Assembly (NCBI GenBank): GCA_963666835.2
Contig: CAXXGO010000006.1
Span: forward strand, 2,592,001 to 2,656,000
Length of the DNA: 64,000 bases
DNA from: Phycisphaerae bacterium
GTDB lineage: Bacteria > Planctomycetota > Phycisphaerae > UBA1845
Direction: 5' to 3'
The notes under the pieces are model-generated. The model was not told the DNA's origin. It was given only the letters and a program-made list of their open reading frames with translations, and searched no databases. Below are positions 1-64,000 of this stretch, piece by piece. The translations under genes and the position numbers were made by a program. Positions within the stretch are counted from its first letter, which is position 1. Every line of letters begins with the position of its first letter.

Positions 1-982
1 CTCGATCGACATCACGACCGCCGACAATAAGGGGACCGTGATTGGCAAGGATGGTGCCAACCACACGACATCGGGCGTTTTCACAATCAACGCGACGGAA
101 TTGGATCTGGTGCAGGTTTACGGGGACAGCTTCACCAACCTGCCCGGAGGGATCGTGGCGGGGGTCGGGGCCTTGGATGTGTCGGCCTGCGGATTGGTTA
201 ATCAGGGAATCGTCCGCCCCGGCTCGTCCGCTGGAGAGCTCGACATTGTAGGGGATTACACCCAGACCGAGAGCGGGGTGTTGGAGATCGAGATTGGGGG
301 ACCGCTGGTGGGTGATCTGTTTGATGTACTTGACGTAAGTGGCACGGCCGTGCTCGCCGGAACGCTGGAGGTCGATCTAATCGGCGGGTATGTACCGGCG
401 ATCGGTGACAGCTTTCAGGTTCTCGCGGCCGGTGCGGTTAGCGGGGAGTTTGATTCGGAGATTCTGCCGGAGCTGCCGGCGGGGTCGTGTTGGGACGTCT
501 CGTATAGCGCAACCGCCGTGACTCTGATGGTTTTGGGCTCGGCGGTTGTTGAACAACCGGTGCCTCAGACGCTCTGTGAGGGTGATCAGTTGGTCCTGGA
601 GGTATCCGTTGACGGTAATGTGGCGGTGGACTTGCAGTGGCGCAAAGACGGCGAGGACTTGCCTGGCGAAGTGGGCGCTTCGCTGGTTGTCGACGAAGTC
701 ACCGTCGCCGACGGTGGGGTGTATGATGTGGTGGTGACCAACACGTGCGGAGAGGCTCTAAGTGACGTAGCCACGTTGGTCGTCAATGTTCCTCCGGTGG
801 GTGATATCGAGGGCGATTGCGATGTCGATCTTGATGACGCGGCCGTCTTCGTCGGGTGTTTGACAGGCCCCGTTGGCGGCGTTCCGACCGGTTGCGAGGC
901 GGCCGATTTCGACGGGGACGGAGTCGGGATCGACCTGGCGGACTTCGCCATCTTGCAGAACGCTTTCGGGTCCGCGCCTTGA
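1..982 (+). CDS. Secreted protein, C-terminal part (autotransporter-like beta segment, Ig-like domain, dockerin-like C-terminus); truncated at the window edge
   Basis: Frame is open from base 2; contains GDYTQTESGVLEIEIGG, an Ig motif (LQWRKDG...DGGVYDVVVTN) and GDIEGDCDVDLDD...DFDGDG..IDLADFAILQNAF. Confidence 0.75.
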   Translation, partial: SIDITTADNKGTVIGKDGANHTTSGVFTINATELDLVQVYGDSFTNLPGGIVAGVGALDVSACGLVNQGIVRPGSSAGELDIVGDYTQTESGVLEIEIGGPLVGDLFDVLDVSGTAVLAGTLEVDLIGGYVPAIGDSFQVLAAGAVSGEFDSEILPELPAGSCWDVSYSATAVTLMVLGSAVVEQPVPQTLCEGDQLVLEVSVDGNVAVDLQWRKDGEDLPGEVGASLVVDEVTVADGGVYDVVVTNTCGEALSDVATLVVNVPPVGDIEGDCDVDLDDAAVFVGCLTGPVGGVPTGCEAADFDGDGVGIDLADFAILQNAFGSAP

Positions 983-1045
983 GCGAGGGGTTTGAACCCG
1001 TCTCTGAGGGGCTTCCCGGCTGGGGACCGTGGCGGTTTCGCTTCG

Positions 1046-1073
1046 TTTACAGCCGACCGGCGCTGCTTATAAT
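1046..1073 (+). promoter_or_regulatory. Putative sigma70 promoter of the pdxJ operon
   Basis: TTTACA-N16-TATAAT, ending 38 nt upstream of the pdxJ ATG. Confidence 0.5.
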
Positions 1074-1111
1074 GGCGGCGAATCTGGTAGGTTGTACGGA
1101 GTGAAGACGTC

Positions 1112-1852
1112 ATGGCGCTGCTCGGAGTCAATATTGATCACGTAGCCACCGTTCGCCAGGCCCGGGGGACGGATGAGCCGGACCCGGTCTGGGCGGCGAT
1201 GGAAGCCCAACTCGGCGGTGCGGACGGCATCACCTTCCATCTGCGCGAGGACCGTCGGCACATCATTGACCGCGATGTGCCCCTGCTGCGCGAGACTGTC
1301 AATGTCAAGTTGAACATGGAGATGGCTATCGCCGACGAGGTCGTTGCGATAGCCGCCGATTTGAGGCCGGAGCAGTGCTCGCTCGTGCCGGAGCGCCGCG
1401 AAGAGCTGACGACCGAGGGCGGGTTGGACGTTGTTCGCCATGGGTCGCGTATTGCCAAGGTCGTTACACGGCTGCGCGGGGTCGGGATCATATTGAACGC
1501 CTTCATTGAACCGGTGGAAGAACAACTGCGTGCCTCGGCCGACTGCGGGTTCCAGGCGGTGGAACTGTGGACCGGGGCTTACGCCAACGCGCGGACCGCT
1601 GCGCAACTGGAGAAGGCCGTTTCCGATCTGCGCTCGGCAATTGACTTGGGGCACGATCTGGGGCTCGAGGTTCACGGCGGGCACGGTCTGACCTATCGCA
1701 ACATCGGCGCGGTGGCCGAAATGCCGGGGTTCAGCGAGTTCAATATTGGACACTCGATTGTGGCGCGGTCGATCTTTGTGGGCCTTCGCGAGGCGGTTCG
1801 CGAAATGAAGCGGTTGCTGGAGTTGCACACTCCACCCCAGCCGACGTCGTAG
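1112..1852 (+). CDS. pdxJ: Pyridoxine 5'-phosphate synthase
   Basis: LGVNIDHVATVRQAR, HLREDRRHI, GHGLTY and NIGHSIVAR motifs. Confidence 0.97.
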   Translation: MALLGVNIDHVATVRQARGTDEPDPVWAAMEAQLGGADGITFHLREDRRHIIDRDVPLLRETVNVKLNMEMAIADEVVAIAADLRPEQCSLVPERREELTTEGGLDVVRHGSRIAKVVTRLRGVGIILNAFIEPVEEQLRASADCGFQAVELWTGAYANARTAAQLEKAVSDLRSAIDLGHDLGLEVHGGHGLTYRNIGAVAEMPGFSEFNIGHSIVARSIFVGLREAVREMKRLLELHTPPQPTS

Positions 1853-1875
1853 GGGCGGCGTAACCGGCGCGGTCA

Positions 1876-2838
1876 ATGCCGCCGACTCCGGATGGTGACG
1901 TCCGACAGGATCTGGAGCACTCTGTTATGGTTCGTTCCAATCCAGCCGCGGAGCTACGCGGTTCGATGACTGCCCTGGTTACTCCTTTTCGAGAGGGGCA
2001 GGTGGATTGGGTGTGTCTGGACCGCCTGGTGGACCGGCAGATTGACGGCGGGATCGACGTTCTAGTGCCTTGCGGGACGACGGGGGAGACGCCGACGCTG
2101 ACGAGTGCGGAGTGGGTGGAATACGTCGATCGGGTTATCACCCAGGTGGCCGGGCGATGCCAAGTCATGGTCGGTACGGGGTCGAATAGCACGGTCGTTA
2201 CGGTTGACCAGACCCGCCGGGCAGCGGCGGCTGGAGCAACCGCGGCGCTGATCGTTGCGCCTTACTACAACCGTCCGACGGCCGAAGGGCTCTATCGCCA
2301 TTTCGCGGAGGTAGCTGAATCGGTAGACCTGCCGATTGTCTTATACAACGTGCCCGCGCGAACCGGCGTCGATATTCCTAATGATGTTGTCGTGCGTCTG
2401 CGCGAGAGCTTCCCACACGTTGTCGCGATCAAACATGCTACGGGCACTGTTGATGGAGTGACCGAGCTGCTTGGTCGTTGTGACATCGATGTGCTTAGCG
2501 GGGATGATACTCTGGTTTGGCCGCTTATGGCTCTAGGCGCGGTCGGGGCGATTAGTGTTGTGTCCAACCTCTCGCCCTCGCTTATGAAGTCTCTGGTAGT
2601 GGCCGCACTGCACGGGGATTGCTCTGCGGCGCTTCGGCACCATCGCCGGGTATACGCCTTGGCCGCGGGTATCTCCGATTACGGTCCGAACCCCGTGCCG
2701 ATCAAGACGGCGATGGCGTTGAACGGCTTACTTCACGAGGAGTTCCGTTTACCCCTTTGCCCGGTGACCTCGGAGGCGCGGGCAGCGATTGCGGGTCTTC
2801 TTAATCGCCTGGAACTGAGTGAGACATCTGCTTCATGA
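1876..2838 (+). CDS. dapA: 4-hydroxy-tetrahydrodipicolinate synthase (start may be 1927)
   Basis: ALVTPF, GTTGE, PYYNRP, LYNVP, Schiff-base Lys (AIKH), SGDD and NPVPIK motifs. Confidence 0.93.
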   Translation: MPPTPDGDVRQDLEHSVMVRSNPAAELRGSMTALVTPFREGQVDWVCLDRLVDRQIDGGIDVLVPCGTTGETPTLTSAEWVEYVDRVITQVAGRCQVMVGTGSNSTVVTVDQTRRAAAAGATAALIVAPYYNRPTAEGLYRHFAEVAESVDLPIVLYNVPARTGVDIPNDVVVRLRESFPHVVAIKHATGTVDGVTELLGRCDIDVLSGDDTLVWPLMALGAVGAISVVSNLSPSLMKSLVVAALHGDCSAALRHHRRVYALAAGISDYGPNPVPIKTAMALNGLLHEEFRLPLCPVTSEARAAIAGLLNRLELSETSAS

Positions 2839-3863
2839 ACGCCTTATCGAGTCCCATTATGGTCGATCGACCGCAACTAAATCTGCTGGAAAAGACCGCG
2901 ACGCTGGGGTCATGGGGTCTGGCCGGTGCGGTCTTCTTGACGATCGGTTGGATCGCTATGGCCCCGGACGACCCGCTGGGCGCCGTGAGTGTTCTGGCCC
3001 ATCGTGGCGGTGTGCTGATGCTGGTGCAGGCGGCGGCGCTTGCTGCGGTCGCGGCGGCGGTGGCTACGGTGGTTGCCGGGCGGAGTCTGGCCGACGTTGG
3101 GACCTTCGCGGCCGCGTTGGGGTTGGCGGCGGTGTCCTTGCGCGGCGGCACTGCGGGGACGCTGTTGGTTGATTACGCCGATGTGGCTTCAGCGTACGAG
3201 CGCCGTCTGGCGTTGGGGTTCGCCGTTGAGTCGATTGGATGGTTCGCCGTGGTGCTGGGGGCAGTGGCGGTGTCGGCTTTCGTTATGCGGTGGTGTTTCC
3301 CGCCGAGTGGCGCGGATGACGGCGAGTCGTCGGATGTGCGGGCTGTGGCTGCGCGGACCATGGCAGGTTACGACGTCCCCGGTTTGGGATCAGTGTTGTT
3401 TGGAACCTCGGTTGAGCGACAGACGTCGCCGGCCGATGGCGTCCGGCATACCGCCATTACGGCTATTTTGGGCTTGCTGTGTATGGGGGTGCTGTCGTCC
3501 GGTTTGTCGAGCCGGTCTATTCAGCACGGGCAGGCGTGTTTTGTTGTGGCTGCCGGGGTATGTGCGGCCTCGTACTTCGCTCATCGTTTCGCGCCGGTTC
3601 GCTCATCGCTGTGGGGGATTCTTGCGGTGCCGGTGATTGCGGTAGCGGCATATATATGGGCGGCGGTTCTGCCGAAGGCGACAGGACTGCCTGCGCCACT
3701 ACCTTCGAGCCACTTCCTTCGCGTGCTGCCGATCCAACTGATTTCGGTTGGAACGGCGGCGGTCCTTACGATGTTCCGCTATATGTATGACCCCTCTCCG
3801 TCGGTCGGCTCGAACGAAGAACGGATGCCGGCCGGGCACACCTCACGAAGAGGGCGTCGCTGA
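2835..3863 (+). CDS. Multi-pass membrane protein, function unknown
   Basis: Many hydrophobic segments; ATGA overlap with the dapA stop. Confidence 0.75.
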   Translation: MNALSSPIMVDRPQLNLLEKTATLGSWGLAGAVFLTIGWIAMAPDDPLGAVSVLAHRGGVLMLVQAAALAAVAAAVATVVAGRSLADVGTFAAALGLAAVSLRGGTAGTLLVDYADVASAYERRLALGFAVESIGWFAVVLGAVAVSAFVMRWCFPPSGADDGESSDVRAVAARTMAGYDVPGLGSVLFGTSVERQTSPADGVRHTAITAILGLLCMGVLSSGLSSRSIQHGQACFVVAAGVCAASYFAHRFAPVRSSLWGILAVPVIAVAAYIWAAVLPKATGLPAPLPSSHFLRVLPIQLISVGTAAVLTMFRYMYDPSPSVGSNEERMPAGHTSRRGRR

Positions 3864-4165
3864 TGCGCGACGTTGGCCGGTTCAGGACGGACCCCTACGG
3901 GGCACTCCGAAAGCGGATGATCCAAGAAACCGAGGTCGCCCTGGCCGTGGGGCTTCTCCACCCGTCGCGCGTTCCGCGGATTCCCACGGTGGAGGTTGGT
4001 CACGGCACGTTCCATCCGGACTTCGCCGCAGAGTTCTGGCAAGAAGCGCTGGGGTTGGACAGCTCCGAGCAGCCGGAGTCCGCTGGCCGTAAAACGCCGG
4101 ATCGACCGCGGAATCAGCGTTTCAGGATGAACGACCGCTTCGGTGGTCGCCCGCTGCCGGACTGA
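3863..4165 (+). CDS. Small hypothetical protein
   Basis: TGATG overlap with the upstream gene; plausible composition. Confidence 0.6.
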   Translation: MRDVGRFRTDPYGALRKRMIQETEVALAVGLLHPSRVPRIPTVEVGHGTFHPDFAAEFWQEALGLDSSEQPESAGRKTPDRPRNQRFRMNDRFGGRPLPD

Positions 4166-4187
4166 TGCTGCTTCAATGAGGTGGCTG

Positions 4188-4712
4188 AAGGGGGTGCCCC
4201 ACCGCGGTGCTTGTTGCGTTGGGAGGGCCGTACCGATTCGCCGCCGGGGTGGGTGGGGGACGGATGCATCGACATACGGGGTTTTCTGTCTACTGTGATG
4301 TCTTACAGGCCGAAGGACGGGGCACTATCGCTGCATAACGCAAAGACCATGGCAGGTCTCGTTCCTCGACCGTGCCCTACGGCCCGGGTGCCCCATTCAC
4401 CCCGGCGTCTGTTGCATCAGGATAGCCGCAACGATTCGCCGCCGGGGTGGGTGGGGGACGGATGGAGGTTTGAGACACGCTGGCATTCGGAGATCAGTCC
4501 CCCACCCTTCGGCCAATGAACAGTGTGTATACCGGGAATGCATCGATATACGGGGTTTTCGGTCTACTGTGATGTCGCACAGGCCGAAGGACGGGGCACT
4601 ATCGCTGCATCACGCAAAGACCATGGCAGGTCTCGTTCCTCGACCGTGCCCTACAGGCTGTGATGTCGCACAGGCCGAAGGACGGGGTACCCTCCGAGGG
4701 ATGGGCACCCTC
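4188..4712. repeat. Cluster of GGGTGCCCC-type REP-like palindromes with an internal duplication of about 118 bp
   Basis: 4263-4380 and 4538-4654 are near-identical; CGATTCGCCGCCGGGGTGGGTGGGGGACGGATG occurs twice; 4385-4463 resembles the reverse complement of 36785-36872. Confidence 0.85.
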
Positions 4713-4726
4713 TTGAATAGCCCGGG

Positions 4727-5554
4727 CTAACGCTCGTGGGGAAGTGACTCGTTGAGGCTCCCGCTACGAAAACCTCGAAGATCCAGAGAAACGTACGTGA
4801 ATCCGATTGCGCGGAAGCGCTCGCAGATTCGGCGGGCGTTCTCCGGTTGTGCCATGGTTGGAATGGACTCCGCCGGCACCTCTATCCGAGCAAGGTCCCC
4901 GTGATGGCGAACGCGGCATTCGCGGTTCCCCAGGTCATGAAGGAAGGACTCTGCGGCTTCGATCATGCGGAGTTTGTCCGGTGTGATCGATTCGCCGTAG
5001 GGGATTCGGCTGACCAGGCATGGGTTAGCGGGCTTGTCGTGCGTCGGCAGCCCGAGTTTCTTCGACAGTTCGCGCAGATTGCTCTTCGTGAACCCGGCCT
5101 CGGCCAGCGGGGCGCGGATGTTGTGCCGCCGATCGGCCAGCATGCCCGGGCGGTAGTCGTCGAAGTCGTCAACGTTGGTTCCGCAAACGACAGCTCCCAC
5201 CTCGCGCTTCGCGAGCATCCGCTCGATATGACCGTAGAGATTGTCCTTGCAGAGAAAGCACCGATTGGCCGGATTGCGGACGAAGGCCGGATCGTCAAGC
5301 TCGTCGGTATCGAGCATGACGTGCTCCGCCCCGAGCGTTCTCGCCAGCTTCGCGGCCTCGTGGCATTCGCCTTGGGCGCGGCTGGCACTTCGCCCGGTTA
5401 CCGCGAGCACATTGTCGGGGCCGAGCGTGTCGATAGCGACCTTCAGCAGCAGGGTGGAATCGACCCCGGCACTGAAGGCCACCGCAACGTTATTCAGCTC
5501 GCGCAGGATCCGTTGCAGATGTTCGTACTTGTCTTCCAAGTCCGGTCGAGTCAT
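4727..5554 (-). CDS. larE: ATP-dependent sacrificial sulfur transferase, LarE family
   Basis: PP-loop AFSAGVDSTLL, NPANRCFLCK, DDYRPG, PCLVSRIPYG, RVRHHG and GFRSGSLN. Confidence 0.93.
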   Translation of the reverse strand: MTRPDLEDKYEHLQRILRELNNVAVAFSAGVDSTLLLKVAIDTLGPDNVLAVTGRSASRAQGECHEAAKLARTLGAEHVMLDTDELDDPAFVRNPANRCFLCKDNLYGHIERMLAKREVGAVVCGTNVDDFDDYRPGMLADRRHNIRAPLAEAGFTKSNLRELSKKLGLPTHDKPANPCLVSRIPYGESITPDKLRMIEAAESFLHDLGNRECRVRHHGDLARIEVPAESIPTMAQPENARRICERFRAIGFTYVSLDLRGFRSGSLNESLPHER

Positions 5555-5712
5555 GAGCTTACTCCGCCGGCGAGTATGATATCGCGGATCATACGCGGAG
5601 GCGAGCAGCTCTGCACGACGCGGTCGGCACGCCGGGAATCCGCGAACCGCCATGAACAGGCCTCCGGCCGGGCTCCGAGAACGAAGCCTGTTTTGAACCG
5701 CCTGCTTCTGCG

Positions 5713-6396
5713 TCACCCCCGCTTGCGGGGGTTCTTCAGGCCCGTGGTGAGCTTGTTGTTGACCTCCCGGAGGACCCGTGCGGGCAGGACGTCCCGGTGG
5801 GTGGAGAGGAACCGGCGAACGGCTTTGGCGTCGTGCGGGACCAGCGCCCGCAGTGCCCATGACAGGGCCTTGACCACCATATCGTCCGGATCTTCCGCGA
5901 GAAGCTCGCAAACGGCCAGCGTGCGTGGAACGTCACCGGTCCCGCCGGCCGATTTCTGGTTCGAGGGTACGGTAGATACCAGCGCCGCCCGTCGCCACCA
6001 GCGGTCTTTGGACCGAGCCCAGCGGTGGATGTGGTCGTCTTTCAAAATCTGCGCCTGCCACGCCGGTCCCGAGATGTAACCGGCGAACGTGTCCACATCG
6101 CCCCAACTATCGATGCCGCGACCCAGCTTCTCTATCACCGTTGGACGCAGGATTCCCGCCGCGTCTTCGTAGTGGAGGATCAGTGCATAGCCCATGAACC
6201 GGCACGACGGCTCATCGAGCTCCACGAGGCTAAGGGCGATCCGAATGATGTCTCGGCCCCCTGCGTTGGCCAGCTCCTTCGACACCTGCTGCCGAAACGC
6301 GTGCAGGTTTGGCGCCGTTTGGTCGGGTAGGGCGCGAAGCCGGCGGACTATGGCGGCGGAAACAGATGCAGTTTTGCGTGAGTTCCCTGAGGTCAT
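5713..6396 (-). CDS. DNA alkylation repair protein, AlkD-like HEAT repeat
   Basis: IDSWGDVDTF, WARSKDRWWRRAALV, DDMVVKALSWALR and REVNNKLTTGLKNP. Confidence 0.85.
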   Translation of the reverse strand: MTSGNSRKTASVSAAIVRRLRALPDQTAPNLHAFRQQVSKELANAGGRDIIRIALSLVELDEPSCRFMGYALILHYEDAAGILRPTVIEKLGRGIDSWGDVDTFAGYISGPAWQAQILKDDHIHRWARSKDRWWRRAALVSTVPSNQKSAGGTGDVPRTLAVCELLAEDPDDMVVKALSWALRALVPHDAKAVRRFLSTHRDVLPARVLREVNNKLTTGLKNPRKRG

Positions 6397-6520
6397 GGTT
6401 CAACGCCTTCTTGACTACCGCATGGTCCCTGATTGGTTCATCGGGGAGTATACTACTATGGAGCTGGTATTGCATGAAGACCTTGTGGGGGCCGACTCTT
6501 CGGAACTGCGTCGTGGAGGA

Positions 6521-7384
6521 CTAGCGACCATGTATGCACTCCCCGCGGGCGAGGCACTTATCCCATGCACGGCTTGCCAGAGGTTGTTCCGACAGTAGCG
6601 CCTGAAACTTGGATTCTCTTAGGACACGAATCATCCATGCGTTCTTAGCGACCACACGGTATCGTCCCGCCCACGGGTGCTTCTCGAAAGCGACTATCTT
6701 GTCGCATGATGGTGACGACTGCCAGTCAATACCTGATACCAGGACGTAGTCGTCCAAATAGGCGTACGATGGCGTGGGCATGCTCCCGGCAACGATGAAC
6801 GCGCTCGACAGCGAAAACAGGATGAGAAGTGCACACGTCAAGACCATAGCAATCGCGAGTTTGCGAAGCCAACGTCGTGCTAACAACAACGCACACAACG
6901 CAGGCGCGATGGCGAGCACGGACCACCTGAGAATGTCAGTAGCGTGCCGACACCACTTGTTCATCCGGGCGTATTGCGGCTCCACTGAACGCGAATACCA
7001 TGACGGTTTGAGATCATGCCGCACGTCCTCCACCGTCAGTGTCCCGTCCTCCGAACTTAGGTCCGCGTTGCCAAGGTGCGCTTGCACGATTGAGTGCAAC
7101 AGAGAGCAGCTAAATGCTCGTCCGCTCAACGGCGTACCATTTGACGACCGGAGGGCCCACAAGAAAGAAGAGATGGCGATCCCGTACAGCGCTGCAATCG
7201 CGAGCAGCTTGGCTAGTATCTTAAGCGCCTTGCTCCGAAAGAGGGTTTGGAGTCCGGTTGGGATACTGAGCAAATAGGTGGCTTCGTCCTGCGGATCGAA
7301 AGGGTGCGCGCATTCCGGACACTGCGACATGCCTTGGCCACGCAGGTCGTGATGACATTTCCGACAATACACGGTATTCGACAT
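6521..7384 (-). CDS. Zinc-ribbon membrane protein
   Basis: N-terminal CRKCHHDLRG...CPECAHPFDP followed by about three TM segments. Confidence 0.7.
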   Translation of the reverse strand: MSNTVYCRKCHHDLRGQGMSQCPECAHPFDPQDEATYLLSIPTGLQTLFRSKALKILAKLLAIAALYGIAISSFLWALRSSNGTPLSGRAFSCSLLHSIVQAHLGNADLSSEDGTLTVEDVRHDLKPSWYSRSVEPQYARMNKWCRHATDILRWSVLAIAPALCALLLARRWLRKLAIAMVLTCALLILFSLSSAFIVAGSMPTPSYAYLDDYVLVSGIDWQSSPSCDKIVAFEKHPWAGRYRVVAKNAWMIRVLRESKFQALLSEQPLASRAWDKCLARGECIHGR

Positions 7385-7645
7385 TCCCCATGTGTCACAG
7401 CTCTGCCCCGTGACTATACGCAACGGATGGTCCTTAATCAAGCGAGACCGGGGTCTGTCGCCCGTTTCATCGCCTCATTCGGTCACCCGGGCGCTGGCGC
7501 CTCCGGAGAGGCAACGAGTGTCTGCTCTTTCCGCGTTCTGGGTGTTGTCCCAACATGTATGAGCGGCGCGTTGCTCTATTGCGATGGTCAGCTACCTTGT
7601 GCGAACGGTAGCTGATGACGGACTGGTTGAGATTCCCCGAAAGCG

Positions 7646-9301
7646 TCAATCCCGCAAAGCCGGAGACTTCAGAATTGGGAGTTTGTCGAACTCCTCGACG
7701 TTCTTCTTGAGGTCCAACTCTTCCATCAGGATTGCCGGACAGATAATACTATGCGGGACGCCCGCCAGGGAGTTGTATGCCTTTCTTTCACTGCCGGCCG
7801 CGAGGATTCGTTTGAGAGCCCGGGTCTCGACCGGGAGGAACTCGAGCCCGCGGACCAGCTCTTCGCGGCCATCTTCCACGAATACCCGGTAAGCGTAGAT
7901 TGGCGGGCCGAGGTCTCCGTAGCCCCCCGGTTGCATCGCCGCGATCCGCAAGCCGTACTCCAGACCCTCATCGCGAGCCGCCTGAATAAGCTCCTGGCGC
8001 AACTCGTCCGGACTCATTGCGAGAGTGTCGGAGATGTAGAGACAGCCGGTTGTCGCTTGCGCGTCACCATATCCGGCAGTGCGGCCATGCCCGGTGGTCT
8101 TGGTGATCTTCTTGGTAGGGGCTCGTCCTGCGACGAGGTTCTTGAGGATACCCTTCTCGGCGATACTCACGCGGGTAGCGGGGATTCCCTCGTCGTCGTA
8201 CTTATACGCCCCAACCAGAACGGTACCTTCGTATTCCTCCGGTCCGGGATCGTCGTAAACGTGGAACGATCTCGGCAAGACGCGCAGCCCGAGCTTCTTC
8301 TCGAGACTCATATCGCCCCAACCACCTCCGCTGCCGAGTGGTATCGGTCTGGCACACACCGCGTGGGCGAAAAGCGCCTCGAAGACCATTCCCGCGGCAA
8401 TCGGCTCGAACAGAACCGGACCGGTGTACTGTTCGAGCTTGGGAGTTTTCGCCAACTGGTCCAGCTTTGCGCACATCTCATCGATGTCGGCCATAATCTT
8501 ATCTGCCGAAGGAAGCTGGTCGAGTCGCTCACCGATGTAACGGAGGCTGTCGGAAAGGTGCATGCCCTCCGGAGCTTGAGTCGCTGCGCCGATCTCGAGG
8601 TATACGCCGGTATCGCTTACCAGGATCCGCGTCCCTTCGGAATTGACCAGGTAATTCGTCGATGTGCCGGCCAACATCCGGACAACGGAATCTTGAATGT
8701 GCGGGTGCTTCTTGAACGTGGCGGAGAGTTTCTTGACAGTCTCTTCCCATTCCTTTGAGTCGAAATCCAAGTGAGCCGGCGAGTCGAAGTAGCTGACCGG
8801 GTCCGCCGGAGTGAAATCGTCCGGGCGGTCCTCGATGTTGGTGCTCTTGAGATAGGCGATCTTACGCGTAAGAGTCTCGACCGCCCGCTTGTAGTCGGCG
8901 TCCGTCATCCGCCAGATGGCGTGGCGGATGGCGACGTAATCATCGTCCAACGGAAGCGGCACGCGCAGTCCGTAGGCTGGCGGAGCGTTCGTGTTGTCCA
9001 GCTCGTACGATCCGACCCGCACGCGCGTTGTTAGCACGCGGGTCCGGTTATCGCCGGAATCCAACAGGCCGCCAAGGGCGGCGCTGATGGAATGTGTCCA
9101 GCGGTCTTCCGCGACGTACTGCATGAAGTACGGCCGCGGCAGGTCTTCGAAGCTCAGTCGGCTCATCGAGCGGTCCATCTCGTCCACCATGGCCTCGAGA
9201 AGAACGTCGGCGGGCGGCTCGGTTGCGACTGGCCCGGCGTGGGCGGCTGCGGAGACCAATGCTGCAAGAACCAGCAATCGAGTCATGTATGCAAAAGACA
9301 T
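7646..9301 (-). CDS. TldD/PmbA-family protein with signal peptide, probably the non-catalytic partner
   Basis: YTGPVLFEP, YDDEG, GHGR and ELVRG motifs; no HExxxH. Confidence 0.85.
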   Translation of the reverse strand: MSFAYMTRLLVLAALVSAAAHAGPVATEPPADVLLEAMVDEMDRSMSRLSFEDLPRPYFMQYVAEDRWTHSISAALGGLLDSGDNRTRVLTTRVRVGSYELDNTNAPPAYGLRVPLPLDDDYVAIRHAIWRMTDADYKRAVETLTRKIAYLKSTNIEDRPDDFTPADPVSYFDSPAHLDFDSKEWEETVKKLSATFKKHPHIQDSVVRMLAGTSTNYLVNSEGTRILVSDTGVYLEIGAATQAPEGMHLSDSLRYIGERLDQLPSADKIMADIDEMCAKLDQLAKTPKLEQYTGPVLFEPIAAGMVFEALFAHAVCARPIPLGSGGGWGDMSLEKKLGLRVLPRSFHVYDDPGPEEYEGTVLVGAYKYDDEGIPATRVSIAEKGILKNLVAGRAPTKKITKTTGHGRTAGYGDAQATTGCLYISDTLAMSPDELRQELIQAARDEGLEYGLRIAAMQPGGYGDLGPPIYAYRVFVEDGREELVRGLEFLPVETRALKRILAAGSERKAYNSLAGVPHSIICPAILMEELDLKKNVEEFDKLPILKSPALRD

Positions 9302-9380
9302 TCGGGTCTGCTCCCAGGGTTTGCCGAGTTCGTTGATACTGGTCCGGCGAACGGACGGCGCCGTGCCGTCCACCTTACTG

Positions 9381-11096
9381 TTACTGCTTCTTGGCAAGGG
9401 GCGGCTCCAGGAATGGCGGGCGGCTTTGCCCCCGGGTCCGTTTCTCAATCTCGATAGTCGAGACCAGAATGCTCGGGGAGATGGCCGATACGGGGAGCCA
9501 TCCCGACTCCGCCCCGCATGAGCCGTTGAACACCGCGGGATCATCTGCAGTATGCATGATCTTCTCGAAGCTGGTCAGCGGCGTGCCGACGATGTCCGCC
9601 CCCCGGATAAGCTCGTCCGGACGTCCGTCCGCAAAGACCCGGTACACGACGATCGGGTTGACTTTGAACGACTGCGGTCCACGACGGGACGTCCGCGTAA
9701 ACCCACCGGAAATGTCCTCGAAATAGAGTCCGTACGGTTTGTCCTGTCGTTGGCACTCCTCGATCAGTAGTTTGCGAAGCTCGGCAAACGTCACCTGGTC
9801 GGCCGATTCCACCACCAGATTGCCCTGGCGGGCGACCACGGCATTGCCGGAGGAGCGCCGGCCATGCCCGTTGGACTTCGGAGCGTGCTCGATCGGCCGG
9901 CGGGACATAAGAAAGGTCTTGAGGATTCCGGACTCGACCAACGGTACGCGAACCGCCCGTACCCCTTCGTCATCGAACAAGTAATACCCGCGAAGATCGC
10001 AATCTCCGTACTTCTTCATCGTGGGGTCGTCGTACACGTCCAGGAACTTCGGCAGGATTTGCTTGTTGATCTTCTTTCCGAAGGTCTGCCCTTCGGTGAC
10101 GTCCTTCTGGCGGTGCCCCTCCATTCGATGGCCGAAGATCTCGTGAAAGAAGACCGCGCTGGCCCGGTTGGAGAGGATGGCCGGCCCGATATACGGTTCG
10201 GCCAACGGGGCCTCGCGGAGGGCGAGGACCTGATCAATCACGCTCTGGAACGCGGCCGTAATCTCTGTGTCGTTCGGCAGGCTGTCCGCGGTGGCGGCGT
10301 TGAAGTCAAATGACTGGTCGAGGTCCATTCCGTCTTCGGCCTTCGTTGTGGCAGTTATCGTGATGCGGTAACGCCGCGACGCGGTCTGCAGCCGCGTTCC
10401 TTCGCTCGACACCATGTACCTCGTCCCGGCGAAGGTGCCGACCGTGATCTGGGAGGAATAGATGAGGGGATAATCTCTCGCTATCGCGGAGATCTTACGC
10501 AGCCGGTCCGCCCAGTTGGCGCGGTCGAAGACCGTATCAAGCGATTCTTCGTAGTGAACGTGGCTTTCTTCGCGGCTGAAATCGTCGGACTGATCCTCCT
10601 CTTCAACTTTGATGGTCAGGTCCGTTTTGATCTGTGTGAGTCGCTTGACGGCGCTTTTGAACACCCGGTCAGTGTGATACCACAGCGCGTTCCGGATAGA
10701 GTCCACATTGCCGTCCAGCGCTAACGGGATGCTTCCGCTGCCGGAAGCGTGGGATGCGCCTCCGCCGCGCAACTGATGCGTGTTGTCCAAAGTGTAGTCG
10801 CCGACCCGCAGGTCGATGTTCAGGCTGCGCTGATCGTCACGAGTGTCCCGCGTAATAGCCCCCAAAGTCGCTGCCAGCAGAGCGGTGTGCTCCTCATAAA
10901 CCGTATAGCTCATAAAATACGGCCGCGTGCCATCCTCCGCGACGAGGTTGGCCATCGCGTAGTGCAACTCGCCGGTCAGCACGCCCATCAGAGGATGTGC
11001 TGAAGCCTCGCTCTTTGCCTGGGCTGCGGCCTCGGAATAGAACAACCCGGCGACAAGGGCGATTGCCAACACGGCCGGAACGACTTTGGATTTCAT
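9381..11096 (-). CDS. TldD/PmbA-family metalloprotease with signal peptide
   Basis: FFHEIFGHRMEG, FDDEG, NGHGR, ARQGNL and NGSCGAESG. Confidence 0.9.
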   Translation of the reverse strand: MKSKVVPAVLAIALVAGLFYSEAAAQAKSEASAHPLMGVLTGELHYAMANLVAEDGTRPYFMSYTVYEEHTALLAATLGAITRDTRDDQRSLNIDLRVGDYTLDNTHQLRGGGASHASGSGSIPLALDGNVDSIRNALWYHTDRVFKSAVKRLTQIKTDLTIKVEEEDQSDDFSREESHVHYEESLDTVFDRANWADRLRKISAIARDYPLIYSSQITVGTFAGTRYMVSSEGTRLQTASRRYRITITATTKAEDGMDLDQSFDFNAATADSLPNDTEITAAFQSVIDQVLALREAPLAEPYIGPAILSNRASAVFFHEIFGHRMEGHRQKDVTEGQTFGKKINKQILPKFLDVYDDPTMKKYGDCDLRGYYLFDDEGVRAVRVPLVESGILKTFLMSRRPIEHAPKSNGHGRRSSGNAVVARQGNLVVESADQVTFAELRKLLIEECQRQDKPYGLYFEDISGGFTRTSRRGPQSFKVNPIVVYRVFADGRPDELIRGADIVGTPLTSFEKIMHTADDPAVFNGSCGAESGWLPVSAISPSILVSTIEIEKRTRGQSRPPFLEPPLAKKQ

Positions 11097-11230
11097 TGAA
11101 GACCCTTTCAGTCAGGGTACCTGCCCCGCGTGAGAACCTGTTTCTGTTATCGGCCGCTGAAGGAGGGGTGTTAAGCGTTAGATCGTTCCAACCCGGCTGT
11201 TCTGCCTGGGAACCTCGCTCGACCGAACTC

Positions 11231-12238
11231 CTACGCCTCCACCATACGGGTAACGTGCAAGGTCACGGAATCGCCCAGGGCGTCGAGGTTGTAGCCGCCC
11301 TCCAGGATGCTGATAAGCCGTCCCTCACAGTGTCGCCGGGCCGCACTCAGCACCTCATCCGTCATCCAGCCGTACGACTCCGTCTCCAAATTCAGCGGAG
11401 CAAGCGGATCGGCGCGGTGGGCGTCAAACCCTGCCGACAGTAAGACAAACTGAGGTCCGTACTTGTCGATGGCCGGGATAACCGTGCCGCTGAACGCCCG
11501 GCGATAATCGTCATCGTTAGCGCCCGGCATCATCGGTAGGTTGATCGTATACCCTTCGCCGGCGTCGCTACCCGTCTCACTGGCCACTCCGGTGCCTGGA
11601 TAGACGTAATCAGGGTGGCCGTGGAGGCTGATGAACAAGACCCGCGGGTCCGCCTCGAAGGTGTGCTGCGTTCCATTCCCGTGGTGTACGTCCCAATCGA
11701 GAATCAGAACGCGGGCCAGCTCGTATCTGTCTATCAAGTGCTGGGCGGCTAGCGCGATGTTGTTGAACAGGCAGAAGCCCATCGATCGGTCGCGTTCAGC
11801 GTGGTGCCCCGGCGGGCGAACGGGGCAGAAGGCGTTGTTCACACGCCCCGTCATAACATCGTCAACGGCGTTGATCACCGCACCGGCGGCGAGCTTGGCG
11901 ATACCGAAGCTTCCCTCGCATATCGCCGTGTCGGTAACGTCAATGAACGGGAGGTTCACCTGGCAGGCGTGTTCTAAGCGTTCGACATACTCGTTGTCGT
12001 GGATCCTCGCCACCAGGGACATGTCTACGTCCGATGTTTCGACCTTGCGACAGGTCTCGGTCAGGCCGCTGTGGCGGAGCACCGATTCAATCCGCACGAG
12101 CCTTTGAGGGGCCTCAGGATGGTCCGGACCGGTTATATGGTACTGGAACCGCTCGTCCTGGGCCAAACCGGTCTTTGCCAACACATGCTCCTTACGCTTT
12201 TCGGATCCGCGAGCCAACGTCGAGTCGGCATGAGTCAC
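11231..12238 (-). CDS. Histone deacetylase family (Zn-dependent deacetylase)
   Basis: HPEAPQRL, RPPGHHAE, GFCLFNN, DWDVHHGNGTQ, SAGFDAH and LEGGY. Confidence 0.95.
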   Translation of the reverse strand: MTHADSTLARGSEKRKEHVLAKTGLAQDERFQYHITGPDHPEAPQRLVRIESVLRHSGLTETCRKVETSDVDMSLVARIHDNEYVERLEHACQVNLPFIDVTDTAICEGSFGIAKLAAGAVINAVDDVMTGRVNNAFCPVRPPGHHAERDRSMGFCLFNNIALAAQHLIDRYELARVLILDWDVHHGNGTQHTFEADPRVLFISLHGHPDYVYPGTGVASETGSDAGEGYTINLPMMPGANDDDYRRAFSGTVIPAIDKYGPQFVLLSAGFDAHRADPLAPLNLETESYGWMTDEVLSAARRHCEGRLISILEGGYNLDALGDSVTLHVTRMVEA

Positions 12239-12548
12239 TCGGTGTTTATAGCAGCGTTGTGCATGCCCGGAAAGTGCTCGCCGGATCAGTTGGCTGTCTG
12301 AGTCTCTTTTCTAAGTAAGACTGGGTGGACCGCCTCCTTCGGCGGTGCGATAGCCGACGATCGTCCCCCGTGCGACACGCGTTGTTGTGTTTCCGGCGAC
12401 TCGTTATCGTGTTGAGTGCCGCGCACGCGGTTGCCCGGTCGATTGATCGGTTTCCACCGGGGTGCAACATTGGCGTCACGGGCGTTATGACCGCTTCGCA
12501 GGAGGTTTCGCCGAACATGTTGACTGTTCGTCTCAAAGCCGGGACCGG

Positions 12549-14843
12549 CTACGTTAGCGACAGGGGATCGACATCCAGGATGAGCGACTCGGCTTTCGTG
12601 CGCAACCCGTGAGTCTTGTTCAGGTGGTCTAAAACCGTCTGCATGGCGCTGGCCGTCAATGTCCGGATCAGCAGGTCATAACGATACCGCCCGCGGAGTC
12701 GGGTGATCATGCAAGGCGTGGGTCCGAGCACGTCGGCATGCTCCAGGGATAGTGACGTAATTGCGTCATCGATTCGCCCGTGCAGGGCTTCGGCTTCTTG
12801 CCGGGCGGTGGCCTCGCGAGGGTGGGCCAGGACCACCCGCGCCAGCCGGGAATATGGAGGCAGACCCACCGCCTGCCGGCTCTTCATCTCCGCCTCGACG
12901 AAAGACTCGTAATCGTGATTAAGTGCGAAGGTCAAAGCCGGGATAGCCGGCGACGTGGTTTGCACCACTACGGTTCCCGCCTGGTCGTGACGTCCCGCCC
13001 TCCCGGCCACCTGCGTGATTAACTGGAACAACCGCTCGTGAGCGCGGAAATCAGCACCCGTCCCCGCGGGTTCCGCGCTGATGACGCCGACGAAGGACAC
13101 GCCGGGAAAGTCCAGGCCTTTGGCAATCATCTGCGTGCCCACGACGATGTCTATTCTGTGATTCTCAACATCGCGGACGGTCTCTTCGTAGTGATTCCGA
13201 CGGGTCATCGTATCGCTGTCCACGCGGGCGATGCGGGCGTGGGGGAACCGGTTGCGCAAGACATCCTCGACCTGCTGCGTGCCCAACCCGAGCTGCACCA
13301 GACGCTCGCCACACATTACGTTGGGACACTTCGTCGGCGTAGGCATGCGGTGCCGGCAATAGTGACAGATAGAGTCACCCGTGGACGTGTGAACGACCAA
13401 ACCGACGTTGCAGTTTGAACAAGTGAGGCTGATCCTGCAGGACGGGCAATACAGGCGGTTGGCGAAACCCCGCCGGTTCATGAGAATCAGCGATTGCTCA
13501 CCCCGTTGCAGGGTCAGCGACAGCATTCGTTCCATCGAACGCGACACTACCACGTTCTGCTTACACTCGGCGTTCTCATCACGCATGTCGACCAGGTGTA
13601 CCTTCGGCATGGGCAGCGATTTCACCCGATGGCGGATGGTTATCCGCTCGTAGTGGTCGCGGTGAATACTGTTGTACCAGGTTTCGATCGATGGCGTGGC
13701 CGAGCCGAGAACTACCGGAATATCATGTTGCTTGCCGCGCAGGATAGCTACATCGCGCACGTTGAATCGCGGGGCTTGCAGGTTCTTGTAGCTGCTCTCC
13801 TGTTCCTCGTCGACGCAGATCAGGCCGAGGTTGGGGCAGGGGGCGAACACGGCGCTGCGCGTCCCGATGACCACGGTCTTCTCGCCGCCGGCGATTCTCT
13901 GCCAGAGCACCGACCGTTGGGCGCCGGTAAGCGCGCTGTGATTGACCGCGACATTCTCGAAGCGCGAGGTGAGGCGTTTAACAAGCTGGGTGGTCAGGAC
14001 GATTTCCGGAACGAGGAGGATGGCTTGCTTGCCGGCCGCCACCACGCGGCGAATCGCCCGAATATATACTTCTGTCTTACCGCAGCCGCTGACTCCGAAC
14101 ACAAGGGTCACGGAGAAACCGCCATCGTCGATCCGCTGGTTGATTCGCTCCAAAGCGTGGTTCTGCTCGGCGTTAAGTTCGAACGAAGGCTCGACAAGTG
14201 GTACGGGGGTATCCGGATCGTCGCGGAGCTCCTTGTGCTCCGTGATCTGCACCCAGCCGCGTTTTGCTATTGCCTGCAGAGTGGCGCGTGACGTTGCGGT
14301 GGTCTGCAACAACGAATCCAGTGGGATCGGGTGTGTGGCTGCTGCGAGAACATCGAGCACCGCTTGGCGACCCGGAGTGATCCGGGCACCGCTCGCCACG
14401 ATCTCGCCGATCGCAAGGGCGAGGCGGGCGTAGCGGATGGTCTTCATTCCGCTTTGCCGCCGAACCGGCTCCGGGGTGAGCGCCTTGAGCGTCTGTCCGA
14501 GCGGACACGCGTAGTGTTGCGAGATTCGGCGTCCCAGATCGATGAGCTTGTGGTCAAGGTAGCTGGTCGGGTCGACCACGGAAGCGATCGGTTGGAGCGT
14601 GCCTTGCCATTCCTTGCGGTCCAACCCCACCACGAATCCGCGTACGAGGCGATTGCGACGCCCGATCGGAACTTCGACCCGGTGCCCGAGCCGGATCGAC
14701 TCGGTCAGGCTCGCCGGGACGGAGAACGAGTAAGTGCGATTCGTGGGTATGATCGGTGCGACCTCAACTACCATGCCTTCGAACCGTTCGCCTTCTTCGA
14801 CCCACAGGAATCCGGTTTGTGGCGATGTGTTGGTTCGAGCCAT
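12549..14843 (-). CDS. priA: Primosomal protein N'
   Basis: GVSGCGKTEVY, LVPEI, DEEQE, LGSATPS, Cys clusters, GTQMIAKGLDFP and QVAGRAGR. Confidence 0.96.
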   Translation of the reverse strand: MARTNTSPQTGFLWVEEGERFEGMVVEVAPIIPTNRTYSFSVPASLTESIRLGHRVEVPIGRRNRLVRGFVVGLDRKEWQGTLQPIASVVDPTSYLDHKLIDLGRRISQHYACPLGQTLKALTPEPVRRQSGMKTIRYARLALAIGEIVASGARITPGRQAVLDVLAAATHPIPLDSLLQTTATSRATLQAIAKRGWVQITEHKELRDDPDTPVPLVEPSFELNAEQNHALERINQRIDDGGFSVTLVFGVSGCGKTEVYIRAIRRVVAAGKQAILLVPEIVLTTQLVKRLTSRFENVAVNHSALTGAQRSVLWQRIAGGEKTVVIGTRSAVFAPCPNLGLICVDEEQESSYKNLQAPRFNVRDVAILRGKQHDIPVVLGSATPSIETWYNSIHRDHYERITIRHRVKSLPMPKVHLVDMRDENAECKQNVVVSRSMERMLSLTLQRGEQSLILMNRRGFANRLYCPSCRISLTCSNCNVGLVVHTSTGDSICHYCRHRMPTPTKCPNVMCGERLVQLGLGTQQVEDVLRNRFPHARIARVDSDTMTRRNHYEETVRDVENHRIDIVVGTQMIAKGLDFPGVSFVGVISAEPAGTGADFRAHERLFQLITQVAGRAGRHDQAGTVVVQTTSPAIPALTFALNHDYESFVEAEMKSRQAVGLPPYSRLARVVLAHPREATARQEAEALHGRIDDAITSLSLEHADVLGPTPCMITRLRGRYRYDLLIRTLTASAMQTVLDHLNKTHGLRTKAESLILDVDPLSLT

Positions 14844-15078
14844 GACGAGAAGCCAACCTGTCTCGTACGCCGCTGGAATGGAGACGTACTCTGTCCCGAT
14901 TGCGCGAAGGCGCAGCCGAGGTGCCTTTGATCATCCTTGTGGATTATGACGCAGGCCGAGATGATTGGCCACGTCGGGCGCTTAGCCAGTGATAGAGATC
15001 CAGCCGGCGGTTCATTCCGGTCGGTGCTGGCTCGTCCGCCGATGCGGAGGTGACTCCCGAATCCGTATCAGTGGGGAA

Positions 15079-15528
15079 TCAGTGGCAGCTCGGCGGAATG
15101 GGCCTTTCCGGATGGGGCTTCTCGCCGGGGTCCTGGTAGTTACGGAATCCGGTGATCTGGGGCATGTCCTCCGGTTTCTCTGACGGATGCACGGAGAAAT
15201 TCTCTACCCGTACGATCTCCTCGAATGGAACCGTCACTACGAACGCGCCGACTTTGTAGTGATCGTCGACCGGCTCGCACTCGAAGACCAGGTGCGATTT
15301 GCTCTCTACGTCTGCAATCTCCCGGACTTCGTAGCTGAACCCATCTCTCAGGTAGATGAGCGTTCGCATCTCCAACTCGGACTGGAACTTCTCGATCTCC
15401 TCATCATCGACGAAGGTCTCCGGGTCCCGATCGGGGTATCGGCGGAGCACGCACCGCCATCTCGCTTCCAACTGTTGCTGGGCGAACGCCGGACCGTGGA
15501 ACCAATCATAGTTGAACATACGTGACAC
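15079..15528 (-). CDS. Hypothetical protein
   Basis: 149 aa ORF with protein-like composition, located between priA and queG. Confidence 0.7.
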   Translation of the reverse strand: MSRMFNYDWFHGPAFAQQQLEARWRCVLRRYPDRDPETFVDDEEIEKFQSELEMRTLIYLRDGFSYEVREIADVESKSHLVFECEPVDDHYKVGAFVVTVPFEEIVRVENFSVHPSEKPEDMPQITGFRNYQDPGEKPHPERPIPPSCH

Positions 15529-15669
15529 TCGCTCTGAGGACGACGGCGTTGTCCGGTCCCTTCGGAACCGGGTCGGCGCAATCTGCGACGAAGCGACGCA
15601 CCGTAGTCGTTGGCGGGGCGACCGTCAATTGGCATCGCACTCTATGTATCGGTCCGGCACGGGAGTACC

Positions 15670-16641
15670 ATGTACCTAATGGACCACTTCACAGCGAGCA
15701 AGTTCGTCAAGAAAGCCGCGATGGACATTGGTTTCGATGCCTGCGGAATTACCCGGGCTGTCCAGAGCAGGCGTGCGGGCTACCTCCGGAAGTGGCTACG
15801 CGATGGGCGAGCAGGGACAATGCAATATCTCCACCGTCACGTGGATTCGCGGGAGGATCCCACCCGGTTGCTTCCGGGCGCCAGAAGTGTGATCGTGGTC
15901 GCTTTATCATACAACCAACCTGGTCCCGGCGGGTCTGATAATCCCGGCCTGACGGGCCGGGTGTCCAGGTACGCGTGGGGTCGAGACTACCATCGACTAG
16001 TCAAGAACAAGCTACTCGTGATTGCGGATCGGATCAGAGCCGAAATCGACAGCGCAATTGAGACGAAGGTCTGCGTCGACACCGTGCCAATCATGGAACG
16101 CGACCTGGCCGCCGAGGCGGGGGTCGGCTGGATCGGCAAGAACACAATGGTGGTCAATCGAGAGCTCGGGAGTTTCTTCTTTCTGGGAGCGATCGTGACC
16201 ACGCTGGAGCTGGTGCCGGATGATCCGCTTCCCGGCGGTTGCGGGACATGCACGGCATGCCTGGATGCCTGTCCGACGAACGCTCTTACGGCTCCCTATG
16301 AGATGGACGCGTCCCGCTGCATCAGCTATTTGACCATCGAGCACCGCGAAACAATCCCGCCGGCACTGGCCGGGTTGATGGGGGACTGGTTGTTCGGATG
16401 TGATATCTGCCAGGACGTGTGTCCCTACAACCGGCGGCCGATGCCGACGCGCGAGCCACGGTTTGCAGTTCGGCCACCGGGGCCGCGCCCTGAACTCGAG
16501 GAGGTTCTTTCGTGGGCCGTCGAGGACTACGAGGCGAACCTACGCGGCAGCGCTGCGAAACGTGCCTCGTTCGAGATGTGGCAGCGGAACGCGCGAATCG
16601 CCCTGAGCAACGCGCGAGGACGAGCGTTGCCGGGCGGATGA
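15670..16641 (+). CDS. queG: tRNA epoxyqueuosine(34) reductase
   Basis: SRYAWGRDYH, GWIGKN, CGTCTACLDACPT, RCISYLTIE and FGCDICQDVCPYN. Confidence 0.96.
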   Translation: MYLMDHFTASKFVKKAAMDIGFDACGITRAVQSRRAGYLRKWLRDGRAGTMQYLHRHVDSREDPTRLLPGARSVIVVALSYNQPGPGGSDNPGLTGRVSRYAWGRDYHRLVKNKLLVIADRIRAEIDSAIETKVCVDTVPIMERDLAAEAGVGWIGKNTMVVNRELGSFFFLGAIVTTLELVPDDPLPGGCGTCTACLDACPTNALTAPYEMDASRCISYLTIEHRETIPPALAGLMGDWLFGCDICQDVCPYNRRPMPTREPRFAVRPPGPRPELEEVLSWAVEDYEANLRGSAAKRASFEMWQRNARIALSNARGRALPGG

Positions 16642-16912
16642 GGGGATATTGCCGGGCGGTACGGCCTTGCCGCCGGTGTCACCGCGCCGCAGCGTGGGTG
16701 TTTCAGTTGAGGTGCTTAAATGCCCGTTATCCGCCCCTACGGGTTTGTCAGGGGATGGTCGAGGCTTGGTCCGGAAACCCGGAAACCGTGGTTGGCTGGC
16801 GACCCTTGTAGAGAATCCGGAGGAGTGGTAACATACGGATCTGCACGAGGATGGAGGGGGGTAGCTCCACTTGCGTGTCTTTCTGCGTACATGGGAGGGA
16901 TGTGACGTGAAG

Positions 16913-17329
16913 ATGCGTGCGGCTAAACTGCCGGCTATTGTCGTTCTTGCGGTAGGAACGGCGGGTGCGTTCGCGCTGGCTCCGACTGAGTACTCGCTCG
17001 ACTGGTTCACCGTTGATGGCGGTGGGCGAACGGACATGGTCGGCGGCCATTTCGAGCTGAGCGGGACTATCGGCCAGTGGGATGCCGGTACTCCGATGAC
17101 GGGTAGAGGATTCACGTTGACCGGCGGGTTCTGGTTTGGGATCACCCAGGACGACTGCAACAGCGACGGCGGAGTGAACCTCTACGACTACGAGGACCTC
17201 AGAACATGCCTCCAAGGCCCCAGTGCGGACCCCGGTCACGATTACTGTGGCTGCTTCGATTCGGATCGGGACAAAGACATCGACCTACTTGATTTTGCCG
17301 AGTTTCAGGGTCTTTTTCAGAATCCGTAG
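16913..17329 (+). CDS. Small secreted protein with a dockerin-like C-terminus
   Basis: Signal peptide, YSLDWFTVDGGG...LSGTIGQ...LTGGFW, then a paired DxDxDxDIDLLDFAEFQ motif. Confidence 0.8.
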   Translation: MRAAKLPAIVVLAVGTAGAFALAPTEYSLDWFTVDGGGRTDMVGGHFELSGTIGQWDAGTPMTGRGFTLTGGFWFGITQDDCNSDGGVNLYDYEDLRTCLQGPSADPGHDYCGCFDSDRDKDIDLLDFAEFQGLFQNP

Positions 17330-17446
17330 ACCCTGCCGAGAGCAGAACTAATCCGTAGCGCGCCTGTGGGTCTCGTGAGCGGTTAGCCAAGGGGCGCGGT
17401 GCGTGCGAATTACATGCCAAGATCACACGAAAGGACACGATAGCAG

Positions 17447-19735
17447 ATGAACGCGAAGATGGTGTGGAAAGTCGTTCTGGCGTTTACGGCTCTGCCGCTT
17501 ACGTATGGAGCAGTGACGGCCGAGGCAGCGCCTCCGCCGTTTACGTACCAGGGTCAACTTAAGCTCGAGGGGACGCCCGTGAGCGGGACCGCGGATTTCC
17601 GCGCGGAGGTCTACGGGCAAGCCACCGGAGGAACGGCGCTGTGTGCGTTGAATCCCGTCTACGGGGTGGACGTACAGGACGGGCTGTTTACGATTCAGCT
17701 CCAAGGGTGCGGCGACGTCTTCTCAAACCCTCCCGTGTATCTTGAGGTTAGTGTGGCGTTCCCGGCGGGCGGGACGTTCGTGCTTCTTACTCCTCGCCAG
17801 ATGGTTACACCGGCTCCGATGGCGTACTACGCGTTCGAAGCTCCCAGTAGTGGAGGAGACTCGCCGTGGACTTCGGTCGGCGACGACATCTACTACGATG
17901 ACGGGCAGGTCGGGGTCGGCACGACGAGTCCATCCTATGATCTCCACGTGGTCAGCAGCGGGGCCCGGGCCGTCTCGGCTACAACGAGCAACGTCGGTGG
18001 GCGGGCGTTGTTCGGGGAAGCGACGGCCGTCACGGGGAGCACCGCCGGGGTCGTCGGTTCGTCCCGCAGTGTGAGCGGGAAGGGAGTCTATGGACAAGCC
18101 AATGCGTCTTCCGGAGTTGTGTACGGCGTTCATGGTGAATGCAATAGTACAAGTGGGCGAGGCGTCTACGGTCAATCTCACGCGACAACGGGAACTACAT
18201 ACGGAGTCTACGGCTCATCCGCCGGATCGAGCGGTCGTGGCGTCTACGGTTACAACGATGGCGCCGGTTTCGGTGTCTTTGGCAAGAGCAGCTCGGGCGC
18301 GGGTGTTTGGGCCGAGAGTAGCGGGTCCTCCACTCTCTACCCTGCGCTCTATGCGTACAACTCAAACGTCGACGGCATCGGAGTGTTCTCGACAACGACC
18401 AGCACTGATGCTAACGCGGTCTTCGTGAACCGGGGTGCCGGGCCGATTATCAAAGGTTTCAGTGGGTCTTCCGGGAACGACCACATCTTCGGCGTGGATA
18501 ACGACGGACACGTCGGAGTCGGTCGGGGACCGTCGTCGGCGATTCCGCTTGATGTCCTCGGTGGCAACAACTGGGACGTGGCGGGCGGCGACGCCGATCT
18601 GCGAATCGGAGACAGCAGCTACGGAATCAAAATGGGCGTTGCGCTCAATGGGCTGGGAGCGGGAAGCGCCCGGATCTTCGCTCAGGGCGGTAACCACAAA
18701 CTCACTCTTGGCTCAAATGACGAGGATGTACTTACGATCGTCGACAGCAACACGACCACAAGCGGCGACGGCTACGTCGGCATCGGCACTCCGGACCCCG
18801 AACAACGATTGCACGTCGTAGGGAAAATGAAGGTCGAGGGCGTGGGTAGTGGTACGTCCGTTTGGGTCGACAACGGCGCCACTGCGGTTTATGGAGACGG
18901 ATCCAATACCGGTGTCAAAGGGGTCGGCGATACGTATGGCATGTACGCCAGCGGCGGCACGTACGGTCTTCGCGCGTCCGGGACTTCTTACGGCGTCTAC
19001 TCCAGCAGCGACGCCGGGACTGCTGTTTATGGGTACGGAACCTCCGGTACGGGCGTCTACGGCAAGAGTAATACGGACATAGGGGTGAGTGCATACGCCG
19101 GGGGAACGGGAACGAGCAACCCGGCCCTGAAGGTCGAGAACTGGAACGCCGGTGGTATTGCGGTCTTCTCGACAACAAACAGTACTGACGCCAACGCGGT
19201 GTTCGTGAACAAGGGGACCGGGGACCTGATTAAGGGGTTCACGGGTGCTTCCGGTGGGGACCTTGTCTTCCGGGTGCAGAATGACGGGAAGACATCTGTG
19301 AGCGTGCTGCAGATCACCGGCGGGAGCGACTTGGCGGAACAGTTCGACGTCACCGAAGATGCTCAGCCGGGGATGGTTGTGGCGATCGATCCGAAGAACC
19401 CGGGAAAGCTCTGCATTGCGCGCGGAGCGTATAACCGCCGGGTGGCGGGTGTTATCAGCGGGGCCAACGACTTGGAGGTCGGCATGGTCCTGGCCGACCT
19501 GCCGGGCTCGCAGAACTCTCAGCCGATCGCTCTTTCGGGGCGTGTGTGGGTCCGCTGCGATGCCACCGACCGCGCGATTGAGCCCGGGGATATGCTCACG
19601 ACCGCCGACCGTCCGGGGTACGCCATGGTGGCCGCCGACGCGCGACGCGCGTATGGCACCGTGATCGGGAAGGCCATGAGCGGGCTGGATAAGGGGGCGA
19701 CCGGCATGGTTCTGGTTCTTGTCAATCTGCAGTAG
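17447..19735 (+). CDS. Secreted fibre/adhesin-like protein with GVYG repeats and a tail-fibre-chaperone-like C-terminus
   Basis: Signal peptide, FTYQGQL N-domain, VGVGTTSP segments, GVYG repeats and GGSDLAE...GDMLTT...VIGKAM. Confidence 0.8.
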   Translation: MNAKMVWKVVLAFTALPLTYGAVTAEAAPPPFTYQGQLKLEGTPVSGTADFRAEVYGQATGGTALCALNPVYGVDVQDGLFTIQLQGCGDVFSNPPVYLEVSVAFPAGGTFVLLTPRQMVTPAPMAYYAFEAPSSGGDSPWTSVGDDIYYDDGQVGVGTTSPSYDLHVVSSGARAVSATTSNVGGRALFGEATAVTGSTAGVVGSSRSVSGKGVYGQANASSGVVYGVHGECNSTSGRGVYGQSHATTGTTYGVYGSSAGSSGRGVYGYNDGAGFGVFGKSSSGAGVWAESSGSSTLYPALYAYNSNVDGIGVFSTTTSTDANAVFVNRGAGPIIKGFSGSSGNDHIFGVDNDGHVGVGRGPSSAIPLDVLGGNNWDVAGGDADLRIGDSSYGIKMGVALNGLGAGSARIFAQGGNHKLTLGSNDEDVLTIVDSNTTTSGDGYVGIGTPDPEQRLHVVGKMKVEGVGSGTSVWVDNGATAVYGDGSNTGVKGVGDTYGMYASGGTYGLRASGTSYGVYSSSDAGTAVYGYGTSGTGVYGKSNTDIGVSAYAGGTGTSNPALKVENWNAGGIAVFSTTNSTDANAVFVNKGTGDLIKGFTGASGGDLVFRVQNDGKTSVSVLQITGGSDLAEQFDVTEDAQPGMVVAIDPKNPGKLCIARGAYNRRVAGVISGANDLEVGMVLADLPGSQNSQPIALSGRVWVRCDATDRAIEPGDMLTTADRPGYAMVAADARRAYGTVIGKAMSGLDKGATGMVLVLVNLQ

Positions 19736-19834
19736 TTTTTGGCTGCTGCCGAAGCGGGAGGTGAGATCATGACAAGAATCAAGATGATTCTGACCGACAC
19801 GTTCAGAGTGCGGTCCACTGCAGAGTCTGAGAAT

Positions 19835-21436
19835 ATGCGAAAGCTGCTGATTTCGGCGCCGGCACTTATCTTCGGTGTCTGCCTAATGACATCAATGGTT
19901 GAGGCTGACGAGAGCCAACTAGTTGCGGGCCGGGTTTCGCTGATGGGGACGCTTCAAGTGCAGTGGGGAGACCCGGTTCCGCTCGATGCAGACCGGACGC
20001 CACAGAAGCGGTATACCTTACAACACGAGTCGGGCCGGGTTTTCGAGTTGTTCTTCAACGACGAGAAGCTTACGGAGTTAGAGGGACGGACGCTGCGCGC
20101 CGGCGTGGCGATCACCGTGAGCGGGGAATTGGCGGAGCCGAAGGACGATTGGATCTGGGTGGACTCTGTCTCGTTTCCGATGGCCGAGGTGGAAGGTGAT
20201 CGACCCCGCGGCGTGTACGGGGAGAAGGTCTATGCGACCATCGCTTGCCGCTTCGCGGATTCGACCGGCACTACGCCGCGCCCGATGAGCTTCTTCGAGG
20301 ATCTGATGGGCTCTACCGGTATGAACCACTACTGGGACGAGCTGTCATACGGATACATCAGCATCGACGGTAGTACGGTCGAGGGGTGGTACAACCTCCC
20401 GCACAATCGGTCTCACTATGTGTATGATATGGATGGCGACGGTGACGTAGACGCGGACTTGGAGGCTCTGGCGATAGACTGCACAGCTGAGGCGGAGGCC
20501 GACATATACTTCCCCGACCATGACGGCATCCTGATGATGTTCAATGAGGTTCTTGATTGCTGCGCGTGGGGAGGGGGGATTACTCTTAATCTCGATGGGC
20601 AATCCAAGGGGTATCGCGCAGGGTGGTTTCCACCGGCCGGGTTCAATCGGCAGGACGTTGTTGGGCACGAGATGGGGCACTCGCTGGGCCTGCCGCACTC
20701 CTCCGGTCCGTATGGGGCGACCTACGATTCTCACTGGGATGTAATGAGCTCCGGAGGCGCTTGCCGCAATCCTCATCCGACTTACGGGTGCATCGGAATT
20801 CACACGATTTCATACCACAAGGACATGCTCGGCTGGATTGACAGCGACCAACGGTACGAGCCGGACATGTATGTTCCCGGGACGATCCCACTTCAGCGGC
20901 TCGCGCCTCCGGTGTTCTCGGGCAATTATCTCATGGCGAAGATTCCGATCGGCGGGTCCTCCACCCATTTCTATACCGTCGAGACGCGGCTTTTTGTGGG
21001 TTACGACGAGGAGGTCGCGGCCGAGGCCGTAGTGATGCACGATGTCGACACTACCAGGGGCAGCCATGCGCTGGTGGTGGATCCCGACGGGAACGGCGAT
21101 CCGAATGACGCAGGCGCCCAGTGGCTGCCTGGGGAGAGCTTCTACGACGCTACGAACCACATAACCATGTTCGTCGAGCGAGAAATCTCTAATGGGTTCG
21201 AGGTTTCAATCTCCCGTTCCGCCCGGAATCCCACGTATGTCGACCCGGACAACGGCGGTTTCGAGAACGGGACATCCAGCTATCCGTGGGACACGCTTTA
21301 TGAGGGCGTGGTGAGTGTCGCGCCGTCCGGAACGTTGTACGTTGCACCCGACAACTATCCTGGGACGCGGACGATCAGGAAACCGCTCACCCTGCGGCGC
21401 GATGGGAGTTCCGGGACCGTTATCATCGGTGAGTAA
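19835..21436 (+). CDS. Secreted zinc metalloprotease (M6/M11-like metzincin)
   Basis: HEMGHSLGLPHS, Met-turn WDVMS and YHKDMLGWI. Confidence 0.85.
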   Translation: MRKLLISAPALIFGVCLMTSMVEADESQLVAGRVSLMGTLQVQWGDPVPLDADRTPQKRYTLQHESGRVFELFFNDEKLTELEGRTLRAGVAITVSGELAEPKDDWIWVDSVSFPMAEVEGDRPRGVYGEKVYATIACRFADSTGTTPRPMSFFEDLMGSTGMNHYWDELSYGYISIDGSTVEGWYNLPHNRSHYVYDMDGDGDVDADLEALAIDCTAEAEADIYFPDHDGILMMFNEVLDCCAWGGGITLNLDGQSKGYRAGWFPPAGFNRQDVVGHEMGHSLGLPHSSGPYGATYDSHWDVMSSGGACRNPHPTYGCIGIHTISYHKDMLGWIDSDQRYEPDMYVPGTIPLQRLAPPVFSGNYLMAKIPIGGSSTHFYTVETRLFVGYDEEVAAEAVVMHDVDTTRGSHALVVDPDGNGDPNDAGAQWLPGESFYDATNHITMFVEREISNGFEVSISRSARNPTYVDPDNGGFENGTSSYPWDTLYEGVVSVAPSGTLYVAPDNYPGTRTIRKPLTLRRDGSSGTVIIGE

Positions 21437-21848
21437 CTTGGGGCGAAGATCGCCGCATTGGGCGATGATTGACCATGCCGGGCGCGCGGGCGTTTTGGGG
21501 GATTCGCGAGGCGGCATCAGTGGTTCCGCATCTTGGTCGCTATGCTCTCCCCGCCGCGCGCCGCGGATTACCCATTTGTGCGCGCAAATCAAGCAGGGCT
21601 GGCGTTGCGGGTAGGCGTGCAGCATTACTCATTCTTGCCCAATTACTATTGAGTTACTTTCTCAGTGTGGGTAGAAGAGCGATAGCCTGAGTGCGTTTTC
21701 CGTGGGATTACCAGCGGCCTTGAGGGGCCGAGGTGCCTTGCGATGATAGCGGGATAGACGGCGGTGTCTGGGGCTGGGTCGCGTCGCGTCAATGTCCGTG
21801 GTAGCCGCCGGCCAGGATCTCCGGCTTGGCAACGACAGGAAGTGAGAA

Positions 21849-22232
21849 GTGTCCCAGCGTAAGTCCGGCATGTCCCCAGGGCTCGGCCTACCACCGCTTG
21901 TTGTGCGCGCGCCTTTGTCAGATGACAGAACAGCGGCACTATCCGATGCCCAGTGGGAGGAAGTTATAGACGAGCTCAGCCTGTCGGCACGGCAGGGCGA
22001 GTTGGTGCGCCACATCTTCAACGGCAAGAAACAGTTGGCAATTGCGGGGGAAATGGGGCTCGGCCTCGGGACGATCAAGACGTACTTCCGAAGAGTCTAT
22101 CGGAAGCTCGGAGTCACGAACCGGAGCGAGCTGGTCGCCAGAGTGCTGTTTGCCCATCTGATACTGGTACGTGAGGGTGATCTCGATGGGGCGACAGCCG
22201 CCCCGACGGTTGCCGTCGATGAACGGTCTTGA
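21849..22232 (+). CDS. LuxR-type HTH transcriptional regulator (stand-alone)
   Basis: LSARQGELV...IAGEMGLGLGTIKTYFRRVYRKLGVTNRSELV. Confidence 0.88.
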   Translation: MSQRKSGMSPGLGLPPLVVRAPLSDDRTAALSDAQWEEVIDELSLSARQGELVRHIFNGKKQLAIAGEMGLGLGTIKTYFRRVYRKLGVTNRSELVARVLFAHLILVREGDLDGATAAPTVAVDERS

Positions 22233-22449
22233 GGACTTCTTGCTGCCCGACTCGTCCTGCGGTGCTGTCGAACGGAGACTGTTGCGGCTTCGCGAGATAT
22301 TCCCCTTGCACATAGGCTGCTTCTGGTAGTCCGCCGGCGATAACTACATGCGTCTCGATCGCGGGGGCCGTCCGGCTGTTGCCGGACGGCGTGTCTCCCG
22401 CGATGTCGACGACGTTTCTTCGGCGATTTTCTGCCGAATAAGGGCAAAA

Positions 22450-25400
22450 CTAGCGTCTGTTCTCAGGACGCGCCGGTTTTCGCGAGACGGGTTCATCGAT
22501 GGGCGTCGCCTCGTCCGCCATAAGTTGCAGGAATCTGTCCGGGATGGTAATGCTCCGATCTTGGGCAAACAGGGCGATGTCATTGGCGTCGAGGATGCCG
22601 TTGCCGTCGAGATCCGCGGCTTGCGCGGCAGGCATACCGACTGTCAGAGCAATGTCATGAACGGTAGCACTCGAATGCCCGATCCCGGCCAGCTCTTGTT
22701 GCTGTGCCGGCGATAGGTTGCCTACGCCTGCCGGTTGAATCCGGTAAGCCGTTTGGTTGCCGCGCGGCTCCGCTATCAGGTTCGAGGCGTACATCAGTGT
22801 CCGGCATCCGGCTCCCGGGTCATCACCGGTCTTGAGGAAGTTGATCAGGATGCAGAGGAAGTCATTGGTGGTGACGATTCCGTCGCAATCGAAGTCGGCG
22901 TGATACGGCGGGGGAGGACCAACCAGCTCATCTTCGCACCGGGTTATCACCGGGGTCGGCCAGGTCAGGTATTGCCTGAACAGGATTGCGTAATCGGTGA
23001 TGTCGACGACGTTGTTGTTGTCAGCATCTCCGCAGCGCAGTTGGTTGGCGGCCGTTAGGTCGGCTACGAATTGCCCGCCCGCCGGGCGAAGATGGACCGT
23101 ACGCCGAAGCGTGTGCAGGTCGTCTTTCACGCTGAGGCAATCCCAGGTTCCGTACGGTACGTCGAGGGATGCCGAGGCAACACCGTTCTGGAACGTCAGC
23201 TCTTCTGCAAACGTGGTTTCGGAGGCGGTGCCCGGGCAGGGGACCCCGCAACTACTCAGGACGAAGCTGAGGCAGCGCGGACATTCCCCGTTCAGCTCCG
23301 CGGCTTCCGACCGGACTATCAGGTCGAGGATGTTGTCACCCCCGACAACAACTGTCTGTTGGTGGGTCGCAGAGCTGCCTTGGGGATCGGTGGCCGTCCA
23401 GGTTAACGTGGTCGTGCCTACGGGGTATTGATCGTTCCAGCAGTCCAACCCGTCATCGCGCTCACAGGTCGCCGAACATGACCCGCAGTTGTCCTCGCAG
23501 GTAGGTTCGCCCGGGTCGACGTGAGCTCCACATTCGCCCGGGTCGGGGGTAGCCTCGACGTCGGGCGGCGAGGCAACCGTGGGAGCTTGGCAATCGTCCA
23601 CGATAACCGTTTGCCGGCATGTGGTCAGGTTGCCCGAAGGATCGGTAGCCGTCCAGGTCAAGGTGGTTGGTCCTACCGGATAGGGGTCGTCTTCGCAGTC
23701 CTCACTGTCCTCCCTGCTACAGGTTACCGTGCATGCGCAGTTGTCGGTACACGCAGCCGACCCGGGGAAGACCACCGCCTGACACTGATCCGGATCGTTG
23801 CACTGCTCGACGTCAAGTGGGCACTCGATTTCCGGATGTTGTTCGTCGCTGACCGTAACCGTCGTCGTGCATGTGGCCGTGTTGCCCGCCTCGTCGGTTG
23901 CCGTCCACGTCAATGTAGTAACCCCGACGGGATAGGATGCGCTCTGGCAGTCCTCGCCGTCGTCGCGCGAGCAGGACGTCGTGCAATTGCAGGCATCAGT
24001 GCAGGTGGGCTCCCCGGGGTCAATTGCGATTTCACACGCATCGGGATCGACCGTGGCGGGGAGAGGGTCGCTCGGGCAGGTCAGGATCGGCGGGGAGTCA
24101 TCGACTATAAACGGGATCTCGTCACCCAGCAGCGGGAAGTTCTGAGTGCCCAACGAGTCTGCCAGGTGTGTTGGAGATTCGTGATCGAGATCGAAAGCAA
24201 TCGAGCCGTGGCCGGTACCGGCTCCGGCCGGCTTGGTCGACAGTAATAGCGTGGCCATTGGGTTGTCAGCCGCGGAGGCGGCTTCACCCAAGGGAATAGC
24301 CACCGCGTATGCGATAGTGCCGGTGCAGCCGTCCACCGAGACCGCCTTGAAGATCTCGGCGGAGAACGGAGACAAACCGGAGGTCGGACACGGGGAGATC
24401 CCCGGGACGGAATGATCACCCGGGGCTATGGCCAGCAGATCGAGTAAGCATGCGTCGTATTCCAGGAAGAACTGCCCACCGATCATGTCCTGTCCGTAGA
24501 GATTGCGTACGTCAATCGTGACGCACAGATCTTGCCCGGACGAAAAGCAGGTCCTTTCGTTGTGCAGATTCAGCTCCAGCAACCCGCAACTGACCGGATC
24601 GCTCGTACATACGGCGGTCTCTTCGTCGCAGAGGTCCGCCGTACACGCGATGCCGTCGTCGCATAAGCTGATGCCGGGCGTGCAGATGCCCGCCTCGTTG
24701 CAGAACTCGTCACCATCGCAAACGAGCCCGTTAGGGCATGGCGTGCCGGCGGGTTCATAGTTGGGCAAACACTCGCCGTCGCCGTTGCAGGTGTCGGGAT
24801 GATCACAGGTGGAATCGGCGGGATCACCACATGGTGTGCCCGATGGTAACAGCACATACGTGCAGCCTTCGATTGGGTCGCACGAGTCCTCGGTACACTC
24901 GATTTCATCATCGCAGACGAGGGGGCCTTCCGAGACGCAGCCGGCTGTAGTGTCGCAGTACTCGACGCCCGTGCAGGCGTCACCGTCGTCGCACATCTCG
25001 TGAAACGGTACATGCTCTCCACATTCGTCCGTTACTTCATCACAACTGTCGCTGGTACACTCGATTCCGTCATCGCATCGAGTGACGCCGGGCTGGCATG
25101 TTCCGGCCCCGTCACAGGTTTCGTCGCCGTCGCACCATAGACCATTGGAGCATGGTGCTCCCAGCGGCTCGATGTTCTCGTCGCAGTTGCCGGTGCCGTC
25201 GCAGGTGTCCGGTCTGTCACATGCGCTATCGCTCGGATCACCGCATGCCGTCCCCTGCGCCACGCCGGGGTGGATGCAAACGCCGCTGTTGCAGACGTCG
25301 TCGGTACATTCATTCCCGTCTTCAGTGCAACCGGTGCCGTCCGGTTCGTGGTTTGGCAGGCACACGCCCGCTCCGTTGCAGGTGTCGGGGGTAGTGCATT

Positions 25401-27384
25401 CGTCGTCTGTAGGATCACCGCAAGCTGTGCCGATCTCGCGGTTCGGGTGGATGCACACCCCGCTGGCGCAAACGTCGTCAGTGCATTCACTTCCGTCATC
25501 GGCGCAGTCGGTGCCGTCCGGCTCGTGGTTTACGAGGCACTCGCCCGCTCCGTCGCAGGAATCCGCTGCCGTGCAGGCATTGTCGGTCGGATCTCCGCAC
25601 GGGGTCCCGACCTGTTTGTTCGGGTGAGTGCATCCGCCGGCTAAGCAAATATCGTCTGTGCACTCGAAGCCGTCATCACTACAGGCGGAATCGTCCGGCA
25701 TGTGATTGTCCAGGCAAGTCCCGGCACCATCGCACGTGTCCGGGGCCGTGCAATCCGTGTCCGCCGGATCGCCGCAGACCGTCCCGGCCGGGTGTGGCGG
25801 ATAGACGCATAGGCCTGCGTCACACGTGTCGCCCGTGCAGGCGTTTCCGTCTTCCGGGCAGTCCTCGTCTAGGCAACATTCGGCCGCGCAACTGGCGGTG
25901 TCGGCGCAGCATACCGGCGTGGGCTCGCTGCACGGGGCAGTGCCGGGTTGGCAATAGCCGTCGACACATGTCTCGGTACCGTTGCAGAACTCCCCGTCGT
26001 CGCAGTCGACCGGCGCGGGGCACGTTACCAAAGCGCACGCCTGGCCGTCAAACCACGTGCCTCCCGCTGCGGTACAATCCGTCTCAGAAACTGCGTCCGT
26101 GCAGCCCTCTTCACATTCGTGGCAGCACGCCCCGTCGTGCAGCGGTTTGATGTTCCGCAGTAGATACTCATCCGCTGTATAGCAGGCGGTCGAGGGACAG
26201 GCTATGTTGTCCAACGCGTACCAGGCTGTTTCCGGGCTGCCCCACCCGTAGTTGATATGGTATTGAGGCGAGCCGCCGGTATCTTGCCAGCCGTCGCAGA
26301 TTACCGTATGACCAGTCAAGCCGTATATCATCGGTCGGCCGGCGTCGATCTCCGCGCGGATCAAACCGAACCAGTCTTCGGCCGTGTATGCGTCGCGTTC
26401 CTCTCTGATCATCCCCGGGTCAAAGCGGAAGTGGGTTGTGAGCACTTCTGACGCCGTTGTGGTTGAGGGGTACGATTGGCATTTACCGAAGTCGGTCCTC
26501 AAGGCTACGGCGACCTCGTAACAAAGCTCCGCTACGGCGGCTTCCTGTTCGGTGGAACAACCCGCCGTGCACTCGGTTGGCATGTTGGACCAATCGTAGG
26601 GGTCAGAGAAATCTGCGGCCAGGTTACTCCCTGGCACGAGCGGGCCGCACGAGTCGTCGCCGTCCCAAGTATAGAAGCCGTCCGGGAGTGGGTAGTTGCC
26701 GACCCCGGCCGGGGGCCACTGGTGGAAGTTCAACACTTGGGCAACTGCCGTGGCTATACCGGTCAAACGTGTTCGTGCTCCGTCCCCCATGGGGCACAAG
26801 TTGTTATAGGGGGCCGTAGGATGCCACGAAGTTGTCAGCAAAGGGCCCGCCTCCGCCAGGCCCCCGTTTGCTTTCACGGCCGGGCTTTGGGCGAGGAGCT
26901 TTGGAGGTGCGGTAAGCCGGTCCCATTCCTCTCGATCGGCTCGGTTGAACAACACCGAACCGGTGGCCGGCTGTAAGGCGTCAAGGCTGCCGTAACGCTG
27001 TTGATAGCGGGCGAATCTGTTCTTAAGATCCTTACGAAGAAGCTGCGGCAGACCGTCGGTTCGACTCAGGTCGAGGTCGCCGGCGTCGGAATAGGCGTGG
27101 ATTGGCGGAAGTTCCTTCAATGCCGGCACGACGACGTAGCCGTCGGGCGAAATGGAGTAGCAGCTTGCGACCCACTGTTGTCCGGTGAAGATCCGGCGGG
27201 CCTGGGTGATGCTCGGCCTCGAGCTGCCGGCCCAGGTTCCGTCTCGTTGGACCGAATCGGCAAGCCAGTTCAGGCATACGGTCTGCATTTCCTGTTCGGT
27301 GGGTACTTCGCCGCGCGCTGGTAACACCATCGTAATGGACGAGCTTAAGGCTAGGGTAAACGCAACAAGGATCGTCATTCGCAT
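22450..27384 (-). CDS. Large secreted C10 (streptopain)-family homolog with Cys-rich repeats, a cohesin-like domain, HYR domains and dockerin-like repeats
   Basis: Prodomain, GPLLTTSW..TAPYNNLCP, GHTVICDG, HINYGWG; CDDG.ECT.D.C repeats; YPVG.TTLTWTATD x3; GDADNNNVVDITD. Confidence 0.88.
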   Translation of the reverse strand: MRMTILVAFTLALSSSITMVLPARGEVPTEQEMQTVCLNWLADSVQRDGTWAGSSRPSITQARRIFTGQQWVASCYSISPDGYVVVPALKELPPIHAYSDAGDLDLSRTDGLPQLLRKDLKNRFARYQQRYGSLDALQPATGSVLFNRADREEWDRLTAPPKLLAQSPAVKANGGLAEAGPLLTTSWHPTAPYNNLCPMGDGARTRLTGIATAVAQVLNFHQWPPAGVGNYPLPDGFYTWDGDDSCGPLVPGSNLAADFSDPYDWSNMPTECTAGCSTEQEAAVAELCYEVAVALRTDFGKCQSYPSTTTASEVLTTHFRFDPGMIREERDAYTAEDWFGLIRAEIDAGRPMIYGLTGHTVICDGWQDTGGSPQYHINYGWGSPETAWYALDNIACPSTACYTADEYLLRNIKPLHDGACCHECEEGCTDAVSETDCTAAGGTWFDGQACALVTCPAPVDCDDGEFCNGTETCVDGYCQPGTAPCSEPTPVCCADTASCAAECCLDEDCPEDGNACTGDTCDAGLCVYPPHPAGTVCGDPADTDCTAPDTCDGAGTCLDNHMPDDSACSDDGFECTDDICLAGGCTHPNKQVGTPCGDPTDNACTAADSCDGAGECLVNHEPDGTDCADDGSECTDDVCASGVCIHPNREIGTACGDPTDDECTTPDTCNGAGVCLPNHEPDGTGCTEDGNECTDDVCNSGVCIHPGVAQGTACGDPSDSACDRPDTCDGTGNCDENIEPLGAPCSNGLWCDGDETCDGAGTCQPGVTRCDDGIECTSDSCDEVTDECGEHVPFHEMCDDGDACTGVEYCDTTAGCVSEGPLVCDDEIECTEDSCDPIEGCTYVLLPSGTPCGDPADSTCDHPDTCNGDGECLPNYEPAGTPCPNGLVCDGDEFCNEAGICTPGISLCDDGIACTADLCDEETAVCTSDPVSCGLLELNLHNERTCFSSGQDLCVTIDVRNLYGQDMIGGQFFLEYDACLLDLLAIAPGDHSVPGISPCPTSGLSPFSAEIFKAVSVDGCTGTIAYAVAIPLGEAASAADNPMATLLLSTKPAGAGTGHGSIAFDLDHESPTHLADSLGTQNFPLLGDEIPFIVDDSPPILTCPSDPLPATVDPDACEIAIDPGEPTCTDACNCTTSCSRDDGEDCQSASYPVGVTTLTWTATDEAGNTATCTTTVTVSDEQHPEIECPLDVEQCNDPDQCQAVVFPGSAACTDNCACTVTCSREDSEDCEDDPYPVGPTTLTWTATDPSGNLTTCRQTVIVDDCQAPTVASPPDVEATPDPGECGAHVDPGEPTCEDNCGSCSATCERDDGLDCWNDQYPVGTTTLTWTATDPQGSSATHQQTVVVGGDNILDLIVRSEAAELNGECPRCLSFVLSSCGVPCPGTASETTFAEELTFQNGVASASLDVPYGTWDCLSVKDDLHTLRRTVHLRPAGGQFVADLTAANQLRCGDADNNNVVDITDYAILFRQYLTWPTPVITRCEDELVGPPPPYHADFDCDGIVTTNDFLCILINFLKTGDDPGAGCRTLMYASNLIAEPRGNQTAYRIQPAGVGNLSPAQQQELAGIGHSSATVHDIALTVGMPAAQAADLDGNGILDANDIALFAQDRSITIPDRFLQLMADEATPIDEPVSRKPARPENRR

Positions 27385-27590
27385 AGCAGGTTCCTCCGAT
27401 GTTAGATGAAAACGCTGTCGTGCCGATGACAGCAGAAATCTCCGTGGCAGATGCCAGAGGCATGTGAGTAGATGTCTTCCTGGCTTCGCGACATTGAATG
27501 TCCACACTCCGGCTGTTGATAGGATTACTGACAGACCGTAACACAAGAATATGCCCAGTGTTTACTTGCGCACAAGAGGGCTATTGAGGT

Positions 27591-27654
27591 GACGTCCACT
27601 GGGATGTCATCCATACAGATGACGTCCGGGCGGCCGTCACCTGGATAGGTGAAT
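27591..27654. promoter_or_regulatory. Overlapping 20-bp palindromes, candidate operator sites
   Basis: TGACGTCC-N4-GGATGTCA, TGTCATC-N6-GATGACG (27605-27624) and TCACCT-N4-AGGTGA (27637-27652), upstream of the C10-like gene. Confidence 0.4.
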
Positions 27655-27885
27655 GGGCGACTCGTCAGTTATGGCAACGGGTGGCGTGGCAATCCGCGCG
27701 GATCTTGACGGGGTGACCGAGCAGGCATCGGGCCAGGGTAGGTGGGAACGCACAGACCCCGGATACCGTCAATAGCCTGTTTGGTCGGATTGTACGTCCG
27801 ATATCGTTGTGCGTAGACCTAGCCGGTCGGTCTGGTCCGGAGAGACTTTGGACAAACTGCTGTTCACCCCGGAAAGACGTAAGAA

Positions 27886-27958
27886 TGGAGCCGAGCGGGC
27901 TCGAACCGCCGACCTCCTGGTTGCAAACCAGGCGCTCTCCCAGCTGAGCTACGGCCCC
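27886..27958 (-). tRNA. tRNA-Ala(TGC)
   Basis: GGGGCCGTAGCTCAGCTGGGAGAGCGCCTGGTTTGCAACCAGGAGGTCGGCGGTTCGAGCCCGCTCGGCTCCA; G3:U70 pair; CCA tail not encoded. Confidence 0.97.
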
Positions 27959-28225
27959 GTGTACGCACGACGAAGCTGCCGCAGCCGCGTAGCGCAGGCA
28001 TTCTGCCTGCCGCCGGCGACCTTGACGGCCCCGCGCGTGCCAGGGGAAGCTACCATATCGGCGGGGATAAGCAAGCGTCGGGACCCACCCCGACCGGCGA
28101 GACCATGAGCGATAACGTGCCCACGCCCGGCGGGGCGACCATTGTATAACGGCGAACAGAGATTCCGCGGCGGTGGCGGTGACTCGGGGTCGCCATGCGG
28201 GTGCGGTTCTGCAATACTGGCGATC

Positions 28226-28738
28226 ATGGCCGAGCACGTAGTCATTGACGGGAACAACCTGCTGTACGCCATGCACGAGCACGCTCCGGTGCCCGCCGTC
28301 GGTCGGGAGACCCTGGTCAAGGTTATCGAACGTTGGGCGAGGCGGGGCGACGATCGGGTCACGCTGGTGTTCGACGGCGCCGCTCCGCGCGGTGGGCTCT
28401 CGAAGCAGATGTCCTCCTCCCGAATCACCGTTCGGTTCAGCGTGCCGGTAACGGCCGACGATGTTATTGTGGACCTCGTCCAGCGCGCCGAAGACGCTCC
28501 GAGCATTCGCGTGGTGACCAGCGACACGGCCATCAGCCACGAAGCGAGGCTGAGACGCAGTCGCCACACCGACAGCGTTGCGTTCGTTAAGGAGCTGTTC
28601 GCAGGTCCAGCCGACAACGGACCTCGTTTCAAACCGGCCTCCGAACCGGCGAAGGAGAAACCCGACGAGATGTCGCCCGAAGAGGTTCGCGAGTGGCTGG
28701 ACCTGTTCGGGGCCGACGGTGCTGATCGCGCGGACTAG
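28226..28738 (+). CDS. NYN (YacP-like) domain protein
   Basis: VIDGNNLL, LVFDG, TADDVI and VVTSD. Confidence 0.88.
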   Translation: MAEHVVIDGNNLLYAMHEHAPVPAVGRETLVKVIERWARRGDDRVTLVFDGAAPRGGLSKQMSSSRITVRFSVPVTADDVIVDLVQRAEDAPSIRVVTSDTAISHEARLRRSRHTDSVAFVKELFAGPADNGPRFKPASEPAKEKPDEMSPEEVREWLDLFGADGADRAD

Positions 28739-29180
28739 CCGGGTCACCAGCCGGTCGACGAATCCGCCCAATCTGACGGAGGGCTTACCCGACCGGCGCC
28801 CGCTTCTTTTCCAACAAGGTCGTTCTCGGTGTGTTTTACCCTAACTCGGCAATCGTCCGGGTTTTGAGCTTGGTTATCCGGTGGCCGTGCTCCGCCGGAT
28901 TGCCGACAAATGGCAAGGCAATGGCCCCGAGGTGAAGTCGGCGGGCGGCTGTCATGTCTTCCGGCGGTATTAGACGATTCCGGCCAAGTCATCCTCGACC
29001 GATGTTGCGGTCTTGCACGTTACGCAGGCAGCTCTTCTTGCATCGTGGCTGAGCCGGACCGGTTTCGGTAGATACCCGACCTCGGCTACGTGGCGGGGTA
29101 TGCCCAAAGGGTCCTCGGCCGGCGTGAATCGGTTGATTCGAGTTTGCGTTGGGTTGAGCGGGCTGGTGAGAGATTGATCG

Positions 29181-29486
29181 ATGGCAAAGACGTGGGTTAC
29201 GGAGGGTCCGATGAACCCCGGGCGGCGCCGGGCGAGGCGGACTCAGTTGTTCAGCGAGGTGCTCTGGCACAACGAGAGTGAAAGCACCGCGCGACGCGGC
29301 ATTCTCGTCGGGGTTTCCGATACCGGGTTAGCCCTGGTCACCGATCATCGAATCGTCCCACGGCCCGGTGCGCGGATCGTGCCCGAGAAGAAACGCGCCC
29401 ACCGACGTTGGGGTGAGCCGGTTGTGGTAACTCGGATCGACCGGCTTTCGGATGAGTTGGATCTGGTGGCGGCGAAGTATGCGTAG
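29181..29486 (+). CDS. PilZ-like small protein
   Basis: RRRARR followed by GVSDTGLAL. Confidence 0.5.
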   Translation: MAKTWVTEGPMNPGRRRARRTQLFSEVLWHNESESTARRGILVGVSDTGLALVTDHRIVPRPGARIVPEKKRAHRRWGEPVVVTRIDRLSDELDLVAAKYA

Positions 29487-29604
29487 CCGTTGAGGAACGG
29501 CACTGACTCGGATTCTCTTCTGGTTTGCGGTGATAATGGACGCCTTCGACGCGGTGCCCGGACCCTCGCGGTGCCGCAAGCCCGATGGAGGAAGCTGGGA
29601 TCGT

Positions 29605-29916
29605 ATGATGCAGTTCCGACGAGTTAGGGGGCGAGGGAAAGCGGGCCGTCGCCGGTCGAAGCGTTGGAGGACGGACAAGCCGATTGAATGGCGGATCTAC
29701 CGCGGGCGGCGGATTCGCGACGGTCGAGTTATAGAGCGATCTTTAGAGGGATTAGTCCTTGCCGCCGCGGGCGATGCCCCCGCCTCGCCCGGGATGCGTT
29801 TCTTCGTCAGCGGGCCGAGTCCGATCGAGCAGCACGGATTCAAATCAGCCGTAGTCCGCCGAACCGCAATCCGGGCCGACGGACGCCGTTTGATGTTCGC
29901 CGAGATCGAGGCGTGA
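29605..29916 (+). CDS. PilZ-like small protein
   Basis: RRRSKR followed by ERSLEGLVL and VVRR. Confidence 0.5.
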   Translation: MMQFRRVRGRGKAGRRRSKRWRTDKPIEWRIYRGRRIRDGRVIERSLEGLVLAAAGDAPASPGMRFFVSGPSPIEQHGFKSAVVRRTAIRADGRRLMFAEIEA

Positions 29917-29935
29917 CCATCATTGCAGAACGCGC

Positions 29936-30207
29936 GGGTGCCCCATGTCCTTTCGTGTTTAGGATGTGTGGCCCATGTCCTCTTGTGTCTAGAGCGTGCT
30001 GCGATTCGTCGCAGATCGTGCAACGCCAAACACGTCGGACATGGGGGAGCCGATGACGAGCACGCGACATTGCAGCAGATCTCGTTCGTCGACCTGCATT
30101 ACACGGTGGGAAGTGTCCACATGATGGCATGCTGCTTTGAAAGGCGATTGTGATTCGCCGGTCACCAGGGCGATTCGTCCCCCCTTGCTGGGGAGGTTAG
30201 GCACCTG
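29936..30207. repeat. REP-like palindrome cluster at the left edge of the array
   Basis: GGGTGCCCCATGTCC..., GTGGCCCATGTCC...GGACATGGGG, and an inverted degenerate copy at about 30178-30207. Confidence 0.65.
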
Positions 30208-30221
30208 CGGTCGAAAGGGCG

Positions 30222-30650
30222 TCAGAGTGTCAAGACCGTTATCGCAGTGTGTCCGAGAATCAGGGCCCACAGGATCACCGTGAGACGCGCGCCAAACCGC
30301 TTCACTGATCGCTCGGCGCGTGCCTCAAGCGTACCTGCTGCTGCTGCCGCCAGAAGTAGCTGCAGCGGAAAGAGAAGAAACGGACCGGTCAGCCAGTTCA
30401 CTTCTACACGATCGACGGTACCGCGAATCTCGTCAACAAAGACGTACGCAATGAACCACGGGATCGTTGCCAAAAGGAGTATGCGGAAGAACCTCCGCAG
30501 AGGCCAACGCCGCCTGGCGTATACCGCTACCTCGCGCGAAGTAAACGCTTGTCCGCACTCCGGGCAGCGCGGTTCCACAAGTCCTCGTAAGTCGTAATCG
30601 CAGTTTGGGCAACGACCCTCAGTTTGCACGGCTGAGCAGACCTCTTTCAT
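30222..30650 (-). CDS. Zinc-ribbon membrane protein
   Basis: CPNCDYDLRGLVEPRCPECG followed by TM segments. Confidence 0.8.
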   Translation of the reverse strand: MKEVCSAVQTEGRCPNCDYDLRGLVEPRCPECGQAFTSREVAVYARRRWPLRRFFRILLLATIPWFIAYVFVDEIRGTVDRVEVNWLTGPFLLFPLQLLLAAAAAGTLEARAERSVKRFGARLTVILWALILGHTAITVLTL

Positions 30651-30819
30651 CAAGAAACCTCGATCTCCGTGGTCGTCGGCGCTTGTGTAGTTTACGCGTC
30701 AAGCATGGCCAGGCAACTGCGGACCATGCCACCAGTCAGGTTGCTCGTAAGATACGAAAGACCCCACCACATGATGCAATCATACTACCAGACAGTTCTG
30801 GACTCCACCATTCGCACGA

Positions 30820-30856
30820 GCGGAGCTCCATCCTTGCTACGAAGCACGTCGCACCA
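30820..30856. repeat. Degenerate REP-like copy
   Basis: CCATCCTTGCTACGAAGCACGTCGCACC resembles CCACCCTTGCTACGCAAAAGTGGGGCACC near 36897. Confidence 0.45.
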
Positions 30857-30894
30857 GTTCAACGGAGAAGTCTATCCTTGCCCGCGAGACTGTG

Positions 30895-31449
30895 TCAACC
30901 GACTCGTAGCAGACAGGAGAGAACCAGGTAGGGCAGCAAGACGCTGAGAGACGACACACAGAACAGCTTAATCAGGTAGGGACGCGTCGGCAATGACAGA
31001 CGAACCAGAGAAACCGCGTACCAGGTCGACAGCGCAACGCATGTCGCCGGTATGCTCAACACCGCAAGTAACGCCCACGTGTCCGGTGGATTTGCCGGAA
31101 TGCCAATGCATGCGGTAGGAAAGACGAGCGGCCCCATCAGGGCAAACACGCCGATATCCGGATATAGAGCAAAACAGATCAACGTCGGTCCGCAAAAGGC
31201 GAGAGCGTTGAGGACGAGTTGCACGACAGTGACTCGCCAGCGGTGGTTTCGCCAGTAGGTCGCCCAGCGGGCCGCGGGCTCATTAGACTTCGCCACCGGC
31301 GTGCCACATTCCGGGCACAATCCGTATAGACCCAGCGTTCGGAGATTGTACCCGCATTCCATGCATTGCAGATCGCGAACAATGGTCCGCCGTTTCGGAG
31401 TCTCAGGCGCGACATCAGTATTGTCCTTATCCGGCAGCATCCTTCGCAT
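30895..31449 (-). CDS. Zinc-ribbon membrane protein
   Basis: CMECGYNLRTLGLYGLCPECG followed by TM segments. Confidence 0.8.
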   Translation of the reverse strand: MRRMLPDKDNTDVAPETPKRRTIVRDLQCMECGYNLRTLGLYGLCPECGTPVAKSNEPAARWATYWRNHRWRVTVVQLVLNALAFCGPTLICFALYPDIGVFALMGPLVFPTACIGIPANPPDTWALLAVLSIPATCVALSTWYAVSLVRLSLPTRPYLIKLFCVSSLSVLLPYLVLSCLLRVG

Positions 31450-31487
31450 TTCTCCAAGGCGGTCCGAAAGGCAAGCACGGGCGCCCC

Positions 31488-31627
31488 ATCTCTTCAGGGC
31501 AGCGGGTGCCCCATCCTTCGCCCCCGGCGAAGGGTGGGGAATGGACCCGCGTTCTCTTCTGACAAGCTCCTGCAGCCGCCCAGTGTAGTTCTTTCGGACG
31601 GGTGGCCCATCTCTTTAGAGGTGGGGA
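31488..31627. repeat. REP module (three REP-like units plus conserved spacer)
   Basis: GGGCGCCCCATC; GGGTGCCCCATCCTTCGCCCCCGGCGAAGGGTGGGG; GGGTGGCCCATCTCTTTAGAGGTGGGG. Confidence 0.85.
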
Positions 31628-31652
31628 ACTCTCACGGTCGGTGGCAGTGCAT

Positions 31653-32066
31653 CTACGTCTTCTCTCGATTGCCCAACAGTACCGGATCGAACGGCGTGCC
31701 ACACTCGGGGCATCGAGGGGTAGGAAGCCCGCAAAGCGAGTAGCCACAAACCAGACAGGTAGGGCTCTCGCTCTCCTCACGATGCGAGCTTGGCACGGTG
31801 CCAACGAGCACCGCGCACACCGCGAGACACAGCACAAGCGCGGGCACCGTGAAGCCCAGTGACTGCACCAGCAGGTCCTCCCAATTGGACGGAAACTCGT
31901 ACGCGAGCTGCCCCACCCGACGTTCCCGGGTCCCGACCACGATCGCGCCCGGCGCGCCGACCACAACTACTGATAACACGAGGAGCACCTTATGTCGAAC
32001 CCGTCGAAGGAGGAAGCACAGATTCAACACGAGCAAGGCCGAGGCAATAGCGAAACACCAGATCAT
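31653..32066 (-). CDS. Membrane protein with C-terminal zinc ribbon
   Basis: Three TM segments, then CLVCGYSLCGLPTPRCPECG. Confidence 0.8.
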   Translation of the reverse strand: MIWCFAIASALLVLNLCFLLRRVRHKVLLVLSVVVVGAPGAIVVGTRERRVGQLAYEFPSNWEDLLVQSLGFTVPALVLCLAVCAVLVGTVPSSHREESESPTCLVCGYSLCGLPTPRCPECGTPFDPVLLGNREKT

Positions 32067-32091
32067 CGCGTTGACGTCCCCACTCCGGCAC

Positions 32092-32128
32092 GGGCGCCCC
32101 ATCCTTCGCCCCCGGCGAAGGGTGGGGG
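32092..32128 (+). repeat. REP hairpin, 5' half of the module interrupted by the intron
   Basis: GGGCGCCCCATCCTTCGCCCCCGGCGAAGGGTGGGGG. Confidence 0.9.
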
Positions 32129-34055
32129 GAAAGCGCCGGTAAGCCGGTGAGGAGTAGTGGATGAGAGAGCCATACGGTGAAGGAATAGCGAACCACACCG
32201 ACCCCGAGTCATACTGTGGTGTCCGCAAGGGCATGGCGGGAGCGTTGACAGGGGCACGTGCGGGCCGGCCATTGAGCCGTGAAAGCCTTTTACTCCGGAG
32301 TGCCGACGCCGTCCCCCAAGGCGGAAGGCAACACCGGAGGGCGTCGTTAACGCGAGACGCCTTTCGGACTCCGCGCGGTCTTAGAACCCGAGCACGCACG
32401 GAAACTCCTCACGCGGAACCCGGGAGATCCCGCGTTCGGCCTCGAACATGGCATCGAGGTCCGCAGTGTGAATCCATAGGAGCACGACACTGATGCACGG
32501 GCGCGGGAAGTCGGACAGGCCCATAGTACCGAAGAAGACTGCGAACAACGGTGATCCCCCGGCGGGGAGGTCGTCCGCGGAGCAGTTGGAGGAAAGGGGC
32601 CTGGCCAAGGGCAACTCGATTCGACACGACAGGCACCGTACGCAGAGCCGGGATCGTCTGCAAAGCGGGTTGGATCGGGTACGACAGGCAGCGGTAAAGG
32701 ATAAGGATTTACAGTTCACCACGCTTTGGCACCATGTCTATGATGTCGCTCGCCTCCGGGAGGCGTACTTGAGCCTCAAGCATGCTTCGGCACCGGGGAT
32801 GGACGGCATGACATGGGAGGCGTACGGCAGGGACCTAGAAGAACACCTCTTGGATCTGTCGGCACGTCTACAGCGCGGAGCGTACCGAGCGAGGCCGGTC
32901 AAGCGGGTCTACATTCCGAAACCCGATGGACGGCAGAGACCAATAGGGATTCCCGTGTTGGAAGACAAGATCGTCCAACGGGCGATGACCGATGTGCTCT
33001 CGGCTGTCTACGAGGCAGACTTCCTCGGGTTCTCCTACGGATTTCGACCAGGACGGGACGCCCATCAGGCGTTAAGTGCCCTGACTGTCGGCATCGAGAG
33101 GAAGAAGGTGAATTGGGTGCTGGATGCAGACATTCGTGGATTCTTCGATGCCATAGACCACGATTGGCTGATCAAGTTCGTCGAGCACCGGATCGCAGAC
33201 CAGCGTGTCGTGCGTCACGTGAAGAAGTGGCTGAACGCCGGCGTGCTGGAGGACGGGTGTCGAAGGGACACGGAGACGGGGACGCCGCAGGGGGGCAGTA
33301 TCAGCCCGCTATTGGCGAACATCTATCTCCATTACGCCTTCGACTTGTGGGCCCGCCAATGGCGACGGACGCAAGCTCACGGAGATGTGATTATCGTGAG
33401 ATATGCGGACGACTTCGTGGTGGGATTTCAACAGCGAGAGGATGCCGAGCGGTTTCGGGATGAGCTGACGGATCGCCTCCGGAAGTTCAAGCTGGAGCTA
33501 CATGCGGACAAGACTCGTCTGATTGAGTTCGGCCGTTTTGCGTCGACCAATCGCAAGCGAGAAGGCCGCGGCAAACCGGCGACCTTCGAGTTTCTGGGTT
33601 TTCGCCACATCTGTGGCAAGACCCGGCGTGGGAGGTTCACGGTACTACGGCAGACTGTCGCGAAACGACGGCGTGCGAAGCTCAAAGCGATTAAGCAAGA
33701 GCTTCGGCGACGTATGCATGCCCCCGTCCGAGAGGTGGGCGCGTATTTGCGGGCGGTGGTTCGCGGGTACTATCAGTATTATGCGGTACCGCGGAACTAC
33801 CCGGCCTTAACGGCATTTCGGGATGAGGTTGTCCGTCTTTGGCGCTGGACGCTCCGGCGTCGTAGCGAGAAGACTCGGATTACCTGGGCCCGCATGAACC
33901 GTTTGGCCAAGCAGTGGATACCTGCTCCCAAAATCCTACATCCTTACCCCGACCGACACCTGGCCGTTATGACCCAAGGCAGGAGCCCAGTGCGGTAGTC
34001 CCGCACGCTGGGATCTGTGGAGGGGGTCCCGGGTAACCGGGATTCCTACTCCGAC
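32129..34055 (+). mobile_element. Group II intron (IIB, resembling bacterial class E); no canonical GUGYG 5' end
   Basis: Domain V GAGCCCAGTGCGGTAGTCCCGCACGCTGGGATC and domain VI ending CCTACTCCGAC at 34055; the flanks rejoin into an intact repeat module; RT ORF inside. Confidence 0.9.
32493..33998 (+). CDS. ltrA: Group II intron reverse transcriptase/maturase, no endonuclease domain
   Basis: APGMDG, YIPKPDGRQRPIGIP, SYGFRPGR, DADIRGFFD, GTPQGGSISPLLANIYL, RYADD, FLGF and domain X. Confidence 0.95.
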   Translation: MHGRGKSDRPIVPKKTANNGDPPAGRSSAEQLEERGLAKGNSIRHDRHRTQSRDRLQSGLDRVRQAAVKDKDLQFTTLWHHVYDVARLREAYLSLKHASAPGMDGMTWEAYGRDLEEHLLDLSARLQRGAYRARPVKRVYIPKPDGRQRPIGIPVLEDKIVQRAMTDVLSAVYEADFLGFSYGFRPGRDAHQALSALTVGIERKKVNWVLDADIRGFFDAIDHDWLIKFVEHRIADQRVVRHVKKWLNAGVLEDGCRRDTETGTPQGGSISPLLANIYLHYAFDLWARQWRRTQAHGDVIIVRYADDFVVGFQQREDAERFRDELTDRLRKFKLELHADKTRLIEFGRFASTNRKREGRGKPATFEFLGFRHICGKTRRGRFTVLRQTVAKRRRAKLKAIKQELRRRMHAPVREVGAYLRAVVRGYYQYYAVPRNYPALTAFRDEVVRLWRWTLRRRSEKTRITWARMNRLAKQWIPAPKILHPYPDRHLAVMTQGRSPVR

Positions 34056-34185
34056 ACTGATCCGCATTCGTTTCTGACAACCTCCTGCAGCTACCGAGTG
34101 TAGTTATTCCGCCCCGGTTTGGTCAAGCAGGTCTCCGCACGCGCGATGAACCGGTGTAGATGGGGGCCTGATTCGCCGGTAAGCG
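34056..34185. repeat. 3' half of the interrupted module, carrying a promoter-like motif on the minus strand
   Basis: Aligns with 31540-31595, 34797-34895 and 36695-36790; minus strand TTGACC(34126-34121)-N18-TACACT(34102-34097). Confidence 0.8.
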
Positions 34186-34230
34186 AAGCGATCCGTCTCC
34201 CACGCTCGGTGCGCGAAGAAGTGAGGCACG

Positions 34231-34740
34231 CTACCAAGACAACCTGAAGACGAACGGGCGGAACGCCAACGATTCGAAGAATGACCACACGGCCAGAAGA
34301 AACACGATCCTGATCCGCCATCGCCAATCACTGCGCATTGACTCATAGCTAGCGAAAGTCAGTATTGCCAATGCTACGCAGATGCCAAGGCAGAGATTGC
34401 CGAAGCTGGTTGCCCCCAATCCTGGGCGCACATCGAGCACGCTGAGGAACAGCCAAACGGGGGCGAGAAGCACATCACGTGCGTGAATACGAAAACCACT
34501 GAGACCCACGAGAAGCAGTAGGGCGGGCAGGTAGAACGCGGAGGCATTGATCGGCACAATGAACAGGAGGCTCCGCCATCGCGGAGAGGCTGCCTCCGGC
34601 TCAGACGTAGAGTCGACGACGTCCGTGCCGCATTCCGGACAACGTCCCGTCAATCGAAGTGTGCGTAGATTGTACCCACAACCAACACACGAGACATCAT
34701 CGTCAACGCATTCTCTTTTTCGTTCGCCCGTATCGCCCAC
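34231..34740 (-). CDS. Zinc-ribbon membrane protein (start uncertain)
   Basis: CVGCGYNLRTLRLTGRCPECG followed by TM segments; paralog of 30895-31449. Confidence 0.78.
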   Translation of the reverse strand: MGDTGERKRECVDDDVSCVGCGYNLRTLRLTGRCPECGTDVVDSTSEPEAASPRWRSLLFIVPINASAFYLPALLLLVGLSGFRIHARDVLLAPVWLFLSVLDVRPGLGATSFGNLCLGICVALAILTFASYESMRSDWRWRIRIVFLLAVWSFFESLAFRPFVFRLSW

Positions 34741-34759
34741 CGCAGAAAACCCCACCAGC

Positions 34760-34968
34760 GGGTGCCCCGTCCTTCGCCCCCGGCGAAGGGTGGGGGATGG
34801 CCCCGCGCTGACTTCTCGACAAGCCTTCGCTGTCGCCTGTTGTAGTTCTTTCGCTCCGGTTTGGTCAAGCACGTCTCCGCATACGGGATGAACCGCTTGG
34901 GAAGGGGACTGCATTCTGCCCGAGGCGATCCGCCACCCCCCCCTTGCTGCGCAAGCATGGGGCGCCCA
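34760..34968. repeat. Complete module: REP, promoter-like spacer, inverted REP
   Basis: GGGTGCCCCGTCCTTCGCCCCCGGCGAAGGGTGGGGG ... TGTAGTTCTTTCGCTCCGGTTTGGTCAAG ... CCCCCCCTTGCTGCGCAAGCATGGGGCGCCC. Confidence 0.88.
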
Positions 34969-35046
34969 CGCGAATAGGCTCGGAGTTGGCTCCCTGCATC
35001 AACGGACTGCCAGGCGGTTCCGGGATTATCTGCCATCGTGGTGCAA

Positions 35047-35532
35047 TCAGGTAGACGGCGGAAACTCAAGTGGACAATGAGGCGGTTGTCCATCCACCGG
35101 AACATGCTTCTCCCAGGCCCCGTTGTCTTCTTCCTCCCAGTAGACGGCGCCGATGTCTGCACTCAGAAGCCACAGCCTACTATCAGTGTCCCAGTCGACG
35201 TTCCACGAGGATGTTCCGGCAGCTACCGACTCCACGTCCAAGACAACGGCACCTGTTTCGGCGCGACAGATCAAGAACCCGACCGGTCCCGTATCATCGT
35301 GCCTTGTTGAGCCTGTCCAGACAAAATGACGGCCGTTGGGCGCCAAGGGGACTTTCCGCGGTGATCTCCAACCGGCATCTGTGACGCCTCTATCCACTTT
35401 CTCAAGACGCGCCTGCGCGAGCTTATACAAAGCGCGGTTCCTGCTGCGCTGCCTCTCCGTACACGAATACACCTGTATGCCGATCACGGCCAGGCCGATG
35501 ATGTACGCGACACCTGAGACGATAGACCGCAT
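35047..35532 (-). CDS. Hypothetical protein with N-terminal membrane anchor
   Basis: 161 aa ORF with a hydrophobic N-terminus and WDTDSRLWLLSADIG. Confidence 0.65.
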   Translation of the reverse strand: MRSIVSGVAYIIGLAVIGIQVYSCTERQRSRNRALYKLAQARLEKVDRGVTDAGWRSPRKVPLAPNGRHFVWTGSTRHDDTGPVGFLICRAETGAVVLDVESVAAGTSSWNVDWDTDSRLWLLSADIGAVYWEEEDNGAWEKHVPVDGQPPHCPLEFPPST

Positions 35533-35709
35533 GATCCCAGAACCCCCTGTGTCTTCATGGTCGGTACGTCTCCACATGCCGGCGGCTGACGGGCTACTCA
35601 TCGAATCGAGTTCATCACTCGCACGGTCCTTCCGGGCTGGCGTTCCATCCGCCGCCCGCAGCGGAGAATGACGGACCCGGAGCCGAACACACGGTCCGAG
35701 TTCGCAATG

Positions 35710-35888
35710 AGCTTCGTCGACACGCCTTGTGGGCCGACGCATACTGTTGTACAGTTTCCTGCCGTCTTCGGCTGCACTTCCTTCACCCTGGTTTCGTCAA
35801 GTAAGTTCCCGAGAGCAGGATAAGCCGGTGTGGATGGTGGCCGGGTTTCGCCGGCTACCGTGTCGATCCGTCCCCCACCCTTGCTATA
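35710..35888. repeat. Degenerate module copy
   Basis: GGTTTCGTCAAG...CCGGTGTGGATGGTGGC...TACCGTGTCGATCCGTCCCCCACCCTTGCTA, shared with 36720-36910. Confidence 0.75.
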
Positions 35889-36525
35889 GCGAGATTCCCA
35901 AGTGCTCGCGCGATGGCGTGTCGTGCTCTTTGTGGTAACGGATCAGTGAGGGATCGCTCTCGGCAGCTTCAGCGTATTCAGCCGGGCGAACTTTCTTGCT
36001 GCGGATATAGTACTCCGGGTATCCCGGTCGTAATCTACCGTCCTCTTGCCATTCTCGAACAACACCGTGGAGTCGTCCGCGCTGCCAGAATCGCTCGGTA
36101 TAGACCTGCATTCCGTCCTCATTCCACCAGAGTTTGCACCCGTGATGGAGTCCATCGACAATATGCCTTTCCTCTGCGATTTTACCGTTCTCGTGCCACC
36201 AAATGTCCAGGCCAGTACCATTCGACATTTCGTACGTGCCGAGCAATGCGCCGTCGATACCGAACTGCCTCGCAACGCCGTGCTCCTTGCCGGTTTCGAA
36301 ATGCGTCTTAAACCTGAGAATACCATTGGAGAACCAACGTCGCAGTGATCCCTGGCGGATTCCGCCGGACATCATCACCTCTTCAATGACTGCGCCCGTC
36401 TCGTCCCTGATCCGCCTCGCGATTTCCTCACCTGCGACAAAGCACGCATGCACGGTGTCGCCGTACTCATCGAGAGTGAGCAGACGCTCGTCAACACCCT
36501 CAGGTATGTCGCTCGGGTAAGCCAT
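35884..36525 (-). CDS. MORN-variant repeat protein (YwqK antitoxin-like)
   Basis: Repeated G..HG...W.ENG units. Confidence 0.75.
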   Translation of the reverse strand: MAYPSDIPEGVDERLLTLDEYGDTVHACFVAGEEIARRIRDETGAVIEEVMMSGGIRQGSLRRWFSNGILRFKTHFETGKEHGVARQFGIDGALLGTYEMSNGTGLDIWWHENGKIAEERHIVDGLHHGCKLWWNEDGMQVYTERFWQRGRLHGVVREWQEDGRLRPGYPEYYIRSKKVRPAEYAEAAESDPSLIRYHKEHDTPSREHLGISL

Positions 36526-36559
36526 TCTTTGCCGCGATTCTCCGACGTTGGCCAAGCTG

Positions 36560-36927
36560 CGGGTGCCCCGTCCTTCGCCCCTGGCGAAGGGTGGGGAATG
36601 GATCCGGAACCTGCTTCAGTCAGCGAATGCCAAACGTGGTCCGCCCGTACGTTGAGCAATGCGACGTTCACAGCGTGCCGATCTTGTACTGTTCCTGGTT
36701 GTAGTTGCTTCGGCCGGGTTTGGTCAAGTGAGTTTCCGCAAGCGGGATCAACCGGTGTAGATGGTGGCTGAAGTCCGCCCGTTACCGTGTCGATCCGTCC
36801 CCCACCCATTCCGGCGGGGAGTCGGCATGGCTACGGCAGCTCGGCAAACGCCGGAATGAATGGGGTACCCGCCTGGTTACCGTGTCGATCCGTCCCCCAC
36901 CCTTGCTACGCAAAAGTGGGGCACCCT
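36560..36927. repeat. Long module: REP, promoter-like spacer, two inverted REPs
   Basis: REP at 36560-36597; minus strand TTGACC(36727-36722)-N18-TACAAC; GTTACCGTGTCGATCCGTCCCCCACCC occurs twice. Confidence 0.88.
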
Positions 36928-36954
36928 CCTGTGGGTTGCCGAATTGGTTACCGC

Positions 36955-39105
36955 CTACTTCGACTCGCCGAACTTGATCGTCGTTCCCTCCGTGGCCGAG
37001 CGGACGGCCGCGAAGCTGGCTTCGGTGACCATTTCCAACTCCGCAAACGGGATGGGCGGGGCGCCGCCTTCGGTAACGCGTTTGATGAACGTGGCCACCT
37101 CGGCCTTGTGCCCCTTCTCCTGGCGGATCTTCATCTTAGGAGCGCCGGGCCAGCCGAAGGACTCCAACTGCCGCCAATTGTCGATTACCAAAACGCGCCC
37201 CTCGCTGAAGATCTCCACGCGTTCCTTGGGATACGACTTCGGTCCGTTGGCCAGGTAATGCACGGTTCCGATGGAGCCGTCGGCGAACGTCATGTTGATC
37301 GTCATCTTGTCGTCGCGAATGCCGCCGGTTTCCGGCCCGAACATCACGGCGCTGGTTGACGAAATCGGGTGGCCTACCAGAAAGAGAATAAGGTCGATGA
37401 AGTGGCAGCCCTCGCCGATGATCCGGCCGCCACCGACTGCCGGATCGTGATGCCAGGAGTCCGGCGGGATGTCCCCGGCGTTGACCATCATGGTAATCGC
37501 CACCGGCTCGGCGCGGCCGGCAAGTAGCTGTTTCGCCTTGACCGCGTGAGGAGCGAACCGCCGATTGAATCCCACCATTACAAGCTGGTCCGGATGGCGC
37601 GCGTGAGCTTCACGCACCAGCTCCAATCCTGCATGGTCGATGGCCAGTGGCTTCTCGATGAACACGTGTTTGCCGGCGTCGAGGGCTTCGGCGGCCATCG
37701 TGGCGTGCGTGTGGTGCGTCGTACTGACAAAGACCGTGCCGACATCCGGCGACTCGATAACCGCGCGGTAGTCCGTGGCCGTCTCCGCAGCTTCGAACTT
37801 CTGCCCGGCGTGCGCGGCAGACACGCCGCCGGCACTGGCGATCGCGTGGATGGGAATCCCGGTCTCTTTGATGGCCGGAAGAAGGACCAGCTTAGTGAAG
37901 TTGCCGGCGCCGATGACGCCGACTCCTGCGCGGCTTGGCCTGGCTGAGACGGTTGGCGCTTTCGGCCTGCGGATCACCCGGTTGGTTGGCGGGGGTTGAT
38001 CCGGATAGGTCAGCACCACACCCAGCGCGCTGTTGTCATTCAGGATTATGTCGTAGGCGTCTTCGGGGCGAGCTTGTTCAATGCGTTTCGAGATCAGCGA
38101 CTCGGCATCCAGTCTCTTCTGGGCTATCGCATCGAGAATCGCCTCGAAGTTCCGTGCCACCGTCCAACGAACATAGGGCAACGGGTAGTCCTGTACCCTC
38201 TGCTCGTAGGCGCTGTCGTAGCGACCCGGTCCGTACGAACAAGACACCTGGAACGACAGCTCCTTCTCATAGAAATCAGCTCGACGCAGGTTGAGGCCTA
38301 TGACCCCGACGAGGACTATCCGGCCGCGCTTGCGGCACATCTCCGTGGCCTGATGAATGATCTCATCGCTTTTGGAGGAGGCCGTGATAATGACCCCGTC
38401 GACCCCGCGACCCTGGCTGAATGCCGTGGCCGCGACGACCGGGTTGGTTCCCTCGGAGACAGTCAGCGTGCGACATCCGAACTTCTCGGCGAGCTTGCAC
38501 CGTTCACCGTTGACGTCGATCCCCAAGACGTTGGCACCATTAGCGCGGAGAAGCTGGGCGGCAATCAGACCCAGGAGCCCCAGCCCCACTACGACGAAAT
38601 CTTCCCCTAAGGTCGGCTCCGCGAGACGGACCCCGTGCAGGGCAATCGCTCCGAGAACCGTCAGGCTGGCCTCGTCGTCCGATACTCCGTCCGGGATTCG
38701 CGCGGCCAGGGTCGCGGGCACGTGGACCATTTCCGCATGTGCGCCGTTCGAGGCCACGCGGTCCCCGATGGAGAAGCCCTGCACTCCGGCCCCGACTTCG
38801 ACAACCCGTCCGACATTGCAGTAGCCCAGCGGGAGCGGCTCGTCGAGCCGGCTGAAGACCACCTCCAGCGTCGGCAGCAGACCGTCGGTCTTAACCTTCT
38901 GAAGCACCTGGCGGACTTTGTCGGGCTGGGCTCGAGCCTTGCCGATCAACCCGGCCTGGCTGAACTCGACTAAGGAGCGCTCGGTCCCGGCGGAGATCAG
39001 ACTGCGTGTCGTCTGAATCAGCAGGTGCCCGGGCGACACTTTGGGACAAGGGACGTCCGCCAGCTCGATCTGCCCACTCCGAAGATGCTGCAAAACCTGT
39101 TTCAC
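36955..39105 (-). CDS. Bi-domain oxidoreductase (Zn-ADH-like plus Gfo/Idh/MocA), typical of polysaccharide loci
   Basis: SLISAGTER, PLGYCNVG, SCSYGPGRYD, IGAGNF, EKPLA, VGFNRRF and GEGCHFID. Confidence 0.92.
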   Translation of the reverse strand: MKQVLQHLRSGQIELADVPCPKVSPGHLLIQTTRSLISAGTERSLVEFSQAGLIGKARAQPDKVRQVLQKVKTDGLLPTLEVVFSRLDEPLPLGYCNVGRVVEVGAGVQGFSIGDRVASNGAHAEMVHVPATLAARIPDGVSDDEASLTVLGAIALHGVRLAEPTLGEDFVVVGLGLLGLIAAQLLRANGANVLGIDVNGERCKLAEKFGCRTLTVSEGTNPVVAATAFSQGRGVDGVIITASSKSDEIIHQATEMCRKRGRIVLVGVIGLNLRRADFYEKELSFQVSCSYGPGRYDSAYEQRVQDYPLPYVRWTVARNFEAILDAIAQKRLDAESLISKRIEQARPEDAYDIILNDNSALGVVLTYPDQPPPTNRVIRRPKAPTVSARPSRAGVGVIGAGNFTKLVLLPAIKETGIPIHAIASAGGVSAAHAGQKFEAAETATDYRAVIESPDVGTVFVSTTHHTHATMAAEALDAGKHVFIEKPLAIDHAGLELVREAHARHPDQLVMVGFNRRFAPHAVKAKQLLAGRAEPVAITMMVNAGDIPPDSWHHDPAVGGGRIIGEGCHFIDLILFLVGHPISSTSAVMFGPETGGIRDDKMTINMTFADGSIGTVHYLANGPKSYPKERVEIFSEGRVLVIDNWRQLESFGWPGAPKMKIRQEKGHKAEVATFIKRVTEGGAPPIPFAELEMVTEASFAAVRSATEGTTIKFGESK

Positions 39106-39632
39106 CAGCCGTTCTCCCAACAGTTGCCCGAGGTTCGGACGCTTCGTACACGTATGCGACATCGCAAGCGCCGTCCTGACTCGGTGCCGCCCCTATCGGG
39201 GCTCCCGTCACGCAACACCATCGTCCCCGTGGCTCGCGCCACGGGCTAAGAAGAGCTGTCGCCCTTGCGGGCTTGCGTCATGCGCACCCGCGTTCCTGTG
39301 GCCTACGGCGAACCTGTCAACCCTGTCGGGCTGACATAACGGCGATCCTCTGGGAGGCGAGCCGGCCTGGCAATACCGAAATCGCCGTGGGCGAGCGGTG
39401 CCAGATTCTCCAAGACGCCGGGAAGCGACGCTTTAGCGTCGTTGTACTACTCAGCCGGGCTGCTTCCACCCAAGCGCGCAAACAAGGTCCGGTCGTAGTA
39501 GTATCGGAATGGCGATGCCCTCGGCAGGCGTCATTTTCGTCGCGCGCCGGCTGCGAGCAGCGTCCGTCCCGGTGTTTGCTCCGGCGGCAAGACTGCTGTT
39601 ATTATCGGGCCGGTCGGTCCCGGGAATGGGGG

Positions 39633-42095
39633 ATGGCTGGTGTGTGGGCCGCAGAAGACCGATATCACCATGTGCTAACCGTGCCGACAGCTTTCCTTCT
39701 GACTGTGTGCCTGTGGGGCGCTGCCGCGGCCGTTGCGCTCGCCGCGCCGCCTGCGGCCGGCGGTGCGGTCAACGTGGCGTTGGGTAAGCCGTACGAAGTG
39801 ACCCTGCCCCCATCCTACCGGTTGTGTACGGATCCGGGCGATCTCGTTCAGCTTACCGACGGCATCAAAAGCGACGCGGACTGGCGAAGAACCAGTACAG
39901 TCGGCTGGCAAGACCCGGCTCCGCAGCCATCGATCCTGATCGACCTGGGGAAGGTCGAGCCCATCGATGAGGTCCGGGTCCACACCGTCGGCGGGGGATT
40001 CGCCGGGGTGTTCTTTCCGCTTCAAGTCTCCGTGATGGTCAGCGATGACGGGCGTGTGTTCCACGCGGCGCGGGTGGAGAATCGCCCCGCAAAAGAGCCG
40101 GGAGGCCTGGCCGATTTCCGCAAGGTCCCGCACGTGATTCGGATGACCAACCTGCAAACTCGCGGAAGATTTGTCCAGGTGGGTTTGGTGGCCAACCAGC
40201 GCTACCTCTTCGTTGACGAAATCGAGGTGATGCGCGGATCGCACGACGTCGGAACCGTCCGCTTCGAGGAAGACAACAGATTCGTCCCAAACGACTGTTC
40301 GAGGGTGCTGGCGGCGGCTCGGCAATTCGATCGGGTCACGGCGGAGATCGGGCGATTCTCTGATGCGATAGACGGCGCAGATGGCGGCTTGGCATTCCGT
40401 GAGGCCGTCGACGAGCTGAAGACGCTGGCCCGGGCGACTCCGCCGCATGTCCCCTCGCGGGTTGAGCGGCTGGAGCGGCAACTTCGTTCCACGCGACTCC
40501 GTTGGCTGAACCACGACCGGGGTGACGAACTGCGGTGGTGGCAGGCCAATCCGATGGCTCAGCTTCGCCCGGGCGATGCGCTAAACGCCCCGAGTGAGCC
40601 ACCGCGGGAGCTTGTCGTCGAACTGTGGCGCGGGGAGTACGAATCCGCGGCCGTGAACGTGGCCGGCGGAGCAAGCGGGGACCGCAGTCTGATGATAGCG
40701 GTCTCGCCGCTGCGTACGCCGAGCGGAACGTACCTTCCGGCGGACGAGACGCTGACGTTCCGCCGCGCCGTATTGGTGGAGGCCCCCAATGCCGGGGTCG
40801 TCGGCGACGCGTTAGTGAAAATGGCGGATCGGATCCTCCCGCTCAAGGCGGGCAGCGCCAGCCAGTTCTGGCTCACGGTTCACAATCCCGATCTTCCGGC
40901 CGGGGAGTATCAGTTTGCCCTTCGGCTGGATGCCGGTGAGGCCGGCGGACCGCCTGGCATCACGATTCCGGGGCGGATCGTCGTGCATCCGCGGCAGATC
41001 CCCAAGGAGATCCCGCTCAAGACGATCAACTGGGCGTACCTGAGCCACCTGGGATATCCGGACAATGTTCTGCGGGCGGTAGTTGAGGATCTGCGGGATC
41101 ATTACATCAACGTCTACGTGACGCCGAGTACGGAGGTTCCCGGAGCGGTGATCGGCTCCGACGGAGCCGTAAAGGTGGATTTCTCCAAGCTGGATCGGTC
41201 GCTGGATCTGTTTCCCGATGCCGACCGGTATCTCTTCTTCTGGGGTCTGACGTCTCGCAGCCTCGAGCGGTTCCGGCGGTTCGGTCCGTGGATGAGCGCA
41301 GAGTGGAAGGCCCGGATGGCCGAGTATCTTGCCGCTTGGGTAACGCACCTGCGCGAGCAAGGGATAGGCTACGATCGGTTCGCGATGTATCCCTTCGACG
41401 AGAGTCTTTGCGATGCGTTCTTCGATCTGGCCAAGTTCATCAAGGAGACGGATCCACAGATCCAGGTGTTCGCCAACAGCGTGGGGCGCGGCGATCGCGA
41501 CGTGAAGCGTTTCGCCGACTACGTGGATATCTGGTGTTTGTTGGAGACGTCGGGGAAGTCGGCTGGTGCTCGGGTGGTTCTCAAGGCTCGCGGTGGGAAG
41601 GAAAGGTGGCGTTACAACTGCGCCGGGGATGCCAAGTCGCTGTCGCCTTACGCGTATTATCGCCTGCAAGCCTGGCGGGCGTGGGCGGTTCAGGACACCG
41701 GAACGGCGTTCTGGGTTTACGCCAGCGGGCGGAGCCGCGGCTCGTGCAACGGCTGGGATGACTTCAGTTGCGGGCACGGCCGATGGTCCGTAGTGTACGA
41801 TGGCGAAAATGCTCCCGTGGATGCCGCGGGCGAGGTTTATGTCCCTTCGCGACGCTGGGAGGCGTGGCGCGATGGTGTTGAAGACTACGTTTACCTTCAT
41901 ACACTACGAGAGCGGGTTAACGCGCTGCGGCGACGAGATCCGGCCGCGGCGTTGATTCGCGAGGCGGAGGGACTGCTGGATAGGGTCGTTCGCCGGGTGT
42001 TGGAGGACTCCGCCGATCCGGACCGGGCTTACGAGGCCCGCCGGCAGATTACCGATATGATCATCCGCCTTGATCGGGTGTTGGCAGGCCGTTGA
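39633..42095 (+). CDS. Secreted carbohydrate-active-like protein (discoidin-like N-terminus, DUF4091-like C-terminus); start uncertain
   Basis: NVALGKPY, LTDG, IDLG, PFDE and PSRRWEAWRDGVEDY. Confidence 0.75.
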   Translation: MAGVWAAEDRYHHVLTVPTAFLLTVCLWGAAAAVALAAPPAAGGAVNVALGKPYEVTLPPSYRLCTDPGDLVQLTDGIKSDADWRRTSTVGWQDPAPQPSILIDLGKVEPIDEVRVHTVGGGFAGVFFPLQVSVMVSDDGRVFHAARVENRPAKEPGGLADFRKVPHVIRMTNLQTRGRFVQVGLVANQRYLFVDEIEVMRGSHDVGTVRFEEDNRFVPNDCSRVLAAARQFDRVTAEIGRFSDAIDGADGGLAFREAVDELKTLARATPPHVPSRVERLERQLRSTRLRWLNHDRGDELRWWQANPMAQLRPGDALNAPSEPPRELVVELWRGEYESAAVNVAGGASGDRSLMIAVSPLRTPSGTYLPADETLTFRRAVLVEAPNAGVVGDALVKMADRILPLKAGSASQFWLTVHNPDLPAGEYQFALRLDAGEAGGPPGITIPGRIVVHPRQIPKEIPLKTINWAYLSHLGYPDNVLRAVVEDLRDHYINVYVTPSTEVPGAVIGSDGAVKVDFSKLDRSLDLFPDADRYLFFWGLTSRSLERFRRFGPWMSAEWKARMAEYLAAWVTHLREQGIGYDRFAMYPFDESLCDAFFDLAKFIKETDPQIQVFANSVGRGDRDVKRFADYVDIWCLLETSGKSAGARVVLKARGGKERWRYNCAGDAKSLSPYAYYRLQAWRAWAVQDTGTAFWVYASGRSRGSCNGWDDFSCGHGRWSVVYDGENAPVDAAGEVYVPSRRWEAWRDGVEDYVYLHTLRERVNALRRRDPAAALIREAEGLLDRVVRRVLEDSADPDRAYEARRQITDMIIRLDRVLAGR

Positions 42096-42178
42096 AATGG
42101 GGGGCCGGCTCCGAGCAGGTTTCCATTTACGGCGCCGGCAGACGTCTTCGGCGAGGTGCCTGTACCCTGTTTCAACGG
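42089..42178. repeat. Short element bounded by imperfect inverted repeats of about 24 bp (MITE/REP-like or terminator)
   Basis: CCGTTGAAATGGGGGGCCGGCTCC versus the reverse complement of the right end, CCGTTGAAACAGGGTACAGGCACC. Confidence 0.55.
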
Positions 42179-42252
42179 ATTGTCAGGGGGTGCGGGGCGG
42201 AGAGTCCGGCGCGGAAGACCGGTCGTGGTACCGAGCAGGGAGATTGCCGTAG

Positions 42253-43635
42253 ATGACACCTCAATACTCGCTAGACGTTGCGGGGCGGCTCCAGGCGTTT
42301 CTGGATGCCTTCGGCCCGGTTGGCGTTGCCGTCCTGACGTTGATGGTGGCGGCGTGTGTTATCTACCAGTTGCTGCGCGGGTCGGGGTTGTCGTTGCTGC
42401 TGTTGTTGGTTTCGTATTCCTTCGTGTTTGTTGATGTCAACGCGGTTAACACCGGGGCCTTCTTCGTTCGGACGCTCTCGCTCGGGTTGTTGGTGCTGGG
42501 GGCCTGTCGCAGTCTGGTGATACCCGGATGGGCATTCTACGGCATGGTGGGATATGTTCTGCTCGGGGTGATCTTCTCGGCCCGGGCTCCCGATATCAGT
42601 TGGGCTCTGCAGAGTGCCGGACTTTTGGCGGTGACGATTGTGGCTCTGACTGCGGGACTGGGCCAGTACCTGGCATCTTACGCGAAGGTTGAGACGCTCT
42701 TTCGGTTGTTCGTTATAGCCGGCGTCGTTTGGACGTTGGCCAGCATCCCCGCGCTTCTTGATTTCATCGCCGGCCGGACGTTGCGTTTTGCCGGCGGTAC
42801 CGGGGTGCTGGCGACAAACTACGCCGGGTCCGGAGTGATGTTCCTTCCGTTTATGTTGTGGGCTACGGTGCAGAGAGGTCACGTCTTTTGGAGGGTAGTA
42901 GGAATCGGCGGGCTGTTGATCATCCCGCTTTGCCTGTTTCTCAGCGGGACGCGAACGGCGCTGGTGGCGTCGACGCTCGCTTGTGCTCCGTTGGTTCTTC
43001 GCGGCGGAGTAAGCCGAACGGCGCGGGCCTGGATCCTCCTGGCGGTGTTGGCGGTCAGCGCGGTGTTTCTGGCGCGGCATCTCCTTCAGGGGCGAGGCCT
43101 GGGTTTTCTGACTGATCGGCTGACGTCGACGAGCCTATCCGGACGAGAAGCCCTCTGGTCCAAGGCGTTCGGCGTGTGCAAGGAGAGCCCGCTGGTTGGT
43201 CGAGGGATTGGATCGCAGAGCGCCCTGGCGAAGGAGGCCGGGTTCGGCAATTTCCACAACGCTTACCTTTCCATCTGGTGCAATACGGGGATTCTGGGTC
43301 TTATGTTGGTGATGTCGGTTCTGTTCGGGTATCTGTGGCGGGCGTTCGCACTGATGCGCCGGGTGCGACATCCCGTGGCGATGGACGCGGCGCGCGTATC
43401 TTTGGGGTTTTTGGTTGCGTTGTGCGCGTTGGGGATCGTCGAGTCCAGCTTCGCCAGCCCGAGTAACTCGTCCATTGCCATCCTTCTGATCGGCGCCACT
43501 TTGGTGAACCGGGTCGGGAAACTAACCGAGCAGGATGAGGCCGATCATGCGGCGTGGCTGGCGGTAGTCAGGAGCAGCCAAACCGGTTCTTCTCCGAGTC
43601 CGGCGCCCGATCGTTCTGCTCCTCAGCCGGGTTGA
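42253..43635 (+). CDS. O-antigen ligase/polymerase (Wzy_C) family
   Basis: Multi-TM; LSGTRTAL, SGREALW, PLVGRG and HNAYL. Confidence 0.88.
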   Translation: MTPQYSLDVAGRLQAFLDAFGPVGVAVLTLMVAACVIYQLLRGSGLSLLLLLVSYSFVFVDVNAVNTGAFFVRTLSLGLLVLGACRSLVIPGWAFYGMVGYVLLGVIFSARAPDISWALQSAGLLAVTIVALTAGLGQYLASYAKVETLFRLFVIAGVVWTLASIPALLDFIAGRTLRFAGGTGVLATNYAGSGVMFLPFMLWATVQRGHVFWRVVGIGGLLIIPLCLFLSGTRTALVASTLACAPLVLRGGVSRTARAWILLAVLAVSAVFLARHLLQGRGLGFLTDRLTSTSLSGREALWSKAFGVCKESPLVGRGIGSQSALAKEAGFGNFHNAYLSIWCNTGILGLMLVMSVLFGYLWRAFALMRRVRHPVAMDAARVSLGFLVALCALGIVESSFASPSNSSIAILLIGATLVNRVGKLTEQDEADHAAWLAVVRSSQTGSSPSPAPDRSAPQPG

Positions 43636-43871
43636 TCGAGGATCCGCGGACGTCTGCGCTGGTTTGCTGGGGGCTTTCCGGCGCGTCGCGTGTGTTGTTG
43701 CGTTGTCAATGCCGGGCGGGTCGTCATGCCTGGTTCCGCCATGTGCCACCTCTGTTGAAAGGTGCCTGAGGTGTGCCACTGCTCTTGAGCAGTGCTGGGA
43801 CGGGACACGGTACTGATTGCACCCGAACGCTCGTGTGTGACGGAGCATTCGTCCCGATTACATAACGGACG

Positions 43872-45272
43872 TTAAGTTCCCCGCTCGTCTTCCGGGTCGA
43901 GGTTGTCCGGTGAGATCTTCTCCCCGCCGCCGAAGTCGGAGATGACGAAGCCGGCTATGAACACGCCGAACCACGTCAGGCTTGATACGATGTTCCCGAT
44001 GCAGAACGCCCATGCCGCCCCTTTCAACCCCAGGCCCATTGCCCATCCGGGAATGAGAATAAGTGCGGGGATCAGGTGACCGAGCAGTGAACCCGCGCCG
44101 ATCAGAATGAGCATTCGCCGTGATGAGAACTTCAGGACAAACGGTCTGGTGGCCAGCGAAAGGACCGCGGTAGACACCCCGATCATCATGATGCCCATCG
44201 GGTCCAATGCGTCTTCCGCGACCTTGGGGAACATCAGGTCGAGGATCCACGGCGCCAGCAACCGGGAGACAACGTACAGGCACACGGTTCCGGCGACTGC
44301 CGCAAGGGTGTACAGCGTGAGAAACGAATGCGAGAATCGTTTCATCGAATCGTGGGCGACCATGAGCTGGAAGCCGAACAAGCCAAGGGTGTTGACGGGC
44401 ATGAGCAGCAGCGTAAGGACCGTTGTTGCTGCGGTGAAGACGGCGACTTCCTCGAAGGCGTCGCTCATGCCGAGGGTTGTGCGGTGAATCAGCCTCCCGG
44501 ATTGGAGCAGGAAAGAGCTTACCGACAGGACAGCCCAGCTCGATGATACCCGCCGGGCCATGGCGCGGTCGAGCTGGGGGCGTTTGATGAACTCGCGGCG
44601 GCGGGTGTACAACAGCAGCGCCAGGGCCATCCCATGTCCGGCGGCGTAGCCAAGCGGGAAGCCCGTTGCGCCAAGGAGGAAGAAGGCCGGTATGCTCGAC
44701 AGCGTGAGTATGAAGCCGAGACTCCGCCAAAACGTGCGCCGGGCGAACTCGCGGGTGAAAGTCAGATCGACGGAGACTACCTGAAGGATGTTCCGTGCTG
44801 CAAACCCCAGGGCGATTATGGCAATCCACGCCACCGTCTGCGGAGCTTCAGTCAGCGGGTCCGCCATGCCGGTTTCCACGACCCCAATGCACCCGAGTAG
44901 GGTCAGCGCGAGAGCAACGCCGACCACTCCGACCGCCAGCGAGAACGAGGTCCGCAGAAGCAGACCGCGGCGATCGTCCGCGACGGATTTGAGGTTCCTC
45001 AGCAGTGCGTCACACAGTCCCGAAACCGGCACCATTCCAACCATGCCGACTGCTCCGAACACCCAGGCGAATCGGCCGAAACCGTCTTTGTCCAGGTAAT
45101 GGCAGCAGAGCGGAAACACGATGAGGGGCATGATGCCCATGCTGAGAACGGCCTCGAGAATGTACCAAAGCAGGTACTTCGTCAGACGTCGTCCCTTCTT
45201 CAGAATACCCTCTTCGCGTGGAGAATCGGTGGGCTGGGCGGGCTCGGATGATTGCGCGGTTGGTTTGCTCAT
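43872..45272 (-). CDS. Polysaccharide flippase (Wzx-like)
   Basis: About 12 TM segments; YLDKDGFG and GLKGAAWA; EPS locus context. Confidence 0.8.
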   Translation of the reverse strand: MSKPTAQSSEPAQPTDSPREEGILKKGRRLTKYLLWYILEAVLSMGIMPLIVFPLCCHYLDKDGFGRFAWVFGAVGMVGMVPVSGLCDALLRNLKSVADDRRGLLLRTSFSLAVGVVGVALALTLLGCIGVVETGMADPLTEAPQTVAWIAIIALGFAARNILQVVSVDLTFTREFARRTFWRSLGFILTLSSIPAFFLLGATGFPLGYAAGHGMALALLLYTRRREFIKRPQLDRAMARRVSSSWAVLSVSSFLLQSGRLIHRTTLGMSDAFEEVAVFTAATTVLTLLLMPVNTLGLFGFQLMVAHDSMKRFSHSFLTLYTLAAVAGTVCLYVVSRLLAPWILDLMFPKVAEDALDPMGIMMIGVSTAVLSLATRPFVLKFSSRRMLILIGAGSLLGHLIPALILIPGWAMGLGLKGAAWAFCIGNIVSSLTWFGVFIAGFVISDFGGGEKISPDNLDPEDERGT

Positions 45273-45369
45273 TACTCGTAGCGACTCAGCGTGTGAGGGT
45301 GGGGTGGCGAATCGCGCAGGTCGCTTCCGAGCACTCGCGATACCAGACGTTGTCTTCTGTCATCGGCGA

Positions 45370-46455
45370 TCAGGACAGGGCCTTTCGGTATACGTCAGTC
45401 AGCATGCGGGCGCAGTTGACAATCTCAAACTTCTCGCGGAACAGCTTCTGGGCCTGAGCACCCATGTTCGCCCAGTTGTCTGCGTTCTCCGCGAAATCTT
45501 CCAAGACCGTGGTCAGAGCGTCAACGTCTCCCACCTGGATGATCTGCCCGGTCGTTCCGGGGAATACGGTGTCGCTGGCCCCCGGGACCGCGGTTCGGAT
45601 CAGGGGCAATCCGCACATGCCGGCCTCGACCGGGGCAACCGCGAAGGCCTCTGAGTTACTCACCAAGGCGCATACGTCGGTCGCCGGAAGCACATCGGCG
45701 GAATCAACCCACCCGGGCATGATGACCTTGGCACTAACCCCCCGCTGGCTGGCTAAATCTCTGAGGTCTGCCAGACCCGGTCCGTCTCCCGCGATCAGCA
45801 GACGCAGATCCGGATAACGCGCGTGTATTCGCCCCAATGCCTCGATCAGCAGGTGATGGCCTTTGACCGGACATAATCTTCCCAGCGATACAATCACTCG
45901 ATCGGTCGGACTGAGCCCGTATCGGGCTCGAAGGCGCCCTTTCGTAGCGTCATCTACCGACGTAAACCTCTCGCTGTCCACACCGTGCGGCACGACTGCG
46001 ATGCGCTCCCGAGGGATGCCTATGCGATTGTGCATGTAGTCGGCGGCCTCGCTTGTCAAGCAGATAATCCAGTCGCCCCAGCAGGAGAGTTTGATCTGTA
46101 GCCAGCCCTCGGCGGTTTTCTCCGAGTGTAAGGTGGACACATGCGGGACCCGGAGGCGGCGGGCGAGTATTCTGCCGAACACGTTTGCGTAGCGCCAATG
46201 GGTGTGGACTATATCCACGTTCCAATTGCTCAGCCACCGCATCGTGCTTTGATGGGCCTGCGGCCAGCTCCTTACGCGGCGGATCGGGATGATGTGCTGC
46301 GGGATGTCATGGAGATCGGCGAACTCGCGTCCCGGCCCGTCACCTCCGATGATCGTCACCTCGTGTCCCAACCTGCGCAGGCCGATAGCGCGGTTGACCA
46401 CCGATAGGCAGACCCCGTCGCGGAGCAGCAGTTTGACCACCATCGCAATCTTCAT
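45370..46455 (-). CDS. Glycosyltransferase family 4
   Basis: DIVHTH, VPHGVD, GRLCPVKG and EAFAVAPVEA. Confidence 0.92.
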   Translation of the reverse strand: MKIAMVVKLLLRDGVCLSVVNRAIGLRRLGHEVTIIGGDGPGREFADLHDIPQHIIPIRRVRSWPQAHQSTMRWLSNWNVDIVHTHWRYANVFGRILARRLRVPHVSTLHSEKTAEGWLQIKLSCWGDWIICLTSEAADYMHNRIGIPRERIAVVPHGVDSERFTSVDDATKGRLRARYGLSPTDRVIVSLGRLCPVKGHHLLIEALGRIHARYPDLRLLIAGDGPGLADLRDLASQRGVSAKVIMPGWVDSADVLPATDVCALVSNSEAFAVAPVEAGMCGLPLIRTAVPGASDTVFPGTTGQIIQVGDVDALTTVLEDFAENADNWANMGAQAQKLFREKFEIVNCARMLTDVYRKALS

Positions 46456-46966
46456 AGGCGTTGTCCGTTGAAAGTCCTGCGGGTCGCTACAACCTTATCG
46501 GCTTAACGACCGTTGACGCAACGGGACTACCCTCGACTTCGTCCGGCACATCCCTGACGGCTTCGGTGGGAGGTAGTCCGAACACGCAGTGAACGGTTGG
46601 ATTGCAGAGTCTCTTGCTATATTGCAGTCAGGCGGGCTAGGGCCCTTCTGTGAGACGGATGGGCCGTGGGGACGCCGGATGATGCTCCACCTGGCCGGCG
46701 GATGCGTCGACGTGTAACGGATGGGGCATCGCCTAGGGATGCCGTTGACGCGAAACATGGGCGGCCCGATCGGCGGGCGCGAGCGGTGATGGAGCATCGG
46801 AATTCGAGTCCGTGGATGCGGTTGGTGGATCTGTGGATTCGGTTGACTATGGTGTCATAACGTGCCCGGGTCCACGGTGGAACACCCAGGCTCTCGGAGG
46901 GCCGGCGTGAAGTGCAAGTGCGGGAGTTCCGCGGCGATGTTAAGTGGGTTTCCCAGAGGGTGACAA

Positions 46967-48148
46967 GTGGCTAAACGGACTTCCATCCTGTGCGTTGCTC
47001 CTTTCAATAACCCACATATTGTCCCGACCTACGATGAGATCGCCGCCCAGCCGGAGGCGGATGTTACGCGGGTGGCGTACAACCCGCTTCCGCCCGCTCG
47101 GGTTCGTTTGGGCTGGCCGGAGATGGCGGAGGATTCGCCGTATCTGCAGCCGTGGCGGCGAATGAAAGACCGAATTGCGTACTGGAAGGCCTTGTTGCGT
47201 TCGGATGTGGTGATCTTCCCCGGGTTCTTTCATTTCAGGACGCTTCCGCTTCACCACTGGATACGGCGGCTGACCGGCAAGCCTGCGATGTTGTGGTCGG
47301 AGCCGTTCTTATCCAAGTGGCGGGAGAAGCCGAGTAGATACCTCCTGCACGTCTGCCTCAAGAAGCCGTGCGACTCGGAGAAAGTACACTTTCTCAGCAT
47401 CGGTCCGCGGGCGGCGAACGACCAGTACGCCACGGGAATCAAGCGCTGGCGTTGTTGGCTGTTCGCCTTCGGGGTTGGGCCGGCGATGCAGCTCGGAAAG
47501 CCGGGGATCAAGAAACCGGACGGCGAAGTCCACATCGTCTATGTCGGTTCTTTGAGAGAGCTCAAGCGGGTGGACCTTCTTCTTGAGGCCTTGGGAACTC
47601 CGCAACTGGTGAACGCGCCGTGGCGGTTGACTTTGGTGGGGGATGGGGATCAACGCGAAAGCCTGAAAGCCACGGCGGATCGCCTCGGCGTAGCTGACAA
47701 GATCACCTTCCTCGGGAACGTTGCTCACGAACGATGCCGGGAGGTTCTCTCCGGAGGCGACATCCTGGTGCTTCCCAGTAGGCGAGATGGCTGGGGGGCG
47801 GTGGTCAACGAGGCCATGGAGTCCGGGTTGGCGGTGATCTGCAGCGACGCCGTCGGCGCCAGCGTTTTGGTCGACCCCGGGGTCACCGGGTTTGTGTTCC
47901 GCAGCGGCGACGGGGAGGGGCTGGCCGGCTACCTCAGGCAGTTGATCGAGGATCCGCAGCTTCTGGCGAAAATGCAGGCGGCGAGCCGTGAGCGGATCGT
48001 CCTTTACCGACCGGCGGAAGCGGCCCGGCGGTTGGTGGCGCTCTGTCGCGGAGCGGCCGGACACGCCCCTATGCCCGAGTACACTGAAGGCCTCTGCAGC
48101 CCGCTGTATCCGGTACGCCGTCCGTACCGCGAACTTGTGAATGAATGA
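46967..48148 (+). CDS. Glycosyltransferase family 4
   Basis: YVGSLRELKR and LVLPSRRDGWGAVVNEAM. Confidence 0.92.
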   Translation: MAKRTSILCVAPFNNPHIVPTYDEIAAQPEADVTRVAYNPLPPARVRLGWPEMAEDSPYLQPWRRMKDRIAYWKALLRSDVVIFPGFFHFRTLPLHHWIRRLTGKPAMLWSEPFLSKWREKPSRYLLHVCLKKPCDSEKVHFLSIGPRAANDQYATGIKRWRCWLFAFGVGPAMQLGKPGIKKPDGEVHIVYVGSLRELKRVDLLLEALGTPQLVNAPWRLTLVGDGDQRESLKATADRLGVADKITFLGNVAHERCREVLSGGDILVLPSRRDGWGAVVNEAMESGLAVICSDAVGASVLVDPGVTGFVFRSGDGEGLAGYLRQLIEDPQLLAKMQAASRERIVLYRPAEAARRLVALCRGAAGHAPMPEYTEGLCSPLYPVRRPYRELVNE

Positions 48149-48351
48149 GAGGCCCGCACTGGGTCGGCCCATTTCCTACACGGTTGCACCCGCCTTGGTC
48201 TGAGTTTTGCCTGTAAGATGACCGTTCCGCAGTGCGTCTGGCCGGTTTGCCGGCGAACCGAGACTCTGGTCTCGCCGGCTCGGAGGCGTACAATGACGGA
48301 TTCTGAGTTCCAAGTGGTGCAGACCGGACTTCTGATGTGAGGTGATTGACG

Positions 48352-49494
48352 ATGAAGAAGCAGCGATTGTTCACTCCCGGCCCGACGATGGTCCCCGAAG
48401 ACGTCTTGTTGGAAATGGCCCAGCCGATGCGGCACCATCGAACGGCGTGGTACCGAGAGATGGGCAAAGAGGTCCATGAGTTGCTCCAGTATCTGTTTCA
48501 GACCAAGTCCACGTGCCTGACGTTTACCGGCAGCGGGACGTCTGCAATGGAAGGGGTTATCGTGGGGTGCTGCCCGCCCGGGCACAAGGCGTTGGTGTTC
48601 CGAAACGGCAAGTTCGCAGAACGTTGGGCGAAGGTGTGCAGCACGTTCAATATCGAGCACACGACCGTTGACGTTAAATGGGGACGAGGGATCAGGCCGG
48701 AAGACGTGAAGAAAGAGCTTGATGCCGACCCCAAGATAGACACCGTAATCGTGGTACACAGCGAAACGTCTACCACCGCTCTGAGTGACGTCGAGGGTAT
48801 CGCGAAGGTGACGCGCGAGCGCGGGGCGTTGTTGCTGGTGGATGGAATCACGGCCGTGGGTGCAATTCCCGTCAAGATGGACGACTGGGGAATCGATGCC
48901 TATGTCACCGGATCCCAGAAGGCGATGATGCTCCCGCCGGGGTTGGGTTTTGCGGCGGTTGGCGATCGAGCCTGGGAGCGGATTGATTCCGGGAAGATGC
49001 CGACCTTGTACAACGACCTGAAAGCCTATCGCAAATCGCTCGATACGTTCGACGCTCCCTATACGCCGGCGGTTTCGCTGGTATGCGGCACTTTGTACGT
49101 GCTCCGCGGCTTGAAGGAGCGTACGTTGGAGGCGGTGTGGGCGGAGACTTCCATGTTGGCCCGCGGGACGCGTGCTGCGGCGAAAGCGCTGGGATTGAAG
49201 GTCTATGCCGAGGATCCGGTCGATTCCGTTACGGCGATGGTCGTCCCGGACGGGGTGGATGAGGGCGTGTTGCGTAAGACTCTACTGGAGAAGTACGGAT
49301 TCCAGGTGGCCGGCGGGCAGGGCGAGGTCAAGGGCAAGATCATCCGTTTCTCGCACATGGGCTACGTCGACATGTTCGATACGATTGGGGTGATCGCCGC
49401 GCTGGAGATGGCTTTGAAGGCTCAAGGCTACGACGTGAAGCTCGGAGCCGGAGTTGCGGCGGCCCAGGCGGTGTTTGCTGACGGGGCAGCGTAG
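48352..49494 (+). CDS. Class V PLP aminotransferase (alanine-glyoxylate/serine-pyruvate family)
   Basis: LFTPGPT, GSGTSAME, HSETST and GSQKAMMLPPGL. Confidence 0.93.
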   Translation: MKKQRLFTPGPTMVPEDVLLEMAQPMRHHRTAWYREMGKEVHELLQYLFQTKSTCLTFTGSGTSAMEGVIVGCCPPGHKALVFRNGKFAERWAKVCSTFNIEHTTVDVKWGRGIRPEDVKKELDADPKIDTVIVVHSETSTTALSDVEGIAKVTRERGALLLVDGITAVGAIPVKMDDWGIDAYVTGSQKAMMLPPGLGFAAVGDRAWERIDSGKMPTLYNDLKAYRKSLDTFDAPYTPAVSLVCGTLYVLRGLKERTLEAVWAETSMLARGTRAAAKALGLKVYAEDPVDSVTAMVVPDGVDEGVLRKTLLEKYGFQVAGGQGEVKGKIIRFSHMGYVDMFDTIGVIAALEMALKAQGYDVKLGAGVAAAQAVFADGAA

Positions 49495-49716
49495 TCCCTC
49501 GATTCCCGTTTAATCGACGAACGTCGGAAAAGTTGCGCCGGTATTGGCCGCAGGTTGCCTGTACGCCAGGCCGGTTGCGGAGTGACCTGCTGCCTAGACG
49601 GACTCTGTGCCGATAAGAGACTATCGTCTTTCGGGAACAGCGCGGGACGGCTTGGTCCATCGGAACAAGGCCGTTTCCGGGGGTGTTCGTGTGGCGTAGA
49701 GGCAGGTTGAACGTCA

Positions 49717-50334
49717 GTGTTTCGTCCGTTGAGATTCTGTGGGGTGCTGCTTGTGGGCGTCGCGTCGTGCGTCTCGCCCGGTGAGCGCGCTCGGTGTGTC
49801 AAGGACCTCGAAGCGGCGCGCCGGAGTAACGTCGAGCTGCAACGGGTTGTTGCGGAGCGGGAGGCGACCGTTGCGGCATTGCACCGGCGTATCCAATATC
49901 TGCAGGGGTTCGGTCCGGACCGTCCGGCCGATCTCTTCAGCCCGCATAAGATCGAAATCGTCAGCCGGTCGGGCGGTTCCGACTTCGATGGCGTGCCGGG
50001 TGACGATGGGGTCACCGTGTACGTGCGGCTTCGCGATGCCGACGGTGATATCGTCAAAGCTCCGGGACGGATTACGGTTCAGCTCTTGGACAATACGGAG
50101 CTGGATGCACCGAAGGTTCTGGGTATCTATCGTTTCGACGATGTTGACCGTCTCCGCCAGGCTTGGTACGGGAGGTTCGGGACTCAACACTACACGTTGC
50201 CGTGTCCGTTCCCGGCGGGGAGCAAACCGCCGGAGCGGGTGGACGCGAAAGTAGAGTTTGTTGATTATCTGACCGGTCGAACATTGACTGCCGGAGAGGA
50301 GCTTGCGATCGCACTCTCGGGCAGAGATGGTTGA
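49717..50334 (+). CDS. Putative lipoprotein
   Basis: Lipobox-like VASC followed by a coiled coil. Confidence 0.7.
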   Translation: MFRPLRFCGVLLVGVASCVSPGERARCVKDLEAARRSNVELQRVVAEREATVAALHRRIQYLQGFGPDRPADLFSPHKIEIVSRSGGSDFDGVPGDDGVTVYVRLRDADGDIVKAPGRITVQLLDNTELDAPKVLGIYRFDDVDRLRQAWYGRFGTQHYTLPCPFPAGSKPPERVDAKVEFVDYLTGRTLTAGEELAIALSGRDG

Positions 50335-50391
50335 CGCGGCAAAGGTTGTTCGCCTCACCACAGTGAGGGAGCGTTGTGACGGGAGTCCGTC

Positions 50392-50750
50392 ATGTCTGAG
50401 CACGAAAATAAGAGCGAAGCGACTGGATTCGACGAGGGTGGTGCGGCTACCGCGACGGCCCCGGTCAAGGAACCGAACTTTGTGCTCTACAGCCGAAACG
50501 TAAGCCGAAGAGACTGCCGCCGTACCGAGTGCTTCTCCACAATGATGACGTGAACACGTTCGAGCACGTGATTCGCTCGATTGTGAGACTTACCACTATC
50601 GGTATGGAGGAAGCGGTCCTGAAGACTCTTGAGGCCCACGAGTCCGGTGTTGCGCTTCTGCTGGTTACCCATCAGGAACGCGCCGAACTGTATGTTGAGC
50701 AGTTCATGTCCGTTGGGATCGGGGTCTCGATGGAGCCGGCCGACGGGTAA
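50392..50750 (+). pseudogene. clpS: ClpS adaptor, frameshifted near 50475-50490 (or a sequence error)
   Basis: MSEHENK...AATATAPVKEP in one frame; PKRLPPYRVLLHNDDVNTFEHV...EAHESGVALL in another. Confidence 0.75.
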
Positions 50751-50831
50751 CGCAGGTTTTAAGCCTGCACCACACGTAACGCAGGCTTAAAGCCTGCACC
50801 ACGAACAGCGCAGGCTTTAAGCCCGCCCTAC
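50747..50831. repeat. Three tandem GTAG/GTGG-type REP hairpins between convergent genes
   Basis: CGCAGG(C/T)TT(T/A)AAGCC(T/C)GC x3; the minus strand reads GTGGTGCAGGC... and GTAGGGCGGGC... Confidence 0.8.
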
Positions 50832-50993
50832 CGGCAGCGCAAGCTACGAGCTCGGATTATTCACCCGAGTGAAGAAGAAGCCGCAAACCAACGTAGCGCC
50901 AGGGCTTGTCCCTGGCGTCGAAGCGCGCTGTGTCTCAATGCCGTCACCCACAAGGGATGACGCTACATCACCATACACGCATTTGTGCGAATG

Positions 50994-51836
50994 TCATGGA
51001 TGATCCGGGCTCGGTCTCCTCTGCCCGGGGGGCCTGCCCAGCAACTCATCAATCCGATCTGCCGGGTCCGAGGCTCGTAGGAGTGATTCTCCGACCAACA
51101 TGGCACAGGCTCCGGCTTCTATGACTTGCTCTACATCCCGGCGGGTGGCGATTCCGCTTTCAGTTACGAACGGAACCCGCTCCGGCAGCAGAGCGGCCAG
51201 CCGTGAGGTGGTTGCGATGTCGGTGTGTTGTACGGACAGGTCCCGGTTATTGATGCCGAGGATGTACCCGTCGGTGCCGGGGGTGCCCAACGTCTCAAGG
51301 ACCGTTCGGAGGGTCGTTGCCGAGTGAACTTCAACCAGGCTCGTCAAACCCAACTGCCGGCAGATCCGGTGGAGTAGCGTGATTCGATGCGAATCGAGGA
51401 TCTCGGCAATCAGGAGCACCGCGTCCGCCCCGGCGGCTCGCGATTCGTACACCTGGTACTCGTCAATGATGAAATCCTTCCGGAGTATCGGCAGGGGGAT
51501 CCGCCGTTTTACTCTACCCAGGTACTCCAGCCGTCCGGCGAAATACTCTTCGTCGGTCAGAACGCTGACGGCTGCGGCGCCGGCCCGGTGGTACGTGGTG
51601 GCAATCCTCTCGGGGTCGAAGTCAACCACGATTGTTCCCGCGGACGGCGACGCCTTCTTCACTTCCGCGATAAGCTGAATGCCGCAGACGGATTCCGCCC
51701 GGATCGCCCCGAAGAAATCCCGAGCGGGTTCCGATCGCGCGATGCGCTCTTGAAGCTCGGAGACCGGCAAACGATGTTGTGCTTTCTCGATCTCCCGGTG
51801 TTTGGTCTCGACTATCCGGTCCAGTATAGTGCTCAC
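50994..51836 (-). CDS. trpC: Indole-3-glycerol phosphate synthase
   Basis: IAEVKKASPS, SVLTD, LRKDFI, GINNRDL and ESGI. Confidence 0.96.
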   Translation of the reverse strand: MSTILDRIVETKHREIEKAQHRLPVSELQERIARSEPARDFFGAIRAESVCGIQLIAEVKKASPSAGTIVVDFDPERIATTYHRAGAAAVSVLTDEEYFAGRLEYLGRVKRRIPLPILRKDFIIDEYQVYESRAAGADAVLLIAEILDSHRITLLHRICRQLGLTSLVEVHSATTLRTVLETLGTPGTDGYILGINNRDLSVQHTDIATTSRLAALLPERVPFVTESGIATRRDVEQVIEAGACAMLVGESLLRASDPADRIDELLGRPPGQRRPSPDHP

Positions 51837-51838
51837 CG

Positions 51839-52774
51839 ATGGACTCCATCGTTGTCATTGCGGCCCACCCCATTCTAGCGGAGTCTTGCGCGGCCGTCCC
51901 CGGTGCCGCAACAGGTCGTTCGGCGGATTACTGGTTGTTGACGATCGACCTTGTTCTGTTCGGATTGGCTTCGGTGGGCGTGCTGGGGGCTGCGGTGTGG
52001 TGGATTCTGCATTCCGGGCGCGATCCTCTTCGAGATTGCCCTCCTCGTCCCAACCGGCTGCGCGAGGATGCTCTGGCGGCGGCGATGTTGGTTTACCTCG
52101 TGGCGGCCTTGGCTTTTGGTGGCTTGGCCCGAACGTTATCGGGAGAGGACGGAACAGGCTTGGAGAGTGTCCTGGCCGGGACCGGAGCGCAGATTGCCGG
52201 AGCGGTGATTTGTCTTGCGGTAGCCGCGCAGCGATTCGACGGCGGAGTAGGGCGGTTCGTCGCCGGTTCGGGCCGGGTCCGGGGGGGGATGCCCTTGCGG
52301 CAGGTGGTTGCCGTTACGGTCGTTGCCCTGGCGATGTGCCCGGTTGTCTTGGCGGGGACGGTCAAGCTGGTTCGCTTCTTTGCTCCGGCCCATGAGTTCC
52401 CTCTGCACCCGACGATAGACGTTTTGAGTGAGGGCGACACGTCCGCCGCGGGTGTGTTGGCCTTGTGGTTCGGGGCGGTTGTCGTAGCTCCTATTGCAGA
52501 GGAGGCGTTCTTCCGAGGACTGCTCCAGACCTGGCTCGTGAACACGTTGCAGAACAGATGGGTGGCCGTGATAGCGGCGGCGCTGGTGTTTGCGGCGATG
52601 CACGCATCGCAGCCACAGGCGATCCCCGCCCTGGTTCTGCTGGCCGTGATTATGGGTTACGCCTACGAGCGTTCGGGAGCCCTGCTCCCGGCCATTCTGA
52701 TACACGCGGTATTCAATCTGAAGACCCTGGTATGGCACACGCTGGGAGCGTTCCCCCCGGGCGGAGCATCGTGA
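51839..52774 (+). CDS. CPBP (Abi/CAAX) intramembrane metalloprotease
   Basis: APIAEEAFFRG, FAAMH and IHAVFN. Confidence 0.9.
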   Translation: MDSIVVIAAHPILAESCAAVPGAATGRSADYWLLTIDLVLFGLASVGVLGAAVWWILHSGRDPLRDCPPRPNRLREDALAAAMLVYLVAALAFGGLARTLSGEDGTGLESVLAGTGAQIAGAVICLAVAAQRFDGGVGRFVAGSGRVRGGMPLRQVVAVTVVALAMCPVVLAGTVKLVRFFAPAHEFPLHPTIDVLSEGDTSAAGVLALWFGAVVVAPIAEEAFFRGLLQTWLVNTLQNRWVAVIAAALVFAAMHASQPQAIPALVLLAVIMGYAYERSGALLPAILIHAVFNLKTLVWHTLGAFPPGGAS

Positions 52775-52810
52775 AGATGGGCCATGGTTGCAGGTTAGCG
52801 CCGAGCTTGG

Positions 52811-53239
52811 CTATCTCTCAACGGTGATGGACCGGTTGTCGGCCTCGTCTTTTTCCGTCATAGAGTAGGTGCCGTCCTGCCGCTTGTGGTTGACGTTCAG
52901 CTTCTGCAGATAGAGATTGTGTACGTCCTCGGCGTTAAGGCCCAGGCACTGCGCCATGCTGATCCAGAAGAACAGCAGATCGGTAACCTCGACGTGGGCG
53001 TTTTGGAGGTCGTGGATCGAGAACCGCTTGCCGTTCTGCGCCTCGGTGCACCAGTGCTTCCAGAACGTACAGTCGCGTAGTTCTTCGAGCTCATTGCTGG
53101 CGGCGATAATGTAGTCATTGAGCCACCTTCCGGCGGTGGCGGGGTCGAAGTTCTCGCGGAGAGATCGCGTATCGTACCCGATTCGCTTGTTCAGATCGGC
53201 CTGTCTGTCAAACATGTCCTTGAGCATATCATCTGCCAC
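52811..53239 (-). CDS. Dimeric dUTPase-like nucleotide pyrophosphatase
   Basis: ELEEL...WKHW, VEVTDLLFF and KLNVNHKRQ; GTG start after a GAGGAG SD. Confidence 0.85.
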   Translation of the reverse strand: MADDMLKDMFDRQADLNKRIGYDTRSLRENFDPATAGRWLNDYIIAASNELEELRDCTFWKHWCTEAQNGKRFSIHDLQNAHVEVTDLLFFWISMAQCLGLNAEDVHNLYLQKLNVNHKRQDGTYSMTEKDEADNRSITVER

Positions 53240-53363
53240 GACGGACTCCTCCACGAGATCGAGCCGGATTGCTGCGGAACCCTCCACGCACATCCCAACT
53301 CTAGCCGAATAGGGCCGAACTGGCTAGCGTCGTAATCCAGATGCCGGTGGGGCGGGCGTTGTT

Positions 53364-54239
53364 CTAGTTGGTAAGGTGTTCTTTGATTTTGCGGAGGGCC
53401 TCGCCTTCGATCTGGCGGACTCGTTCACGCGTCAGGTTGATCTTCTTGCCGATCTCCTTCAGCGTCAACGGCTCGGATCCGTCCAGCCCATAGCGGAGAC
53501 GGAGGATCTTCGCTTCGCGTTCGTCGAGATCGTTAAGCAAGACGGCGACCTTCATCATCTCGGATTCGTTGAGCAAGGCCTCTTCCGGTGGGGGGGTCTT
53601 CTCGTCGGGTAGACCCTCAGTAAGTGCCTGCCCTGTTGCTTCGTCAGAGTCCTGAGTGGGCGTGGACACGGCTTTTACGGCGCTGCGGATGTGGTTGACC
53701 TTGGCCTCAGTCATGTCGAGCTTGTCGGCCAGCTCCTTGGTGGACGGAGTCCTTCCTTCGGCCTCGATGAACTGCTCGCGGGCTTCACGGAACCGTGAGA
53801 TCATCTCCACCATGTAAGCGGGGATGTGGACCGGTTTGTCGCTGTTGATCAGGCTCCGTTTGATGGCTTGCCTGATCCACCACGAGGCGTACGTGCTGAA
53901 CCGCGTGTTCTGGTCCGGGTCGAACCCCTCGACGGCGCGAATCAGCCCGAGGTTGCCCTCGTTGATGAGGTCGTTAATGGGGATACCGCGCTTCGCGTAT
54001 TTCTTGGCGATATTGACGACGAGGCGCAGGTTGGCCTTGACCATCCGCTCCCGCGCCTCGGCGGCACCCAGCTCGATCTCCTCGCGCTCGGCGAGAGAGA
54101 CTTCGGCATTAGCGAACCGCTCGGCGACCTGTTGCCCGGCGCGAACCAACTCCGCCAAAGCTCGCTCCTCTTCCGAGGTCAGAAGAGCGGCTTCATTAAT
54201 CTGGCGAAGATACGCCTGTAGGCCAGTATCAACAGCGAT
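53364..54239 (-). CDS. Sigma-70 family factor (RpoD/RpoS-like regions 1.2-4), apparent ATC start
   Basis: [44 protein letters not shown] and [10 protein letters not shown]. Confidence 0.92.
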
Positions 54240-54298
54240 GGCGATGCCCTCCCCGTAATCAACCGGTCCGGGGCACCGTCGTTGTTGCCCACCCGCGA

Positions 54299-56248
54299 TT
54301 ACGGCGTTTCAGGTTCAGTCTGGTCCTCACCACCCGACTCCGGCTTCTCCGTTGCGGGTGGAGTTGCATCCGAATCAACGCTGAGGTCCGCACTATCCGC
54401 CGTGTTCTGCTCGCTGTCGGCGACCTCTTCAGTCGCCGCAGTTTCTGCAGGGTGTTCACCGACGACCGTTGGGGCTATCGGCGGCGGAGAGATGATCGAC
54501 ATCGGATCGATTCGGTCGGTAGTGGTCTCTCCGGACCCATGGAGACCGCCACGGCGCGGCTTGTACTTCGCCTCCATTCCCGACTCGGCATCTTGTTCCG
54601 CCGACCATTCGGCACGTTTCTTAGAGAGCCCGATCTTACGTTCGTCCGGATCTACCCGGAGGATCTTGACCTGCAGCTTATCGCCGATCTTAACCTCCGA
54701 ATGCGGATCCTCGACCTTATGATCGGCTAATTCACTGACGTGCAATAGTCCTTCGAGGTTCTCCTCCAACTCGACGAACACCCCGAAGTTAGTGATCTTG
54801 GTGACGGTGCCCTCAACAATCTGTCCGGGAATGTAATTCTCGAGCACTGCCCGAGCCCACGGGTCCTCGTGAAGCTGCTTAAGGCCCAGGGCGATACGCT
54901 GCTTGTCCTGGTCGACATTGAGGACCACGCAGTCGATGACCTCGCCCTTCTTGAGAATTTCGGACGGGTGATTGACCTTCTTGGTCCAACTCATATCGGA
55001 CACGTGGAGCAGCCCGTCGATGCCCTCCTCGATTTCGACGAAAGCCCCATAATTGGTCAGGTTGCGGACCCGCCCGGAAATCCGCGTGTTGGGCGGGTAC
55101 TTCTCGGCAACGTGCATCCACGGGTTTTCCTGGGTCTGCTTGATCCCCAGGGAGATCTCCTGCTTGTCCTTGTTCACGTCCAGGACCACGACGTCGATCA
55201 TGTCGCCGATACCCAAGACTTCCGACGGATGGTTGATACGGCGGGTCCAGCTCATTTCGCTGATATGCACGAGGCCTTCGACCCCGGCTTCGAGCTTCAC
55301 GAACGCCCCGTAGTTCATGATGTTGACGACCTCGCCCCGGAGGCGGCTGTCGGCCGGGTAGCGTTGTTCGACCTCTTCCCACGGGTTGATCTGGAGCTGC
55401 TTCAGACCGAGCGCGATCTTCTCTCTTTCGCGGTCGATATTGAGGACCTTGACCTCGATTTCCTCGTCGATCTTCACTACTTCCGAGGGATGCCCCACGC
55501 GGTCCCAACTCATGTCCGTAATGTGGAGCAGTCCGTCGATCCCGCCGAGATCCACGAACGCGCCGAAATCAGCGATGTTCTTGACCGTGCCGCGGCGAAT
55601 CTGCCCGACCTCGAGTTCGGACATCAGCGCTTCTTTCGCTGCGGTGCGCTCTTCGTCAATGAGCTTGCGGCGCGAGATCACAATGTTGCGCCGGTCGGTG
55701 TCGATCTTGAGAATCTTGGCCCGGATCGTCTTTCCAATGAACTCGCCAATGTCACCCGGCCGGCGAATGTCGACCTGAGAGGCGGGCAGGAATACCGGAT
55801 ATCCGATGTCGACGAGCAGCCCGCCCTTGATCTTCCGCATTACGCGTCCATCTACGACGTCACCCTCTTCTTTGGTCTGGACGATCCGCTGCCAATTGAG
55901 CAGGCGATCGGCCTTCCGCTTGGAGAGCACGATGTGCCCGCTGTCGGACTCGACGTTATCGAGCCAAACCTGCACCTCATCGCCAAGGTCGATTGAGCTG
56001 ACGTCGTCCCACTCATTGGCGGGAATCAAACCCTCGCTCTTAAGGCCGACGTCTACCACGACATCGTCACCCGCACGGGCGACGATGCGCCCTGCGAGGA
56101 TCGTCCCGGGTTTCAATTCGTCTTCGCGCTGGTCCATCATGCCGCTGATGGCGGCCTCGCTATCGGCGTCCGCGAATAATGCGGCCACTTCGGCCTCTAG
56201 CCCGGGTCCTTGATCGTCCAACTCGCTGATGAGGTTCTGGTCTACCAT
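54299..56248 (-). CDS. rpsA: 30S ribosomal protein S1
   Basis: Six S1 repeats, e.g. [21 protein letters not shown]. Confidence 0.98.
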
Positions 56249-56644
56249 AGGTCTGTGACTCTACCCAAACGGCCGCCTTCTCCTCCCGGACAAGCCCGTC
56301 TATCGGCGGAACTTGCCGGGTTGCGAAACCGGCCCCACGAACGTGAGTATCCAATATCCACCACTTGCGGACGCGAGCCGACTCGCATCTCCCTCGCAGG
56401 TGACGGTACGACAACGTGAGTATACCTCGGACGCCGGCGACTCGCCATTTGAGTTCCACCGCGAATCCGCCGGCCTCGGGATTCGCAATCCGCCAGCGCG
56501 GTGCGCCACGCGCCCGCCTCGGCAGGCCGCAACCGCCTTGGCCTCTTCTCGACACCGATACCACCGCCAGTGCCGATTCCTCCGAGCACAGATTGGCATG
56601 GTTTCATGGGGGACTACGAAAGGTTCGAGACTCAAGAAAGGGTG

Positions 56645-56782
56645 CTAGCACACAGTGAGCCGATGCCGGCCCTGCCTCCGTTTCCGGTTTAGCAACTTGC
56701 GTCCATTGTGAGTCCGCATTCGGGCGCGGAATCCTTGCTTTCGTGCTCGCTTGATCTTGCTGTTTCGTCTTGGGTAATGCAT
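56645..56782 (-). CDS. rpmH: 50S ribosomal protein L34
   Basis: KRARKQGFRARMRTHNGRKLLNRKRRQGRHRL. Confidence 0.93.
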   Translation of the reverse strand: MHYPRRNSKIKRARKQGFRARMRTHNGRKLLNRKRRQGRHRLTVC

Positions 56783-56862
56783 CCGCCATGCACTCCGAGT
56801 TCTTGCGTCACCAGCCTTCCGAGAGGCTGTACAGTAATACACCACTTTGGGCCGAGCGGGGT

Positions 56863-56891
56863 AGTATAGCGTAGCCGTTGCAGGTGTACAA
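56863..56891 (-). promoter_or_regulatory. Putative sigma70 promoter of rpmH
   Basis: TTGTAC-N17-TATACT on the minus strand. Confidence 0.6.
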
Positions 56892-57163
56892 GCCCGCCGG
56901 ACGTTGGCTGTGCAGATTTTCTCACGACAATCCAGCAGGCGAGCGGCTCAAGTTGTCTCGGTCGGCTCGGATCGGTTCCCTCCACCGCTGTGGCTTGGGC
57001 CAGCCGGTGCTTGCCCGGCGATTTCATGGGGCTGCCGGCGAGTTGTTGGGTGGATCCGTACAAGGGCCGTGGCCTGGTGGATCGGCGACGGCGGCCGTTG
57101 TTGAATCCGCGCGTCATCGCCCTCGAGGTTCCCTGGATTCCACGGGGCCGCCTCGACGTGAAC

Positions 57164-57192
57164 TTGACCCTGAAAAGCGCCGATACTATCAT
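57164..57192 (+). promoter_or_regulatory. Putative sigma70 promoter of rnc
   Basis: TTGACC-N17-TATCAT. Confidence 0.6.
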
Positions 57193-57341
57193 TGGTCTGT
57201 TGTACTAGGGGGACATGTCGGCGGCATTATCGGCTGCCGAGGTTGTCCCCGCAGGGATTGCCGGCCGTCCGCGAAAGTTACGGAACGGGATGACAGTATT
57301 CCGGAACGTGGCTTTCGCAGGCGGCTTGCCGGGACAGAGTT

Positions 57342-58046
57342 TTGAGCGACCCCGAGCTAGTAGCCTGCGCGGCGAAGGCCGTAGGTCATGTGTTTACCGA
57401 CCACGGTCTTCTCCGGACGTCATTGACGCACGCGTCGGTGGCGGATTCACGCCTGGAGAGCAATGAGCGCCTCGAGTTCCTGGGAGATTCGGTTCTCGGG
57501 CTTGTGGTGTGCGAAGAGCTCTATCACCGATTCGGCGAGTGGCTGGAAGGCGATCTGACCAAGGTGAAGTCCGTGGTGGTGTCGCGACGGCTCTGCGCGC
57601 AGATTGCCGACGAGGTCGGTCTGACGAACTTGTTGATTCTGGGCAACGGGATTGAGAGCCGTAGCCAATTGCCGACGTCGGTCAAGGCAGCCGTCTTCGA
57701 GGCGATGGTCGGAGCGCTGCTGGTGGACGGTGGGATCGAGTGTGCCAAGCGGTTCGTGCTGGAAGCGGTGTCGAGTCATATCGACGCGTACGCTACGTCC
57801 AATACGCACGACAACTACAAATCAGTGCTGCAACAGCACGCCCAGCGGCACATGTCCGCAACGCCCCAATATGAGACCCTGGACGAGCAGGGTCCGGATC
57901 ACAGCAAGTGCTTCGAGGTTTGCGTGTCGATCAACGGGGAGCGTTTTCCCAGCGCCTGGGGGCCCAGCAAGAAAGAGGCGGAGCAGGAGGCGGCGAAACG
58001 AGCGCTCGGCAAGCTCGGGGTCCTGCCCCAGGACCGCGCCGAGTAG
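57342..58046 (+). CDS. rnc: Ribonuclease III
   Basis: NERLEFLGDSVLG plus a dsRBD (NYKSVLQ...KKEAEQEAA). Confidence 0.96.
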   Translation: MSDPELVACAAKAVGHVFTDHGLLRTSLTHASVADSRLESNERLEFLGDSVLGLVVCEELYHRFGEWLEGDLTKVKSVVVSRRLCAQIADEVGLTNLLILGNGIESRSQLPTSVKAAVFEAMVGALLVDGGIECAKRFVLEAVSSHIDAYATSNTHDNYKSVLQQHAQRHMSATPQYETLDEQGPDHSKCFEVCVSINGERFPSAWGPSKKEAEQEAAKRALGKLGVLPQDRAE

Positions 58047-58263
58047 GCCGGGGGGAAGGGGCGCCCGGTACTTCGGCAGGGCGTTTCTGCGGTGATTCGC
58101 GGCGGTTTTGCAGGACCCTTCCGGATCGCGACCACGCTAAGTGACTCGTATTCGTCACTACTTAAGCACCCGGTTCGGTTGTCCGACAGAATCTTCGTGG
58201 AGATGAGGTCCCAAGTGCCGGATCCGGCACCCTTGCAGCACTCCCCGCTGGGAAACCGAATCG

Positions 58264-59526
58264 ATGAGACGGCCGCGAATTCAGGTGCTCTTGGATGACG
58301 CGGTACTGACACCCGACATGCACGGGGCTCTCGAGCAAATCGGAGCTCAGGTGGATTGTCTTTCTCTGCCGATCGGCACCTTTGCACCGCTCGATTCCCC
58401 GCACGACGCGCGGCTTGTGGTCACCAGCCAGGGTTATTCAGGGGTTCGCGCGAAACTGGCCGGCTTGGACGAGTGGCTCGAACATCAAGCCTGCGCGACT
58501 TTGGTGCTGGCCGAGCAACCGGGCGGCGGCGAGATGCCCGGCGAGGAACCGGCGGAGTATTGGACCGTCGAGTACGCGTCGAATCTCTCGCGCGACGATT
58601 TGGCCGGACGGCTGGCGGCGATGTGTGCGTTACGCGGTCCGATGGACCGGATGCGCCGCGAACTGGAGTTGCTCAGAAGTCGCGATGCCGAATCGCGCAG
58701 GAGTCTGCGGCGGGTGGGGAATGAGCTGAAGCTCGCGGCGGCGATCCAGCATGATCTTCTTCCGTCGTCGATCCCGTCCGGCGAGGATCTGGAGATTCGG
58801 GTGCTATATAAACCAGCAGACGTCGTCAGCGGGGATATGTACGACCTGAAACGCCTGGACGATACGCTGCTGGCGATTTCCCTGGCCGATGCGTCCGGGC
58901 ACGGGTTGGCGGCCGGGATGCTCTCGGCTTTCGCCAAGCGGTCCTTCGACGGTTGCGAGACTGTAAACGGGATTAACCGCCTGTTGGAACCGAACGATCT
59001 GCTCAAGCGGCTGAATCGCGAGCTGCTCAATACGCGTTTTCGCGAGTGCCAGTTTGTGGCGGCGTTGTACGCAATCTATGACGAGTCGACGCGTGTTGTC
59101 CGTTGGGCGCGCGGGGGAGTGCCGTATCCAATCCTTGTGCGGGACGGTGCTGCGCCGCGGCGAATCGCCAGCGACGGGCCCGTCGTTGGGGCATGTCCAG
59201 GTGCCGAGTTCGAAGTGGTTGAGCTGCGACTGGACCCGGGTGACACGCTCGTTTTCCATACGGACGGTCTTGATGCGTTGATGCTTGATGGGCGGCGTGA
59301 TCTGGGCTGCGACGAACTCGACCGGACGGAGTGGTTTATGGGGCTCGCTGACTTAGCCCTCGAGCAGAGCCTTAAGGAAGTGGAAAGCCGCCTGTCCTCG
59401 CGTAATCGCGAAGCCGGGGAAGTGGACGACACGACAATTGTCGCCCTTCACGTGCCCGCCGAAGTTCCGTCCTTCCTCCGAGGCGAAGACATGCGGCCGG
59501 GGCTACTGTGCTCGGCGGCCGGCTAA
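58264..59526 (+). CDS. SpoIIE/RsbU-type PP2C phosphatase
   Basis: SGDMYD, ADASGHG, HTDGL and DDTT. Confidence 0.9.
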   Translation: MRRPRIQVLLDDAVLTPDMHGALEQIGAQVDCLSLPIGTFAPLDSPHDARLVVTSQGYSGVRAKLAGLDEWLEHQACATLVLAEQPGGGEMPGEEPAEYWTVEYASNLSRDDLAGRLAAMCALRGPMDRMRRELELLRSRDAESRRSLRRVGNELKLAAAIQHDLLPSSIPSGEDLEIRVLYKPADVVSGDMYDLKRLDDTLLAISLADASGHGLAAGMLSAFAKRSFDGCETVNGINRLLEPNDLLKRLNRELLNTRFRECQFVAALYAIYDESTRVVRWARGGVPYPILVRDGAAPRRIASDGPVVGACPGAEFEVVELRLDPGDTLVFHTDGLDALMLDGRRDLGCDELDRTEWFMGLADLALEQSLKEVESRLSSRNREAGEVDDTTIVALHVPAEVPSFLRGEDMRPGLLCSAAG

Positions 59527-59530
59527 GCCG

Positions 59531-60265
59531 TCACGAAGCTGTATCCGATCCGTGACGTTTCTCCCATCTTTCTTCCGCTTCTGGTGGTCTTATGTAAAGC
59601 GGAGCTAACTCGCGTGGCGGGGTGGTTTGCCCGGCTTCTGCGCGGGCGTGCCCGAGCCGGTACGCCACTTCCGCGCGAGGATGAGCCAGAGACTCAGGTA
59701 ATACCCGCAGTCCTATTTCTTCGACGACTTCCCGGTGGCAAAGCACGCCCTGGCCCATGACGGCGCAATCGGCAGGCTGTCCGCCCAGAAATGCCGCGGG
59801 ATCGGTTTCGCAAGCCGCGGCAAGCGGTTTGTAGGAGTTGCCGCACAATTCAAAGGTCGCGGCGTAGACTCGCCGGCGTTTCGCATCCAGGATCACAGCC
59901 ACCTGCGGCGGAGGATCTTCCAGAGTTGCGGCGTTCTGGGCAATGACCTCCAGGGACGGGACGCCGACGACGGAAGCACCGTTGGCGAGTCCGAGAATCC
60001 TGGCGGCTGTGATGCCGATGCGAAGTCCGGTGAAGCTCCCCGGCCCGATTGAGACGAAGACTCTGCGAACCTCGCCGGGGCTCACGGCGCTCTCCCGGCA
60101 GGTTGCATCGATGGTGGGCAGGAAGTCGGTGGCGTGCCTGCGGGGCCCGCTGAACGGGCGGGTTGCGATGACGGTTCGCCCGCGGCCGAGTGCGATACTG
60201 CCGTGGAGGCTCGAGGTTTCGAACGCGAGGGCATACGGCAAGTCGCTTCGTTGGCTATCGTCCAT
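59531..60265 (-). CDS. tsaB: tRNA threonylcarbamoyladenosine biosynthesis protein TsaB
   Basis: LAFETSS, GPGSFTGLRIG, DAKRRRVY and PLYIR. Confidence 0.93.
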   Translation of the reverse strand: MDDSQRSDLPYALAFETSSLHGSIALGRGRTVIATRPFSGPRRHATDFLPTIDATCRESAVSPGEVRRVFVSIGPGSFTGLRIGITAARILGLANGASVVGVPSLEVIAQNAATLEDPPPQVAVILDAKRRRVYAATFELCGNSYKPLAAACETDPAAFLGGQPADCAVMGQGVLCHREVVEEIGLRVLPESLAHPRAEVAYRLGHARAEAGQTTPPRELAPLYIRPPEAEERWEKRHGSDTAS

Positions 60266-60501
60266 GGTGGGGCGATGATACAAGTTTTCACACGCGCGAG
60301 CACGTCGCCCGACCCTGCCCGGCGAATTCACTCCTGCAGCCCTTGATGGCGTCCACCGGGGATTGACGGGCAGTGAGTCCGGCCATAGAGTCGGTATCGC
60401 GTGTGGGCGCTTTTTCGGGGAGGGCGATTCCGGTGAGTCGTCCCATCCCGGGCGGTCAATCGTCGGTTCGTGCGGATGGATAGCTATTACAGGTAGCCAG
60501 T

Positions 60502-61326
60502 GTGTTTGCGGTCATTTCGGATATTCATGCGAATCTCGAGGCTCTCGAAGCCGTCTTTGAGGACGTGGACCGCCGGTCCGTTAAGCAGGTTTACTGCTTG
60601 GGAGACATCGTCGGCTACGGTGCGAGTCCTGCCCAGTGTTTGGATCTGATTATCGATCGATGTGAGGCGGCGCTTTGCGGTAACCACGACCAGGCGGTTT
60701 TTTTCGAACCGACCAACTTCAATGTGGGGGCGGAGCGAGCGTCCTATTGGACGCGGCAGGTCTTCGAGGACGAACCGAACAAGGCGAAGCGGGATCGGCG
60801 ATGGGAGACTCTGGGCAAGCTGCCCATCTTCTACGAAGCCAAGGGCCTGCTCATGGTCCACGCATCGCCCCGCCGGCCGGTGAACGAGTATCTTTTCCCG
60901 GAAGACGTCTACACGAGCCCCAGCAAGATTATGGAGAATTTCCGGCGGCTGGATACGCACCAGATGGCCTGCCTGGTGGGCCACACGCACGTGCCGGGCG
61001 TTTTCCTTGATGATCCTTGCTTCGATCCGCCGGATGAACTGCCGGAGATGAACATCTACTCGATCACGCCGGATGAGAAGGCAATCATCAACGTCGGCAG
61101 TGTAGGCCAGCCGCGCGATCGGGATCCTCGGCTGTGCTATGTGGTGGTTTACGAGAAGGGTGAGGCGCCGGAAGGATACGATCCTCCGGAGGTCGAGGAG
61201 GACGAGTACTGCACCACACTCGAGTTCGTCCGGCTGGAGTACGATGTTGAGAAGGCCGCCCGCAAGATCCTCGACATCCCGGAGCTGGACGATTTCTTGG
61301 GAACCCGGTTATACGAGGGACGGTAG
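60502..61326 (+). CDS. Metallophosphoesterase family protein
   Basis: SDIHAN, LGDIVGYG, GNHD, GHTH and NVGSVGQPRD. Confidence 0.92.
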   Translation: MFAVISDIHANLEALEAVFEDVDRRSVKQVYCLGDIVGYGASPAQCLDLIIDRCEAALCGNHDQAVFFEPTNFNVGAERASYWTRQVFEDEPNKAKRDRRWETLGKLPIFYEAKGLLMVHASPRRPVNEYLFPEDVYTSPSKIMENFRRLDTHQMACLVGHTHVPGVFLDDPCFDPPDELPEMNIYSITPDEKAIINVGSVGQPRDRDPRLCYVVVYEKGEAPEGYDPPEVEEDEYCTTLEFVRLEYDVEKAARKILDIPELDDFLGTRLYEGR

Positions 61327-61423
61327 CACAACACCGCCCCGGCCGCGCATCCTCAACAGGCTGACCGCTGCCGCTGTTGCGGCGCGACCGCGCGAGTGAA
61401 TCTCTAAATACAACGAAAGACAG

Positions 61424-63544
61424 ATGGATAAATCGGATACGCCCCGCAATCTGCTTCTTGCCATGGCCATCTTCTTTACGGTGCTGTGGATCGGTCCGCG
61501 TCTGCTTCCGGTGCCCTCGCCGACGCCGCCCAGCACCGGTGAGACGGTTACGGGGGCACAGCCCGTACCGCAAACTGCGCCTGTGGCTGCCGGAGCGCCG
61601 GCCGTTACCTCAATGGAGACGCCGCACAGGCCTGCGGATTCGCCGCCGGATAGCTCCGCCTACACTCTGGTGGAAGCGGACACCGCCCAGACGTTTGCGA
61701 TGGGATCCGCCGAGGCCAATGGCGTTGATGCTCATTACGCCGAGAGCCCGTTCCGAATGCGCCTGACGGTGTCCAACATTGGTGCTTCGGTGGAGTCGGC
61801 GACCATGACCGACCACGCGGAGGCCCCCGGGGAGGCTGCGCGATACCAACTTCTGGCTCCGGTGGTGGCAGGTGATGGCACGCAATACCGGTCACTGGCC
61901 ATCGAGAAGATCAGGGTCGACGAGACGGATCTGTTGCTCCATGACAAGAAGTGGCACTCCGATGGGGTCAGGCCGTGCAAGACCGCATCCGGGGAAGAGG
62001 CGGAGTGTCTCGAGTTCTGGATAGAGGCGCAGTGGGAAGGTGAACCTCTGGTCAAGATCGTCCGCAGCTATACGCTGCCGACGCTGACCGTAGATTCCGG
62101 CCGCGAGGATCTGTATGCCGAGACCCGGGTGGAGAGTCTTGCGGATCGTGACGTGAAGGTGTTGCTGACCTACCGCGGAGGCGTGGGGGTGAAGCGAAGT
62201 CCGAGCGCCAGGATGTTGGACGAATACGTGGACTGGGGTATCTCGGCGGACGGACGGGTCGTCGGTCACCGCGAACAGTTCGCCAATGTCGCCAAGAAGG
62301 CTGCCACGGGGCGCAGACTGTATCCTGAGCCTGGTGAGCCGGGTGCGTTGCTCTCCTGGGCGGCGACGGCCAATACCTACTTTACATGCACATTGGCGCC
62401 ATTGAACGCGGACGGTTCGGACAACGCCAAGTACTTAGCGGCCGTGGATGCGGTTGATCTCGATGGCTCATCCGACACCACGGACGATGCCACCGTGCGT
62501 TTTGTCGCGGGAGGAATGGATGTCAAGCAGGGGGCATCGCTTCGTTTTCCGGTAGCGATCTACCTGGGCCAGAAGAACGGCGATGCGTTTCGAACCGATC
62601 CGGAATACTCCCGGCGCAACTATTACTACCAGATCTCGCAGGGATTCGGGATATGTACGTTCACCTTCCTGGTCGAACTGATGATCTGGCTATTGAACAG
62701 CCTGTTCTTCGTCGTACGCGACTTCGGCGTGGCTATTGTCATTCTCGTGATGGTGGTCCGCTTCCTGCTCCACCCGATTACGAAGAAGGGCCAGGTCAAT
62801 ATGGTCCGGATGCAGCACCGGATGCAGGAGCTGGCTCCGAAGATTGAGGAGGTCAAGAAGAAGTACGCCAACGACAAGGCCCGGATGAACCAGGAGATGA
62901 TGAAACTGAACATCAACCCGGCCGGCCAGCTCTTCACCTGCCTGCCGATGATGATTCAGATGCCGATCTGGATTGCGCTGTACCTGAGCCTGAGCAACAA
63001 CATCCTGATGAGGCACGAGGCGTGCGTGTTCCTACCGTGGATTCACGATCTCACGGCGCCGGACGCCTTGTATGTGTTTTCCGCGCCGATTGTGGTGCCG
63101 TTGTTTGGCTGGGTACTGCCCTCATTCAACTTACTGCCGATCTTCGTAGCCGTGTTCATGTACACCCAGCAGAAACTGCAGCCCAAACCCACTCCGAACC
63201 CCAACGCTACCGAACAGCAGCGGCAGCAACAGGAGATGATGCAGAAGATGATGCCGATGATGAGCATTATGATGCTCATCATCTTCTATAAGATGCCTGC
63301 GGGCCTTAACCTGTACATCATGTGCAGCTCGTTGTTCGGGACGATCGAGCAGAAACGGATCCGCCAGCATATCAAGGAGCGCGAGGCCGCCGGGACCTTG
63401 CATAAGAAGGACCCGCCGGACGGGCTGGCGGCAAAGCCTAAGAAGCCGGGCCGACTGGCGATGTATGTAGAACGTCTCCAGAAGGCTGCGGAAGAGGCTA
63501 AGAAGATGCCGACGCAGCGGCCGGGCAAGCGCCCGCGCCGGTGA
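61424..63544 (+). CDS. yidC: Membrane protein insertase YidC
   Basis: N-terminal TM, periplasmic domain, FGVAIVILV..VR, CLPMMIQMPIW, WIHDLTAPD and PAGLNLY. Confidence 0.95.
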   Translation: MDKSDTPRNLLLAMAIFFTVLWIGPRLLPVPSPTPPSTGETVTGAQPVPQTAPVAAGAPAVTSMETPHRPADSPPDSSAYTLVEADTAQTFAMGSAEANGVDAHYAESPFRMRLTVSNIGASVESATMTDHAEAPGEAARYQLLAPVVAGDGTQYRSLAIEKIRVDETDLLLHDKKWHSDGVRPCKTASGEEAECLEFWIEAQWEGEPLVKIVRSYTLPTLTVDSGREDLYAETRVESLADRDVKVLLTYRGGVGVKRSPSARMLDEYVDWGISADGRVVGHREQFANVAKKAATGRRLYPEPGEPGALLSWAATANTYFTCTLAPLNADGSDNAKYLAAVDAVDLDGSSDTTDDATVRFVAGGMDVKQGASLRFPVAIYLGQKNGDAFRTDPEYSRRNYYYQISQGFGICTFTFLVELMIWLLNSLFFVVRDFGVAIVILVMVVRFLLHPITKKGQVNMVRMQHRMQELAPKIEEVKKKYANDKARMNQEMMKLNINPAGQLFTCLPMMIQMPIWIALYLSLSNNILMRHEACVFLPWIHDLTAPDALYVFSAPIVVPLFGWVLPSFNLLPIFVAVFMYTQQKLQPKPTPNPNATEQQRQQQEMMQKMMPMMSIMMLIIFYKMPAGLNLYIMCSSLFGTIEQKRIRQHIKEREAAGTLHKKDPPDGLAAKPKKPGRLAMYVERLQKAAEEAKKMPTQRPGKRPRR

Positions 63545-63587
63545 TGGGATGAGGATTACCTCCGGCGGACCGCGACGATTCTCTGCG

Positions 63588-64000
63588 TTATTCGTCGGCG
63601 TTTGGATTCGAATCCGGTGCGCTGTCGGCCTTTTTTCTGAAGTTGCGGTGCCACCATCTGTCATAGTTGCGCACGGCGTCGGCGAAATCGTGGGCCGCAT
63701 CTTCGGGTTCGCCGGTGACGGAATCTACTCTCTTATAGTAGCGTTCACGGTCCCGGCGGCCGACGACGACCTCTACATCCAGAGTCTGGTCTTTGCGCAA
63801 GACGGTCAGGGTCATTTTCGTGCCGGGGGGTTTCTGCCGGACTGATTCACCGAACTCGCGTGACGTCTCTTGCCGATTGGGCAGGCGTTCTATTGGTTGG
63901 CCGTCCCGGGCGATAACGACGTCGGATTCGCGCAAGCCGGCGCGCTTAGCAGCGGTGTCGCTGAATACTCTTGATATTCGTATGCCGACATGTCCTTCCA
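63588..64000 (-). CDS. PDZ-domain protein, C-terminal part; truncated at the window edge
   Basis: Frame is open to the window end: GHVGIRISRVFSDTAAKRAGLRESDVVIARDG...LTVLR. Confidence 0.7.
   Translation of the reverse strand, partial: EGHVGIRISRVFSDTAAKRAGLRESDVVIARDGQPIERLPNRQETSREFGESVRQKPPGTKMTLTVLRKDQTLDVEVVVGRRDRERYYKRVDSVTGEPEDAAHDFADAVRNYDRWWHRNFRKKADSAPDSNPNADE

What the first reader, a model, noticed from the sequence alone, without database searches (positions are those of the whole stretch)
32092..34185. Group II intron that appears to target a REP hairpin
Seen: removing 32129-34055 rejoins ...GAAGGGTGGGGG to ACTGATCCGCATTCGTTTCTGACAACC..., which aligns with uninterrupted modules at 31503-31595 and 34760-34895. 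Inside domain I, a hairpin loop GCC-GTCCCCCAA-GGC presents CCCCCA (32313-32318), the exact complement of TGGGGG at -6..-1 (32123-32128). CCTTT (32286-32290) can pair with GAAGG at -12..-8 (32117-32121). Established: this is the usual IBS1/IBS2 geometry, and IIC introns home to terminators and attC hairpins. Inference: a IIB/class E-like intron uses a multicopy REP arm as a safe-haven target. Perfect unoccupied GAAGGGTGGGGG sites exist at 34785-34796 (+) and 4499-4510 (-).
Basis: partly seen in the sequence, partly recalled or inferred. Interest (0 to 1): 0.88.

Follow-up and report, generated by a model that had tools for sequence, protein, structure and literature searches.

The report
Group II intron homing into palindromic repeats
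This is a recently active, self-splicing mobile intron, present in twelve near-identical copies, that always inserts at one short sequence carried by repeated palindromic DNA between genes; it is a clear example of a known way of life, not a new mechanism.

Summary
Window 32129-34055 (+) is a complete 1927-nt group II intron: Rfam RF02005 at 169 bits and an RT/maturase scoring 371 bits on TIGR04416. Its boundaries are fixed exactly by unoccupied sites. The genome holds 12 near-identical copies with open ORFs. All 12 follow GGGTGGGGG and precede A[CT][GT]GA.

This motif sits in interspersed palindromic repeats: 69 such sites, 57 empty. EBS2 lies in the proposed bulge. EBS3 is U32381, which is new here. 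RNA features and 58% protein identity to S. meliloti S.me.I4 place the intron in bacterial class E; class F was not excluded.

Three corrections apply:
- Ten of the 12 copies sit in a longer repeat family than the window's module, where the proposed IBS2 pairing has a mismatch.
- No link to a REP-associated transposase (RAYT) was found.
- Nothing shows that the hairpin itself is recognised; the intron-binding sites lie inside the stem.

Only one DNA strand is occupied (11 of 34 sites against 0 of 29). This fits insertion at replication forks, as known for endonuclease-less introns.

Verdict: a new member of a known kind, of moderate interest.

The parts
32097..32127 (+). Palindromic repeat hairpin that forms the end of the 5' exon. 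Arms are 32097-32110 and 32114-32127 (14 bp with one T.G pair), with a CCC loop. G32128 (-1) is unpaired.
   Evidence: Sequence; ssDNA fold at -18 kcal/mol; aligns with the uninterrupted modules.
32117..32122 (+). IBS2 (GAAGG at -12..-8, or GAAGGG with G.U pairs). Perfect here; 10 of the 12 copies carry [AG][AG]TGG instead.
32123..32128 (+). IBS1, TGGGGG (-6..-1).
   Evidence: Identical in 12 of 12 copies; complementary to EBS1; covariation in relatives.
32129..34055 (+). Complete group II intron, 1927 nt. It starts GAAAGCG and ends CUCCGAC.
   Evidence: Boundaries are fixed by unoccupied sites that read GGGTGGGGG|ACGGAT.
32242..32249 (+). Alpha (GCGUUGAC). It can form 8 bp with alpha' at 32346-32353.
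   Evidence: Inspection of the sequence against Rfam's structure line. Inferred, not tested by covariation.
32286..32291 (+). EBS2 (CCUUUU), inside the 14-nt bulge 32282-32295 of domain I d.
   Evidence: The bulge is unpaired in Rfam's structure and in the MFE fold. Bulge-to-exon complementarity in 27 introns is -5.04 against -3.66 kcal/mol, permutation p = 0.0003.
32313..32318 (+). EBS1 (CCCCCA), in the 9-nt loop GUCCCCCAA of a domain I d hairpin.
32346..32353 (+). Alpha' (GUUAACGC), in the terminal loop of a domain I d3 hairpin. This placement is typical of IIE/IIF.
   Evidence: structure line; feature described in PMC3753933, section 4.
32381..32381 (+). EBS3 (U). It is unpaired at the base of domain I d and pairs with A34056.
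   Evidence: The column is Watson-Crick complementary to +1 of the 3' exon in 19 of 21 introns. The next best column reaches 14 of 20.
32493..33998 (+). Intron-encoded RT/maturase, 501 aa as the longest ORF. It has no endonuclease domain, and its end overlaps domain V.
   Evidence: The ORF is open in 12 of 12 copies.
33983..34015 (+). Domain V, 33 nt: AGC triad, AC bulge and a 5-nt loop UAGUC.
   Evidence: Inspection; conserved in relatives; the 5-nt loop is an IIE/IIF trait per PMC3753933.
34017..34055 (+). Domain VI, with a bulged A at 34048, 7 nt before the 3' end.
   Evidence: Inspection; conserved in relatives. Branching itself was not tested.
34056..34170 (+). 3' exon, the rest of the interrupted repeat module. 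IBS3 is A34056.
34760..34895 (+). Uninterrupted copy of the same module, with a perfect empty target (34785-34796 | 34797).
31503..31595 (+). Uninterrupted copy of the module. Its target differs by one base (GAAGGGTGGGGA).
4499..4510 (-). Perfect empty target on the opposite strand.

Best explanation
The element is an active, endonuclease-less group II intron of the bacterial class E (IIE, IIB-like) lineage. It spreads within its genome by retrohoming.

Mechanism. The excised intron RNA, bound to its RT/maturase, finds DNA by base pairing. EBS1 (CCCCCA) pairs with TGGGGG at -6..-1. EBS2 (CCUUU[U]) pairs with the bases at about -12..-7. EBS3 (U32381) pairs with A at +1. The RNA then reverse-splices between G(-1) and A(+1) and is copied into DNA.

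Target. The roughly 15-nt target GG[..]GGGTGGGGG|AYKGA is part of interspersed palindromic repeat families of this genome. The intron therefore has dozens of intergenic, presumably harmless homing sites.

Strand rule. Only sites on one strand are filled. This is as expected if insertion goes into the single-stranded lagging-strand template at replication forks and is primed by nascent DNA, as shown for RmInt1.

Shown here: the anatomy, the boundaries, the pairings (by covariation), the copy number and near-identity of the copies, the target motif, and the strand asymmetry.

Inferred: splicing and mobility activity, the replication-fork mechanism, and the 'safe haven' benefit.
For: Intron identity.

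Copies:
- There are 12 full copies. Five are identical and the rest differ by 1-2 substitutions or one 1-nt indel. ORFs are open in 12 of 12.
- 12 of 12 5' exons end GGGTGGGGG. The 3' exons read ACGGA in 9, ACTGA in 2 and ATGGA in 1.

Target specificity:
- The genome has 888 TGGGGGA sites, yet all 12 copies lie among the 69 sites with the extended motif.
- The flanking repeats are diverged and of at least two families while the introns are near-identical. So these are independent insertions.

Pairings:
- EBS1: 0 of 20,000 permutations reach the observed loop-exon complementarity, n = 32.
- EBS2: p = 0.0003, n = 27.
- EBS3: 19 of 21.
- On the occupied strand, sites with a purine at -12 (pairable with U32290) are filled in 11 of 26, and those with a pyrimidine in 0 of 8. 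Fisher p = 0.034, a post-hoc test.

Strand:
- On contig C6, 10 of 27 '+' sites are filled against 0 of 28 '-' sites, p = 2.9e-4.
- On C6 and C1 together, 11 of 34 against 0 of 29, p = 5.2e-4.
- In composite repeats that carry the motif on both strands, only the '+' one is filled, whichever family it belongs to.
- GC skew of C6 is positive from 1.0 to 2.67 Mb.

Class:
- The DV loop is 5 nt, alpha' sits in a terminal loop, and EBS2 sits in a bulge (against PMC3753933).
- RF02005 also hits the disrupted intron on pRmeGR4b, whose IEP is 58% identical to this one. The second intron on that plasmid, of RNA type RF01999, is 37% identical. PMC5894124 names a disrupted class E intron on that plasmid.
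Against: - No experiment or read-level data here shows splicing or movement. The public runs were available only as contigs that break at the repeat, and they gave no locus-specific empty allele.
- GC skew is flat (within about 0.015) over 0-1 Mb of C6, where 8 of the 12 copies lie. The link between strand bias and replication direction there rests on extrapolation.
- One copy, on C7, is on the '-' strand of a 104-kb contig that has no usable skew.
- EBS2 pairing with the majority sites has a central U.U mismatch. The window's own EBS2-exon score ranks only 12th of 27.
- The 5' end GAAAGCG departs from the GUGYG consensus.
- Rfam's domain V/VI model RF00029 did not reach its gathering score on this intron.
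- Class F was not excluded by a labelled tree.
Confidence: 0.85

Rival explanations
1. Recognition depends on structure. As with IIC introns, the RNP (or its protein) reads the extruded repeat hairpin and inserts just past its 3' arm. Base pairing only fine-tunes the site.
For: - In 11 of 12 sites the target arm can pair with an upstream arm, and the insertion point lies 1 nt beyond the stem.
- A second, ORF-less intron lineage of the same genome also sits in the 3' part of another palindromic repeat.
- One relative (G014, L023) follows a 6-bp hairpin.
- IIC precedent: PMC4424553 and PMC1702495, listing and passages.
Against: - IBS1 and IBS2 lie inside the stem, so the hairpin competes with EBS pairing instead of flanking it.
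- The copy at C6:1555347 has no upstream partner arm. In 3 of 12 rejoined sites the arm prefers a downstream partner.
- The intron has a full 6-bp EBS1 plus an EBS2, unlike IIC.
- Most relatives sit at sites with no evident hairpin but with matching IBS1.
- Sequence and structure are confounded here, because every site is a repeat.
Confidence: 0.1
2. The intron did not choose the repeats. Intron and flanking repeat were amplified together as one composite mobile unit, or by segmental duplication.
For: - All copies share the same immediate flanks.
- Two pairs of copies share a private substitution each.
- Eight copies cluster within 0.32-0.80 Mb of C6.
Against: - Flanks diverge within tens of bases and belong to at least two repeat families, while the introns are 99.9-100% identical.
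- 57 empty sites of the same families exist, and the intron boundaries fall exactly at the point predicted by EBS1 and EBS3.
- Repeat family A has 72 members on both strands.
Confidence: 0.03

Closest known systems
Bacterial class E (IIE) group II introns, e.g. S.me.I4 of Sinorhizobium meliloti GR4 pRmeGR4b and Cl.be.I2 (Nagy et al. 2013, PMC3753933)
   Same: - Same Rfam 5' RNA model: RF02005 at 169 bits here and 145 bits on pRmeGR4b.
- 5-nt domain V loop, alpha' in a terminal loop, and EBS2 in a domain I d bulge.
- The IEP lacks an endonuclease domain and is 58% identical over aa 128-445.
   Different: - The 5' end is GAAAGCG (7 nt) instead of GUGYG, a variant shared by a clade of relatives.
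- There are 12 copies.
- The homing site lies in interspersed palindromic repeats.
- Class F, whose RNA is similar, was not excluded by a tree.
RmInt1 and RmInt2 (class D) of S. meliloti, which home into the multicopy ISRm2011-2 and into both inverted repeats of ISRm17 (PMC5894124, passages read)
   Same: - Endonuclease-less IEP.
- The target is defined by EBS1, EBS2 and EBS3.
- The homing site is a multicopy element.
- Bias to one strand, the lagging-strand template.
- A target present in both orientations, so that one copy is always on the favoured strand.
   Different: - Different class: 37% identity to the RF01999-type intron on pRmeGR4b.
- The target here is a non-coding palindromic repeat of about 30-120 nt, not an insertion sequence.
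Group IIC introns, which insert after terminator or attC stem-loops (PMC4424553, PMC1702495, PMC7923331)
   Same: Insertion lies right after the 3' arm of a DNA stem-loop in 11 of 12 copies. The IEP has no endonuclease domain.
   Different: IIC introns have a 3-4-bp EBS1, no EBS2, and an IBS1 that lies downstream of the stem. Here EBS1 is 6 bp, EBS2 exists, and both IBS lie inside the stem. The RNA and IEP class also differ.
REP sequences as insertion targets of mobile elements (Tobes and Pareja 2006, PMC1525189)
   Same: Interspersed extragenic palindromes serve as landing sites. The table there lists the Pseudomonas putida KT2440 group II intron as REP-associated in 2 of 9 copies.
   Different: Here 12 of 12 copies are in repeats, at one exact nucleotide, and the pairing rules are worked out. 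The target families carry no GTAG tag, and no RAYT link was found.

Membership tests
Group II intron (ribozyme plus RT retroelement) | Domain I-IV RNA structure | tested here: met
   RF02005 scores 169.4 bits against a gathering score of 49, over the full model 1-225. The MFE fold reproduces the helices, z = -3.97.
Group II intron (ribozyme plus RT retroelement) | Domain V with catalytic triad and bulge; domain VI with a bulged A near the 3' end | tested here: inconclusive
   By inspection, 33983-34015 has the AGC triad and an AC bulge, and A34048 is bulged 7 nt from the end. Both are conserved in relatives. Rfam RF00029 did not reach its gathering score on this intron, although it did on the RF01999-type intron of pRmeGR4b.
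Group II intron (ribozyme plus RT retroelement) | Boundary consensus 5' GUGYG ... AY 3' | tested here: not met
   The 5' end is GAAAGCG, fixed by empty sites. The 3' end AC fits. Relatives carry GUGCG, GAGCG or 7-nt forms. This is a deviation at the 5' terminus, not an absence of the intron.
Group II intron (ribozyme plus RT retroelement) | Intron-encoded RT/maturase in domain IV | tested here: met
   TIGR04416 scores 370.6 bits against a cut-off of 300, over aa 87-456. RVT_1 has E 1.6e-40. GIIM is only weak, 14.3 bits against 23.
Group II intron (ribozyme plus RT retroelement) | EBS1-IBS1 pairing at the 5' splice site | tested here: met
   6 of 6 bp here. Covariation in 32 introns; 0 of 20,000 permutations reach the observed value.
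Bacterial class E (IIE) | RNA traits named for IIE/IIF: 5-nt DV loop, alpha' in the terminal loop of a DId3 hairpin, extra bulge in DId3 | tested here: met
   Traits are taken from PMC3753933, section 4.
Bacterial class E (IIE) | IEP without a DNA-binding/endonuclease domain | tested here: met
   No HNH or other C-terminal domain appears in Pfam or NCBIfam. The protein ends about 45 aa after the maturase match.
Bacterial class E (IIE) | IEP falls inside the class E clade in an ORF phylogeny | tested here: inconclusive
   No labelled tree was built. Proxy: 58% identity to the IEP of the disrupted RF02005-type intron on pRmeGR4b, the plasmid on which PMC5894124 places class E S.me.I4, against 37% to the RF01999-type intron there. 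No class F reference was available.
Group IIC (class C) stem-loop-targeting introns | Short EBS1 (3-4 bp) and no EBS2 | tested here: not met
   EBS1 is 6 bp, and an EBS2 is supported by covariation.
Group IIC (class C) stem-loop-targeting introns | Insertion just downstream of a DNA stem-loop | tested here: inconclusive
   The geometry holds in 11 of 12 copies. The IBS lie within the stem, and one copy lacks the upstream arm.
REP / REPIN (RAYT-associated extragenic palindromes) | Short imperfect palindromes, interspersed at high copy between genes | tested here: met
   Family A has 72 nhmmer hits, 57 near full length, about 120 nt each. GGCGAAGGGTGGGG occurs 30 times. Stems are 14-17 bp. Family A is longer than classical 20-40-nt REPs.
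REP / REPIN (RAYT-associated extragenic palindromes) | Association with a RAYT (Y1 transposase flanked by the repeats), or a GTAG/CGTC tag | tested here: not met
   There are 9 Y1_Tnp matches in the genome, but none of the 8 motifs of the target and GTAG repeats that I searched lies within 1.5 kb of the 4 best. The other 5 loci were not examined. The target families show no GTAG head in their consensus. A separate GTAG-type REP exists in the genome.

The most novel reading that the evidence does not exclude
A IIB-like class E intron may have converged on the IIC way of life. On this reading it exploits hairpins that palindromic repeats extrude on the lagging-strand template, where they offer exposed or stalled single-stranded DNA. 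The structure would then contribute to site choice, not only the 15-nt sequence. Two unrelated repeat families of one genome have each acquired their own intron lineage, which would make palindromic repeats a general niche for endonuclease-less introns.
Probability: 0.12. Interest if true: 0.75.

Novelty: new member of a known kind. Interest (0 to 1): 0.5.

Why it matters
This is an unusually clean natural record of how an endonuclease-less group II intron chooses its sites. Twelve fresh insertions stand beside 57 empty sites in one genome. The record shows an exact nucleotide rule, an all-or-none strand rule, and a hint that one EBS2 position (-12) decides occupancy.

Nagy et al. (PMC3753933) found EBS2 dispensable for splicing in IIE/IIF introns and proposed that it serves retrohoming. 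The occupancy pattern here is the kind of in-genome evidence that could test that idea.

The case also extends the list of 'safe-haven' targets, which already includes insertion sequences, terminators, attC sites and other introns, to non-coding palindromic repeats. In the papers I could search, only a 2-of-9 association in P. putida was on record. The short programmable target and compact RNA make this lineage a candidate for gene-targeting tools.

Tried and rejected
- Public sequencing runs. Sixteen runs were listed and 4 were laid. All are Logan contigs that break at the intron-repeat junction. Intron contigs have about 7-10 times the depth of the flank contigs, which is consistent with many copies. 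No contig bridges this locus without the intron. The 'skips 1970' joint ends at 34099, not 34056, and comes from other repeat copies. So there is no evidence on polymorphism or expression.
- RAYT link. The genome has 9 Y1_Tnp matches. The 4 best loci, each with 1.5 kb of flank, hold none of the 8 motifs of the target and GTAG repeats that I searched. The other 5 were not examined.
- Replication direction from coding-strand bias. The result was uninformative: the '+' fraction ranges 0.35-0.71 with no clear pattern.
- delta-delta' (IIA-type) reading of the U just 5' of EBS1. Rejected. That U is nearly invariant, while +1 varies and covaries with 32381 instead.
- Alternative 5' boundary (intron starting AAGCG, exon ending GGGGGA, which would also fit UCCCCC). 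Rejected. Empty sites have five G's followed by ACGGA.
- ORF-less relatives in genome G013 (L024, L033). Their exons match EBS1 in only 4-5 of 6 positions. They were kept in the EBS1 test and dropped from the EBS2 test.
- Literature. I found no paper describing a group II intron that homes specifically into REP-like repeats. PMC3733652 has 0 occurrences of 'intron'. PMC4853749 reports introns and palindromic repeats side by side, but no homing rule.
- Rfam at gathering threshold found no known RNA family for the repeats in the window.
- Bioinformatic class assignment from supplements. I did not open the supplementary tables or alignment of PMC3552965; they may bear on E versus F.
Full report
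WHAT IS THERE

Window 32129-34055 (+) is a complete group II intron of 1927 nt. Rfam's covariance model RF02005 (group-II-D1D4-6) matches 32164-32388 over its full length at 169.4 bits, E 3.4e-49. The only other gathering-level match in the window is a tRNA.

The longest ORF in the intron (32493-33998, 501 aa) is a group II RT/maturase. It matches Pfam RVT_1 at E 1.6e-40 over aa 141-371, and NCBIfam TIGR04416 at 370.6 bits against a cut-off of 300 over aa 87-456. The maturase model GIIM matches only weakly (14.3 bits against 23), and there is no endonuclease domain. Among solved structures it is about equally distant from IIC, IIB and IIA proteins, with E 1e-40 to 1e-43.

By inspection, domain V is 33983-34015, with an AGC triad, an AC bulge and a five-base loop UAGUC. 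Domain VI carries a bulged A at 34048, 7 nt from the 3' end. Both are conserved in relatives. Rfam's domain V/VI model RF00029 did not reach its threshold here.

BOUNDARIES AND COPIES

The own genome (7 contigs, 6.02 Mb) gives 19 matches to the intron. Twelve are full-length (query 1-1927). The rest are a 408-nt 3' fragment at 96% identity and shorter or more distant pieces.

Five of the 12 copies are identical. Six differ by 1-2 substitutions and one is 1 nt longer. The ORF is open in 12 of 12.

All 12 5' exons end GGGTGGGGG. The 3' exons begin ACGGA (9 copies), ACTGA (2) or ATGGA (1). The genome has 139 GGGTGGGGG sites, and 12 of them are followed by the intron. Unoccupied members of the same repeats read GGGTGGGGG|ACGGAT. 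This fixes the inserted segment as GAAAGCG...CUCCGAC, and no other register fits.

The rejoined exons of the window copy align with the uninterrupted modules at about 31503-31595 and 34760-34895.

EXON-BINDING SITES

Both Rfam's consensus structure and an independent minimum-free-energy fold of 32129-32425 (-133.6 kcal/mol, z = -3.97) show three features:
- CCCCCA (32313-32318) lies in a 9-nt hairpin loop.
- A 14-nt bulge at 32282-32295 holds CCUUUU.
- A neighbouring hairpin has a loop, GUUAACGC, that can form 8 bp with GCGUUGAC at 32242-32249 (alpha-alpha').

To test these assignments I collected relatives. Twelve of 40 other genomes of the same family or order hold matches, the best being a full-length copy at 69% DNA identity. 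Another 54 loci came from named genomes of many phyla, at 31-71% protein identity. From these I extracted 40 distinct 5' segments, window included.

EBS1. In most relatives the loop aligned with EBS1 is the exact complement of the six bases before the intron. Examples are AGGAGA/TCTCCT, CAGGCA/TGCCTG, CAGGTC/GACCTG, ACGGAG/CTCCGT and UAACCG/CGGTTA. I then ran a boundary-free test on 32 of the 40 segments. Eight were dropped for a truncated exon or a missing loop region. Matched loop-exon duplex energy averaged -9.16 kcal/mol against -4.90 for mismatched pairs, and 0 of 20,000 permutations reached the observed value. Several sequences are kin that share a target, so ranks are not independent.

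EBS2. I used 27 introns whose boundary I could set. Thirteen of the 40 were dropped, and the boundary was set with the help of EBS1. The bulge pairs better with its own exon at -20..-7 than with others: -5.04 against -3.66 kcal/mol, p = 0.0003. One boundary (L074) was set 2 nt off. The pairing bases sit at bulge positions 5-10, the register of CCUUUU here. The window intron's own score ranks only 12th of 27.

EBS3. Among 22 introns with both ends, +1 of the 3' exon is C in 12, A in 5, T in 4 and G in 1. One column, U32381, is its Watson-Crick complement in 19 of 21. This U is unpaired at the base of domain I d. The next best column reaches 14 of 20. This is the IIB position of EBS3.

THE 5' END

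GAAAGCG is a 7-nt variant of the usual GUGYG. Relatives carry GUGCG, GAGCG or 7-nt forms such as GAAAGCG, GAUAGCG, GGAUGCG and AGAUGCG. In each case the boundary agrees with EBS1.

CLASS

Nagy et al. 2013 (PMC3753933; sections 4, 6, 11 and 15 read) name three traits as marks of IIE/IIF introns: alpha' at the tip of a DId3 stem-loop, an extra DId3 bulge, and a 5-nt domain V loop. All three are present here.

To anchor the ORF class I used S. meliloti GR4 plasmid pRmeGR4b. Toro et al. 2018 (PMC5894124, passages read) place 'a disrupted class E intron (S.me I4)' on it. On that record:
- RF02005 hits once (145.4 bits), directly upstream of a frameshifted, truncated RT that is 58% identical to this IEP over aa 128-445.
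- The plasmid's other intron is of RNA type RF01999, with an intact ORF that is 37% identical.

I therefore file the intron as class E-type. Two caveats apply. My equation of the disrupted element with S.me.I4 is an inference. No class F reference or labelled tree was available, and the F and E RNAs are described as similar (PMC3552965, passages).

THE TARGET

The motif GGGTGGGGG followed by A[CT][GT]G[AG] occurs 69 times in the genome, 12 occupied and 57 empty.

Ten of the 12 copies lie in family A. This is a roughly 120-nt palindromic element with the consensus GGGTGCCCCATCCATTCCGGCG ... GCCGGAATGGGTGGGGG|ACGGAT. It gives 72 nhmmer hits, 57 of them near full length. The window copy and C6:1555347 lie in GGCGAAGGGTGGGGG|ACTGAT contexts.

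In composite units the motif occurs on both strands, facing inward. The target arm forms 14-17-bp hairpins as single-stranded DNA. In 11 of 12 sites it can pair with an upstream arm, leaving -1 unpaired. At C6:1555347 it cannot. In 3 of 12 rejoined sites it prefers a downstream partner.

The 19-nt pattern occurs 32 times in this genome. It occurs once each in 2 of the 40 relatives searched and not at all in the other 38. The reversed control gave 0 everywhere.

The genome has 9 Y1-transposase matches. The flanks (1.5 kb each side) of the 4 best hold none of the 8 motifs of the target and GTAG repeats that I searched. A RAYT link is therefore not shown.

HOW SPECIFIC IS INSERTION

There are 888 TGGGGGA sites in the genome, yet all 12 insertions are among the 69 extended sites. 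IBS1 plus IBS3 are therefore not enough.

On the occupied strand of contigs C6 and C1, sites with a purine at -12 are filled in 11 of 26. Sites with a pyrimidine there are filled in 0 of 8, and these include 0 of 6 CAT sites. Fisher p = 0.034; the test is post hoc. This fits pairing of U32290 with -12.

STRAND RULE

On C6, 10 of 27 '+' sites are occupied against 0 of 28 '-' sites (p = 2.9e-4). On C6 and C1 together it is 11 of 34 against 0 of 29 (p = 5.2e-4). The twelfth copy is on the '-' strand of the 104-kb contig C7.

GC skew of C6 is positive from 1.0 to 2.67 Mb but flat from 0 to 1 Mb, where 8 copies lie. Coding-strand bias was uninformative. For endonuclease-less introns a bias to the lagging-strand template is established for RmInt1 (PMC5894124; PMC4424553). 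The observed rule fits that mechanism, but the replication direction is only partly shown here.

MECHANISM AND RIVALS

The best reading is ordinary EBS-guided retrohoming of an active class E intron whose roughly 15-nt site happens to be, or has evolved to be, part of a multicopy palindromic repeat.

A structure-recognition reading in the IIC manner is not excluded. It is disfavoured because the IBS lie inside the stem, because one site lacks the upstream arm, and because relatives follow their own EBS1 at unrelated sequences that mostly have no hairpin.

Co-amplification of intron and repeat is contradicted by near-identical introns sitting in diverged flanks of different families.

COMPARISON WITH THE LITERATURE

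- Tobes and Pareja 2006 (PMC1525189, table passage) list the P. putida KT2440 group II intron as REP-associated in 2 of 9 copies.
- Sonbol and Siam 2021 (PMC7923331, abstract and passages) report IIB introns beside attC sites. They state that no role of upstream structure had been reported for IIB introns.
- RmInt2 uses both inverted repeats of ISRm17 (PMC5894124).
- Five searches of the held library found no description of a group II intron homing specifically into REP-like repeats. Subscription papers are not covered.

VERDICT

This is a new member of a known kind: a class E intron with standard recognition logic. Its notable points are its target niche, its clean strand asymmetry and its 7-nt 5' end.

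Noticed in passing
G000:C6:259364-260033 (locus L014); fragments at C6:234347-234486 and C1:352764-352856 (L017): A second, related intron lineage in the same genome, about 70% identical in the 5' 300 nt. It is ORF-less (670 nt, with a remnant of the IEP N-terminus). It is inserted after ...GTAGAGCACGGTCGAGGCACGAGACCTG|CCGCAA, that is, inside a different, GTAG-headed repeat. Its EBS1, CAGGUC, matches GACCTG.
   Followed up: partly
Whole genome G000; e.g. flanks listed: The GTAG-headed repeat is very abundant: GTAG[AG]GCACGGTCGAGG occurs 390 times and GGCACGAGACCTG 273 times. It is often adjacent to family A units, forming mosaic clusters.
   Followed up: partly
Window 32129-32135 and relatives: A clade of related introns shares a 7-nt 5' terminus (GAAAGCG, GAUAGCG, GGAUGCG, AGAUGCG) in place of the 5-nt GUGYG or GAGCG. 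I did not examine how epsilon-epsilon' and the first-step geometry accommodate two extra bases.
   Followed up: no
G000:C7:69129-69536 (-), locus L013; C7:94469-94516 (L015): Two 5'-truncated 3' fragments of the intron, 408 nt at 96% identity and 48 nt. The first lies outside the target repeat, with the 3' exon ACCCGCTCG. They look like aborted or ectopic insertions.
   Followed up: no
Window 33863: The window copy has a private T at intron position 1735. The other copies, and the multicopy contigs of all four laid runs, have C.
   Followed up: yes
Genome G013 loci L024/L041 and L033; G023 L026; G032 L028: ORF-less derivatives of this intron lineage, with the 5' 300-400 nt joined to the 3' 90-200 nt, recur in several related genomes. 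In G013 both copies follow ...GGAGG, a Shine-Dalgarno-like sequence, with imperfect EBS1 matches.
   Followed up: partly
Loci L049 and L052 (named Acidimicrobiaceae MAG): Each locus holds two intron 5' ends about 2.8 kb apart. This suggests tandem or nested copies of two related introns with different EBS1 (CCCAGU and UGACAG).
   Followed up: no
Window 27886-27958 (-): A tRNA gene at 66.7 bits. It is unrelated to the finding.
   Followed up: no
Window 29968-36954: The intron lies antisense to a run of small '-' strand ORFs whose intergenic gaps each carry the hairpin module.
   Followed up: partly
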